A DNA stretch of 64,000 nt from Dictyostelium discoideum (lineage: Eukaryota), in the NCBI GenBank assembly GCA_000004695.1, contig CM000152.2, forward strand, positions 3,712,001 through 3,776,000, given 5' to 3'. The notes below the pieces were generated by a model, which worked only from the letters and a program-made list of their open reading frames with translations, ran no database searches and was not told where the DNA came from. The translations under genes and the position numbers were made by a program. Within the stretch, counting starts at the first letter, position 1. The number at the start of each line of letters is the position of its first letter. Below are positions 1 to 64,000 of the stretch, piece by piece.

Positions 1-91
1 AACACATATTTGATATTTATTTAGTGGGCGATATATATATAATTGTTTGGGTCCACATTTTGTGGAATACAGGTTTAATAAATGAGGTCAC

Positions 92-122
<31 letters not shown>

Positions 123-555
123 TTTTTAATTAACAAACAAATTAGGGAAAAAAAAAAAAAAAAATATTGAGATAATCAAAATTTTAATCGTGATTGTCTA
201 TAAAAAAAAATAATAAAAAAAAACACATACATAGTGAGTGTATATCAAACTGATTATAAAACAACGATAATAATAATTATAAGATATATTTATAATATAA
301 ATATATAATATATAAGGTAATGTTTATTATTATTATTATTTTTTTTTTTTTTTTTTTTGAAAAGTAAAAAAAAGAATATATAAAAGTGAAAAAAAAAAAA
401 AATGAAAAATAATATTTTTTAATATTAAAAAAAAAAAAATGTTTTAAATGAAAATATGTTCATAAAGGGTGGTGTCTGTGTGTGGGGTTTGAAAGTGTGT
501 TTACTAAATAACAAATTAAAAAAATTATAACATTTTTTTTTTAGTTATCTCTTTT

Positions 556-680
<125 letters not shown>

Positions 681-2493
681 TTATAAAAGGAATATGAAAT
701 TGATCATTTTTTTTTTTTAAAAAAAATTTTTAATTACTTTTTTTTTTTTTTTATTATTATTTTCTTTTTTTTTTTTTAAAAATAAATTATTATTATTATT
801 ATTACTATTATTATAAAAAAAAAAAATAAAAAAATGTTTATTGTTGTGTGAACTGATGATGGAATTTACCTTTATTTCTTTTTTCGACCTGAAATAAATT
901 ATAATTTTCAACTTTTTGAAAAAAAAAAATAAATTTTAATTTTTCGGTTTGCATTTTTTTTTTTTTTTTTTTAATTTTATTTTTTTTTATTTTATTTTTT
1001 TTTTTTAATTTTATTTTTTTTGATTTTTTTTTTATAAAATTTGATAAAAAAAATTGACATTTCAACAGATTTCCTCAAACGAATCAAATCGACATAAAAT
1101 AATTAGTCCAATTTTGATTTTTATTTTTTATTAATAATTTTATATAATCATTGCCAATTGGATATATGTAATGTAATTTAAAATATTTTAATTTAAAAAA
1201 CTAATTTTAAAATTTAGGATAAAAAAAAGAGTGGTTAAAAAAAAAAAAAAAAAAAACTTTTCTAAGCAATTAATAAATGGAAAAAAATGAAAAATTGACA
1301 TAATCTCAAGGCATCTGGCTACTACCAAATATTAAATTAAAATCTATTATTTTTTTAAAATAATTTCTTAAACATTCCATAACACTGTACCAAAAAAAAA
1401 AATAAAGAAAAAAAATAAAAGGAGACCTCATTCATTAAAATGGAATTAATTATTTTATGTCAAATTTGATATTTTTATAAATTGTTAAAATGTATTAAAC
1501 ACCACAGTGTAATTCCTCTGTCATGATAACGCTTTTGGTAATATGACAATCAAGGTTTCTCATTGGGTCTATATTACATTAAAAGGTATTGAAAATGGTG
1601 TAATTAGATCATTCTCCCATTGTTGTAATGAAATTTAAGGAATTCGTCAAATACAATCAATTTCATTAAATTGCATATTCAAATGATTAAATTAATTTAA
1701 AATTAAAGTAATTGAATAAAATAGGGTTCTAAAAAAAGTAATAATAAAAAAAAAAAAGTAAGAAAAAAAAGTAATAATAAAAAAGTAATAAAAAAAAAAA
1801 AGTAATAAAAAAAAAAAAGTTATAAAAAAAAAAAAGTAATAAAAAAAAAATTATTAAAAAAAAAAAAAAAAAGTAAAAATCTCTTCAAACTTTGAGACCA
1901 AAAATCTCTTTTGTGCATTATGTTTAGCAAAAGATGGATTGAGCATCAAAATTTCTGTCATTGGATGTAACCGACCCAATTATTAATATTATTTTTATTA
2001 ATTTTTTATAAATAGAATTCTGAAAATCCTTTTTAAGAATCCATATAAAAAAAAAAAATTTTTAATAATAAAAAAACACTTTTGTTTAATATATTAAACC
2101 AAATTCAAATAATAATAAAAAAAGTTTTGTTTTCTTTTTCTTTTTTTAAACGATTTTGTTTTTACCCTTTTAAATTTTATTTTTATTTTTTTTTAGTTTA
2201 AAAATATTAAAAAAAAAAAAAAAAAACAGTGCCTCAAAATCTGAAAAAAAAAAAAAAAAAAAAAAAATCTTAAAATGGACTGTTGATATTTCTTTTTGTC
2301 AAAATAAGGTTTGGAAAATTAAATTACGAAATTGTATATCAATAAAAAATTGATTCCGGAAAAAAAAAAAAAAAAAAAAAAAAAAAAACACAAAATGGTG
2401 CATTTTGGTATTTTTATCTGATTGTATTATTCTACCAATAAAAATAATTGTTTGTTTTAAATTGATTCATTTATGACTTTAAGACTTCTTTTT

Positions 2494-2524
<31 letters not shown>

Positions 2525-3565
2525 ATTTTTTTTTTTTATTTTTTAATATCAAAATTTTTTTTTTTTTCTCCTATCACTTTCAGACTTTCCAAAGTGATTT
2601 ATTGTTTTTTTTCTCTCACAAATAAATTTTTTTTTTCAGTTTGGCATTTTTTTTTATTTTTTTAATTTAATTTTTTTTTTTTTTTTTTTTAATTTAATTA
2701 ATTTTTTTAAAATTTATTTATCACAAAAAAAACACACAACACTAAACAAATAATCATTCATATAAAAACAAAAATAAAAATAAAAATAAAAAATTAAAAA
2801 TAAATACCCCGTTTATAAATTGGTTATTTTATTTTATTTTATTTTTTTTTATTCTTAACAAAGGTAAAAAAATCCAAAAAAAAAAAAAAAAAAAAAAAAA
2901 AATTAAAAAAAATTAAAAAAAATTAAAATTTTTTTTTTTTTTTTATTTTTTAAAAAAAAAATATATTTTATTAATTTTTGTTAAAGTTTTCCAAGATACC
3001 TATCACCCACACACTTACAACTACTACTACTACTACTACTACAACAATATTACTATTACTATTACTTTTTCCACATAATCAAAAATAAAAATAAAAATAA
3101 AAATAAAAAAATAAAAAAAATAAAAATAAAACAAACGCAAACATAAACCACAAATCAAATTTTTTAAAAAATAAATTATTAATAAATAATAAAATTTTAA
3201 AAATAAAAAAAAAAAAGATTAAAATAGTAATAATAGTATAGGGTTATATATATTATTATTATTATTTTTTACATATAACAATAATCATAAAATCACTAAA
3301 AGCATTCATAATAATTATACAAGACTCATTTTTAAAATAATATTTATTTATTTATACTAATATCAATAAAAAACAATAATAATATTAGTAGTACAGTAAT
3401 ATCAAGTAATAAACATAACAAAAAAAAAGAAAAAGAAAAGATTTTCTTTTTTAAAAAAAAAAAACCAAATTTAAAAGTTAATATTTAAAAGAAAAAATTA
3501 AAAAAAAGAGAGAAAGAGAGGAATAAACAAGGAAAATAAAAAAAAAAAAAAGCATATAGTTGTAA

Positions 3566-6000
3566 ATGGATAATGCAACTGTAGAACGAAAAACTATTAA
3601 AGCAACTAGGATAACCTTTTCACCAGGTGCAAAGGTCGGAGGTGGGGTTTATTCAATAGGGGCAAGATGGGGTCATGCTAGTATATCACAAGGTAAAAGA
3701 ATTTTAGTATTTGGTGGTCAAGGTGAATCATTATATTCAAATACTTCTGTATATGATCCAGTTACAAGTGTTTGGTCAGAAGTTAATACAGTAGATAAAG
3801 GTCCATCTGGTAGATATGGTCATACAGCAACCCTCCTAGAGGACATAAATGATCCAAATAATCAAAGAGTTATGATTTTTGGTGGTAAAAGTGGTAAAAA
3901 ATATTTAAATGATTTATTTTCTTTAAATTTAAGTGAGTATTTCAAAAAAAAAAAAAAACAAACAGAAAGAAAAAAAAAAAAAAAAAAAAAAAAATTAAAT
4001 ATTAATACTCTTTTTTTTTTTATTTTTTAAAAATAAAAGGAACAATGTCATGGAGTACATTTCATTTTGAAAAATCAACATTACCAGATTCTAGAGCTGG
4101 TCATACAAGTACATATGTACCACCAATTAATATTAATGGTTCTCTTAGAATGGTTGTATTTGGAGGAAGTCATTCAGATAAATATTTAAATAGTTGTTTT
4201 ATATTGGATTTACCAAAATCACAAGCAGGTACAATTAAGTGGATAAAACCACAAATCAAAGGTAAAGCACCATCACAACGTTCAGGTCATACTGCAGACT
4301 ATTTGAAGGATAGAAATTCAATTTTAATATTTGGTGGATTTGATGGTAGAAAATCATTCAACGATTTACATTTACTCAATATGACCGATATGAGCTGGAC
4401 AGCCGTTAAAACCAATGGTACAACACCAACCACTAGAAATGGTCACACCTCTGTTTTAGTGGGCGGTAGATATTTGGTTTTCTATGGTGGTTGTAGTGAA
4501 AGTAATGTTTCAAATGATATACAGATTTTAGATACTGATAGTTTCACTTGGTTATCACAACCAATGATAACTGGTTTAATTTTATTTCCACGTTTTAATC
4601 ATTCATCAAATTTATTAGATTCAGGTGAAATGATTGTATTTGGAGGTTGTGCTTCTGGTGTATTATATAGCGACATGTGTTCTTTAGATTTAAAATTATT
4701 TTTACCAACACCACCACCACCAACACCAACTAGAAATTTATCAATACAACAATCATCATCACCAATTTCAACTCCAACCACTACTACCACCACCACCACC
4801 ACTACGACCACATCAACAGGAGGAAATTCCGCCACACCACAATATTCAATTGAACATTTATCACAACAATCACAAACTACAACACCAACACCTTTATCAC
4901 CAATGACTGCAAGTACTTGTGGTTCTTGTCAACATCATCAACATCATAATTATCCACATAATATTAATCCGGTATCAGCATCATTGCCAACTACACCATC
5001 ATCAATTCATGTTAATAATGCATCACTTGTAAATACAAATTTATTATCAATACAATTATCAAATGCTTTGTCATTATTAAACTCTGAACAAACTCAAAAA
5101 ACCAGTTTATCCGATGAATTGATGAAAACAAAAAATGAAAGAGCGGAAGCATTTAGAAATGCAATGGAAGAACAATCAAAGATTGAAACACTAGAGAAAG
5201 AGTTGAACAAAATCGAAAATGCCTACAAGAAAGAACTCACACAAAAGAACAAAGTACAAGATTCTCTTCAAAAGATTTCCTCTACACTCAAAGAAAAGGA
5301 AACAATCATTCAATCATATCAAGAGATTATGAGTCAATTAAAATATAATTTAAAGGATTCATCATTAATGGATAAAAAAGATTCTGCCATTGTTCAACTA
5401 CTTTATCAATTTTCGTCAATAACAAATAATTGTGTTGGTAGTAGTAGTGGTGGTAGTAGCAGTAGTAATAATAGCGGCGCTGGAGGTAGTATTAATCCAA
5501 CAGAGAATATATTGTTGGTAAAAGAAACCATTGTAAATAAGTCATTAGAGATTCAATTGGAGGAATTGAAAAAGGAAAATCAAAAATTAAAAGAAAATTC
5601 AACAAATAATCAAACAAAATTATTAGAGTACGATTTAATTAAGCAAACCATTACCAATAGGATACAGATAGAAGCTGTTTCAGTTGATAATCTTTTAGGA
5701 GATAAATTGGATTCACTCGAGATGAAAGACCTTGACAAGTTGGAAGAACTCTACCATAACGTTTTAAAGAAAGTTGGTTCCGCCAAACAAGATCTACTTC
5801 AAAAACAACTATTAAAAATGCAAAGAGAAAAAGAAGAAAGTGCTGCAAATGGCAATGGTAAAACTTGTGTTGTTTGTGTTGATCTTTTAATTAATACCGT
5901 ATTAGTACCTTGTAGACATAGTTGTATATGTAGTACTTGCTCAAAGAAATTATCACTTTGTCCACTTTGCAGAACCCCAATTAAAGATGTTATTGAATAT

Positions 6001-6006
<6 letters not shown>
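3566..6006 (+). CDS. Kelch-repeat protein with C-terminal coiled coil and C3HC4 RING finger, likely an E3 ubiquitin-ligase substrate adaptor. Two exons: 3566..3932 and 4040..6006, with the intron 3933..4039 (GTGAGT...AG).
   Basis: There are repeated Kelch signatures (VFGG, GxRxGH, S.W). The two ORFs join in frame through a GTGAGT donor at 3933 and an AG acceptor at 4038-4039, and the intron is A/T-only filler. The C-terminus 'CVVCVDLLINTVLVPCRHSCICSTCSKKLSLCPLCRTPI' is a RING motif. Between the Kelch and RING regions lie low-complexity Thr/Gln tracts and a heptad-rich segment. Confidence 0.75.
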
Positions 6007-6038
<32 letters not shown>

Positions 6039-6299
6039 AAAAACCAAAACAAAACAAAAAAAACCGATCAAATTACTAATTAAGTTAATTAATAATCATT
6101 TTGTAAATAATAAAATCTAAAAATAAATAAAAATTATTTTTTTAAAATTAAATTAAATTTTGTTTTTTTTTTTTATTTCTTTTGTTTTAAAATTATCTGG
6201 GATATTTTCAAATTCCAACTGGGAAAATAAAATTTTTATAAAAATAATTTTTTTTATCATTTTTTTTTTTATTTTTTTATTTTTTTTTTATAATATGAA

Positions 6300-7568
6300 A
6301 TGGAAGTTGATCAATTAATAAAATGGAGAAGAGAATTACATTCATTTCCTGAACTTGGATGGACAGAATTTGTTACAACATCAATATTAGTTAGAGAATT
6401 AAAATTAATGGGATATGAACCATTATTAGGTGAATCAATAATTAATACAAAATTTGTAAGAGGTAGAAAGAAAGATGATGTTGAAAAAGCAATTAAAATG
6501 GCAATTGATAAAGGAGTTGATAAAGAATTATTGGATAAAATGAATGGATTTACTGGATGTGTCGCAATTTATGATTCAGGAAAACCAGGTCCAACTGTTT
6601 CATTAAGATTTGATATTGATTGTGTTGGTGTTCAAGAGACTGATAATGAAAATCATTTACCATTAATCAATGGTTTCAAATCAAAAAATCAAAATCAAAT
6701 GCATGCATGTGGTCATGATGGTCATATGACAATTGGTTTAGGTATTGCAAAATGGTTAAAACAACAACAAGAGAATTCATTATGTGGTCGTGTTAAATTA
6801 TTATTTCAACCAGCAGAAGAAGGTGTAAGAGGTGCACAAGCAATGGCAGAAAGTGGAATTGTTGATGATTGTAGTTACTTTTTAGCCTCACATATTGGTT
6901 TTATAGCAAAGAGTGGTGAAGTTGTTGTGAACCCCTCTAATTTCCTTTGTACAACTAAATATGATTTTAGATTTAAAGGTTTATCAAGCCATCCTGGTAA
7001 AGATCCACATGTTGGTATAAATGCATTGGCTGGTTGTTGTACTGCCGCTACTCAATTATTAGCAATTCCAAGACATGGTAAAGGTATGTCACGTATTAAT
7101 GTTGGAGTAATTCGTGCGGGTGAAGCTAGAAATGTAATACCAGCCTATGGAGAATTACAAGTTGAAGTTAGAGGTGAAACTGAAGAAATCAATACTTTTA
7201 TGTGTCAACAAGCAGAGAGATTAGTAAAAGGTGTTGCATTAGGATATGGATTGGATTTAGAAATTGAAATTATGGGTGAAGCCGTAGATTTAACAAATGA
7301 TAAAGAAATGGTTCAATTACTATCAGATGTTTCAAAATCAAATAATCAAACCGTTATTGAACAACGTTCATTTGGTGGTAGTGAGGATGCAACTATTTTA
7401 GGTCGTAGAGTACAAAAAATTAATAATGGAAAAGCAATTTACTTTGTCTTGGGTTCTGATTTAAAAGGTACTCATCATCAATCTGATTTTGATTTTGATG
7501 AATCAATTTTACCAATTGGTGTTAAAATTTATACTGATTGTTTGTTAAAATTAATTTCTAAAAAATAA
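6300..7568 (+). CDS. Peptidase M20D-family amidohydrolase (aminoacylase / hippurate-hydrolase / ILR1-like)
   Basis: A single 422-aa ORF with a genuine ATG at 6300. It carries the metal-binding motif 'MHACGHDGHMTIGLG' and the overall N-terminal 'ELHSFPELGWTEF' architecture typical of M20D amidohydrolases. Confidence 0.75.
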   Translation: MEVDQLIKWRRELHSFPELGWTEFVTTSILVRELKLMGYEPLLGESIINTKFVRGRKKDDVEKAIKMAIDKGVDKELLDKMNGFTGCVAIYDSGKPGPTVSLRFDIDCVGVQETDNENHLPLINGFKSKNQNQMHACGHDGHMTIGLGIAKWLKQQQENSLCGRVKLLFQPAEEGVRGAQAMAESGIVDDCSYFLASHIGFIAKSGEVVVNPSNFLCTTKYDFRFKGLSSHPGKDPHVGINALAGCCTAATQLLAIPRHGKGMSRINVGVIRAGEARNVIPAYGELQVEVRGETEEINTFMCQQAERLVKGVALGYGLDLEIEIMGEAVDLTNDKEMVQLLSDVSKSNNQTVIEQRSFGGSEDATILGRRVQKINNGKAIYFVLGSDLKGTHHQSDFDFDESILPIGVKIYTDCLLKLISKK

Positions 7569-7732
7569 AAATAAAATAAATATTGGAATTCAATTAATGT
7601 GTCAATTTTTAAAATCTTAAAATGAAAAATTATAGTTTAAAATATTAGTCAATAAAATAAAAATAAAATAAAAATTAAAAAAATGTTGATAAATTTATTG
7701 TTTTGTAATATTAATGATAATTTATTAGTTTG

Positions 7733-8516
7733 TTATAATGGATCAACTATAACTTTCTTCTTTTTCTTTTTATCATTGTCTGGCTTTTTATAACAACTAC
7801 AACAAACATTGAGGAAATTTATAATATAAAATCCAATTAAAAAGAAAATATCCATTCCTGCTGCACCTCTTAATAATACGAATATTTCTCTATTTGTTTT
7901 ATACTAATAAAAATATAATTTTAATATTAATATAAATGAAATAATTAAAATTTGTTTTTATTTTTTTTTATTTTTTTTCAAAAAGTATACTTACACATTC
8001 AGTATATTCAGTACCTTTTCTTAAGAATTCACAAATGATGAAGATTACAACTGAAATACCAGTATATAAAAAGAAAGAACTTAAACCACAATCTGATACT
8101 ACTGTAACACAATGTCTTGGTTTCTTAATTAACATTGTTTTATGAAAGTATAAACTATATAATAAATTACCAATGAATAAAAATATATATATAATTAAAA
8201 ATGTACCAATGAATGAACAATTCGATTGCCATCTAACACCTGTTAATATAATTAATGATAATAACATTGGAACATTTACAAAGAATGAAAATAAATAAAT
8301 CCATGGAAATGGTCTAAATTTAAAATATAAATAAATTTTTTTTTTTTTTTTAATATTAGTAAATTTATTAAAATTATTTTTAATTTTATTATAAATATAT
8401 TACCTTTTACTTTTGAACCATCTTACAAATTTATTTCTTTTATATCCACTTTTAACTCTATCAATTCTCTCCTCCCATTTTTTTTCATCTACAAATTCTA
8501 ATTCATTGTTTACCAT
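7733..8516 (-). CDS. Predicted small multi-pass membrane protein of about 200 aa, function unknown. Three exons: 8516..8404, 8313..7995 and 7903..7733.
   Basis: I derived the exons by hand. Exon 1 is 'MVNNELEFVDEKKWEERIDRVKSGYKRNKFVRWFKSK' and ends at a GTAATA donor. Exon 2 enters after 'tttag' in phase 2 and gives PFPWIYLF...GTEYTEC before a GTAAGT donor. Exon 3 enters after 'ttag' and gives YKTNREIFVLLRGAAGMDIFFLIGFYIINFLNVCCSCYKKPDNDKKKKKKVIVDPL* to the stop. The introns are 85-90 nt and AT-rich, and the protein has 3-4 hydrophobic helices. I recognise no family. Confidence 0.45.
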
Positions 8517-8548
8517 TTTTAACTGTAACCTTTTGAATTGTTTTTTTT

Positions 8549-8584
<36 letters not shown>

Positions 8585-9617
8585 TACTTTTTTAAAAAAA
8601 GATTGATTTTTTTCTTTTTTGTTTTGTTTTCTTTTGATATAAAAAGTATTTTATTAAAAAATAAATAAATTGTAAAAATTAAATAAACAATTTTAAAATT
8701 TGATTATAATTGTCAAGATAAAATTTTAAAAAAATAAAAAACTAACAATAAATATTTAAATAAATAAATCCTATTAATAATATTTTATTATTAATATTAA
8801 TAAATAATAAAAATTAAAAGAAAGAATTCTTTTTATTTATTTTTAAATTTTTTTTTTTTTTTTTTTTAATATTTTTTAAAAATATGAATTAAATAAAGGT
8901 ACATATAATATGATTTATATTTTTTTTTTTTTTTTTTTTTTGTCTTTTTTTTTATTCTATATGTATATTATTAAAAATTGGTATTTATTATTATTATTAT
9001 TTTTATTTATTTTGTAATAATATATGTCTGCCCATTGAAAAATTTCTTATAAGTTTTATTAATCATAGTACAAGAACACACACACACACACTAAACCATT
9101 CGAATAAAATAATAATAACTATTGCATAAATTAATCTCTGATATTTCTCAGACCACACATACACACACTTTTAAAAAATATTTTTTAAAATAAATAATAA
9201 ATGAATACCACACAAACACAAGTATCATTAATTATTATTTTATTTTATTTTTGTTGTTTTAAATATATTTAAAACTAAATTTTAATGTGCATTTATTAAT
9301 GTGCCCATATGGTACACACACTACCCACACCTAAAAATAGTTTAGTTCTAAATTTGTATGAATTTCTATTTTAGTAGTTAAATGTGCTCTTTACTAGTTT
9401 TTTGTTTTTGGTTCTTTTTTTTTTTTTTTTTTTCTTTGATTAAAATAAACACAAATTATATCTTATATATGACCTTTTTTTTTAAAAATAAAAAATATCT
9501 TTTCATGATTTTTTTTTTTTTTTTTTTTTTTTCGATATTTTCTTTGTTTGAAAAAAAAAAATTCTATGTTATTTGTATGTGTGTGTGTGTTAATAGTTTT
9601 TTTTTTTTTTTTTTTTT

Positions 9618-10020
9618 TTAATATCTCCTGATTTTCATATCTAAATCTTTGGTAATAGGAGTGAATTGTGGATTGGCCAATTGACTAGATGGCTTTTTTA
9701 AATTCTTTTGTTTTGAATCATAATATTTTGATAGTAATGACCTATAATTAAACCACGAAACCAGTGATAATAATATCAATACAACCATAACTATAAATAA
9801 CCCAACTATAACTTGAATCTTTTTATTATATTATAAAAAAAAAGGTTAGTTTATGATTATAATAATTATTTGAATTGTAATGCGATAATATAAGAAAAGA
9901 AAAAAACAAAAAAAAAAGAATATATACTTGTAATTTTTGAGCGACAACACTCTTTAATTCCTCATTATTAAAATCAATGTATTCCATGTGTTCTAACTCC
10001 ACCTCTGTTATTACTTTCAT
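9618..10020 (-). CDS. Predicted small single-pass membrane protein of about 97 aa. Two exons: 10020..9928 and 9818..9618.
   Basis: Exon 1 '[31 protein letters not shown]' ends at a GTATAT donor (minus 9927). After a 109-nt AT-rich intron ending aaaaag, exon 2 reads in frame as '[66 protein letters not shown]'. The layout is a short charged N-terminus followed by a transmembrane helix. Confidence 0.35.
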
Positions 10021-10394
10021 TTTTTAAATGAATTTTTTTATAAAAAAAAGAAAATGATCAAAGAACAGTCCAATTTGGATATGTGGTTGCAATGTGAAAT
10101 GAAAAAATAATTTTGAAAAATAAAAAATAAAAAAAATAAAAAATAAGTGTGGTTAAAAATAAATTAGTGAAAAAAAATAAAATAAAATAAAAATAGATAA
10201 AAAATTTAAATGTATATATATCTCATTGTGAAAATAAGTGAATAGTTATAAGTTTTAACACACCCCCTTTTTTTTCAACATATAAAAAATTGAAATATAA
10301 CAATAAAAAAATAAAGAAATTAAATAAAAAAATAAAAGACATTTTTTATTATTTTGAGGAATAGTATACTTTTTTTAGTAATTTCTTTAAGAAT

Positions 10395-10946
<552 letters not shown>

Positions 10947-11773
10947 TTATCCATGGCGCTGTCCTCTCTCTCTCTCTGTCTCTCCTCTTATCCACTCGTC
11001 ATATATTAAACCTATATTGATGATTGATAATGATTGATGATGATTATAATTGATTGAATTGAAATTATTAAAGATTGAAATAATTCAATCATTTGAGTGA
11101 GTGAATATGTGATAGGTGATATGTGATATATACTTTCTAAGGAGGTTAACGGAAAAAAAAAAGATAAAAATTAAAAAAATTGAAAAAAACAAAATTAGTC
11201 TCTCGCAAAAAATTTTTTAAAAAATTGAAAATTTTTACGTGGTCTTTTTTTTTTTTTTATACAACGTTATAATGAAATAACATTGTTTTGGTATTAAAAT
11301 ATTTTAATTAAGCTAAAGTCTATTTTAGTTTGATTTTTTATTATTAATTTTTTTTTATTATTATTATTTTTTTTTTTTTTTTGTTTTGAAATTTTATTAA
11401 AATATTAAAAACTGTTTATAAAAAAATAAAGAAAAAAAAAAAAAAAAAAAAAAAATTAATATAATTCATATCAATATTATGTAAAGATAAAAAAAAAAAA
11501 AAAAAAAAAAAAAGATATTTAGCAATGTATTTTATTTTTTATTTTTAATTTTTTTTTTTTTTAAAAAATAGATACATTTATATTTAAAAGTAGATTTATA
11601 AAGTAAAAAAAATAAAAAAATAAAAAAATAAAAAAAAATGAAAAAGGAGTAGAAAATTTAGTCTGGATGATGAGAAACAAAAAAAAGTTTTAAACTTTTT
11701 TAGGTAAACCTTTTTATTTTTTTTTATTTTTTAAAACTCACAAAAAAAAAAAAAAAAATAAAAAAAAAAATAA

Positions 11774-11809
<36 letters not shown>

Positions 11810-11964
11810 AAGTGTTTTCAAATATTTCTTTTGAGCAAACACAAAATTAAAAATTTATATAATAACAAAGAATAAGAAAAATAATTTGTAAAAATATTAT
11901 AATTTTGAAATTAAAATTAAATAAAAACATACATAATATATTACACAATTTTTTTTTTTTTTTT

Positions 11965-12005
<41 letters not shown>

Positions 12006-12008
12006 AAA

Positions 12009-14993
<2,985 letters not shown>

Positions 14994-15137
14994 TTAAAAT
15001 ATTTTTTAAAAAAAAATTATAATAAATAAACAAATAAATAAATAAATAAATAAATGAAAAAATATGAATTGTACTTTTTTTTTTTTATATATAGTTTTGT
15101 TTAAAATTAATTATTTATTATTGTTTTTTTTTTTTTT

Positions 15138-16652
<1,515 letters not shown>

Positions 16653-17048
16653 TTTATGTGGGTATATATATATAGAGAGATAGGTTTCTTTGAAAAAATG
16701 CGGGTTTTTGTGAAACTGAAAATTATCAAAGTTAGTTTTTTTTTTTATTTTTAATTTATTTTTATTTTTTTTTTTATTTTTTTTATTTTTTTTAATTTTC
16801 AAAAAAAATTTTATTTTTATTTTTTTTTTTTATTTTTATTTTTTTTTGAAACTATTTTCCTTTTTATGGTCAAATTAAAAACACTTTGGGTAGAAATTTT
16901 AAAATATAAATGGTTTTTTATAATTTTCAATTTTTAATTTCTTTTTTTTTTTTTTCCCTATTATAGAATATTGATATATATAATAAAGTGATCAAATTAA
17001 TACTTTATAGTTTTATTAAATATCATTGCAACATTATATATACCTAAC

Positions 17049-17060
17049 AATCACGTGATT
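17049..17060. promoter_or_regulatory. Perfect 12-bp palindrome AATCACGTGATT (CACGTG E-box/G-box core) in the divergent rvb2 / bromodomain-gene intergenic region
   Basis: Direct reading. A GC-containing perfect palindrome is rare in this AT-rich spacer. It lies about 400 bp from the rvb2 ATG and about 590 bp from the bromodomain-gene ATG. Confidence 0.3.
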
Positions 17061-17170
17061 TGGTGTAATAGATTTTATATTAGATATTAAAAAAAAAAAA
17101 AAAAATATCTGATATAAAAAGGAAATAAATATTTTCTTCTTTAACAATTTTCTTTGGAATTAAATCTTTC

Positions 17171-17208
<38 letters not shown>

Positions 17209-17339
17209 AAATTTTAAACCAAATTTAAAAATTTAATCATATTTTGAAAAAAAATGAAAAAAAAAAAATTTCATTTGTTTTTAAAAATAAAGGATCAAAA
17301 ATCAAATTTTAAATTGATTATATTAAGAAATGCAACTGT

Positions 17340-17383
<44 letters not shown>

Positions 17384-17648
17384 AAATTTTTTTTTTTTTT
17401 TTTAATATTTTTTTATTATTTATTTCATTTCATTTCACCAAATTATTTTACATTTAGATATTGCCAAATAGGTATTTTCCGCCATTTTTTTTTTTTTTTT
17501 TAATTTTTTTTTTTGTTTTATTAAAAATTGTATATAATAGTGTATAATATATTATTATTATTTTTTTTTCAATTATTTTTTCCCTTTTTTTTTTTTTTTT
17601 TTCAAAAAAAAAAGTATTAATATATGGAATCTTTAAAATTATAAATAA

Positions 17649-18820
17649 ATGGATCACATTACAATGGAAGAGAAAATAAATAAAAAAACCAAACATATTT
17701 TTAGTAATAATTATGATAATATACTATCAGATAAACAAGTTCAATGTATATATAAAGAATTTTTTAATAATAACAAAGATAATAATAATAATAAACGATT
17801 CAATGAAAATGGAAATCAAATAAATCAAATTGATTTTAATAGTAATAAAGAAGAGGAAAAAGAAGAAAAAGAAGAAAAAGAAAAAGAAGAAGATGAAGAT
17901 AATATAACAATTTTAGATGATGTTTATTATAGTTTAGAATATGATTTTGAAGATTATATAAAGTATAGTAAAATTTTAACAGAAAAGATTGAAAAGGAAA
18001 GAATAACACAATTATTTGAACAAGAGAAACAAAATAGATTAATAAGATACCACCAAAGAATTCAACAACAAAAAGTTATAAAAGAACAATTGAATGTAAA
18101 TATGGAATTATTAGAGAAGCGAAAACTACTAGAAACTGAACTCTCATTGAAAAGCAATCAACTAAACCAATGCCAAACTCAATTACAACAATTTCAATCA
18201 ACAATGACACTTTTACAAAGTCAACATCAACAAACAATCAATAAATTAAAACAAACTCAATCCGAACAACTTCAAAAAAGAAGAAATCAACAACACCAAA
18301 ACCTTTTAAAAAAACAAAAAATTCAAAAAGAAAAAGAAGAAAGAGAACAAAAAGAAAAAGAACAAAAAGAAAAAGAACAAAAAGAAAAAGAAGAACAGCA
18401 ACAACAATTATTTTTATTACAGCAACAGCAACAGCAAGAAGAGGAATCAAAAACAACCAATAAAAAGAAAAGAAATTCAAGAACAACATCAATTAATAGA
18501 GTATTTAGATCACTATTAACTGATGTTAAAGTACCAGCAAAGAAATTTAATGGACTAAAATCAGAAGCACAAGAGGAGATGTATGATCAATTGGATACAG
18601 TATTAAATCAATTAAAAGATTACTCTGATCATTCTTTTCCCTTTTTAACAAAGGTTAGACCATCAGAAGCTCCAAACTATTATGAAATCATTAAAAAACC
18701 AATGGATCTTAGTTTAATGACAAAGAAATTAAAGAAATTAGAATATCAAAGTAAATTTGAATTTCAATTGGATTTAAATTTAATATTTACAAATTGCAGA
18801 ATTTATAATACTGATCCTGT

Positions 18821-18861
<41 letters not shown>

Positions 18862-18911
18862 ATAAATCAATAAATAAATATAAAAAGGGTTATTATAATA
18901 CTAACATACAT

Positions 18912-18981
<70 letters not shown>

Positions 18982-20120
18982 TAGTCTGGTAAAGTTTATG
19001 TTGAACATGCAAATAAGATGGAAAAGAAATCAAAAGATTTAATGAAAAATGTAAAAGATTTAGATTTTTCTATGGATATTTTAAAAGATATAGTTGATGA
19101 GAATAAAAATAATAACAATAGTAATAATAGTGTTGATAATAATAATAGTTTAAAAAAAGGTAGAACATCAACACCAAATAAAAAACAAAAAACATCAAAT
19201 TCAACTACAACTACAACAACAACTACAACTACCACCACTGCAACAACACCAAATTTATTAAATACACCATTATCATCACCACCATATACTCCCTGTTCAC
19301 CATCAACAATATCAACAGTATCTTCAACACCAACAACACCACAGTCAGCTGATTGTCCTTTATCACCTTTTCAACAACAACAACAACAACAAACACAAGC
19401 TCAACAACAACCTACATCAAATTCACCTAGAAATACAACCACTACCACCACCACTATCACTAGTCCTATATCACCTCGTGAGACAAATAAAGATGTTATA
19501 ATGGAAGAGGAAGAAGAATCATCATCATCTTCATTATCATCATCATCATTAGCACTAAATAGTCAAAATGAAAATGGAGTTAATAAATCAATTGAAGATA
19601 GCACTGGTGTTAAAATGGAATCAGAAGAATCAACAAATGTAAAAAAAGAAGAAAATCAATCAGGAGATTGTGAAAATCAAACTACTACTACAACAACAAA
19701 AGAAGAAGGAGAAGAACAACAAGAGCAAGAAGATGAGGAACAACAACAACAACAACAACAACAAGAAGAACAAACACTAGAAATAGAGAATGAAGAAGAT
19801 ATCATTAATAATTTTAATAGTGAAATTGAGAGTTTAAATAATGATTTCTCAGAGAAAACATTACAACTTTCAATACAAATCAAAGAGATTAGTGAAAAAA
19901 CAGAGCATTTTAAAATTAACAATTCAAAAATTCAACAAAATTTAGATGAATTACCATTAGCCGATAAATTAAATTTAGATATTAATAATGCAAAGGAATT
20001 AGTTGATGATAATATTGAACTTGATGATTCTGAAATTATAATACCGCCCTACCTTAATAATAATAATAATAATTGTAATAATAATAATAATAATAATGAT
20101 AATAATAATAATAATAATAT

Positions 20121-20152
<32 letters not shown>

Positions 20153-20395
20153 GTTTAGAAAATTCATTTGAAATTGAAAAATCAAAAAAGATTAATAAGT
20201 TTAAAGAGTTAACTAAAGAGAATAGAGTTAGAAAATTAAAATATTTTTTAGATCAACAATCATTACCATTTAATAAGAGAGAGGCATTCATAAGAACACC
20301 TTATTTTATGAATACTTTTTATAATTTAGATTTACAACAACAAAATCAAAAGCAACAACAAATTTTTAATCAAGAAATAAATGATAATGACGATG

Positions 20396-20469
<74 letters not shown>

Positions 20470-21417
20470 CCAAAAGTAATGAGTGCCATTCAAAAAATGG
20501 ATCAAGATTTTATGGATTTAAAAGTTGGATTTTTTCCAGAACTTACACATCTCTCAAATAGTATACCAATTATAACACCAAATTATCCAATTACTTGTAA
20601 AAATTCATCAATTGATAATTCAGTAACAACTCCTTCAAAATCTTTATTACGATTATTAAACTCTAGTAAAAGTAATAATAATAGTAATAATAAAAAAGAA
20701 AAACAGTGTAATTATAATAGAGAAGGAGAAGATGATGAAGGAAGAGGAGAGGAACAAAAAGAAAAAGAAGAAGAAAAAGAAGATGAAGATTTTCCAAATA
20801 TAATAACAAATGATATAGCGTATATTTTATTATCAAAATCAATTGCAAAATCAATTGAAAGTGAATCATGTTTACATGGTACAACTCAAGAGACAATGTT
20901 AATTTTTACCGATATTGTTAGTTCATTTATTGGTAAAATTGGAAAATTATTTAATAAATATTATTCAAATAATGGTTTACCAAATAATAAATCAACAACA
21001 ACCCAAACAACACCAACAACACAATTACAACCGCCGCCACCACCACCATCATTATCATTACCTCCATCCCTTTTATTAAATTCAATTGTTACAGATATTT
21101 TTGGTGATAGTTTAGGTATATTATTATTAAAAGATTATATGATTAAAAAATCCAAAAATCAACAAATCTATGATGACCCTTTGTTTGAATTAGAGGTGGA
21201 GTTTGAAAATGATCATTTACAATCTGATAATATTTTACAAAATAATAATGGGGATATTGATATCAATGAATCTATGGAAATTGATATCCTTGGTGAAGAT
21301 GATATCATTGATATAGATGATACAGTTAACACCATCACTACCACCACCACAACAACTACTACTTTCTCTTACAATACCAACAAGAAAAGAAAATTACCAA
21401 ATGAAAAGGAAAACTAG
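17649..21417 (+). CDS. Large bromodomain-containing chromatin protein. Exon 1 is 17649..18818 and exon 2 is 18985..21417. The frame stays open after a single TAG; see findings.
   Basis: The bromodomain core '[61 protein letters not shown]' ends at a GTAAGT donor at 18819. After a 166-nt A/AAT intron with an AG at 18983-18984, exon 2 resumes in phase 0 with 'SGKVYVEHANKMEKK', completing the bromodomain ZA/BC helices. The rest is coiled-coil and low-complexity (polyQ, polyN, polyT, acidic) sequence. Confidence 0.75.
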
Positions 21418-23142
<1,725 letters not shown>

Positions 23143-23546
23143 AAAAGTTTCAACAAAACCAAAAGAAAAAGAAAAAGAAAGAGAAAAAGAAAAAGAAAAA
23201 GATAAAGAAAAAGATAAAGAGAAAGAAAAGGATAAAGAAAGAGAAAAAGAAAAAGAAAGAGAAAGAGAAAAAGAAAAGGATAGAAAGTTTAAAAAGGTTA
23301 AAAAAACAGAATCAAAAAAAGAATCAAAAAAATCATTAAATGATTCATCAAATAGCGATATTAACACTTCAGTTGAGCAACATTCACCACTTTCTCCTCA
23401 ACCAATTTCATCTTCAAAACCAACACCACCTCCAGTATCTTCAAAACAACCACAAACAACGCAATCAAATACTACTACCACTCAAGATTCTATACCACCA
23501 ATTGAACAAAAGAAAAAGAGAGGTAGACCTCAAAAAAAACAATAAA

Positions 23547-23588
<42 letters not shown>

Positions 23589-23631
23589 TTTTTTCAAATT
23601 AAACAAAAAATAATAATAATAATATTAATAA

Positions 23632-23810
<179 letters not shown>

Positions 23811-23900
23811 TTTGATTGTTGTGCGATCAATCCAAATTAATTTATTTAATTTTTTTGTTCTATTTTTAGCTATACATTTTTTTTTTTATTTTTTTTATTT

Positions 23901-24821
23901 TTAAAGTAATACAGAAATTAAAACTGTAATTAAAAGTGAAACAAACAAATTGAATTTTAATTTTGGTGATATAGAAGATTCACTTAAATCTGGAACTTTA
24001 GTGCTATTAACTATTGGGTCTATAATGATGATTTCGTTTGAACAATCTAAACCGGTAAAAGGATAGTTACAACGACAAATACCATTTGGCATACAAACCC
24101 CTCTTGTTAATCCACCACATTCTTGATTACCTGCACAACCAAATGATGAGTCAGTAGTGAACGAGGTGGTTGTGGCGGATATTGTTGTTTGAAAACTAGT
24201 GGTAGTGATTGGAGAGTTAGAAGTTGTTGTTGGATTATAAGAAGTGGTTTGGCCTGTTGTATAACTTGATGTGGTTGAAGTTGTAGTGAATGGATAGCTA
24301 GAAGTGGGGTAGGAGGTGGTAGTAGAATCAGTAGTAGTGATTGGATAACTAGAAGTGGGGAAGGAGGTGGTAGTAGAATCAGCAGTAGTGATTGGAGAGC
24401 TAGAAGTTGTTGTTGGATTATAAGAAGTGGTTTGGCCTGTTGTATAACTTGATGTGGTTGAAGATGTAGTAGATGTGGTAACTGGTGAGCCGGTTGTCAT
24501 ATTATTTGGGAAATCAACTGAACACTCGAATCTATCATCAATTATACAATCAATTTTACTTCCAACACATTTGAGATCATTTTTGGTTGAACCCTTTATA
24601 GTAGAATAAGGATCAGATGTTGAACAAGTGATATCCTCATTATAACAATAAGTAACACCTTTTCCTTGACAAATAATTAATGAATTGCCTTGATAATTTA
24701 ATATCAACATTGATTTCGATGTATCATATTGACATTTTGCTGTTGGTTTTGATTTTACAACAACAAAATTACAATTTATTATAATAAAAACTAATAAAAA
24801 TAAATAATTTGATTTATTCAT
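23901..24821 (-). CDS. Secreted Ser/Thr-rich mucin-like glycoprotein with a C-terminal EGF-like domain and a hydrophobic GPI-anchor/TM tail
   Basis: The N-terminus 'MNKSNYLFLLVFIIINCNFVVVKS' is signal-peptide-like and is followed by a Cys-rich N-domain. An internal duplicated block 'TTSSYTTGQTTSYNPTTTS(S/N)SPITT' is present, along with 'TTTDSTTTSYPTSSYP' repeats. The EGF-like domain is 'CAGNQECGGLTRGVCMPNGICRCNYPFTGLDCS', and the C-terminus 'LFVSLLITVLISVLL' is hydrophobic. Confidence 0.65.
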   Translation of the reverse strand: MNKSNYLFLLVFIIINCNFVVVKSKPTAKCQYDTSKSMLILNYQGNSLIICQGKGVTYCYNEDITCSTSDPYSTIKGSTKNDLKCVGSKIDCIIDDRFECSVDFPNNMTTGSPVTTSTTSSTTSSYTTGQTTSYNPTTTSSSPITTADSTTTSFPTSSYPITTTDSTTTSYPTSSYPFTTTSTTSSYTTGQTTSYNPTTTSNSPITTTSFQTTISATTTSFTTDSSFGCAGNQECGGLTRGVCMPNGICRCNYPFTGLDCSNEIIIIDPIVNSTKVPDLSESSISPKLKFNLFVSLLITVLISVLL

Positions 24822-25207
24822 TTTTTATTAATCTATTTTTAAAAATTATGAGAAATAGAATAAGAAAAAAAAAAAAAAAAAAAAAAGAAAAACTTGCACT
24901 GTTCTTTTTTTTTTTTTTTTTTTTTTTCTTGACTATTTTACATCAATAAAAAATTATTTTTAAAATTTTTTTTTTTTTTAGAAACACACTGTTTATTTGA
25001 AAATACGAATCAATTTTTTCCTAAAAACACAAGAAAAAATCTGAATTTTTTATTTTTTTTATTTTTTTTTATTTTTTAATTTTTTTATTTTTTTTTAGAA
25101 ATCAAAGACACTTCAAAGTTTTTCAATTTTTAAAAAAAAAAATATTATTAAATTTATTTATTATTTATTATTTTTTTTTTTTTTTTTTTTAATTTTCTTT
25201 TTAATTT

Positions 25208-25786
25208 TTAATCAATTTGATTATAAATAGCATCAATGAACCTTACCCCAATGGTTTTTGAATATCCAAGTTTTAAATTTTTTAAAATCCTTGAATTATT
25301 ATTATCGTATACGTGGCTAATTGGTGTTATGTTATTTTTTAGTAAACAAATAATTAATTTGGCTTTTACTTGATTACCATAACCAGTTCCAGAAAATCTA
25401 TCTTGAGTATGAAAATTTCCAATTTGACCATCACTCCAAATTACACCCCAAGAAGCCAATACATTTTCACAACAATCATCAAGTTTTTTAATCCTATATC
25501 CATATGAAAAACCACTCTCAATAGAGCATTTTAATTCATCATATGTAAATTCTGATTTATAATTTTTATATTTATCTTTATATATATATATTTTTTTTAA
25601 AATTAGTTTTTTTTTTTTTTTTTTTTAATTTTTTTTTTTTTTTTTTTTTTTTTTATTTATTTTTTTTTACTTACTAACAAAATCAATATCATTTAGTGTT
25701 AAAAGTACAACGTTTTTATCAATAATTTTTTCTAATTCGGAAATTTTTTCATCAATATTTTCAAGTTTTATTATATATTCGGACAT
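25208..25786 (-). CDS. Hypothetical protein of about 160 aa. Two exons: 25786..25675 and 25575..25208.
   Basis: Exon 1 'MSEYIIKLENIDEKISELEKIIDKNVVLLTLNDIDFV' ends with 'A' before a GTAAGT donor (25674..25669). The acceptor is 'tatataaAG' at 25577-25576. Exon 2 continues in frame as 'NKYKNYKSEFTYDELKCSIESGFSYGYRIKKLDDCCENVLASWGVIWSDGQIGNFHTQDRFSGTGYGNQ...AIYNQID*'. I recognise no family. Confidence 0.4.
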
Positions 25787-26006
25787 TTTCTCTCCACTAT
25801 TTGTTTTAAATCCTCTAATTTTTAATGAATTTTGTAATAACTCTATTAATTTATTATCCTTAATATCACCAAAATAAATATTTTCTCTTTTTGTTTTTTT
25901 ATTGATAATTATTATTAATAATAAATTAATTTTTTTTTTATTTTTTTATTTTTTTTTTTAAATGTAATTTTAGTATTTAATTATAATTAATTTTAAATAA
26001 ATAAAT

Positions 26007-26375
26007 TTATATATACATTTTCTCATTTAAATTATTTTGAATTGCATTATATTTTTTCCTAAATGATAAAATACTTTTAAGGTCTTCCAGATTTTCATTT
26101 TTAAAATTTTGTAATAAAAATCCCCTTCTCCAATTAATTGAATCTAATACCACTTTAATTTTATCAAATTCATCATTTGCATATATTTTAAACATACCAT
26201 TAATTTTTATTGATATTAAAATATTTGGTTTTATTAAATCATCTATAAACCACAATGTTTTACCAATTTGTAACTCATTTCCAGCATTTTCAAGTTGACT
26301 GAATCCGTTAGATTTCATTTTTTCTAAGAACTCTCTTTTTTCATTTTCATTTTTTAAAAAATATAACTGTGACAT
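26007..26375 (-). CDS. Hypothetical 122-aa protein
   Basis: A genuine ATG at 26375 (MSQLYFLKNENEKREFLEKMKSNGFSQLENAGNELQIGKTLWFIDDLIKPNILISIKINGMFKIYANDEFDKIKVVLDSINWRRGFLLQNF...). Codon usage is typical of D. discoideum coding sequence, with no recognisable domain. Confidence 0.4.
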   Translation of the reverse strand: MSQLYFLKNENEKREFLEKMKSNGFSQLENAGNELQIGKTLWFIDDLIKPNILISIKINGMFKIYANDEFDKIKVVLDSINWRRGFLLQNFKNENLEDLKSILSFRKKYNAIQNNLNEKMYI

Positions 26376-26469
26376 TATAATAAAATTAAATATTAATAGT
26401 TTTATTATTTAAATAAAAAAAAAAAAAAAATCAATTATATTAAATTAAAAATTAAAAAAATTAAATAAC

Positions 26470-26500
<31 letters not shown>

Positions 26501-26666
26501 GAAAGAAAAAAAAAGAAATAAAATCATTTTAACTATTTTTTTTTTTAAATTAATTAAAAAAAAAAATTTAAAAAAAAAAAAAAAATTATTATTACATGTA
26601 ATACTAATATAATAAATAATTAAAGATTGAATTATCGATTTTTTTTTTTTTTTTTTTCAATACCCT

Positions 26667-26776
26667 CACAAGAAATCTAAACACCCACCAAAAGTTAAAT
26701 TAATATGTAAAAAAAAAAAAAAAAAAATATTTTCCCATATTAATTTTACTTTTGGTGCGTGTTTGGATTTCTTGTG
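26667..26776. repeat. Long imperfect inverted repeat (hairpin), about 40-bp arms and a 28-bp A-rich loop
   Basis: The left arm 'cacaagaaatctaaacacccaccaaaagttaaattaatatg' is the reverse complement of the right arm 'catattaattttacttttggtgcgtgtttggatttcttgtg', with two mismatches. This is direct reading. Confidence 0.8.
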
Positions 26777-26845
26777 TTTTTTTAAAAATAAAATAAAATA
26801 AAATAAAATAAAATTTAAACATTTTAATATTAATTTTTTATTCCA

Positions 26846-26877
<32 letters not shown>

Positions 26878-27180
26878 TAATAACTAAAATATATTAAATA
26901 TTACTGTTATTTGATTTAATTGCTATTAAAAATTTTTATCAAAAAAATCACCTCTTTATTAGGTTTTTAATTTTAAATATAAAAGTTTCTCTTTTTCAAG
27001 AAATGACTTGAATTTAAAAATACCATTTGGATTATTGAATTCCACTACTTAGAATTATCCATATATCGTTTCATCAATAAAGAGTGGTAAATTTCACTTT
27101 TTTTCGTTATATTTGGATAAGGTTTTATCACCACAGTTACCTAATCTTGGACATCTATGCCATAATGTTCCAATGGCCTT

Positions 27181-27362
27181 AACGAATGTATTTACTAGTT
27201 TTTCGTTTTCGTCTCTACTTCTGCCAAAATCATTAATCGATTTCACACAAATATAATGATGAATGCAATATTAATGATTTCGGCACTAGTAGAGAAGAAA
27301 ACGAAAAACTAGTCAATACATTCGGCACTAGTAGAGAAGAAAACGAAAAATTAGTCAATAAA
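27181..27362. repeat. Composite element: a roughly 55-bp inverted repeat with a 30-bp spacer, followed immediately by a 42-bp tandem duplication of the distal arm
   Basis: The reverse complement of 'aacgaatgtatttactagtttttcgttttcgtctctacttctgccaaaatcattaatcg' matches '...aatgatttcggcactagtagagaagaaaacgaaaaactagtcaatacattcgg' at about 85%. The unit 'ttcggcactagtagagaagaaaacgaaaaaYtagtcaataMa' occurs twice in tandem (27279-27320 and 27321-27362). Confidence 0.8.
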
Positions 27363-27978
27363 AAGGGTGGGTTAGTGAAAACAATCACAAAAAAAAAAAA
27401 AAAAAAAAAATTAATTTAAATATTGATTTAAAAAAAATAAAAAAAAAAATAAAAAAAAAATAAAAAAAAAAAATAAATTTTTATTGTAAATAGTTAAATG
27501 ACCATTTTTAATTTTTTTATTTATTGTATTTTGTAAATTAACAAAAAAAAAAAAAAAAAATTTTCACAAAAAATTTTAAACTTTTTTTGATCCATTTTTA
27601 CCAGCACCATTCCCCATCTCAATTTATCACAATCTTGATCCATTTTTTTTTTTTTAAAACAATAAAAATAATAATACTAATAATAATAATAGTGGTAATA
27701 ATAACAGTAGTATTGTTAATAAAAAATATTGTTAATAAAATAAAAAATAAAAAATAAAAAAAAAAAAATTAATTAATGTGAAAATATCAGGAGGGGTTTT
27801 TTTTTTTTTATTTTTTTTTTATTTTTTTTAAAAAAATTATTTCATCATTCATTAGTTATTGGTACAATATCAATGAAAAATGAAATAAATTGATAACATG
27901 ATAAGATCATATTTTTATAAAATCAATATTAATGAAAGCTATATATGTTGTAATTATAGGTACTATGCACAAAGTAAA

Positions 27979-28353
27979 ATGACAAAAAAAGGTAGTTCTA
28001 ATAGTAGTAAACAACAGCAACAGCAACAGCAAATAATAATTAACAATAATGCAAAAGTTGACGAACCAATAATAAAAATTAATGTAAATGTTCACCCAAA
28101 TTCCAAAGAATCATCAATAGTATCATTTGAAGATCAAATATTATCACTAAGAATCTCTGAACCACCAATAGATGGTAAAGCAAATATTGGAGTTATAGAA
28201 TTCCTTTCAAAAGAATTAAATATTAGAAAGAGTAATATTGAAGTTGGTAAAGGTTCAAAGTCTAGAAATAAATCTGTAGAAATTGATATTTCAAGTGAAA
28301 ATATAACAAAAGATGAATTATTTGAAAGAATTAAAAGTAAATTAAATAATTGA
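27979..28353 (+). CDS. YggU / DUF167 (UPF0235) family protein
   Basis: '...IKINVNVHPNSKESSIVSFEDQILSLRISEPPIDGKANIGVIEFLSKELNIRKSNIEVGKGSKSRNKSVEI' matches the YggU family consensus (the V.P.AK...I pattern, LKIRLTAPPVDGKAN, G..SR.K.V.I). I place the start at MTKKGSSNSS, ATG at 27979, because the track's 27898 start is a non-ATG codon. Confidence 0.65.
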   Translation: MTKKGSSNSSKQQQQQQQIIINNNAKVDEPIIKINVNVHPNSKESSIVSFEDQILSLRISEPPIDGKANIGVIEFLSKELNIRKSNIEVGKGSKSRNKSVEIDISSENITKDELFERIKSKLNN

Positions 28354-28586
28354 AAAAAAAAAAAAAAAAAAATTTAAAAAAAATTGAAAAATAAATAAAT
28401 AAATAAAGATTAATTATACAAACAATAAACATACCATTTAAAATCATTCCGAATTAACAACAATTCGATTTTAAAAGAAAATATTAAAAAAAAAAAAAAA
28501 AAAAAAATATATATATCCTTTTTAAATAGATTTTCAAAGGTTATTGTTGTAGGGAATTTTTTTTGAAATTTCGCTTTCTAAACGGC

Positions 28587-28638
28587 AGTGAATTTTTACA
28601 CTAAAATACACTGTTTATACATAGTGTAAAAATTCACT
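28587..28638. repeat. Perfect 17-bp inverted repeat with an 18-bp loop in the convergent 3' intergenic region (candidate terminator-like hairpin)
   Basis: 'agtgaatttttacacta' pairs with 'tagtgtaaaaattcact' as exact reverse complements. It lies between the stop of the YggU gene (28353, + strand) and the stop of paralog 1 (28763, - strand). Confidence 0.8.
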
Positions 28639-28762
28639 AAAATTTTTTTTTTTTTTTTTATAAATTAAAAACAATTTATTTAATCAAAATAATAAAAAAA
28701 CTAATTTTAAACAATTATTTGTTGTTTAAGAATTAAATAACAATTTAAATTGTATTCTTTTG

Positions 28763-29352
28763 TTATTTTAATTTTAATATTTTCATTTTTAAAGAATTTT
28801 TATCTTTTGCAGAGAAATCAATAAAATCTATTAATAGATTTGATAGTTCAAAATTTAATGAATTTATTGATTTGACAACTATATCATTTAATAATTTTGA
28901 ATTAAATAATGACGATTGATTTGATTTAGTTTGAATTTTTAATAAATATTTACTGTTTTGATCGGATGATATTATGTTTTTAAATATTTGAGTGTAGCCT
29001 TTTTTAGATGCAATACAGAGACAATTATAAAGATAATTGATTGTATTATCATTTATATTTGCAATAAAATAATTGATAAATAATTCAAGGTAATAACTTG
29101 ATGATATACCATATATACAATATTCATTTGTAAAAATTGAAAAATAATCAGGATTAAATAAAACCTCTGGTAATTTATCAAAAAGATAAATAATATCATC
29201 AACTCTATCTAAATTGTAAAGACAAACTAATAACATTCTGATTGAAATTGTAAAATTGAATGATTCTGTTTTACCAATAGTTAAACATCCAACATCTTTA
29301 CTCTTTTTAGGTGATAAAAGATTTGCTGTGGTTGTTGTTGTTGTTGTTGTTT

Positions 29353-29386
<34 letters not shown>

Positions 29387-31681
29387 GGCTGTCAATGTGG
29401 TTGTGAGTTCAATTTTACTATTAATTTCTTCAAAGCTTTTATTATCAGTTTTTAAATTAATTACTTTTAACTTTGTTTCAATTGATTCTTTTGAAATATT
29501 ATTAAATAAAAACTTGATAAAAGTTAACATTTTACTTGTATATGGATTAAAACTAGATTCAAAAATTTCCAAACTCAATGGATGTTTTAATTGTGCATTT
29601 GATAAAAAGTTAATAATTGAATTTTCTTTGTTGTCTTTTATATTCGAATCAACTAGCCCTTCAGAAACAATATCAAAATAACCATCAAAACCAATTGAAT
29701 ATACTGATGGTTTTAAAATTGCTATATTTAATCGATCTAAAAAATTTTGATCAAACCAACGATAAAAATCTAATTTGCATCTTTTCCCAATACTATCCAT
29801 TAAATATTCATAATGTTCAATAAGTTCTAATTGAATTTGTTTCCAAATTTCATTTTGATCTTTAAAAAATAAACATTCATCCCTGTAATTTTGAAAATAA
29901 AAGTCTAATATTTCTTTTTTATCGATAAGATGACAATAATCGCCTATTAATTTACCAATGCTTGGATATTTAGTTATTTTTTGTGTTTGATTAAGTTGTA
30001 ATTGCTTTATTTTTTTTAAAAAATAATCTATTAACTCTATATCATTACTTGAAAATACTGCTTTAAAAAATATATAATGATCATATTCTTCAAAAGTTTT
30101 CACATATTTATTATCTAAAACATTTAATATTAATTCGAATTTTTCATTTTTTTCAATGTTTATATCTTTTAATATGCTTTGAAAAAATAATTGATGATCA
30201 AAACTTCTACCATTCCATTTATTGACAACACGCTCATACATTTTATCTACACTTTCTTTTTTAAAATTTAAATAATAGAGTAATGGTTTTCTAAAAAGCC
30301 TTTCATTTGCTGAATATACTGAGCAATAGAAAAATAAACAAATTGATTTATAAAATTTTTTAATAATATCTTTTAAATTAATATTATTACTTGCTGTAGA
30401 TGTTGTTATTGTTAAATTGGTTGTTGGGGTTAAGGTTAAGGTTAAGGTTGAGGTTGAGGTTGAGGTTGAGGTTGAGGTTGAGGTTGGAGTGGTATGATTT
30501 AATAAATTTTTAATTGTTGAATTTAATTGATCATTTGTAAATTGTGATGTTTGTATTTCATTTAATTCTAATATTTTTTGATTTAATTTTTCATAATACT
30601 TTTTATTATTAGGGTGTATTTTGATTTTTTCTTTTTGTTCTTGTTGTTCCATTCGTTCTTGTAAGTTTGTTGATTCTATTAATCTTTTATATGATTTTAT
30701 TAGTTTTTTAAATTTATTATCGAATGAAAGAAATGCTGATAAATCGGTGCTAATGAATGGCAATAATTTATGTGATGTTGGAATACTATTAATTGATTTT
30801 AAGTAATTGTAAATTTTTAATTTATCATATGTAGTATTACCAAAGACCGATGGTTTAACATGAATTTTTATAGCTTTTTTAATAACTTCTGAATCGATTT
30901 TAAAAAATTTGATAAATTGATCTAGTGCTGTAAAATTTACATTTTCAATCATTCTTTGAATCCATTTATCAATATCTTCATCGAATTGAATAGTTGAAGA
31001 TAGTTGTATTGGTAGTGAAGTTGAGGTTGATGAATATCTTGAAAATAATAAATTATAAAATGATCTTGTTTTCTCATCATTTTTTTTAAATTTATTAATA
31101 ATATTGGTAATATTGTATTTATTTCTTATTATTTGATTATTATTATTACTTTTAATATTATCTATAATTATTTCCATTGAATTACTTTTGCCATTTAAAA
31201 AGACTCCATTACAACCAATTAAATCATAATAACCATATTGTTTATTTTTAAAATTTGAAAATATGTGTTTAAATATTACTATATTTCTAAAAACTTTCCA
31301 AAAATAAATTTCAACTGGTTCAACATCTTTAAATGTTAATATATATTGTTTTTCTTGTGGTTGTGGTTGTTGTTGTTCCTCTTCTTTTTTTTCTTCTTGT
31401 TGATTGGTTTCATTATTTGTAAGATTGTTTTTTACTTTTTTTGATAAAAAATAACCTTCAATTCTATTATAGACTAATTGTTTTTTACCATTACTTGCTA
31501 AACCTAATGATTTTGCAATTATTTGTAATTCTCTGTAATTTGTTGAACCACTGTCAAAATCTTTTTTAAACTTTTTATAAGTTAATAAACCATTATCAAT
31601 GCCATCACTATCATCATCATCATTATCTTTTTCATGATGTCGATTAATATTTTCGATTTCTTTTCTTTTATTACTTATCAT
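28763..31681 (-). CDS. Paralog 1 of a tandem gene family: a 972-aa protein with an N-terminal SAP-like DNA-binding motif, Thr/Ser-Thr repeat tracts and a large uncharacterised helical C-terminal region
   Basis: A single ORF with an ATG at 31681. The N-terminal '[34 protein letters not shown]' fits the SAP motif pattern (L..L...A...GL...G.K..L..RI). The tracts (TS)n/(TL)n and T11KT8 are encoded by ACN codons. It is about 85-90% identical to the three downstream ORFs. Confidence 0.8.
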
Positions 31682-31988
31682 TTTTATAATAAAAATAAAA
31701 TAAAATTATTAATAGTTTGATTTCGTGATTCAATCAAAAAAAAAAAAAAAAAGCATGGGCTTGTCAAAAAATTTAAATGTTTTTATTTTTTTTTTTTTTG
31801 ACAACCTTAGACTTTTTTTTTTTTTTCTAAATTTATTTTAATTAATAAAAAACAAATAAATAAATATTAATTTAAATAAATTTAATTATGCAAGATTTTT
31901 TATTTTTTTTCATATTGTTTTTTTTTGATGGCTTTTAATAAAAAATCTTTAAAAAATTCTTTCAAAATCTGTTAATTATTTTTTAAAC

Positions 31989-32022
<34 letters not shown>

Positions 32023-32077
32023 CCTTGAATGGAAATTAATTTATTGTTAAAATTTTTTTATTTATTGTATTCTTTTG

Positions 32078-34888
32078 TTATTTTGATTTTAATATTTTCA
32101 TTTTTAAAGAATTTTTATCTTTTGCAGAGAAATCAATAAAATCTATTAATAGATTTGATAATTCAAAATTTGATGAATTTATTGATTTGACAACTATATC
32201 ATTTAATAATTTTGAATCAAATAATGATGATTGATTTGATTTAGTTTGAATTTTTAATAAATATTTACTGTTTTGATCGGATGATATTATGTTTTTAAAT
32301 ATTTGAGTGTAGCCTTTTTTAGATGCAATACAGAGACAATTATAAAGATAATTGATTGTATTATTATTTAGATTTTCAATAAAATAATTGATAAATAATT
32401 CAAGGTAATAACTTGACGATATACCATATATACAATATTCATTTGTAAAAATTGAAAAATAATCAGGATTAAATAAAACCTCTGGTAATTTATCAAAAAG
32501 ATAAATAATATCATCAACTCTATCTAAATTGTAAAGACAAACTAATAACATTCTGATTGAAATTGTAAAATTGAATGATTCTGTTTTACCAATAGTTAAA
32601 CATCCAACATCTTTACTCTTTTTAGGTGATAAAAGATTTGCTGTGGTTGTTGTAGTTGTGGCTGTCAATGTAGTTGTGAGTTCAATTTTACTTTTAATTT
32701 CTTCAAAGTTTTTATTATCAGTTTTTAAATTAATTACTTTTAACTTTGTTTCAATTGATTCTTTTGAAATATTATTAAATAAAAACTTGATAAAAGTTAA
32801 CATTTTGCCTTTATATGGATTAAAACTAGATTCAAAAAATTTCAAATCCAATGGATGTTTTAATTGTGCATTTGATAAAAAGTTAATAATTGAATTTTCT
32901 TTGTTATCTTTTATATTCAAATCAACTAGCCCTTCAAAAACAATATCAAAATAACCATCAAAACCAATTGAATATACCGATGGTTTTAAAATTGCTCTAT
33001 TTAATCGATCTAAAAAATTTTGATCAAACCAAGGAGTAAAATCTAATTTGCATCTTTTCCCAATACTATCCATTAAATATTCATAATGTTCAATAAGTTC
33101 TAATTGAATTTGTTTCCAAATTTCATTTTGATCATCAAATAATAAAGATTCGTCTCTGTAATTTTGAAAATAAAAGTCTAATATTTCTTTTTTATCGATA
33201 AGATTACAATAATTGCCTATTAATTTACCAATGTTAGGATATCTAGTTATTTTTTGTATTTTATTAGGTTGTTGCATTAATATTTTTAAAAAATAATCTA
33301 TTAGCTCTATATCATTACTTGAAAATACTGCTTTAAAAAATATATAATGATCATATTCTTTAAAAGTTTTCACATATTTATTATCTAAAACATTTGATAT
33401 TAATTCGAATTTTTCATTTTTTTCAATGTTTATATCTTTTAATATGCTTTGAAAAAATAATTGATGATCAAAACTTCTACCATTCCATTTATTGACAACA
33501 CGCTCATACATTTTATCTACACTTTCTTTTTTAAAATTTAAATAATAGAGTAATGGTTTTCTAAAAAACATTTCAGTTGCAGAATTGACTGTGCAATAGA
33601 AAAATAAACAAATTGATTTATAATATTTTTTAATAATTTCTTTTAAATTAATATTATTACTTGCTGTAGATGTTATTGTTAAATTGGGTGTTGAGGTTGA
33701 GGTTGAGGTTGGAGTGGTATGATTTAATAGATTTTTAATTGTTGAATTTAATTGATCATTTGTAAATTGTGATGTTTGTATTTCATTTAATTCTAAAATT
33801 ATTTGATTTAATTTTTCATAATACTTTATATTACTAGGATGTATTTTGATTTTTTCTTTTTGTTTTTGTTGTTCCATTCGTTCTTGTAAGTTTGTTGATT
33901 CTATTAATCTTTTATATGATTTTATTAGTTTTTTAAATTTATTATCGAATGAAAGAAATTTTGATAAATCGGTGCTAATGAATGGCAATAATGTATGTGA
34001 TGTTGGAAGACTATTAATTGATTTTAAGTAATTGTAAATTTTTAATTTATCATATGTAGTATTACCAAAAACCGATGGGTCAATATGAATTTTCATAACT
34101 TTTTTAATAACTTCTGAATCGATTTTAAAAAATTTAATAAATTGATCTAGTGCTGTAAAATTTACATGTCCAATCATTGCCTGAATCCATTTATCAATAT
34201 TTTCATCGAATTGAATAGTTGAAGAAGTTGATGTTGATGAATATCTTGAAAATAATAAATTATAAAATGATTTTGTTTTTTCATCATTTTTTTTAAATTT
34301 ATGAATAATATTGGCAATATTGATTTTATTTCTTATTATTTGATGATTATTATTACTTTTAATATTATCTATAATTATTTCCATTGAATTACTTGTGTCA
34401 TTTAAATAGGAACGATCACAACCTATTAAATCATAATAACCATATTGTTTATTTTTAAAATTTGAAAATATGTGTTTAAATATTACTATATTTCTAAAAA
34501 CTTTCCAAAAATAATTTTCAACTGGTTCAACATCTTTAAATGTTAATATATATTGTTTTTCTTGTGGTTGTGGTTGTTGTTGTTCCTCTTCTTTTTTTTC
34601 TTCTTGTTGATTGGTTTCATTATTTGTAAGATTGTTTTTTACTTTTTTTGATAAAAAATAACCTTCAATTCTATTATAGACTAATTGTTTTTTACCATTA
34701 CTTGCTAAACCTAATGATTTTGCAATTATTTGTAATTCTCTGTAATTTGTTGAACCACTGTCAAAATCTTTTTTAAACTTTTTATAAGTTAATAAACCAT
34801 TATCAATGCCATCACTATCATCATCATCATTGTCTTTTTCATGATGTCCATCAATAGTATCGATTTCTTTTCTTTTATTACTTATCAT
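32078..34888 (-). CDS. Paralog 2 of the same family (936 aa), SAP-like N-terminus retained
   Basis: The N-terminal 100 aa are near-identical to paralog 1. The Thr tracts are shorter ('[16 protein letters not shown]', '[12 protein letters not shown]'). The upstream flank (34890-35000) differs from that of paralog 1. Confidence 0.8.
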
Positions 34889-35130
34889 TTTTATAATAAA
34901 AATAAAATAAAATTATTAATTGTTTGATTGATTTTGTAATTTTGAAAAAAAAAAAAAAAAAAAAAAAAAAGTGCGTATCAAATTCGGCAAACCTGTTTTT
35001 TTACGTTAGTTTTTTAAGCAAAATTTTTATTATTTTTTTTTAAAACATTTAATTTTAATTTTAATTTTTTTTTTTTTTTCTTTTGTCAGGTGCAACTATT
35101 CATTTTTTTTAAAAAAAAAATTGCTATGAG

Positions 35131-35180
35131 ATGATCAGAGATTATCAGAAAGGATCAGAAAGGATTAGAAAGGATCAGAA
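35131..35180. repeat. Short tandem repeat (AGAAAGGATY)n of about 4 units in the paralog 2/3 intergenic region
   Basis: Direct reading: 'atgatcagagattatcagaaaggatcagaaaggattagaaaggatcagaaaa'. Confidence 0.7.
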
Positions 35181-35532
35181 AATTTTTTTTTTATATTGCA
35201 ACTTATAATTATTTATTTATTATTTATTTATTTTTTTTTTTTTTATTTTTTTTTTTATTTTAAATTTTTTTTTAATGTTTTTTTTATAAAATATTCAAAA
35301 TCTGTTAATTATTTTTTTTCTTTCAATCGAATTGGACTCAAAAAAAAAAAAAAAATTCAAAAAATAGAATGATTAACTGATTTTTTCATTTTTTTTTTTT
35401 TTTTTTCTGAATTTCGTTAATGAGCTCTATTTATATTTTTTTTTTTATTGGTTTTTTTTGATTTCTTTTTATAAAAAATCTATAAAAAATTCTTTCAAAA
35501 TCTGTTAATTATTTTTTTTTAACAACAATTCG

Positions 35533-35571
<39 letters not shown>

Positions 35572-35629
35572 AAAAAAAAACTTTGAATGGAAATTAATTT
35601 ATTATTAAATTTTTTATTGTATTCTTTTG

Positions 35630-38581
35630 TTATTTTGATTTTATTATTTTCATTTTTAAAGTATTTTTATCTTTTTCTGAGAAATCAATAAAATCTATTA
35701 ATAGATTTGATAATTCAAAATTTAATGAATTTATTGATTTGACAACTATATCATTTAATAATTTTGAACTAAATAATGATGATTGATTTGATTTAGTTCG
35801 AATTTTTAATAAATATTTACTATTATGATCGGATGATATTATGTTTTTAAATATTTGAGTGTAACCTTTTTTAGAAGCAATACAAAGACAATTATAAAGA
35901 TAATTGATTGTATTATTATTTAGATTTTCAATAAAATAATTGATAAATAATTCAAGGTAATAACTTGACGATATACCATACAAACAATGTTCTTTTGTAA
36001 AAATTGAAAAATAATCAGGATTAAATAAAACTTCTGGTAATTTATCAAAAAGATAAATAATATCATCAACTCTATCTAGTCTGTAAAGACAAACTAATAA
36101 TATTCTAATTGAAACTGTAAAATTGAATGATTCTGTTTGGCCAATAATGAAAAATCCAACATCTTCACCTTTTTTAGCTGATAAAAGATTTGTTGCGGTT
36201 GCTGTTGTTCCTGTTGTGGTTGTTGTTGTGGTAGTTGTTGTGGTTGTCAATGTGGTGGTGAGTACAATTTCACTATTAATTTCTTCAAAGTTTTTATTAT
36301 CAGTTTTTAAATTAATTACTTTTAACTTTGTTTCAATAGATTCTTTTGAAATATTATTAAATAAAAACTTGATAAAAGTTAACATTTTACTTTTATATCG
36401 ATTAAAACTAGATTCTAAAATTGGAGAAACATATAATGGATGTTTTAATTGTGCATTTGATAAAAAGTGAATAATTGAATTTTCTTTGGAGTCTTCCGTA
36501 TTCGAATCAATTAGCCCTTTGAAAATAAAATTAAAATTAAAATTAATAGTGCCACGAAAATCAAAATAGTATAAGAGTGGTTTTGCAATTGTTCTATTTA
36601 ATCGATCTAAAAATTTTGAACTATCAAACCAACGGAAAATATCAAAATTGCATCTGTTTCCAATACTACCCGTTAAATATTCATAATGTTCAATAAGTCC
36701 TAATTGAATTCGTTTCCAAGTTTGATTTTGATCATTAAATAATAAACATTCATCTCTGTAATTTTGAAAATAAAAGTCTAATATTTCTTTTTTATCGATA
36801 AAATGACAATAATCGCTTATTAAACTACCAATAACTGGGAAGGTAGTTGTTTCTGGTGTTTGATTGAGTTGTTGTTGCTTTAATATTTTTAAAAAATAAT
36901 CAATTAACTCTATATCATTACTTGAAAATACTGCTTCAAAAAATATATGAAGATCTTTTAATTTAAAAGTTTTCACATATTTATTATTTAAAACATTTGA
37001 TATTAATTCGAATTTTTCATTTTTTTCAATTTTTATATCTTTAAATATTCTTTGAAAAAATAATTTATGATCAAAATTACTACCATTCCATTTTTTGATA
37101 ACATGCTCATACATTTTATCTACCCTTTCTTTTTTAAAATATAAATAATAAAGTAATGGTTTTCTAAAAATAGTTTTATTTGCTGAATTAATTGTGAAAT
37201 AAATAAATAAATAAATTGATTTATAATATTTTTTAATAATTTCTTTTAAATTAATATTATTGTTGTTATTGTTAGTGCTGCTGTAATTACTTTCTGTAGA
37301 TATTATTGTGAGATTGGTTGTTTTTAATGATGTTGAGGTAGAGGTAGAGGTTGAGGTATATGTAGATGTAGAGGTTGAGGTTGAGGTTGAGGTTGAGGTT
37401 GGAGTGGTATGATTTAATAATTTTTTAATTGTTGAATTTAATTGATAATTTGTAAATTGTGATGTTTGTATTTCATTTAATTCTAATATTTTTTGATTTA
37501 ATTTTTCATAATACTTTTTATTAGGATGTATTTTAATTATTCCTTGTTTTTCTAGTTGTTCTTGTTGTTCTTGTAAGTTTGTTGATTCTATTAATCTTTT
37601 ATAAGATTTTATAAGTTTTTTAAATTTATTATCGAATGAAAGAAGTGTTGAAAAATTGATGCTAATAGTTGATAATAATGTATGTGATGTTGGAATACTA
37701 TTAATTGATTTTAAGTAATTGTAAATTTTTAATTTATCATATGTAGTATTACCAAAGAATGATGGATCAATATGAATTTTTATAGCTTTTTTAATAACTT
37801 CTGAATCGATTTTAAAAAATTTAATAAATTGATCTAGTGCTGTGTAATTTACATTTTCAATCATTCTTTGAATCCATATATCAATATTTCCATCGAATTG
37901 AATAGTTGAAGGTAGTTGTGTTGATGGTGAAGTTGATGTAGATGAATATCTTGAAAATAATAAATTATAAAATGATCTTGTTTTTTCATCGTTTTTTTTA
38001 AATTTATTAATAATGTCTATAATATTGCTTTCATTTCTTATTATTTGATGATTATAGCTTTTTATATTATCTATAATTATTTCCATTGAATTACTTTTTC
38101 CATTTAAAAGGATTTCATCACAACCTATTAAATCATAATAACTGTATTGTTTACTTTTAAAATTTGAAAATATGTGTTTAAATATTACTATATTTCTAAA
38201 TATTTTCCAAAAATAAATTTCAACTGGTTCAACATCTTTAAATGTTAATATATATTGTTTTTCTTGTGGTTGTGGTTGTTGTTGTTCTTTTTTTTTTTCT
38301 ACTTGTCGATTGGTTTCATTATTTGTAAGATTGTTTTTTACTTTTTTTGATAAAAAATAACCTTCAATTCTATTATAGACTAATTGTTTTTTACCATTAC
38401 TTGCTAAACCTAATGATTTTGCAATTATTTGTAATTCTCTGTAATTTGTTGAACCACTTTCAAAATCTTTTTTAAACTTTTTATATGTTAATAAACCATT
38501 ATCAATGCCATCACTATCATCATTATTTTTTTCATGATGTTCATTAATAGTATCGATTTCTTTTCTTTTATTACTTATCAT
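35630..38581 (-). CDS. Paralog 3 of the same family (983 aa), SAP-like N-terminus retained
   Basis: Same architecture as paralogs 1 and 2, with the longest repeat tracts ('[24 protein letters not shown]', '[22 protein letters not shown]'), and more diverged from them in the C-terminal third. Confidence 0.8.
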
Positions 38582-38680
38582 TTTTGTTAGAAAAATAAAA
38601 TAAAATTTTTAATTGTTTGATTGGTTTCAAAATTATGGAAAAAAAAAAAAAAAAAAAAAGAGCCTTGTTGGATATTTTTT

Positions 38681-38975
38681 TTTTTTTATTTTGGTGTTAT
38701 GAAAAAGTTAATTAATTTTTGGGCAAGATATTATTTTTTTTTTTTGGTGTTGTGAAAAAATTAATGGTGTTTTTTTTATTTTTTTTTTATTTTGGTGTTA
38801 TGAAAAAATTAATTGATTTTTGGGCAAGACATTATTTTTTTTTTTTTTTTTTTTTTTTTTGGAGTTATGAAAAAATTAATAGCATTTTTTTTATTTTTTT
38901 TTTTTTTATTTTTTTTTTTTTTTTTCTTTTGGTGTTGTGGAAATATTAATTGATTTTCGGGCCAGATATTAATTT
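38681..38975. repeat. Tandem repeat of roughly 55-60-bp units, five copies (full and shortened alternating), about 100 bp upstream of the paralog-3 start codon
   Basis: The unit consensus is 'TTTTGGTGTTRTGAAAAARTTAATTGATTTTTGGGCAAGAYATTA', separated by T-runs. Copies begin near 38690, 38748, 38803, 38869 and 38927. Confidence 0.75.
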
Positions 38976-39607
38976 TTTTCTAATTTTATTTCAGAAAACA
39001 CAAATTCAAAATGTAAAAATGTTTTTATTTTTTTTATTTTTTTTTTATTTTTTTTTCTTTTTTATTTTTTAATTTATATTTTTTTTCTACAACATAATGA
39101 AAATTGCCAACACAAAATTTTATTTGAAAAATGGCGTGTAATAAAATAATATTGTTGTCCGCATCTAAGATGCAATAAAAGATTTGTTAGCTTGAGAGAT
39201 TTAAACAACCTTTGTGATAATATACAATTATATATTTGTCTTTTGTGTGAATTTATAAATTATTTTTTAAAATGATATATTGATACATTTTTTCCTTTTT
39301 TCTTTTTGTTTTTTATTTTTGAAAGAATTTTTTATAGCTTTTGTAAAAAAAAAAAAAAAAATTTGTTTTGTTTTAATTTTTTATTACTAATAATAAAATT
39401 CAAAAATAAAAAATAATCAATTGTGCACTTAGTATTGAATGAACGCTTTTCCAAATCGCAATTATTATTATAGCTTCTTTCTATTGGGAATTGGCGATAT
39501 TTTTGGTCTGAGCAATTCAGAAGACTTGCCATTAGGATTACATGATTTTGTACTTGGTCCAACATATTCAAAATTATACGAGCATTTAATTTTATTAATA
39601 AAATTTA

Positions 39608-39660
<53 letters not shown>

Positions 39661-39747
39661 TATATATACACTGTAAATATATCCTAGATTTTCAAATATT
39701 TAAAAATGGAAATCAATTTATTATTAAAATTTTTTATTGTATTCTTG

Positions 39748-42420
39748 TTATTTTAATTTTAATATTTTCATTTTTAAAGTATTTTGACCGTTTGCTGAGA
39801 AATCAATAAAATCTATTAATAGATTTGACAATTCAAAATTTAATGAACTTATTGATTTATCAACTATGTCATTTAATAGTTTTGAATCAAATAATGATGA
39901 TTGATTTGATTCAGTTTGAATTTTTAATAAATATTTACTGTTTTGATCGGATGATATTATGTTTTTAAATATTTGAGTGTAACCTTTTTCAGATGCAATA
40001 CAAAGACAATGATAAAGATAATTGGTTGTATCATTTAGATTTGCAATAAAATAATTGATAAATAATTCAAGGTAATAACTTGACGATATACTATATATAC
40101 AATATTCTTTTGTAAAAATTGAAGAATAATAAGATTTTAAAAAAACTTCTGGTAATTTATCAAAAAGATAAATAATATCATCAACTCTATCTAGTTTGTA
40201 AAGACAAACTAATAACGTTGTAATTGAAATTGTAAAATTGAATGATTCTGTTTTACCAATAGTTAAACATCCAACATCTTCACTTTTTTTAGGTGATAAA
40301 AGATTTGTTGCGGTTGTCAATGTAGTGGTGAATTCAATTTTACTATATTTTTCTTCAAAGTTTTTATTATCAGTTTTTAAATTAATTACTTTTAACTTTG
40401 TTTCGATTGATTCTTTTGAAATATTATTAAATAAAAACTTGATTAAAGTTAACAATTTGGCTGCATATGGACTAAAACTAGATCCTAAAATTTCCAAATC
40501 CAATGGTTGTTTAAATTGTGCATTTGATAAAAAGTTAATAATTGAATTTTCTTTGTTGTTATTTATATTCGAATCAATTAACCATTTAAAATCACTACTA
40601 CTACCACCAAAATCAATAGAATATACCAATGGTTTCATAATTGCTCTATTTAATCGATCTAAGAAATTTAAATTTTTATACCAATAAATAAAATCTAATT
40701 TGCATCTGTTTCCAATACTACCCGTTAAATATTCATAATGTTCAATAAGTTCTAATTGAATATATTTGCAATTTTCATTTTGATCATTAAATAATAAACA
40801 TTCATCTCTGTAATTTTGAAAATAAAAGTCTAATATTTCTTTTTTATCGATAAGATGACAATAATCGCATATTAATTTACCAATGCTTGGATATTTTGTT
40901 ATTTCTGGTATTTGATTAAGTTGTAATTGTTTTATTTTTTTTAAAAAATAATCTATTAACTCTATATCATTACTTGAAAATACTGCTTTAAAAAATATAT
41001 AATGATCATATTCCCTAAAAGTTTTCACATATTTATTATCTAAAACATTTAATATTAATTCGAATTTTTCATTTTTTTCAATGTTTATATCTTTTAATAT
41101 GCTTTGAAAAAATAATTTATGATCGAAACTACTGCCATTCCATTTATTGACAACACGCTCATACATTTTATCTACACTTTCTTTTTTAAATTTTAAATAA
41201 TAAAATAATCCTTTTCTAAAAACCCCTTTATTTTCAGGTTTAACTGTAAAATAAAAAAATAAATAAATTGATTCATAATATTTTTTAATAATATCTTTTA
41301 AATTAATTTTATTGTTGCTGTTGATGTTGTTGTGATTGTGATTGTTATTGTTGTTGTAGTTGCTTTCTGTAGATATTATTGTAAGATTGGTTGTGGTTGT
41401 TGTTGTGGTTGTTGTTATTGAAGTTGAGGTTGGAGTGGTATGATTTAATAAATTTTTAATTGTTGAATTTAATTGATCATTTGTAAACTGTGATGTTTGT
41501 ATTTCATTTAATTCTAATATTTTTTGATTTAATTTTTCATAATACTTTTTATTATTAGGATGTATTTTCAATTTTCCTTGTTTTTCTTGTTGTTCTTGTT
41601 GTTCTTGTAAGTTTGTTGATTCTATTAATCTTTTATATGATTTTATAAATTTTTTAAATTTATTATCGAATGAAAGAAATATTTCTAAATCGGTATTAAT
41701 GAATGGTAGTAATTTATGTGATGTTGGAAGACTATTAATTGATTTTAAGTAATTGTAAATTTTTAATTTACCATATGTAGTATAACCAAAGAATGATGGT
41801 TTAATATGAATTTCCATAACTTTTTTAATAGCTTCTGAATCGATTTTAAAAAATTTAATAAATTGATCCAGTGCTGTACAATTTACATTTTTAATCATTC
41901 TTTGAATCCATTTATCAATATTTTCATCGAATCGAATAGTTGAAGATAGTTGTATTGGTGAAGTTGATCCTGACGAATATCTTGAAAATAATAAATTATA
42001 AAATGATCTTGTTTTTTCATCATTTTTTTTAAATGTATGAATAATGTCTATAATATTGCTTTCATTTCTTATTATTTGATGATTATTATTGCTTTTAATA
42101 TTATCTATAATTATTTCCATTGAATTAGTTCTGCCATTTAAAAAAAAGATTTCATCACAACCTATTAAATCATAATAACCATATTGTTTACTTTTAAAAT
42201 TTGAAAATATGTGTTTAAATATAAATATATTTCTAAAAACTTTCCAAAAATAAATTTCAACTGGTTCAACATCTTTAAATGATAATATACATTGTTTTTT
42301 TTGTTGTTGTTGTGGTTGTTCTTCTTTTTTTTTTTCTTGTTGATTGCCATTATCATGATTATAGTCTTTTTCATGATGTTCATTAATATTATCGATTTCT
42401 TTTCTTTTATTATTTACCAT
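39748..42420 (-). CDS. Paralog 4 of the same family (about 890 aa), with the SAP-like N-terminal region missing
   Basis: The homologous Met is '[20 protein letters not shown]', ATG at 42420. The track ORF extends to 42570 only through lysine-rich read-through of the poly(A) 5' flank. Relative to paralogs 1-3, about 70 aa containing '[58 protein letters not shown]' are absent between 'HHEKD' and the 'EEQ...QQQ...[23 protein letters not shown]' segment that follows the deleted block. Confidence 0.7.
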
Positions 42421-42823
42421 TTTTAAAAGAAAAGAAATTTTAGTTTGATTTTGTTTTAAAAAAAAAGCCTTGTCGAAAGTTATTGTTTTTTTATTGTAAA
42501 CGGTGCAAATTCGAACTTTCAAAAGTTTTTTCAATTTTTTTTTTTTATTCATTTTTTTTTTTTTTTTCATTTTCTTTTTTTCCCCACCGATAATAATAAC
42601 GGATAATAACTTTTAATATATTAATTACAACCTTTATACTACAGTTTTTTTTTTTGTCTACTAAAATCATTGATGATTTTAAAACAATAGCTTTCAACTA
42701 TTGTAAAGGGTGTGACCCTCCAGTCTCGGGTGATCATGATATCGAAAAAAAAAAAAATTCATTACAATCTTTTGTGTAAACTCTCATCTTAAAGCGAACA
42801 AACAAACCACAAGTTTATAAAGT

Positions 42824-44240
42824 TTAAATAAAATTGGAAATAGTATTTGTAGTGGTGTTGAATAGAGAAAACAGTAGAAAAGCTAATTCGCATCTTTTTC
42901 CAATACTACCCATTAAATATTCATAATGTTTAATAAGTCCTAATTGAATATTTTTCCAATTTTGATTTTGATCATTAAATAATAAACATTCATCTCTGTA
43001 ATTTTGAAAATAAAAGTCTAATATTTCTTTTTTATCAACAAGACGACAATAATCTCCTATTATTTTTAGTCTTTGATTATTAAGTTGTTGTTGTTGTAAT
43101 TGCTTTATTTTTTTAAAAAAACAATCAAATAAATCTACATCATTACTTGAAAATATAAAAAATATATATAAAAATATATAAAAAAAAATGATTATCACTA
43201 ACTTGCAATGGTTTCCATTTGATTTTATCAAAACAATTTGATATTATTCTAATCTCTCATTTTTTTCAATGTTTATATCTTTTAATATGCCTTGAAAAAA
43301 TGATTGATGATCAAAATAAATACCATTCCATTTATTGATAACACCTTGATACATTTTATCTACCCTTTCTTTTCTAAAATAAATAATAGTATATTGGCTT
43401 TCTAATATATCTTTTATATAATTGAACTGTGCAATTAAAAAATAAACAAATTGATTTAATATATTTTTTAATAATATTAATTTTGTTGTTGTTTTCTTCT
43501 GTAGTTATTGCCGTTGAAGTCGAGGTTGAGTTTGGGGTTGAGGTTGAAGTTGTAGTGGTAAGTTATATAATAAATTTTAATTGTTGAATTTAATTGATCA
43601 TTTGTAAATTGTGATGTTTGTATTTCATTTAATTCTAAAATTATTTGATTTAATTTTTCATAATACTTTTTATTATTAGGATGCATTTTTAAATTTTCTT
43701 CTTGTTTTTGTTGTTCTTGTTCTTGTAAGTTTGTTGATTCTATTAATCTTTCATATGATTTTATAAGTTTTTTAAATTTATTGTCGAATGAAAGGAATCC
43801 TTGTAAATCTGCATTAATGAATGGTAATAATATATGTGATGTTGGAAGACTATTAATTGATTTTAAGTAATTATAAATTTTTAATTTGTCATATTTAGAA
43901 CTACTATAGAAAAAAGGATTAATATGAGTTTCTATAACTATTTTAATATCTTCTGAATTGATATTAATAAAATTAATAAATTGATCTAGTGCTATGCAAT
44001 TTACACTTTCAATCATTCTTTTAATCCATATATCAATATTTTCATTGAATCGAATAGTTGAGGATAGTTGTGTTGATGGTGAAGTTGATGTTGATTAATA
44101 TCTTGAAAATAATAAATTATAAAATGATCTTGTTTTTTCATCATTTTTTTTAAATTTAATAAAAATGTTGATAATATTTCTTTCATTTCTTATTATTTGA
44201 TGATTATTATTACTTTTAATATTATCTATAATTATTTCAA
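42824..44240 (-). pseudogene. Decayed fifth copy of the tandem family. It is truncated at both ends and carries a nonsense mutation, internal deletions and frameshifts.
   Basis: The 44060-44240 segment translates to '[50 protein letters not shown]...', where TCA>TAA at the position of paralog-1 'SRYSSTST'. ORF 43477..44016 corresponds to '[26 protein letters not shown]...NDQLNSTIK'. The 43232-43476 stretch is nucleotide-homologous to paralog-1 30120-30400 but is out of frame. ORF 42824..43231 corresponds to the '[20 protein letters not shown]...[17 protein letters not shown]' region. There is no SAP region and no C-terminal third. Confidence 0.75.
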
Positions 44241-44318
44241 ATTACAAAAAAAAAAAAAAAAAAAAAAAAATAATAAAAAAATAAAATAAAATAAATAAAA
44301 GACAATTTTATTATTATT

Positions 44319-46296
44319 TTAATTATTATTATTATTATTATTATGTTGTTGTGATAACATTAAAGCATCACCAATCTCCATTAATTTTTCACCAGTTTGT
44401 TTGTATTGTAGTCTAAATTTTTCTAATTTAGTTTTATCCATTTTGATACCAAATGAGATTTGTTTTGAAATTTTATCCAAACCATCCTTAATTGCATCCA
44501 ATCCAGAGTATAGTACATCCTCACTAAATCCAATTGGAATTGGTTTGTTTGGATTATATAGTTTACCATTTGAAGAAACCATTAAACCATTTACACCATT
44601 GTTATTATTATTATTATTATTATCATTATTATTATTATTGTTGTTGTTTGTAGTAATATGATTCCCATTAATAGTACCATTTGAAAGTGTGGGTATTGGA
44701 AATACTGAAGCAATATTTATAATGTTTGAAGTTGTAAATTGATTATATCTTTCCTTTAAATTGTTTTTCTTAAATTCGTCAAATTGTTTGATTGTATTTA
44801 ATTGCTCCTTAAAACGTTCTTCATCAGGCATTTCTATTATACCCAATGGTTGAGGTAATGATTGTAAATAACTTTTTATTCTATTTAATTCTTCTGGTGG
44901 TATAATTTGATTTAATTGTTGAATAATAACTGATTCTTTTTGAATATGCTGTTGTTGCTGTTGTTGTTGCTGTTGTTGATAATTTTGTGGTTGTTGAAAA
45001 CTCTTTATTGATTTTTGAATATACATATACAATACTAAAGATGGTGATTTAAATAAATTTTGATAAATTGATTTGAAATTTGAAATTATTGTACCTTGAT
45101 CCAATTTGAATAGATACAAATTCGCTTGTGTTGAAGCACCAATTGAGGTTATTAATTTACAAGTTGAAAATTTACAATTGGGAAGTGAAGAAAGAATTGA
45201 ACAAATATCCAATACCTGTTTCAATTGAATTGGTGTAAAACTTATTAACATTATTTGATAAAATCTCTAAACCATATGAAGCTATTAAACTTTTTTCACC
45301 AAACAAATTGATTAAATCTTTATTTTCGCTAATGGAACTCAATATTAAAATAATCATTTGATTTAATAATTGAATGATTTCATTTGATTCAATAATTTTA
45401 ATTTTACTTAATAATAATAATAAATTCTCCTGTATAATAAATAAATAAATATTAGTATAATTATTAATAATAATAATTAATATGATAAACAAAGAGAAAT
45501 TACCATTAAATTTGGAGTTGAAAAAATATTTGGTTGATTTAATTTCGAAATTAAAAATGGTATTACTTTTGATTGTATATTTTGGTTTAAATTTTTTGAT
45601 AGTTGATTAATATCTATATCATCAATTATTGTAAAAAAGATACCAATTGAAATGGGTATTGATGTAATAATATCTTGATTACCAATTAATGAATCCTTTT
45701 CTAAAATATCTAAAACTAAAAGATGAAAAACTATTTCCTTTTGATTTGAATCTAAAATTTTAAATACTCTTTTCAATAAAATTGTTAATGAATTTAAAAA
45801 ATCTGTTATTTCATATCTATTATTAAATTTTAATATCTAAAAAAAAGAAAATAAAAAAAAAATAAATAAAAAAAAAATTAATATTATTGGTTATTATTTA
45901 TTATTTATTATCTATTATTTATTTATTATTATACAAACAGTTTTAATAATTAAAGCTATATTCCAATTTTGAAAATATTCTGAAGAGTAAGAAATAATTT
46001 GAAACCAAATATCGATTAAAAAATTTTGAGTGATAGGATTTGAATAATAAATTGAAGAGATTAATAAATTATAAAATTCTGTGGATTGAGTGATTGTTGA
46101 TTTTATTATTAAATTATGAAATGAATCTAAAACATTTTGATGAAACCAACTTGATTGATAAATCTCTGTTATTAAATTAGTGAAACAATTTATGCTAAAC
46201 CTAAATAACTCTATCAATATTGATTCACTATAATTCAAACTAGGAAGATTTTCAAAAACCAATAATACTAATTTAAATTCACCAAATAACTGTTGA

Positions 46297-46330
<34 letters not shown>

Positions 46331-47603
46331 TAAGACTATTATTATTATTAACTGAATTTGACAATATAACCCCAATAATTCTATCAAACCATCTTTGATC
46401 GTTAATATCAATTCGAAATAATTGTTCCAACATACAAACTATAAATTGTTTTGAATCTTCAATAATTAAATCTATATTTTCTTGATTTGGTATTGACCTA
46501 TTTGGAGGTAACTCTCTTTATAATAAATCAATGTTAGTACCAGTAGTGATAATAATAACAATAATCACCATCATCATATAAAAAATACATACATCAATAA
46601 ATCAATAATTGTTTGGATTGTTAGCAATAATAAATCTGAATCAAAATGATCTATAAACTTTTCAAAAAAGAAAAGAAACGCTTTTATATAATATCTAAAT
46701 AATTTACCACCCCTACTATTTTTTGGTTCTGAATTAAATTCATCCTATATATATATATATTAATAAATATGATCATTAGTACGACTTGTATTGATATATA
46801 TATTATTTTATAAAAATAATAATAATACTTTTTTAAAAAATTGAATATGATCTTTAAAATTAACTAAAATAGCTTGTAAAGTTTTCTCGAGTGGACTTTT
46901 AAAATTGATAAAGTTATGAATTTGAGGATATTCATTGATTATATGCCTAAATGTTAGATTGACATTTAAAAGAGCTGCAACCTTTTGATCTATACCACTT
47001 TCATATATTTTAATTAATTCATCACAAACTATTGCCATACTATTTATATTTTCACCTAAAATAAAACTAAAGAATGATTTATCATCATTTTTAATTAAAT
47101 CACAAAAACTTTGAAATGGTAAACCTAATTTCTTATTTAACTCTTCAATTTGTATTGACCAATTTTGTAGCTGCTGTTGTATTTGTTTTTGAGTTTGTGT
47201 TTGTGTTTGAGTTTGTGTTTGTGTTTGAATTTGAGTTTGATTTTGTGTTGTCGTAATTAAATTTGAAATTAAATCTTTTACTTGTTTAATTTTTTTTTGT
47301 ATAGACATTAATTGTATGGAAATTTGAATGAATGTTGGTATTACTTCAATTGATAAACAATCCATTGACGATATGAAACAATTTTCAACTAGAGAATTAT
47401 GTAGTGTTATCAATGAGAACATTTTAGGTCTACTTGCTCCTAAATTCAATAAATCATCTAATGATTTATTTAAAAATTCTATATATTCATCCAATATTCC
47501 ACTCTCTACAACTTTTTTAAATAGTAAATTTGATTTACCATTTTCAAAAAATGTTGCTATAGTCTTCCAACATAATCCACTCTCTGGGAATGTATATAAT
47601 TTA

Positions 47604-47648
<45 letters not shown>

Positions 47649-47852
47649 GCTAATTAGTTTATATTATTAATATTAATAATAATAATAAATACTTACTTTA
47701 ACTATCTTTATTATTTTATTAATATTCGAATTAAATAATTCTAAATTAAATTGTTTTGGATCTGCTAAAATTTTTAAACAGGCTGTTTTTTTTTCAGTAT
47801 TTGATGTTGGGTCCAATAATAAAAATTCTATAGCATTGTTTAAATCGCCCAT
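44319..47852 (-). CDS. Multi-exon gene with at least seven exons encoding a large, mostly alpha-helical, Leu/Ile-rich protein of unknown function with polyN and polyQ inserts
   Basis: Exon 1 runs from an ATG at 47852, 'MGDLNNAIEFLLLDPTSNTEKKTACLKILADPKQFNLELFNSNINKIIKIVK', to a GTAAGT donor. It joins in phase 0 to 'NGIKLYTFPESGLCWKTIATFFENGKSNLLFKKVVESGILDEYIEFLNK...', ending near 46808 at a 'KK|GTATTA' donor. Further exons were read by hand: 'DEFNSEPKNSRGGKLFRYYIKAFLFFFEKFIDHFDSDLLLLTIQTIIDLLM|GTATGT' at about 46740-46590, and 'ELPPNRSIPNQENIDLIIEDSKQFIVCMLEQLFRIDINDQRWF...' continuing into ORF 45915..46433. The ORF pieces 45477..45776, 45172..45492 and 44319..45251 follow, each flanked by GT...AG AT-rich introns. 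Exact junctions for the 3' exons are not resolved. Confidence 0.5.
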
Positions 47853-48316
47853 AATGTTCTACTACTAAATAATTATCTATTTGTAAGCATAAATAAGAAA
47901 GATCGTCAAAAAATAATAAAAAAAATTATAAAAAATAAAAAAAAAATAAAAAAAATGAAAAAAAAAAATGAAAAAATGAAAATTAAAAAAAAAAAAAAAA
48001 AAAAGGTTTTTTCTTAGAAATTTTAGAAATATAAAGAAAAATCCATGTTTTGAAAAGAAAATTAAAAAAAAATTTTCCTTTTAAAAAAATAAATAAATTA
48101 AAACAAAGAATTAAATTTAAAAAATAATAATAATAGTTTATAAATAATTTTTAACTATTTTTTTTTTTTTTTTTTTTTTTTTAATTATACTATTTTTATT
48201 TATTTATTTTTTTTTTTATTTTTTTTTTATATTATTTATTTATTATTTATTATTTATGAATTAAAAAAAGTAAATATATATGTGATTGAAAGAGAGAGAT
48301 TATGATAATTGAAATT

Positions 48317-51300
48317 TTATTTTTTTCCACCTTTTTTCTTGACATTAGTGAAAGAGGTTGGTCTTGCACCTTTACGTTTATTAAGAGCCTTTGGATCCAA
48401 TTTGATATAAGAATATGGTTCGAATTTTTGATCTCTCTTACGATTATCACCTTTGGTTTTAGCTACAGTTTTAGTACTCTTATTGTCACGATCTTGATAA
48501 TTTACTAAATGATCAACACCTCTAACTCTGTTATAACGAAGGGTAGCAGTTTCAATACGACCTTCATTTTTATTATTATTATTAGTAGTACGAGTTGATT
48601 TAACTGATTTAGCGCCACCCATGACTGATTTAGCACCACCACCACCACCACGAACAGATTTAGCATTTGTTCTTCTTGTGAAATTTGATTTAAGATCATC
48701 ATTATAACGTGAAAGATTTTCATCGATATCATCATCTGAATAATCTGAATTATCATGATTATCTTGTTTGAATTTATTTTTGAGACCTTTTGCTTTAGTG
48801 ACATGATAACCTGCTTTTCTTTCATAGGCTTCTTCATTCTCTTCGAAAACTTGATCGAGGAAGGATTTCTTTCTCTCTCTCTTTCTCTTTTGACCTTCAT
48901 CTTCAGAATCTGATGATTCAATAATCATACGACCATCTTCATCAAGTTGGAATGGATTTTGAAGTTTACCACCATTCTTTGCGGCTTTAGCAAACATTTG
49001 TTTTGCAACGATATCAGCGGCTGCTTTTGCTGACAAATGACTAAATGCATTTCTATCCAAGAAATCAATTGGATCTTCACCCTCTTTGATGAGGAAATTA
49101 TCTTTAGTATCTTTTTTAGTTTTCTTTGGTTTAACATTGAAAAGGAATTCCTCAATATCAGCATCATCTTCACTATGATCCCTATCACTATGCTCTTCAT
49201 CTGATGCTAACATTTGTTCATCATCATCATCACCACCACCACCAGAAGTATTCTTTGATTTTTTATTCTTTTTACTTTTTTGTGATTTACTATCATCACC
49301 ATTTTCATCCATATTTTCATTTGAATCAACACCACCGCCATTTCTAGATAATTCTTTAGCTTTTTCTTTCTTTTCATTCTTTTTACGAATGTTTGTAACT
49401 ACTTTTTTGAAATCTTCAGGTACTAATTGATAAATTTGATCGAAACCAAATCTTTTAATTAAACGTTCTAAAAGGATTTGAACGATAGTTCTAAAGTAAT
49501 TCTTATCGATACCACCCCATTTTGCTAAACCATTGACGAGTACTTCCAATTGAGATTCGATTGATTTTGTGTCTTTAAAAGTTGCAATTACAACACGAAC
49601 TAAACCAAACACTGCTTTTACAATCTCTCTATGTGGTGATGCTAATAACACAAGTACAGTTGTAACCAATTGACCGACAAACTCTTCATTGATATCACGA
49701 TAGAATTCATGAATGACTCTAGCGATTGAAACAATTGATGCTGATACCATATGTGGAGTAATCGATGCTAAACCTGCCATCATCAATTGTAAATATTCAT
49801 GAATTGCTTCGTTATGAGCGATGGTGATTGTATCCTCCATTGATACACCTTTCTTTGGTTTCACTAATTTTGCAGAGATTAAACACATAACTTTACCAAT
49901 TTCAATGATTAATTCATTTGCAATCTCTCTACATTTAACATTAGTTTCTTTTGTACATAAAATAATCTCTGGAATTAATGACGGTATAAATTTAGTTTTT
50001 AATTGTACCCAACCAATATTAACTTTAACTTTTGGTTTATTATCTGTACTTGTAGTTGTAGTAGTAGTTGTTGTTGTAGTAGTTGTAGTAGTTGTAGTAG
50101 TATTTTCTAATTGTTTTTCATTTTCATTAATAGCAACTAATTCTAATTCTTCTTCAGTTAATAAATGTTTATTATATGAAGATTTAGTTAAGGAGATAAT
50201 AATTTCTCTTAAACATTTTAAACGAGTTTTCTTAATTGTTGATGGTGATTGCATTAAATTACTAACTAATAATGCTTTAATCTTTGTTAAATTTTGAAGA
50301 ATAAAACTTTCATGATATTCACAAATCTTTACTAAAATCTTATAAGATCTCTTTTGTAAACCTGGATCAGAACATTTCAATTGTGGTTTAATAATTTTAT
50401 ATAAAACTTTAATATTCTCTTCATCTAAATGTTTAACGAAACCAATTGTTAAATCTGTTAAATAATATTTCTTTGTTTTTTCTTTTGGTGTGGTGGTTGT
50501 AGTAGTTGTAGTTGTAGTATCCATTGAATTTTGAGTTGGTTTCTTTTCAATACCTTCTAAAGTTAATGCTTCAACTAATTTTGTAATTAATGAATTAAAA
50601 ATTGTATTTAAATTTATAGAATCAGTGATTGAAACCAATGCTTCAATTGCATTTAAAATGTAATAACGTTGATCTTGATTTGAAGTTGGGAAAATATTGA
50701 AAAGAATTGGTAAATAGTTTTTAGAGAATACTGAAACCGATTTCAATAACTGAGTAGCTCTTTCTTGAGTGACTAAATGATGTTGTTTTCTTAATGGTAT
50801 GTAAACTGGTGGTTTAGTGATTTGAGTATCCTTTAATTTATTGATCATTTGTGTTAATGCTGCACAAATTACAATACGTAATCCTGGTTCATCGGATAAA
50901 GCAACACCCAAATTACGAGCAATCACTCTAAATGAAACGTCTGAATCCAATGGATGATTTAAAAAGCCTGGTAATAAATCCCAAACTTGTGAATATAATA
51001 TCTCCAAATTCTTTGCTTCAACTAATCTACCATCCATTTCAACTTGTTTACCTCTTTCTTTCATTGCAATTGCCATTGGATAAAAATATTCAATGAAAAA
51101 TGATAATTGGGTATATTTAATATTATCTCTCATTAAAGGTAATAACCAATTTCTATTAATTTTAATTTTGCTTTATAATTTAAAAAAAAATAATAATAAA
51201 TTAATATAAATTATTATTATAAATTAATTAAAAATTATTTTTAATATTATTAATAACCTACTCATTTGGATGAGATTCTAAATTTAATGGTAAAATTTTT

Positions 51301-51835
51301 AAGAAATTCTTTGGACCAATTGAAGATAAAACTTGAATGAAAACTTGACGACAATGAGTTTGGAAATGAAATTCTGGTGAATGATATAATTGATCTAAAC
51401 CAGCCAATGTATTATTCATAATTGGATAAGCATTTGGTCCTAATTGTTCAAATAATGCACTAATGATCATTAATACTAAATCCCATGATGATTTAAATGT
51501 TAATCTTAAACCACTTTCAATGGTTGAAATAATTGATTCCAATGGTGATAATTCTCTATTTGCATTTCCTGAACCTTGTTGGAATGAATAAATACCTTGT
51601 TGAATTACTTCCAAATTTATACATTCATAAATTACTGATTTAAATCCATTCATTGTACATTTTGTAATCTCTGCTTTATCAGATCCAAAATTATTCATTA
51701 AAATTGAAAAATATTTATGAACATGTTGATTACATAATTTTGGTTCCAATCTATAAAAAAAAAAAAAAAAAAAAAAGGGAGGGGAGGGGAGGGGAGGTGA
51801 GGTGAGGTATATATTAGTATATAAATTATTATTAT

Positions 51836-51871
<36 letters not shown>

Positions 51872-52888
51872 TTACTTTACAAAATATAAATAAGATTGAG
51901 TTAATAATTCAGTATAAGAAACAGTTGATTTATAATCAATACCTGATGGTGGATGTTGAAATAATACTTCAATTAATTGTTGAATATGTGAACCAATTAA
52001 TGGATTAGTTTTAAAGAATAATGAACCGATTGCTTTATAACAAGCAATGGTTAATGGTGAATTTGAAAGACTTGTTAATTTTATGATATCTTCCAATAGT
52101 AATGAGATCAATGATGGTGGTAATAAACATAATGCTTCAGTGACGATATTCAATGCATAGAATGCAGTACCCATAGTTTCATGAGTAACATTTGTAAAGA
52201 TTTCATGAGAGAATTGGGATGTAACATTTGCCAAATGTTTATGTACGCCACCACCCTTTGCATTGGTTTGAATTGCACCAATACTATTTAAAACCAATAT
52301 AACTTGTTCTGCGGCTTTTTGACGAATTTTAGATTGTTGATTATTAACTGATAATTTCAAAATGTATGAATAACCTCTTAAATATTCTGGTGTTGACCAT
52401 TGATTTGATTCTGCCAATACCAATACATATCCCAATATATAAGTACCTGATTTAACTAATGATTGTTCATCATTTGACATTGTTGAATTTAATGTTGTCT
52501 CTTGAGTAACATATTTCTCCAATATATTAATCATTTGTAAAATAATATTTACTGATTGATTTTTAATAATTGGAATTGAAACTCTATATAAATCAAAATA
52601 TATATATTAATATAAATATGTATTTGAAATAATAATAATAATAAAAATTACATACTGTGGTAAAATTAAAGAAAATAATTTTAATAAATCTGGTGTTTGA
52701 TTTTCTTTATGTTTATTTTCTGTAATAGTTTTTAATATGATTGCAAAGTATGATGTAGCATTGATTGGTGCTTTATTGAATCTAATTAAATCTGTTACTG
52801 CTGTCAATACTGCATATAATCTTTTATTGGTTTCGGAACTTGAGTTTTCACGTAAACTTGGAAATAATTCTGAAATTGTTTTTGACAT
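48317..52888 (-). CDS. rrp12: RRP12-like HEAT-repeat pre-ribosome export / rRNA-processing protein. Four exons: 52888..52656, 52583..51880 (approximate), 51750..51258 (approximate) and 51133..48317.
   Basis: The N-terminus 'TNKRLYAVLTAVTDLIRFNKAPINATSYFAIILKTITEN' matches the conserved RRP12 N-terminal block (human '[21 protein letters not shown]...EYFAALMTTMEAV'). The C-terminus is acidic/basic with 'FLIKEGEDPIDFLDRNAFSHL', as in RRP12 homologues. Intron 1 is a GTATGT donor at 52655 to 'tatatAG' at 52585-52584 (72 nt), joining '...LILPQ|VSIPIIKNQSVNIILQMINILEKYVTQ'. Intron 2 is a GTAAGT donor after '...LYFV' to a poly(A)+'tatag' acceptor at about 51751. Intron 3 is a GTAGGT donor after '...HPN' at about 51257 to 'aattaatAG' at 51134, joining 'E NWLLPLMRDNIKYTQ'. 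All phases are consistent. Confidence 0.75.
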
Positions 52889-53018
52889 TTTATTTTATTC
52901 TATTTTCTCTTATTTATTTTATTAATATAAATAAATAATAAATATAAAAAAATTGAAAAAAAAAAAAAAAATGAAAAAAAACTATTAATTGATTATTATT
53001 TGCGAAAAAGAAAGAAAG

Positions 53019-53050
<32 letters not shown>

Positions 53051-54916
53051 CCTTCGTTTTTTTTTATCGTGCGTAAAAAAAAAAAAAAAGAATTTTATTT
53101 TTTTTTAATTTTTTTTATTTTCCCAATTATTTTTTTTTTATGATTTGCTTTTTTTAACTCAGATAAATAATTATTAAAAAAAAAAAAAAAAAAAGTGTGA
53201 AGAAAATGAAAATATGAAATAAATCTTTTTTTTTTTTTTTTTTTTTATTTAAATGAGATTGTTTCTAATTTAGGAATTTATTTATGATTTTTGGGTGTTT
53301 TTTTTTTTTTTTTTTTTTAAATATATATTTGGAAATTCCTTTATGTATATATTTATTTGAATTATTTGAATTTTATATACATATTTATTTGGTTATCTTA
53401 AATGATCTATTTTATTATGAAAAATGTATTAGTAAAACTTTGTAAACCTGATTTTTGTTTTGTTTTTTTTTATAAAAAAAAAATCTTAATACATACCCAA
53501 CCTTGCTTTTGCTTATGTCTGGCATTTGCTTTACAAAATACAAAAACATTCTTTCCTCTTCTAATAGTTTGGCAGAATCTGCACAATTTTTTGAGAGCAG
53601 ATACGTGTCTCATTCTTTTTTTATTTTTTTTTTTATTTAATTAATCTAAAAATAATGTGGAAAAAAATAAATAAAAGTTATGATTAATAATTAATATGTG
53701 TAATTAAATTTATAATGTGATTAATTAATTAATTAATTGTCCGCATACAAATAAAAAAAATATAACAATGAAAATGAAAAATGAAAAAAAAAAAATAAAA
53801 ATAAAAAAAAAATTTCACGACACAAACAGAAATTTTAATTTTTTACTTTTTTTTTTTTTTTTTTTTTTTTCATTTTTTTTTATTTTTTTATTTTAAGTAA
53901 TTAAATACCATCAGAAAAATTGATTATTTAAAAAAAAAAAATAATGATAAATGTTAAATTCTATTATTATTATTTTTTTATTTATTTATTTTAATAAATA
54001 AATAAATGTTAAATTATTTTATTTTATTTTTTTTTTCTAAAAAAAAAAAAGAAATGTGAAATTTCATTTAATAATCATATGATTAGATAAAAAATTTAAT
54101 TTTTATTATTATATAATGCAACTGGTTTTTTAAAATTAATACCAGTGGAAATAAATAATTGGAAATAAAATTTAATAATATCTTAATTTGGAAATTTTAA
54201 TATTTTCCAAATTCCAAAAATTACTTTCGAAGTACATTTATTAAAAAAAAAATTGAAAAAAAAATGAAAAAAAAAAAAAAATTGAAAAACGAAAAATTTT
54301 ATTTTTTTTAAATTTTTTAATTTTTTTTTTTTTATTTTATTTTTTTTAATTTTTTTTTTTTTTTTTTTTTTGATCATTGGTTTCTGCAAGAAAGTAAACG
54401 AAATTATATTACCATTGCATTCATATTTGATTAGCATTTATATTGTGTTAACAAATTTGATAATCTGGGGAATAAAATTCATTTAATCTTTAGTTAATTT
54501 ATTCATTTTTTAAATAATAATAAAAAAAAAAAAAAAAAAAAAGGTAAAGTAATCAATAAAATATTCATTTAATCAAAAAAAAAAAAAAAAAAAAAAAAAA
54601 TCAAAACCAAAACCAAAATCTTGAAAAAAAAAAAAACATACCAACGTGTAATATGTTTTTTACACAAAAAAAAAAAAAAAAAAACAGAAATATTTATTCA
54701 AAAAATTGTTTTTCATTTTCAAACATTATCAAATAAAATACTTACACCACTATTTTGATTATTTTTTTTTTTTTTTTTAAAAAAAAAAATAAAAAAATTA
54801 AAAAAATTATTTTCCATATTTTTTTTTTTTTTTTTTTTTTTATAATTATTATTATTAAATAATATTATTTAAAACTTTATAGAATTAATTAATTAAAGAA
54901 ATAAGTTTATATAAAA

Positions 54917-56961
54917 ATGGTTTGGAGGAAATTACCAAATGCAGTTTTAAAACAAAAGTATTCTCTTGTTCAACATAGAATTTTACTTAGAAATCAAATT
55001 AGAACATTTTCAACCAATAGTAATAATAATAAAGATAACAAAAGTAATAATGGTGATGATAAAAATGATAAAGTTGGAGAAGATAGTAAAGATAGTATTC
55101 AAAAAGCTATCCTTAGACAAAAGATGGAAATGATGAAAGGCGAGTATTCAGAAAGCAACAACAAGACAAAAAAATATTCCAGACAGTGGAAAACATCCAC
55201 AAGGCGGCTATGACTTTGATGAATCATTAGGTGAAGATTTGGATCCATCAGTGCTTCAAGATCCAATTCTTGAAGAGATGAAAGAAATCTTTGCAGAGAA
55301 TAACCTTAGAAATGAAATTAAAAATAAAAATGAAAATCAAGAAGAACAACAAGAAGATGAAGAAGATGATGGTGCAGGTCATTATACAATGAAGAATAAA
55401 GCCAATAGATTAAGTGAAGAGAAAGAGAAAATCATTGAAAAGTTACTCGAAAACTATGAAGAAAAAGAGGTAGAAGAGAATCATTACTACATTCCACGTG
55501 ATAAATTACAAGATTTTGGTATTATCGATGCTGATTACCATCCAAACTATCCACCATACGTCAACAGAGAATCCGGTGCTGTCTTGGTATTCGATGTTGT
55601 ACTAAATGCCTATTCCAATCGTGGTTCAACAAAGACTCGTGAACAATTGTTTAGTAATGAACATATTCTTAGAAGAAGATATCAAACTGATCAAGCTGTA
55701 ATTGTACGTAGATATTTGGATGCATCACCAGCAAACATCAGTGATGCAGTTCTCGCCGATTCAGAACTCTTTAGTGAGGTAGTTGATCGTATTAAAATGC
55801 ATCAAGAGTTACAAAGAGAAAAGTACCGTTACGGTAACCCAGCAGATCTTTCCGTCACACAAGAGAGAGAATTATCAGCCAAAGTACTCGCAGAATCTGG
55901 TCTTTTCCCACCCGAAGTGGTCGCAGAGATCAATCAACCATTCTTGACCAAATCATTCAATCAAGGCAAAGGAAAAGAGGATCCAGATTTCCAATTGTTT
56001 GAAAACCCAGATCACTATATGACAAAGATTAAAGAGTCCAACCCTCCCCATACCTCTGAATATTTGCAACAAAATCCATTCAAGCCAACTCGTGAAGATA
56101 AATGTAATTTCGATTATATCGAGGAAGTACCAGTCAATAAAGTCTTTGATTCTTATGCTGCCTCTGAAGCTTTCCATGAGAATGGTGGCTATGATCAAGT
56201 ACCACAACAAATGGACTTCAATGGTAGAGATGAATATGTTAGAGATCAATTAAGACAATATTTCTTTGAATTGAATCAAAGAGATAAGAGAAAGAAAGTC
56301 GTACCATCCAACGAGAGACTTTATGATCCAATCCCTTCTGGTTATGAGGGTTATAGTACCCCATATGTACCAGTCGAACAAAAAGATGCCGAACCAATAT
56401 CATTCGATCCCACCTTTATGAGAGAATTTGTTCAATACAAAACACTCGCCCTTCCACTTGAAAATTTACGTGTTCAAGAAATCATTGATGATTTTTCTAA
56501 TGATGTTGAAAAAGACTATAGAAAAGAACATCTTATTGCCCAAGAAAATGAAGTTAAATCTTTCTTCCAAAAATATTATGGTGTTAGTTATGATGAATAT
56601 TTAGATAATCCAAAAGAATACTTTGAAAAATTAAAAGAAAAACAAATCAAATTTGAACAATTTGAACTTGAATTTGAAAAAAGAGAACAAGAAAAAAAAT
56701 TAAAACAACAAAAACAACAAAATGGATCATCATCATCACCACAACAACAACAACAACAACAAAATGAATCATTTGCAGGTTCATTTGCAGGTTCATTTGC
56801 AGGTTCATCAACTAAATCTTCACCACAAGAACAACAATCATCATCACAAGAACAAAAACAAGAACAACAAAAACAATCATCAGAAAAACAAGAACAAAAA
56901 ACAAATGAAAATAAAGAAGAAAATGTTAAAGAAGAAGAAGAAAATGTTAAAGAAGAAGAAA

Positions 56962-56992
<31 letters not shown>

Positions 56993-58724
56993 AAAAGTTG
57001 GTGCCGGTGAAGATTATGATATGTCAGATATGGATGAAAGTAATTTAGAAGTAGATCATATTTTAGATACTGATGACGAAATTGATGAAGATGATGAAGA
57101 TCATGATGATTCTGTAAATAGAAATGAAAAATTCGAAAAAAGATTTGATGATACTGATACTGATAGCGATAGCGATAGCGAAAGTGATAGTGATAGTGAT
57201 AATGAATCAAATGAAGATGAAAAATCAGATGACAAAGTTGCTAAATTTGAAAAAGATGATGAATCATCATATGATATCAATAACATTGATGAAGATGAAG
57301 ATGACGAAGATGAAGATGAAGATGACGAAGAAGAAGGAAAAAGAGAAGGAAAAAGAGAAAAATATGATGATGATGATGATGATGATAAAGAAGAAGATGA
57401 TGATGATGAAGAAGAAGAGTCACTTGATTTAGAAGATCCATTATATGAACAACGTGTGGTTGGAAATCAAGCTGAACAAGAAGCTCAAAAAATTCAAGAT
57501 AGTTATCTCACTAAAGGTGATTATCAATTCTTGGAAGATATGGAGGATATTACCGATACATTATTCTTAACAATGGATACAGATCAAATTAATGATGATT
57601 ATGAAGATGATGATGAAAAAACTCAAAATGATCTTCTTGTTGATGAAGAAATCACTTTTGGTGATTTAGAACTTGACGATAAATATACACTTGGTGATGA
57701 AACCGTTGAATTCCAAGAAGATGGAGATGAACTCGCTCCATTCCGTATTGATGATATCGATTTTCCAAGAATCGATAGATCAAAGATGACCAAAGAAGAA
57801 GTTATCAAATCCATTATTGAAGAGTACTCAATTTTCAATATGGGTAATGGTGAAAATACGGCTTCAGATGGAACCAGAAAAAAATTAACTCCAACTCAAA
57901 TCGAAGAAATAAAAACAAAAATAATGCAAATGAACATTGAAAGAAAGGAGAAGATTGAATTAATAAATAGTATTAGAGAGGAACAAAGAAGAGACGACGA
58001 CGAAGAGGATGATGGAAGAAGATTTGCTTATAATGGTGTAGAAATCAATAGTGAAGGTAAAGTAGATGACAGTGAAGAAGCTGAAGATGAAATGGGCTTC
58101 TTTGTTGATGAAACTCATTTCAATATCACTCATCCATCAGGTATTCAAAAATTAGATACCGTCTTTGAAGAAATGGAGATAATGGATTTGATCGAAGGTA
58201 CCTACGAAGAAGATTTAGATCTCCTTAGAGCTGAAGCCGATATGTATGCAAGAAGAACCGCCAGAAAGGTTAAAAACTTAGCCAAGAAACGTGAATTCGC
58301 CAAAAAAATGAAAGCCAAACAAATTGAAGACTTGAAATTAAATCCACCAGTTAAAGAACCATACAAAATCGCTCCATTACGTCCAATCGGTCACAATGTT
58401 TATACAAACGTTTTAGCTCCACCAAACTCTTACCTTAGACTCAATGATCCAAAATACAAACCAGCCGACGAAAAGAGAAATCAAAAAATCATCCAAGAAT
58501 CTTATCGTGCTCTCTCTTCAAATCCATTCTATGGTGTTAAACAAGCTAACTTTGCTGTAAAGTCAATCAACAAAGAATTGAATACCTATGAAGGTTATAA
58601 GAAATATCGTCAACATCAACTTAAAAATGCTCAACCAATTCCATCACCAATCCTTTCAAGACCAGATATGTTGGTAGAACCAGATAAACTTAATCAATTT
58701 AATAGTTTCTATAATGATAATTAA
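54917..58724 (+). CDS. Hypothetical large protein with an N-terminal mitochondrial-presequence-like segment and a very acidic low-complexity middle. Two overlapping frames: 54917..55213 in one frame and 55135..58724 in the next.
   Basis: ORF1 'MVWRKLPNAVLKQKYSLVQHRILLRNQIRTFSTNS...' is basic and hydroxylated with no acidic residues, like a mitochondrial targeting sequence. The 1161-aa main frame has no ATG until 'MKEIFAENN' at about 55273 but is open from 55135. The two frames would fuse by deleting one A from the A7 run at about 55165-55171. The main ORF has a conserved-looking N-terminal 450 aa and C-terminal 250 aa flanking D/E/S repeats. I recognise no family. Confidence 0.5.
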
Positions 58725-58747
58725 TAATTCAATATAATAATAATATA

Positions 58748-58778
<31 letters not shown>

Positions 58779-59009
58779 ATAATAATAATAATAGTAATAT
58801 CATCATTAAACAAATAAAAATAAAAAAAAAAAAAATATTCATAAAAATCTCTTTAGTTTTATTTTTTTTTTTATTGTTTAGATAAATATATTTCCAAAAA
58901 ATTGAAAATAAAAAAAAGTGAATATATTAAAGATAAATAAAGACACACATAAATTTATTTTATTGTATTTTTTAAAGAAAAAAAAAGAAAAAAGTTTTTA
59001 AAAGTTGAT

Positions 59010-62818
<3,809 letters not shown>

Positions 62819-63099
62819 TGTTATTATTATTTTTTTTTTTTTTTAAACTTTCCTATTTTTTTTTTTTTTTTTTTTTTCACTGATAAATATATAATTATTA
62901 TTTTTATTATTAAACTATAATGGTTTATGATTTATGATTTATGATTTTACTATTATGATTGTTGTGGTTGTTATTAACTATTGATACTAATTTTAAAATT
63001 AAGACTAATTAACTATTGGAAATTAAAAGAAAAAAATAAAAATAAAAAAAAAAAAAAAAGCTTTTTATGAGTTTAATATCTTGTCAATGGATAAAAAAA

Positions 63100-63132
<33 letters not shown>

Positions 63133-63562
63133 TAAAAAAAAAAAAAAAGATAAATGTGGTTGAAAATTTATTAAAAAAAAAAACAAAAATAAAAATTTAA
63201 AAAAATAAAAAAAAATAAAAAATAATAAAAAAAATAAAAAATAATAAAAAAAATAAAAATTAAAAAAAAAAATCAATTAGTTGTTACTTAAAAAAATAAG
63301 AATTTAATTTTCTAAAAAAAAAAAAAAAAAAAAAAAAAACTTATTTTCAGGAGTTCAAAGAAAAAATAAAGAAAAAAGATATAATTATAAACAAAGTAAA
63401 AAAGTAAATTAGGTGTAAAATAATAAAAAAAAAAATAAATAAACAATTGAACAGAAATAAAAATAAAAAAAAACACAAATTATATTTTTAGATTTTTTTT
63501 TATTTTTATTTTTTATTATTTTTTTATTTTTTTTTTTTCCCCTATAATTTTGAAACTAATAA

Positions 63563-64000
63563 TTATAAAGAAGATAAAAATCTTTCACAATCTAAAGCAG
63601 CCATACAACCATTACCAGCGGCGGTGATAGCTTGTCTGTAGACTTTATCTTGAACATCACCACAAGCGAAAACACCTTCAACGTTTGTTTTGGTGGAACC
63701 TGGTTGAGTGATGATGTAACCAGTTTCATCGGTATTGAGTTGACCATTTAAGAAGGCAGAATTTGGTGTGTGACCAATGGCATAGAATAAACCTTGAGCG
63801 TCGAGATTTGAGCTTACTTTAGTTTCAGAGTTGTAAATACCAACAGAGGTAACGGATTTTTCACCTTTGATTTCGACCAAAGTGGTATCCCAAAGAACTT
63901 CGATCTTTGGGTTAGAGAAAACTTTTTGTTGCATTGCTTTTGAGGCACGCATAACATTACGACGGACCAATAAAGTAACTTTTGAGGCGAAATGAGTTAA
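63563..64000 (-). CDS. trrA: Thioredoxin reductase (low-Mr type), 3' portion. The gene continues beyond the window end.
   Basis: The C-terminal sequence '...GVFACGDVQDKVYRQAITAAGNGCMAALDCERFLSSL*' is the canonical thioredoxin-reductase NADPH-domain tail. The stop is at 63563 and the frame is still open at 64000. Confidence 0.75.
   Translation of the reverse strand, partial: LTHFASKVTLLVRRNVMRASKAMQQKVFSNPKIEVLWDTTLVEIKGEKSVTSVGIYNSETKVSSNLDAQGLFYAIGHTPNSAFLNGQLNTDETGYIITQPGSTKTNVEGVFACGDVQDKVYRQAITAAGNGCMAALDCERFLSSL

Follow-up and report, generated by a model that had tools for sequence, protein, structure and literature searches.

A Dictyostelium inverted repeat with a tandemly copied arm corresponds to the precursor hairpin of the published microRNA ddi-mir-7097

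An inverted repeat with a tandem copy of one arm, lying in an intergenic region of Dictyostelium discoideum chromosome 3, corresponds to the precursor hairpin of the published D. discoideum microRNA ddi-mir-7097, and is thus an already known feature. It is encoded on the minus strand of the window, by which we mean the whole 64-kb stretch of DNA that was analysed. We put at roughly nine in ten the probability that the locus is the ddi-mir-7097 gene, whose capped and polyadenylated transcript is processed by DrnB and RbdB, and that the extra arm copy (copy B) is a recent local duplicate in the 5' leader that is predicted not to compete with the hairpin. Sequence, strand and coordinates are identical to those reported for ddi-mir-7097 (Meier et al., 2016, PMC4894637; Liao et al., 2018, PMC6161686; Edelbroek et al., 2024, PMC11014262). 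The original prediction, made from the letters alone, had described the structure but had not recognised the hairpin as the precursor of an expressed, Dicer-dependent microRNA. What is added here is modest: the position of copy B and its predicted inertness, and the presence or absence of the hairpin between close lineages. The locus opens no new question. It does show that a published microRNA gene can be recovered from raw sequence alone in an extremely AT-rich genome (the GC content of the window is 22.7%), and it offers a convenient case for studying the birth of amoebozoan microRNAs and the amount of 5' flank that the DrnB/RbdB microprocessor tolerates.

A repeat search placed the two arms at 27183-27237 and 27270-27324, each 55 nt long, with a complementarity of 91% and a spacer of 32 nt. 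The predicted inverted repeat of about 55 bp therefore stands, while its complementarity and spacer, first given as about 85% and 30 bp, are revised. Tandem Repeats Finder reported a 42-nt unit present 2.0 times from 27279 to 27360/62 (score 157). The extra 42-bp tandem copy of the distal arm, also part of the original prediction, is confirmed: copy A (27279-27320) and copy B (27321-27362) are identical at 40 of 42 positions by direct count. A 30-mer singled out earlier occurs exactly twice in the 64-kb window, against an expectation of 0.

When the segment 27170-27375 is folded as RNA, the plus strand reaches -72.9 kcal/mol (z = -10.1) and the minus strand -77.2 kcal/mol (z = -11.0). None of 200 dinucleotide shuffles attains this stability; the hairpin fold is far beyond chance. 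Five positions of the stem are not Watson-Crick pairs, and one of them forms a G.U wobble in the minus-strand RNA only, which fits the slightly better fold of that strand. The repeat structure is the same base for base in an independent chromosome-level assembly (GCA_054883475.1), with which the window shares 99.7% identity across 20.9 kb, so neither the hairpin nor the tandem copy is an assembly artefact. Across 26380-27900 the sole difference between the two assemblies is a 7-nt length change in a poly-A tract at 26475-26481. The gene calls of that assembly leave the repeat region intergenic, between a 312-aa gene that ends at about 26382 and a DUF167 gene at 27898-28353.

A full-text literature search with core strings of the repeat matched them to the mature ddi-mir-7097 sequences of Meier et al. 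(2016, PMC4894637). In that study ddi-mir-7097-5p is UCUCUACUAGUGCCGAAAUCA and ddi-mir-7097-3p is UUUGGCAGAAGUAGAGACGAA; both have exact matches on the minus strand of the window, 5p at 27295..27275 and 3p at 27228..27208, and Table S4 of the same study places them on the minus strand of chr3 at 3739275..3739295 (5p) and 3739208..3739228 (3p). In Edelbroek et al. (2024, PMC11014262), ddi-mir-7097 counts among the bona fide miRNAs of intergenic location and is assigned to the minus strand of NC_007089.4 at 3739201..3739306 (window 27201-27306). Their dominant reads, UUCUCUACUAGUGCCGAAAUC for 5p and UUUUGGCAGAAGUAGAGACGA for 3p, fall on the minus strand at 27296..27276 and 27229..27209. A single offset (chr3 = window + 3,712,000) fits every published set of mir-7097 coordinates, whether from Meier, Edelbroek or Liao. 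Exact matches, coordinates and reads together place mature miR-7097-5p at 27275..27296 and mature miR-7097-3p at 27208..27229, both on the minus strand. From the repeat search and the folds, the 5' arm of the pre-miRNA, which holds copy A, spans 27270..27324, the terminal loop region of 32 nt, with a small internal stem, 27238..27269, and the 3' arm 27183..27237. The original description of ddi-mir-7097 reportedly goes back to Avesson and colleagues in 2012. From this original authorship we infer that mir-7097 is among the 17 miRNAs that are down in drnB- cells.

The canonical criteria for a microRNA gene are those of Kozomara and Griffiths-Jones (2014), as applied by Liao et al. (2018). They ask that both arms yield small RNAs, that the duplex carry 3' overhangs of 0-4 nt (ideally 2) and that at least 60% of its bases be paired. 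Placing the dominant 5p and 3p reads on the computed fold gives a duplex in which each 3' end overhangs by 2 nt, a hallmark of RNase III cleavage, and 18 of the 21 bases of 5p are paired. This 21-nt duplex sits beside the loop of the 55-bp stem. The hairpin alone folds on the minus strand at -74.0 kcal/mol over 156 nt, or -0.47 per nt (z = -11 against shuffles), a fold energy in keeping with a canonical microRNA gene. For the 106-nt locus Edelbroek et al. (2024, PMC11014262) give -61.87 kcal/mol, or -0.58 per nt, and a pre-miRNA size of 88 nt. In the same study the processing precision is 91.2% overall (97.8% for the 5p arm and 90.1% for the 3p arm), stringent miRNA criteria are passed and the miRNA family is given as None.

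The absence of a match to any Rfam family agrees with this last entry. Nothing in the whole window reached the gathering thresholds of Rfam 15, and the best sub-threshold match at E<=10, to MIR837, scored 50.4 bits where the gathering threshold is 117. We therefore rejected membership of an Rfam family: the matches at E<=10 are generic plant and animal miRNA-hairpin models and lie far under threshold. The sub-threshold covariance-model matches compared with the locus (MIR837 at 50 bits, MIR6426 and MIR2619) are all plant MIR precursors, and the likeness is one of hairpin shape only.

Published genetic data bear on the processing pathway. Reads of mir-7097 are about 5-fold down in rbdB- cells (5p from 66 to 12) and the microRNA is about 40-fold up in agnA- cells, with both strands visible on Northern blots. 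Every previously identified miRNA was reported to be strongly reduced in drnB- cells, and AgnB probably binds miRNAs.

The primary transcript is also documented. From poly(A) RNA-seq, Liao et al. (2018, PMC6161686) predicted pri-mir-7097 at chr3 3738909-3739400 on the minus strand (window 26909-27400), and their Table S3 places a T-rich motif ending in G at DDB0232430:3739388-3739414 (window 27388-27414). RT-PCR and 5'RACE, with TAP decapping and oligo-dT priming, confirmed a start downstream of this motif (Liao et al., 2018, PMC6161686). By these coordinates and the primers, the promoter/start motif TTAATT(T)nG occupies 27388..27414 on the minus strand, and its final G, at 27388, is the transcription start. 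The three published primers fall where their descriptions place them: F1217, said to lie immediately downstream of the motif, covers 27388..27366 on the minus strand and begins at the start-site G; F1218 lies upstream of the motif at 27506..27483; and R1221 falls in the 3' arm of the hairpin. The unit defined by Liao et al. (2018) has a T-rich stretch of at most about 26 nt that ends in G at the start, on the same strand as the hairpin and upstream of it. At mir-7097 the start G lies 92 nt upstream of the 5' end of 5p (27296). Between the start and the hairpin, the minus-strand transcript has a leader of 26 nt including the start G (27363..27388), whose unique part, 27363..27387, precedes copy B (27321..27362). 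Beyond the hairpin, the 3' body of the pri-miRNA runs for about 270 nt (26909..27182) to the poly(A) RNA-seq end given in Table S3 of Liao et al. (2018), and its GC content of 25-33% is above that of the surrounding intergenic DNA.

Published work thus gives the following course. RNA polymerase II starts at G 27388 after the T-rich motif, and the primary transcript, about 480 nt long (from 27388 to about 26909), is capped and polyadenylated. The nuclear microprocessor, composed of the Dicer-like DrnB and the dsRNA-binding RbdB, then yields the 21-nt small RNAs. By analogy, one strand may be loaded into an Argonaute, probably AgnB, and repress complementary mRNAs. This last step is an assumption, since no target or phenotype is known for mir-7097 and drnB- cells have been reported to develop normally. 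Two other intergenic D. discoideum microRNAs, mir-1176 and mir-1177, share with mir-7097 the T-rich motif ending in G and a capped, polyadenylated primary transcript, and they are likewise DrnB- and RbdB-dependent and up in agnA- cells. mir-1177 is conserved across group 4 dictyostelids whereas mir-7097 is not, and the latter is the younger gene.

Copy B was delimited by the repeat search, Tandem Repeats Finder and alignment. It sits between the start site and the hairpin, within the 5' leader, and is therefore carried by every primary transcript. Its last four nucleotides (27321-27324) form the base of the hairpin stem, and it holds a pseudo-5p, UCUCUACUAGUGCCGAAUGUA, at 27337..27317. Small RNAs specific to copy B would have 3' ends ...GCCGAAUGU(A) or ...GUGCCGAAUGU(A), a sequence unique to this copy. 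The accessible parts of the published texts on mir-7097 make no mention of the tandem copy.

Such a copy might in principle act as a regulatory competitor: an alternative fold, in which it takes up the 3' arm, would block DrnB processing and so serve as a structural switch. Over 40 nt, copy B and the 3' arm are 85% complementary, and copy B is transcribed first, so that a co-transcriptional or protein-aided capture is conceivable. The folds of the full 480-nt transcript nevertheless argue strongly for the canonical hairpin: its pairs form with a mean probability of 0.89, copy B pairs with the 3' arm at an equilibrium probability of about 1e-15 to 5e-15, and a block of the proximal arm worsens the best structure by about 36 kcal/mol. 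Kinetics also favour the canonical hairpin because the 3' arm emerges after the proximal arm. At both positions where the copies differ, copy A has the pairing base and copy B the change, which would break pairing (identity to the reverse complement of the 3' arm is 37/42 for copy A and 35/42 for copy B). Both substitutions thus weaken the pairing of copy B with the 3' arm, and the mature miRNA is, from published data, abundant. We rejected the copy B hairpin as an equilibrium structure since it is thermodynamically negligible, and consider a switch highly unlikely. Instead, equilibrium thermodynamics predicts that copy B is no competitor of the canonical hairpin and can drift freely, and from the two differences we infer that it has drifted without structural constraint. 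The arms of the hairpin have diverged by 9% and the tandem copies by 5%, which suggests that the inverted duplication came first and the tandem duplication later. Most likely, copy B arose neutrally, as a by-product of the very local duplication activity to which the hairpin itself would be due.

To place the hairpin in time we compared four related loci, anchored on the DUF167 gene DDB_G0280783: those of a second isolate labelled D. discoideum (L002), D. cf. discoideum (L003), D. dimigraforme (L004) and D. purpureum (L005). In flanking coding DNA, L002 is 96-97% identical to the window and thus 3-4% diverged. Against the syntenic loci of all four, the 55-nt arm scored no better than its own shuffles, whereas the AX4-like assembly gave a perfect 110. 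Homology between L002 and AX4 ends at about 27174, 9 nt before the repeat. Judging from these alignments, the whole hairpin is absent at the syntenic locus of a lineage only 3-4% diverged. Its absence in relatives agrees with the published finding that mir-1177 is the only conserved one.

Within the body of the pri-miRNA, the block 27092-27170 is 88.6% identical in the hairpin-less L002, which is above the identity of the neighbouring AT-rich DNA; it carries a 3-nt indel, across which a minus-strand frame (…TLWHRCPRLGNCGDKTLSKYNEKK*) stays open. The block was not found at the loci of L003-L005 and has no protein homologue. The GC-richer block of L002 (L002 5590-5690) gave no Rfam match and no significant fold. 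Further along, a segment of about 450 bp (26559-27004) is inverted relative to L002 4919-5303, with 74.6% identity on the opposite strand. It spans the 3' end of pri-mir-7097 and the neighbouring hairpin at 26667-26776, and indicates that the intergenic region has been rearranged between lineages that are 3-4% apart in coding DNA.

Presence in AX4-like genomes and absence at the syntenic site of a close lineage resembles an insertion, and the original prediction had offered the terminal repeats of a small mobile element as one possible origin. The hairpin would then be the terminal inverted repeats of a small non-autonomous DNA transposon (a MITE or foldback element), one end of which was duplicated. 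Long inverted repeats beside a tandem copy would fit this, as would the fact that some D. discoideum miRNAs derive from the repetitive element thug-S; the thug-S-derived miRNA_can_D3 and the MITE-derived miRNAs of plants have an inverted-repeat hairpin, as does mir-7097. Unlike those transposon-derived miRNAs, however, mir-7097 has a single published locus, lacks a target-site duplication and lies outside annotated repeats. The suggested check for target-site duplications at the repeat boundaries found none: there is no direct repeat of at least 4 bp within +/-4 nt of any boundary, only a trivial TAA. Since the right-hand flank does not align with L002, that comparison does not define the boundary on this side. 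No further copy exists in the 64-kb window, and published tables give one locus for mir-7097 and several for the thug-S miRNA. Moreover, the start-site analysis of Liao et al. (2018, PMC6161686) left out thug-S loci and kept mir-7097. With no target-site duplication, no second copy in the window and a single locus in the published tables, a mobile-element origin is unsupported; we rejected it and consider it very improbable. The other origin proposed for the tandem copy, replication slippage, fares better, in that a local duplication by slippage or template switching is reasonable. Measured against what had been named as speaking against the original prediction, the motif is unique (in the window and in published tables), lacks direct repeats at its flanks and shows no conservation, yet it is expressed.

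The open frame in the pri-miRNA body raises a further alternative, namely that the proximal arm belongs to a protein-coding exon (a 50-codon frame at 27246..27094, minus strand) and that the hairpin arose by inverted duplication of a gene, as in the model for plants in which miRNAs are born from their target genes. Young plant MIR genes are reportedly born by inverted duplication, in work by Allen and colleagues in 2004, with MIR161 and MIR163 as examples. Like mir-7097, young plant MIR genes have a long, near-perfect and lineage-specific foldback. The frame is open for 50 codons with an exon-like GC content, and the 88.6% conservation of 27092-27170 in L002, with an indel of 3 nt, is what a coding exon might show. 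Yet it has no ATG, no gene is called at the locus in the annotations examined, and searches found neither a Pfam match nor a homologue among 5.8 billion proteins, even at E<=10; on these last two grounds the protein-coding reading of the frame was rejected. That both arms translate alike is explained by their being inverted copies. The plant model also leads one to expect a parent gene, and no parent or target gene resembling the arms of mir-7097 was found by Pfam, among the 5.8 billion proteins or in the DNA of the 64-kb window. We regard a coding origin as extremely unlikely.

A local origin of the hairpin remains the preferred reading, and the locus may bear the footprints of a very recent microRNA birth. 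In this tentative scenario, which we hold with limited confidence, a local inverted duplication within an older, GC-richer transcribed block, common to AX4 and the lineage 3-4% diverged, would have produced the hairpin, a later tandem duplication copy B, and the same process the neighbouring hairpin at 26667-26776, which may be a proto-miRNA and a sibling of mir-7097. Were this the case, the intergenic region of 1.5 kb would illustrate in nature how local template switching generates hairpins in Amoebozoa, and variant 5p-like small RNAs could stem from copy B.

A young origin also raises the question of function. The hairpin could be processed by DrnB and yet be functionless, a transient young hairpin (proto-miRNA or hairpin-siRNA) in which both duplications are neutral accidents. 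This concerns function only; the identity of the locus as ddi-mir-7097 is undisputed. That the syntenic site lacks the hairpin both in a lineage diverged by 3-4% and in three further species is consistent with such a reading, as are the lack of any miRNA family for mir-7097, the lack of a developmental phenotype upon loss of all miRNAs, and the second unexplained lineage-specific hairpin 400 bp away. So is the very long and nearly perfect stem, which at 55 bp exceeds what one duplex needs and resembles a young hairpin-siRNA locus. Against it stand the precise processing (91%) into a dominant duplex and a promoter motif of its own that is common to other miRNA genes. Both tandem-copy differences, moreover, leave the pairing copy intact, a weak sign of constraint. 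On balance we consider lack of function possible but doubtful, and retain the reading of the locus as the ddi-mir-7097 gene with an inert copy B in its leader.

Several features of the surrounding sequence deserve mention. The hairpin at 26667-26776 folds at -50 to -51 kcal/mol, with z = -12.7 for the plus strand and z = -10.4 for the minus strand, and its loop contains an A19/U19 tract. The 3' end of pri-mir-7097 stops about 130 nt short of this hairpin, which is outside the transcript. L002 has only one arm of the hairpin (L002 ~5148-5203), which points to a lineage-specific local inverted duplication, and it is possibly a proto-miRNA. The accessible full texts gave no match to its sequence, and the accessible parts of the supplementary files of Edelbroek et al. 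(2024, PMC11014262) contain no such locus.

On the other side, in the stretch that separates the DUF167 gene from the mir-7097 promoter, the 13-nt sequence TTGATCCATTTTT forms an exact direct repeat at 27587-27599 and 27635-27647, 48 nt apart; on the minus strand it reads AAAAATGGATCAA and looks like a start-codon context. Farther away, 28763-51133 on the minus strand holds five tandem paralogous ORFs of about 940-990 aa (28763-31681, 32078-34888, 35630-38581, 39748-42570 and 48317-51133), with a mutual DNA identity of 84-94%; the sole family match of this array is a weak one to SAP_new25, below threshold. Finally, the DUF167/UPF0235 frame on the plus strand (27898-28353) has 151 codons from its first ATG. 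The deposited AX4 protein DDB_G0280783 has 124 aa and its orthologues 110-122 aa, which suggests that the real start is probably a downstream ATG near 27979.

Follow-up and report, generated by a model that had tools for sequence, protein, structure and literature searches.

A Dictyostelium-restricted UPF0746 gene array that evolves by tandem duplication, domain loss and pseudogenization

In this work, we analyzed a 64-kb stretch of chromosome 3 of Dictyostelium discoideum AX4 (hereafter, the window), whose minus strand carries, between positions 28763 and 44238, an array of four intact single-exon genes (890-983 aa) and a fifth copy that is truncated and frameshifted. That these genes belong to the UPF0746 family and follow the evolutionary mode described below is, in our judgment, practically certain. 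The four intact members encode proteins and are subject to purifying selection that is weak but real, and comparison of strains and species shows that the array evolves by tandem duplication, domain loss and pseudogenization, probably with gene conversion. The best explanation of these observations, and one that we hold to be probable as a whole, is a lineage-restricted array of this kind; its mechanistic part, in which the products would be scaffolds tethered by a SAP domain to AT-rich DNA, with a solenoid that would bind rapidly changing partners, is tentative and rather less likely than not. As the family already carries a name and the loci are annotated, the genes themselves are not new; what the analysis adds is the evidence of their reality, constraint, genus restriction, fast evolution and copy turnover.

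Results

The initial annotation of the window had described four intact paralogues and a decayed one, arranged head to tail; we found the four ORFs exactly where it had placed them and a degraded fifth copy at coordinates (Table 1) close to the 42824-44240 it had given. A tblastn search recovered exactly five family copies in the window. Nucleotide identity is 88.6-96.3% between the intact copies and 82.9-84.5% between these and the fifth one, and the intact copies share 78-92% of their amino acids. The closest pair is formed by copies 1 and 2 (96.3% nucleotide and 92% amino acid identity; dS 0.054), copy 1 being the youngest duplicate. The ORF of copy 4 can be extended mechanically to 42570, but both its homologues and the AX4 annotation place the start at 42420.

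Table 1 Features of the UPF0746 array (positions in the window; strand "." where none is assigned)
Feature	Position	Strand	Description
Copy 1	28763..31681	-	Intact 972-aa ORF, UPF0746 family, with SAP; a 972-aa gene is called there in independent assembly L001
Poly-Thr tract 2 of copy 1	29297..29389 (about aa 765-795)	-	(ACA)n-type trinucleotide run; repeat family D1
Poly-Thr tract 1 of copy 1	about 30383-30496 (aa 396-433)	-	From translation
SAP helix-loop-helix of copy 1	31424..31543 (about aa 47-86)	-	Pfam matches below cut-off; AF2 helices; above cut-off in paralogues
Promoter-proximal stretch of copy 1's duplicated unit	31682..31843	-	Includes AATCAAAC box and poly-T run
Copy 2	32078..34888	-	Intact 936-aa ORF with SAP; DDB_G0280787, Q54UV9, XP_641028; exact sequence match
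SAP-equivalent segments	about 34631-34750 (copy 2); 38330-38449 (copy 3)	-	Counterparts of the copy 1 segment
Copy 3	35630..38581	-	Intact 983-aa ORF with SAP
Transposon remnant, ~600 bp	38672..39272	.	Copy 3-copy 4 spacer; 80% identity to ACTFIW L003 12842-13432
Copy 4	39748..42420	-	Intact 890-aa ORF without SAP; DDB_G0280811, Q54UV7, XP_641030; exact match
Copy 5, pseudogene fragment	42878..44238	-	Matches residues ~170-639 only; 4 in-frame stops, 6 frameshifting indels

The annotated proteins listed in Table 1 match copies 2 and 4 exactly, and copies 1 and 3 resemble copy 2 over their full length (82-92% amino acid identity). The latter two have no exact entry in the protein collection, yet genes of 972 and 983 aa are called at these positions in assembly L001. 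UniProt names the family "UPF0746 protein" and NCBI uses "SAP DNA-binding domain-containing protein"; the UPF0746 entries give neither a function nor a Pfam model for the body of the protein. Literature searches by family name, gene identifiers and accessions found no paper on the genes. The identifier DDB_G0281095 is mentioned in one low-complexity survey. An exhaustive search of 1.84 billion representative proteins returned 29 family matches, all of them in the genus Dictyostelium, and no sequence relative outside it. A word-indexed homology search with a diverse alignment (A2) yielded the same 10 proteins again, low-complexity words probably filling its candidate list. Only a handful of loci are present per genome.

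The spacers of the array measure 396, 741, 1166 and ~457 bp, with a GC content of 12-24% versus 21-22% in the coding sequence. Upstream of every intact-copy ATG, about 60-160 bp are common to all four copies and include the AATCAAAC box as well as a poly-T run. At its other end, the unit that was duplicated stops ~14 bp past the stop codon, and the period from copy 1 to copy 2 is 3315 bp. The segment in the copy 3-copy 4 spacer that matches strain ACTFIW does so next to an rve/rve_3 gene at the equivalent array position; it is what is left of an integrase (rve) transposon, namely of its repeat-rich end, which does not code for protein, and is not a family member. Neither an Rfam family nor a tRNA was detected in the spacers or in the window as a whole. 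In AX4, a DUF167/YggU gene bounds the array at one end, the other end being the RRP12 side.

A 6.43-Mb contig of the independent, chromosome-scale assembly GCA_054883475.1 reproduces the order of the array, the sizes of its members and the fragment at 99.7-99.9% identity. Arrays in three species or strains are likewise head-to-tail, at one syntenic site and between the same flanking genes, and they differ in content: D. cf. discoideum has two intact copies and a degraded one, another D. discoideum strain has at least six copies, and D. dimigraforme has four. The copies group by lineage, and the dead members are not the same in different strains. Pseudogene copy 5 corresponds by position to an orthologue of 943 aa in strain ACTFIW that is intact; the counterpart of copy 3 in that strain is 5'-truncated (L003 15228-17609), and some copies are dead or rearranged in both ACTFIW and D. 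cf. discoideum. Copy 4, in turn, has intact orthologues (P0003, P0004 and P0005) in other D. discoideum strains (89% amino acid identity, dN/dS 0.45). The birth-and-death evolution suggested from the window alone is thereby borne out in copy number, in the identity of the dead copies and in lineage-specific duplicates.

All four ORFs are open, whereas neutral evolution would be expected to introduce 4-11 stops per copy, and neutral simulation gave P <= 0.02 for an open frame even in the youngest one, so that the open frames are not due to chance. dN/dS values range from 0.45 to 0.75 in the family versus 0.09-0.18 in neighboring housekeeping genes, the family evolving about 4-6 times faster than its neighbors at all divergence depths. 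Paralogue pairs show values of 0.57-0.75, and orthologue pairs across strains lie below them (0.45-0.48), the copy without SAP included. Against D. dimigraforme, dN/dS is 0.56 at a dS of 0.47, which indicates long-standing maintenance of the family. Regionally, pN/pS reaches ~1.0-1.1 at aa 1-100 and 578-672 and is convincingly above 1 in none of the regions.

A SAP-like motif had been proposed for copies 1-3, a reading which holds by homology and by the predicted helices, for a divergent N-terminal domain, even though the copies in the window stay below the Pfam cut-offs, with 15.2-15.4 bits (E ~0.016) against PF02037 (cut-off 23.9) and 21.4-21.6 bits (E=1.8e-4 for copy 1) against PF18953 (cut-off 26.3). 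Paralogues P0007-P0009, which are 49% identical, reach 24.8-27.0 bits with PF02037, and their SAP aligns column for column with the motif of copies 1-3. Altogether, 12 of the 31 family members have a SAP match at E<=1. The AF2 model predicts the two helices expected of a SAP domain, at residues 49-58 and 67-92 (pLDDT 66-80). In copy 4 the domain is missing because about residues 27-93 are deleted in frame, the counterpart of 31407-31611 in copy 1 being missing in BLAST comparisons. Members without SAP have independent origins in D. discoideum (copy 4) and in D. dimigraforme, and their ORFs stay intact. Since the orthologues of copy 4, like copy 4 itself, are conserved while lacking SAP, the domain is dispensable for an intact ORF, and tethering to DNA cannot be a requirement for all members.

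As for the rest of the protein, the initial annotation had described a Thr-rich linker and a helical region of roughly 700 aa that it could not assign to a family. The linker is Thr-rich, but each protein has two such tracts, at about aa 396-433 and about aa 765-795, both disordered in the AF2 model and differing in length among copies in multiples of 3. The helical character was also recovered, in three blocks instead of one, with a small beta-sheet insertion at about aa 635-813 and about 20% of residues modeled with poor confidence. No significant Pfam or fold match was obtained for the body, in agreement with that description, although the whole family does carry the database name UPF0746. 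A sequence search of copy 1 against PDB chains gave no match, nor did NCBIfam, and neither a catalytic signature in the body nor, by eye, a signal peptide or transmembrane segment was seen.

The AF2 model suggests a helical-repeat alpha-solenoid, loosely ankyrin- or PPR-like, that has no significant relative in sequence or fold. Against ankyrin proteins and the F-box/ankyrin multigene families of amoebae and giant viruses there was no significant match (E >= 0.017, TM <= 0.24); the top structural hits, all non-significant, were giant-virus ANK/F-box multigene proteins. Ankyrin repeats were rejected, with no Pfam ANK match above cut-off (Ank_5 18 bits versus 27), no 33-residue repeat bearing TPLH/GH and no canonical motif in the conserved N-module. 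Membership in the PPR proteins, with their tandem 35-residue motifs, was rejected as well, Pfam PPR/TPR matches being found in 0 of 31 members; compared with PPR/TPR/HEAT alpha-solenoids, individual stretches reach E values of 0.017-0.066 to an idealized consensus repeat, but the beta-sheet insertion is foreign to those folds. Internal duplication among the N, middle and C regions was discarded too (hhalign probabilities <=0.5%). The N-terminal part contains a module conserved genus-wide, "EIxFWKVFRNxxIFKxIFSNF...SNxxEIIxDKIKS...FYxxLF". A weak Foldseek match was the sole source of an F-box lead for its "FWKVFRN...IFSNF" portion; the isolated N-modules of six diverse members had no F-box match (PF00646/PF12937) at E<=10 and no consistent Pfam match, and the assignment was rejected.

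Discussion

SAP modules bind AT-rich scaffold-attachment DNA or RNA. UPF0746 proteins resemble SAF-A/HNRNPU, PIAS, Ku70, Acinus, Tho1/SARNP and S. pombe new25-type proteins (PF18953) in having an N-terminal helix-extended loop-helix of ~35 residues with the pattern L..I/L..LGL...GKK..L..RI, and differ from these nuclear proteins in that the remainder contains no SPRY/AAA, SP-RING, Ku core or RRM and in that one paralogue has no SAP at all. From this domain, we infer a possible association of the family with chromatin. A more detailed mechanism can be put forward tentatively. The proteins would be intracellular, and a short basic/acidic N-terminus together with the SAP helix-loop-helix would tether them to AT-rich DNA or another nucleic acid; as a guess, "NKRKE" might act as nuclear localization signal. 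Low-complexity Q/E and poly-Thr linkers would then lead to about 750 residues of helical-hairpin repeats, a solenoid that may serve as a protein-binding platform, as suggested by its fold class and the lack of catalytic motifs. The genus-wide conserved N-module would probably be an invariant interface, while the faster-evolving middle and C-terminal solenoid may bind variable partners, and members devoid of SAP may be untethered variants acting as soluble competitors or partners.

A different, unlikely explanation is that the array consists of largely redundant duplicates drifting under relaxed constraint, with no more than the function of a single copy being required and no special biology behind it. 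Relaxed constraint would account for the high dN/dS equally well, and the paralogue values, the dead copy in AX4, the dead or rearranged ones in ACTFIW and D. cf. discoideum, and the fact that the latter gets by on two intact copies are all as such drift would predict. However, the four frames have remained open against the neutral expectation of stops, orthologues, also those of the copy without SAP, show lower dN/dS than paralogues, the comparison with D. dimigraforme points to long maintenance of the family, and all four copies have kept the promoter-proximal sequence.

Quite improbable, in our view, is a conflict or arms-race family, in which the array would diversify against transposons, intracellular bacteria, giant viruses or strain-specific self/non-self partners, the SAP-less copies being decoys or regulators. 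The fast evolution relative to neighboring genes at all depths, the two regions with pN/pS around 1, the differences among strains in the number of copies and in their live or dead status, the recurrent loss of SAP, the transposon within the array and the giant-virus proteins among the weak structural matches would all suit it. Nonetheless, pN/pS exceeds 1 convincingly in none of the regions, those structural matches are all non-significant, nothing ties the family to any antagonist, and relaxed constraint on redundant duplicates also produces raised dN/dS and copy-number variation. Its most specific form, a chromatin-tethered, diversifying sensor/adaptor system in genetic conflict with the integrase-type transposons of the array, with symbionts or giant viruses, or over strain incompatibility, with SAP-bearing members anchored and SAP-less ones as decoys or regulators, is very doubtful.

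The idea that a transposon or some other selfish mobile element encodes the repeated ORF is effectively refuted. The multiple near-identical copies and the integrase-type element and remnant inside the arrays might suggest it, but none of the 31 members has a transposase, reverse transcriptase or integrase domain, the unit has no terminal direct or inverted repeats (only poly-A/T matches at its flanks), the copies lie head-to-tail at one syntenic site with a handful of loci per genome in place of being dispersed, and the rve integrase element was inserted separately, into one of the spacers. An assembly artefact, that is, a single gene falsely expanded or copies mis-joined, has in its favor only the general risk attached to repeats and is rejected, as the copies differ by 4-11% in nucleotides with distinct indels and spacers, the same array is present in the independent contig, and related ones exist in other genomes.

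Taken together, SAP-tethered scaffolds with a partner-binding solenoid remain our preferred, if tentative, reading of an annotated orphan family for which no literature was found, in a model organism. By itself, UPF0746 opens no long-standing question, but it offers a tractable case for studying the birth and diversification of lineage-specific nuclear proteins, and a reasonable candidate list for Dictyostelium screens of conflict-driven genes. Should the conflict explanation prove true, the family would represent a new genus-specific class of genes for genome defense or self-recognition, with an unclassified solenoid at their core.

Identity and organization of the array

Four intact minus-strand ORFs lie exactly where the initial annotation had placed them and a fifth, degraded copy follows, so that the tandem array described there was borne out with minor corrections. 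With copy 1 as query, tblastn gave five family copies across the 64 kb window and no more. Copies 1-4 share 88.6-96.3% nucleotide and 78-92% amino acid identity pairwise; copy 5 carries four in-frame stops and six frame-shifting indels. The window has a GC content of about 16-32% and ORFs rich in poly-N/Q, in keeping with a dictyostelid genome. The duplicated DNA unit runs from about 14 bp past the stop codon to about 70-160 bp upstream of the ATG, with a copy 1-to-copy 2 period of 3315 bp, and the spacers (396, 741, 1166 and about 457 bp; 12-24% GC) are AT-rich and mutually non-homologous outside this unit. The copy 4 ORF can be extended 50 codons upstream to an ATG (42421-42570), adding a Lys-rich leader; because all homologues, like the AX4 annotation, begin at 42420, this is probably just A-rich 5' sequence. 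A GC-richer patch at 42648-42877 (e.g. gatcacccgagactggagggtcacaccc), in a spacer of 24% GC, lies upstream of copy 4 and borders the 3' break of copy 5. In strain ACTFIW its counterpart (L003 9254-9472), 89% conserved, likewise lies upstream of the copy 4 orthologue; the patch gave no tRNA and no Rfam match.

Features of the array, of a related triplet and of the modelled family protein
Feature	Position	Strand or arrangement	Description
Copy 1	28763-31681	minus	uninterrupted ORF, 972 aa
Copy 2	32078-34888	minus	uninterrupted ORF, 936 aa
Copy 3	35630-38581	minus	uninterrupted ORF, 983 aa
Transposon remnant	38672-39272	copy 3-copy 4 spacer	about 600 bp, repeat-rich non-coding end of integrase (rve/rve_3) element
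Copy 4	39748-42420	minus	uninterrupted ORF, 890 aa
Copy 5	42878-44238	minus	fragment, residues ~170-639 only; 82% nucleotide identity
Second triplet (ACTFIW)	L005 3526-12892	head-to-tail	965, 941, 963 aa; SAP passes Pfam cut-off
N-terminus	 		disordered (AlphaFold2 model)
SAP helices	aa 49-58, 67-92		AlphaFold2 model
Q/E linker	aa 83-125		disordered (AlphaFold2 model)
Helical hairpins	aa ~122-395		AlphaFold2 model
Thr/Ser linker	aa 397-433		disordered (AlphaFold2 model)
Second hairpin block	aa 433-745		AlphaFold2 model
Small beta-sheet with poly-Thr loop	aa ~756-813		AlphaFold2 model
C-terminal hairpins	aa 814-970		AlphaFold2 model

Copy 2 is identical in sequence to XP_641028 / UniProt Q54UV9 ('UPF0746 protein DDB_G0280787', D. 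discoideum AX4; named 'SAP DNA-binding domain-containing protein' by NCBI) and copy 4 to XP_641030.2 / Q54UV7 ('UPF0746 protein DDB_G0280811', 6,357,299-bp chromosome 3 record). Both the genes and their assignment to one family are thus on record in public databases; in the full-text literature we found no paper dealing with the array genes. The exact copy 1 and copy 3 proteins (28766-31681 and 35633-38581) were reported missing from a 15-billion-protein collection, possibly a gap in that collection; genes of 972 and 983 aa are nonetheless called at these positions in an independent D. discoideum contig (L001).

Neither alternative named beforehand, an assembly artefact or a known transposon ORF, withstood scrutiny. 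The first is effectively excluded by the independent chromosome-scale assembly GCA_054883475.1 (6.43-Mb contig), which reproduces the five units in identical order with 99.7-99.9% identity to the window. The second is effectively excluded as well: no transposase, integrase or RT domain was found among 31 family members, no terminal repeats bounding the duplicated unit were found, and the arrays are syntenic, flanked by DUF167/YggU at one end and the RRP12 side at the other in D. discoideum, D. cf. discoideum and D. dimigraforme. The remnant between copies 3 and 4, with reiterated units translating as 'FGV[VM]KKL...FWARYYFFF', is an insertion separate from the gene family; in ACTFIW the corresponding array position holds a fuller rve/rve_3 element that includes integrase ORFs (L003 12721-15064).

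Distribution and copy turnover

When 1.84 billion representative proteins were searched exhaustively with a HMMER profile, only 29 matches at E <= 1e-3 came back, the named ones all from D. discoideum or D. purpureum; the D. dimigraforme and D. cf. discoideum members came from the other homology search. Judged by these searches, UPF0746 is restricted to the genus Dictyostelium. The part conserved genus-wide comprises the N-terminal SAP helix-loop-helix and an N-module with the motifs 'E-I-x-F-W-K-V-F-R-N...I-F-S-N-F', 'S-N-x-x-E-I-I-x-D-K-I-K-S' and 'F-Y-x-x-L-F'. Members of a D. discoideum subfamily with 49% identity make up a separate head-to-tail triplet, which shares a contig with the main array at a distance of about 300 kb. 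The nearest relative in D. purpureum (P0015) is a single gene at another locus. An M20 peptidase gene lies about 21 kb from the D. discoideum array (6300-7568, plus strand) and another directly beside P0015 (L006 7745-9725); this shared neighbourhood may go back to an ancestral linkage.

The syntenic site holds two intact copies and one degraded copy in D. cf. discoideum, four copies in D. dimigraforme and at least six in ACTFIW, including one rearranged and one 5'-truncated. The first D. dimigraforme copy (L004 1098-4137), annotated as a 1005-aa gene, contains 32 stops when read in one frame, and its tblastn match is spread over two frames (aa 1-739 and 789-956); either the gene model would contain an intron or this copy would be a further pseudogene. 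Copies cluster by lineage rather than by array position, and their status differs between strains: copy 5, dead in AX4, has an intact 943-aa positional orthologue in ACTFIW, and copy 3, intact in AX4, has a truncated counterpart there. Because identity along the gene is mosaic (for example, over nt 1432-1880 copy 1 is 95-96% identical to copy 4 and 88% to copy 3), gene conversion among copies is suggested. Copy 4 lost SAP when about residues 27-93 were deleted in frame, and at least three other assemblies have intact orthologues of it (P0003, P0004 and P0005; 89% amino acid identity, dN/dS 0.45); in D. dimigraforme a SAP-less member, with a poly-Q N-terminus, arose independently. The birth-and-death evolution proposed initially accordingly finds support in copy number, lineage grouping, live or dead status and SAP loss, and we regard the array as almost certainly a UPF0746 family evolving in this mode.

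Selection

Among the four paralogues, Nei-Gojobori dN/dS was 0.57-0.75; cross-strain orthologues gave 0.45-0.57, and the comparison with D. dimigraforme gave 0.56 (dS 0.47). Adjacent single-copy genes had 0.09-0.18 at comparable dS (0.34 for the short DUF167 gene in the closest comparison), which means that the family proteins are evolving some 4-6 times faster than the housekeeping genes next to them. Relaxed constraint on redundant copies is an unlikely account of the array, and a family diversifying under conflict is somewhat less likely still. The array proteins are not neutral: when neutral substitution was simulated with the observed spectrum, the frame stayed open with 1.85% chance at half the copy 1-copy 2 divergence and in 0/2000 cases at older divergences, where 4-11 stops are expected. 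Regional pN/pS was about 1 at aa 1-100 and 578-672 and lowest (0.41) at aa 872-971. A 306-aa ORF at 23901-24821 (minus strand), with a cysteine-rich DUF7949 (EGF-like) domain, shows 66% identity to its D. cf. discoideum counterpart and dN/dS 0.44, and is thus another fast-evolving gene near the array.

Architecture and proposed mechanism

SAP is the only domain that Pfam found in the family proteins. The window copies score below the cut-offs (PF02037, 15.2-15.4 against 23.9 bits; PF18953, 21.4-21.6 against 26.3), and the 49%-identical paralogues P0007-P0009, which align with them column for column, score above (24.8-27.0 bits); SAP recurs in 12 of 31 members. AlphaFold2, given the 31-sequence alignment, yielded a model with mean pLDDT 71.8 and pTM 0.58. 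The body is an unclassified alpha-solenoid without catalytic signature, loosely ankyrin/PPR-like. Against a designed PLS-PPR protein the family profile gave a weak match (overall E = 2.9e-5; single stretches, 0.017-0.066), and four members have an Ank_5 hit that stays below cut-off. Internal duplication among the three helical regions was not detectable, and an F-box search of the N-module gave no match. Very long trinucleotide runs (GTT/AAC-type) at about 21400-23100 and 62160-62500 cross-match the family's poly-Thr-coding tract; they sit in overlapping mechanical ORFs (21317-23142 and 60791-62818, the latter with a FYVE domain).

SAP modules bind AT-rich DNA or RNA, and the most economical model is therefore one in which, in a genome that is 78% AT, the SAP domain would anchor the protein on nucleic acid. 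The solenoid would serve as a protein-interaction platform, with the invariant N-module as conserved interface and the faster-evolving middle region carrying variable specificity; SAP-less paralogues would be untethered variants. This mechanism, drawn from architecture and evolutionary pattern, is offered tentatively, as a possibility somewhat ahead of the two readings discussed under selection. The UPF0746 array is an annotated, unstudied, genus-restricted gene family, correctly and well described at the outset; what is new here is its turnover between strains, the measured strength of constraint, the repeated loss of SAP and the fold class. Though unsurprising to a specialist, the family is a reasonable experimental target.

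Follow-up and report, generated by a model that had tools for sequence, protein, structure and literature searches.

The loss of a domain from individual paralogs after tandem duplication is a general and established phenomenon. SAP domains (PF02037 / PF18953), which are found in SAF-A/B, Acinus, PIAS, Ku70, DEK, MKL1 and Hcc-1, are the described modules with which the segment considered here is compared, and the UPF0746 proteins form the family in which it resides. This family is restricted to dictyostelids: out of 1.84 billion representative proteins, only 23 match it at E<=1e-3. DDB_G0280811, the subject of this study, is an already annotated yet unstudied gene of this uncharacterised family, and no relevant publication emerged from full-text literature searches that used the gene, family and UniProt identifiers as well as those of neighbouring genes.

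The window, i.e., the whole stretch of 64,000 nucleotides of Dictyostelium discoideum AX4 DNA that was analysed, has a G+C content of ~20% and harbours four tandem minus-strand open reading frames (ORFs) of 890-983 codons, here termed paralogs 1-4 (c1-c4), which share 78-92% mutual amino-acid identity (Table 1). When translated from the ATG at 42420, c4 yields exactly the sequence of Q54UV7, “UPF0746 protein DDB_G0280811” of D. discoideum AX4, chromosome 3, which bears the NCBI name “hypothetical protein”. For paralog 2 (P0001), the NCBI name is “SAP DNA-binding domain-containing protein”, and the UniRef name is “UPF0746 protein”. As a UPF0746 member, c4 is 78-82% identical to c1-c3 over ~880 aligned residues, shares with the family the N-terminal M-x-N-KRKEI tail and the IFSNFK motif, and retains the full alpha-helical body of ~850 residues. 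Unlike the other intact D. discoideum-group members examined, however, it lacks a 61-codon SAP module, which two out of three intact D. dimigraforme copies and the paralogs of 49% identity also possess. Very probably, this UPF0746 member lost its SAP module by one 183-bp in-frame deletion, while its body was kept under purifying selection in D. discoideum.

Compared with domain-loss paralogs in general, c4 has likewise lost a terminal, linker-flanked module in frame, and the remainder is under purifying selection. The locus is distinguished by breakpoints that can be placed to the base, by an event common to five assemblies, by contrasting fates of the shortened gene, which persists in D. discoideum but is degraded in D. 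cf. discoideum, and by a second, apparently independent SAP loss in the homologous D. dimigraforme array. The loss from c4 is an ordinary textbook case of how a tandem array under birth-and-death evolution sheds a domain from one copy, and it leaves the current understanding unchallenged. Its value lies elsewhere: a natural SAP-less copy kept by selection offers a ready comparison between the contribution of the SAP tether and that of the helical body alone, and the base-level junction common to the assemblies dates the deletion.

Table 1. Features of the UPF0746 array in the analysed window.
Feature	Position	Strand	Basis or remark
Paralog 1 (c1), SAP-bearing, 972 aa	28763-31681	-	ORF list, Pfam
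SAP-coding block of c1 matching the c4 deletion	31407-31589	-	whole SAP-like module; helices 35-41, 49-58, 67-79/92
Paralog 2 (c2), SAP-bearing, 936 aa	32078-34888	-	ORF list, matches P0001 over full 936 aa
SAP-coding block of c2 matching the c4 deletion	34614-34796	-	junction reconstruction
Paralog 3 (c3), SAP-bearing, 983 aa	35630-38581	-	ORF list, Pfam
SAP-coding block of c3 matching the c4 deletion	38313-38495	-	junction reconstruction
Paralog 4 (c4), SAP-less, 890 aa = DDB_G0280811	39748-42420	-	exact match XP_641030.2 / Q54UV7
Deletion junction in c4, GATAATGG / CAATCAACAAG	42347/42346	-	pairwise alignments, raw sequence, junction reconstruction
A-rich 5' leader of c4, not coding	42421-42570	-	upstream in-frame TAA in isolates L001/L002, indels
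Fifth-copy fragments (pseudogene; c1 residues 174-391 + 473-639 only)	42878-44226	-	tblastn

A sequence-only reading of the locus had proposed that paralog 4 skips the roughly 70 residues carrying the SAP-like segment of paralogs 1-3, in a clean in-frame loss that leaves the rest of the protein intact. Protein and nucleotide alignments, as well as exact reconstruction of the junction, bear out each of these points. Breakpoints were derived from pairwise global alignments combined with this reconstruction, and the alignment of the 5' ends of c4 and c1 placed the junction and the corresponding c1 block as given in Table 1. Paralog 4 is devoid of a 183-nt block equivalent to codons L32-T92 of c1, and taking 183 nt out of c1, c2 or c3 recreates the c4 junction exactly, save for one synonymous base. 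The reading frame is kept across the junction, and the remaining ~850 codons are collinear and open. Beside the junction, low-complexity tracts are shorter in c4, with six codons fewer in an acidic poly-Asp tract and two fewer in a Q/P tract; both tracts vary in length among the other copies, too. The net shortfall, of which the 183-nt block forms part, thus amounts to 69 amino acids relative to c1 and c2 and 66 relative to c3. At the nucleotide level, the 230-nt SAP segment of c2 (34599-34828) is 100% identical to that of c1, and the SAP segment of c3 (38298-38526) is 97.8% identical. A microhomology-mediated deletion between two ATAATG motifs was considered as the origin of the junction and rejected, since the junction that it predicts differs from that of c4.

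The lost block has left no trace in the window. Searches for a remnant of the SAP block in any frame (tblastn with word size 2 and E up to 1000; blastn with word size 7) returned low-complexity noise only, the best non-self tblastn E-value being >3, and the Pfam SAP model does not match the 890-aa c4 protein even at E up to 1.

The designation of the missing block as a “SAP-like module” is well supported. Individually, c1-c3 match the Pfam model SAP_new25 with E-values of 1.7e-5 to 2e-4 (21-25 bits, all under the cut-off of 26.3) and the SAP model PF02037 with E-values of 0.001-0.017 (15-19 bits, all under the cut-off of 23.9). All nine SAP-bearing N-termini match both models, with best E-values of 3.9e-9 (SAP_new25) and 3.7e-7 (SAP PF02037). 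A family profile of the block also matches the “putative DNA-binding protein” PDB 2rno_A across an LGLP..GKKQ core (E 0.031). Among paralogs that are 49-55% identical overall, the SAP block is the best conserved part of the N-terminus, and residues L52, L59, L61, G65, K66, K67, R73 and I74 are invariant.

An AF2 model of residues 28-95 comprises three helices at a pLDDT of 82, and the predicted helix-loop-helix module of c1-c3 superposes on solved SAP domains, with values of 5.2 for Hcc-1, 4.9 for MKL1, 4.8 for E1B-AP5, 4.7 for DEK, 4.5 for Ku70, 4.2 for FAN1, 4.1 each for PIAS1 and SLX4, and 4.0 for SF3B2. Like described SAP domains, the c1-c3 module shows an L..L....LGL...GKK..L..RI pattern, yet it differs from them by an extra short helix before the motif, a long second helix, and its linkage to a lineage-specific helical body that has no significant fold match in the PDB. 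The full-length c1 model has a pLDDT of 70.7; within it, the module occupies residues 33-83 (its helices reach 89) with a pLDDT of 66-78, whereas on either side, in segments 1-32 and 84-122, the pLDDT is <50. Since residues 32-92 are removed and the module is located at 33-83 between these low-pLDDT flanks, the deletion excised nearly the entire folded unit and hardly anything beyond it.

The retained body is mostly alpha-helical and solenoid-like in the model, with a small beta region at approximately residues 756-813. Pfam scans, run on the full proteins and on all 22 members of the family, revealed nothing consistent for the body, apart from weak Ank_5 matches in three members. When the full-length model was compared with the PDB by Foldseek, no match reached E<=1e-3, and the only structures returned were generic alpha-solenoids (TM 0.1-0.2).

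The course of events can be outlined from these features. One 183-bp in-frame genomic deletion took out the N-terminal SAP module, a ~60-residue helix-loop-helix between two disordered low-complexity linkers, leaving in c4 a short basic N-terminal tail (M-x-N-KRKEI) and the alpha-helical body of ~850 residues. The shortened gene was then kept open under purifying selection in D. discoideum and decayed in D. cf. discoideum. Regarding function, the helical body might act as an interaction scaffold, which in c1-c3 the SAP module would tether to AT-rich DNA or chromatin, and c4 would supply the same body function, probably protein-protein interaction, without the tether. By homology, c1-c3 are putative DNA-binding proteins through their SAP module, and c4 presumably is not.

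An alternative to a loss in c4 is that the SAP segment was inserted into c1-c3 or spread among them by gene conversion, or else that its absence from c4 is an artefact of assembly or annotation, with an upstream exon coding for the SAP module. Over their 5' 450 nt, c1-c3 share 95-100% identity, well above the 78-94% found elsewhere in these genes, a pattern that lends some substance to such a spread and indicates gene conversion at the SAP end of c1-c3, from which c4 is excluded. However, the module is also present in the D. dimigraforme homolog P0006 (~55% identity), in the D. discoideum paralogs P0007-9 (49% identity; precomputed PF02037 matches) and in the more distant dictyostelid members P0015, P0017, P0021, P0024 and P0028. 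Furthermore, in neighbour-joining trees based on 720-757 ungapped columns, c4 and its two orthologs form a clade with 100% bootstrap support that is nested among SAP-bearing genes. Given the SAP module in distant paralogs and the nested position of the SAP-less clade, the difference reflects a loss in the c4 lineage rather than a gain, and the SAP module is ancestral in the family.

The c4 ORF reaches 42570 when delimited mechanically, yet c4 starts at the ATG at 42420 (MVNNKRKEI), as does the public model XP_641030.2 / Q54UV7, and this start is homologous to the start of the paralogs themselves. In the isolates L001 (GCA_054859355.1) and L002 (GCA_054859385.1), an in-frame TAA directly precedes the ATG, and the leader contains indels. 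The interval from c4 to the neighbouring gene fragment contains no SAP-like coding sequence, and the SAP module is thus found neither in an upstream exon nor in another frame. The long ORF had been ascribed to an A-rich, lysine-coding flank, and this explanation holds: the 150 nt upstream of the ATG happen to be open, and the poly-lysine extension to 42570 is a non-conserved artefact. As the identical junction occurs in five independent assemblies, an assembly error is likewise contradicted, and we regard a gain of the module by c1-c3, or an artefactual absence from c4, as extremely improbable.

The c4 junction is shared well beyond strain AX4. It is found in a second D. discoideum assembly (P0004; two amino-acid differences) and at the syntenic position in L001 and L002, isolates whose flanking single-copy gene shows 94-97% identity to that of AX4. 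In these four D. discoideum assemblies, AX4 included, the c4 ORF of ~890 codons is intact. D. cf. discoideum (L003, GCA_054859205.1) carries the identical junction, but here the gene is a pseudogene: a poly-A run contains a frameshift, 25 nt are missing, and a further ~450 nt have been deleted internally. Because the junction is common to these lineages, the deletion is older than their separation and is not an assembly artefact; it took place a single time, in a common ancestor of the D. discoideum lineages and D. cf. discoideum. The decay of c4 in D. cf. discoideum in turn implies that at least one lineage can do without the gene.

This decay raises the question whether c4 is a non-functional relic throughout, i.e., a young pseudogene that was inactivated by the loss of the SAP module and has yet to acquire disabling mutations. 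Besides the clearly degraded D. cf. discoideum ortholog, the fragmentary fifth copy in the AX4 array and disrupted copies in other isolates are in keeping with this notion, and an omega of ~0.43 does not represent strong constraint. Yet, intact ORFs of ~890 codons are present in four assemblies whose flanking DNA differs by ~5%, and the start codon and blocks of the 5' leader are conserved. Moreover, pN/pS within the SAP-less clade is 0.43-0.46 by the Nei-Gojobori method and 0.26-0.29 by YN00, significantly below 1 (binomial P 1.3e-5 and 3.3e-6 in two AX4 comparisons) and no higher than among the SAP-bearing paralogs (0.44-0.66 and 0.26-0.34, respectively). In a neutral simulation, in which half of the observed pairwise substitutions were placed at random (substitutions only, no indels), c4 acquired ~5 stop codons per lineage on average, and the ORF stayed open in 0.6% of the runs. 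The low pN/pS together with this rare survival of a simulated ORF leads to the conclusion that c4 is under protein-level selection in D. discoideum, and it is very unlikely that the gene is a relic there. The level of constraint on c4 is only moderate, as is typical of the fast-evolving UPF0746 family.

The sequence-only reading had interpreted the clean deletion as a sign of neofunctionalisation rather than decay. The absence of decay is confirmed for D. discoideum by the intact ORFs, the pN/pS values and the simulation, but neofunctionalisation goes beyond the evidence. Accelerated change in the retained c4 body after the SAP loss, a signature of new function, was not observed, as omega is no higher than in the paralogs. 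In Tajima relative-rate tests with two outgroups, c4 does not evolve faster than c1 or c2 (p 0.20-0.77), nor are the equivalent genes in the isolates L001 and L002 accelerated (p 0.26-0.90); in the one nominally significant test (c4 vs c3, p 0.02), the faster gene is c3, not c4. Fixed differences set the SAP-less clade apart from all SAP-bearing copies of the D. discoideum group at only nine residues.

A more specific function, in line with the dominant-negative variant suggested in the sequence-only reading, would be that c4 was selected as an antagonist, either dominant-negative or a decoy, the untethered body of which binds c1-c3 or their partners and titrates their activity. The full retention of the c4 body under purifying selection and the precise excision of a folded module with its linkers left intact are features that an antagonist would display. 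The same applies to an independent, intact SAP-less ORF in the homologous D. dimigraforme array and to the distant family members P0026, P0029 and P0030, which in their predicted gene models also lack the SAP module. Considered along with the retention of the c4 body, these SAP-less proteins suggest a recurring pairing of tethered and untethered forms. Against antagonism argue the lack of acceleration relative to c1 and c2 and the small number of fixed differences described above, as well as the loss of the c4 ortholog from D. cf. discoideum; oligomerisation of the body also lacks support. Moreover, the D. dimigraforme copy may be drifting, given its omega of 0.68-0.80 versus paralogs, and the SAP-less N-termini of the distant members may be gene-model errors. 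An antagonistic c4 is thus unlikely. Distinctly unlikely, too, is the broader proposition that repeated excision of the SAP module in the same arrays (in the c4 lineage, with other breakpoints in D. dimigraforme, and possibly in the more distant SAP-less members), which each time leaves an intact body beside SAP-bearing copies, reflects selection for a pair of tethered and untethered proteins, the SAP-less one being an antagonist or off-chromatin partner. If true, it would reveal a tethered/untethered pairing within a fast-evolving, dictyostelid-specific chromatin-associated system.

The D. dimigraforme SAP-less ORF (L004 6879-9659, 926 aa) is the second intact one of its kind. Its homology resumes nine codons earlier than that of c4, and on the left side of the gap it is devoid of codons that c4 has kept. 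A shared origin with the c4 deletion was rejected on account of these different breakpoints and because the gene groups with the copies of its own species, a grouping to which concerted evolution could contribute. Most simply, therefore, the SAP loss in D. dimigraforme is independent of that in c4.

The UPF0746 family evolves by birth and death, accompanied by mosaic gene conversion, and this turnover can blur orthology as well as dN/dS estimates. The fifth-copy pseudogene of the AX4 array lacks both ends, the SAP end included, and its fragments share 88-89% identity with a SAP-bearing copy that is intact in isolate L001 (2915-5746). In a disrupted copy of the same isolate, the segment for residues 28-207 is inverted, and the inverted segment has lost, in a distinct 162-nt deletion, the second half of the SAP module. 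Finally, the L001 ortholog of c3 lacks part of its 5' end and lies next to a transposase gene there.

Among the three tandem paralogs that carry the N-terminal SAP-like module (c1, c2 and c3), the 5' approximately 450 nt are 95-100% identical at the nucleotide level, and in the SAP segment c1 and c2 agree at all 230 of 230 nt, whereas the remaining part of c3 shares 78-94% identity with c1 and c2. Because of this difference, the sequences point to a homogenisation of the SAP end of c1-c3 by gene conversion. The high-identity tract excludes the SAP-less paralog c4 (DDB_G0280811). Mosaic identity peaks at other places suggest additional conversion between the copies.

Features of the UPF0746 array in AX4 (window) and of homologous arrays (own coordinates)
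Feature	Position	Strand	Remark
High-identity 5' tract of c1, c2, c3	window 31232-31681, 34439-34888, 38132-38581		
Fifth family copy, fragments	window 42878-44226	-	matches c1 residues 174-391 and 473-639
Antisense mechanical ORFs	window 29256-29681, 32571-32954, 36123-36470, 40238-40687	+	poly-Val runs
Small gene, 151 aa	window 27898-28353	+	flanks array on c1 side
Family copy	L001 2915-5746		intact, with SAP
Disrupted family copy	L001 6061-8716		part coding residues 28-207 inverted
Transposase gene, rve/rve_3	L001 12993-14500	-	directly downstream of SAP-less gene
c3 ortholog	L001 15064-17612		next family copy
Transposase gene, DDE_Tnp_4	L002 13032-14079	-	directly downstream of SAP-less gene
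c4 ortholog, pseudogene	L003 2685-4892		SAP-less junction identical to c4's
SAP-less family member	L004 6879-9659		intact, 926 codons
L001 (GCA_054859355.1) and L002 (GCA_054859385.1), D. discoideum isolates; L003, D. cf. discoideum (GCA_054859205.1); L004, D. dimigraforme (GCA_054859025.1)

The c4 ortholog of D. cf. discoideum became a pseudogene through a poly-A frameshift, which turns the Q-run into a T-run, the loss of 25 nt and the absence of the segment equivalent to c4 nt 767-1218. The SAP-less member of D. dimigraforme differs from c4 in the breakpoints of the SAP loss. Its product starts with MMDNLTSSEQKK..., and homology picks up again at a DNL.xSE motif, directly after the SAP position; the 5' leader possibly holds a remnant of the ancestral N-terminus (..KKEID..).

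No counterpart to the transposase genes of L001 and L002 was seen in the AX4 window. The c3 ortholog in L001 lacks the first approximately 258 codons, including SAP. The inverted piece of the disrupted L001 copy harbours its own, separate 162-nt deletion, which is bounded by two ...IIAK motifs and takes out the second half of SAP; the left edge of the inversion lies at most a few codons from that of the c4 deletion. The nearest relative of the fifth-copy fragments in AX4, neither end of which is preserved, is the intact L001 copy (88-89% nucleotide identity).

In a collection of 15 billion proteins the c4 translation is present exactly and c2 corresponds to a 936-aa entry (P0001), and the plain minus-strand ORF translations of c1 (28763-31681) and c3 (35630-38581) have no exact entry; therefore, the public AX4 models of c1 and c3 may differ from the simple ORFs or not exist. 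The antisense ORFs, one facing the Thr-run region of each paralog c1-c4, are no genes but by-products of the ACA/ACT repeats. The Thr/Ser-Thr repeats vary markedly in length from copy to copy. The 151-aa gene, the counterparts of which in L003 and L004 carry Pfam PF02594 (PF1765-like), constitutes an array border conserved between species.
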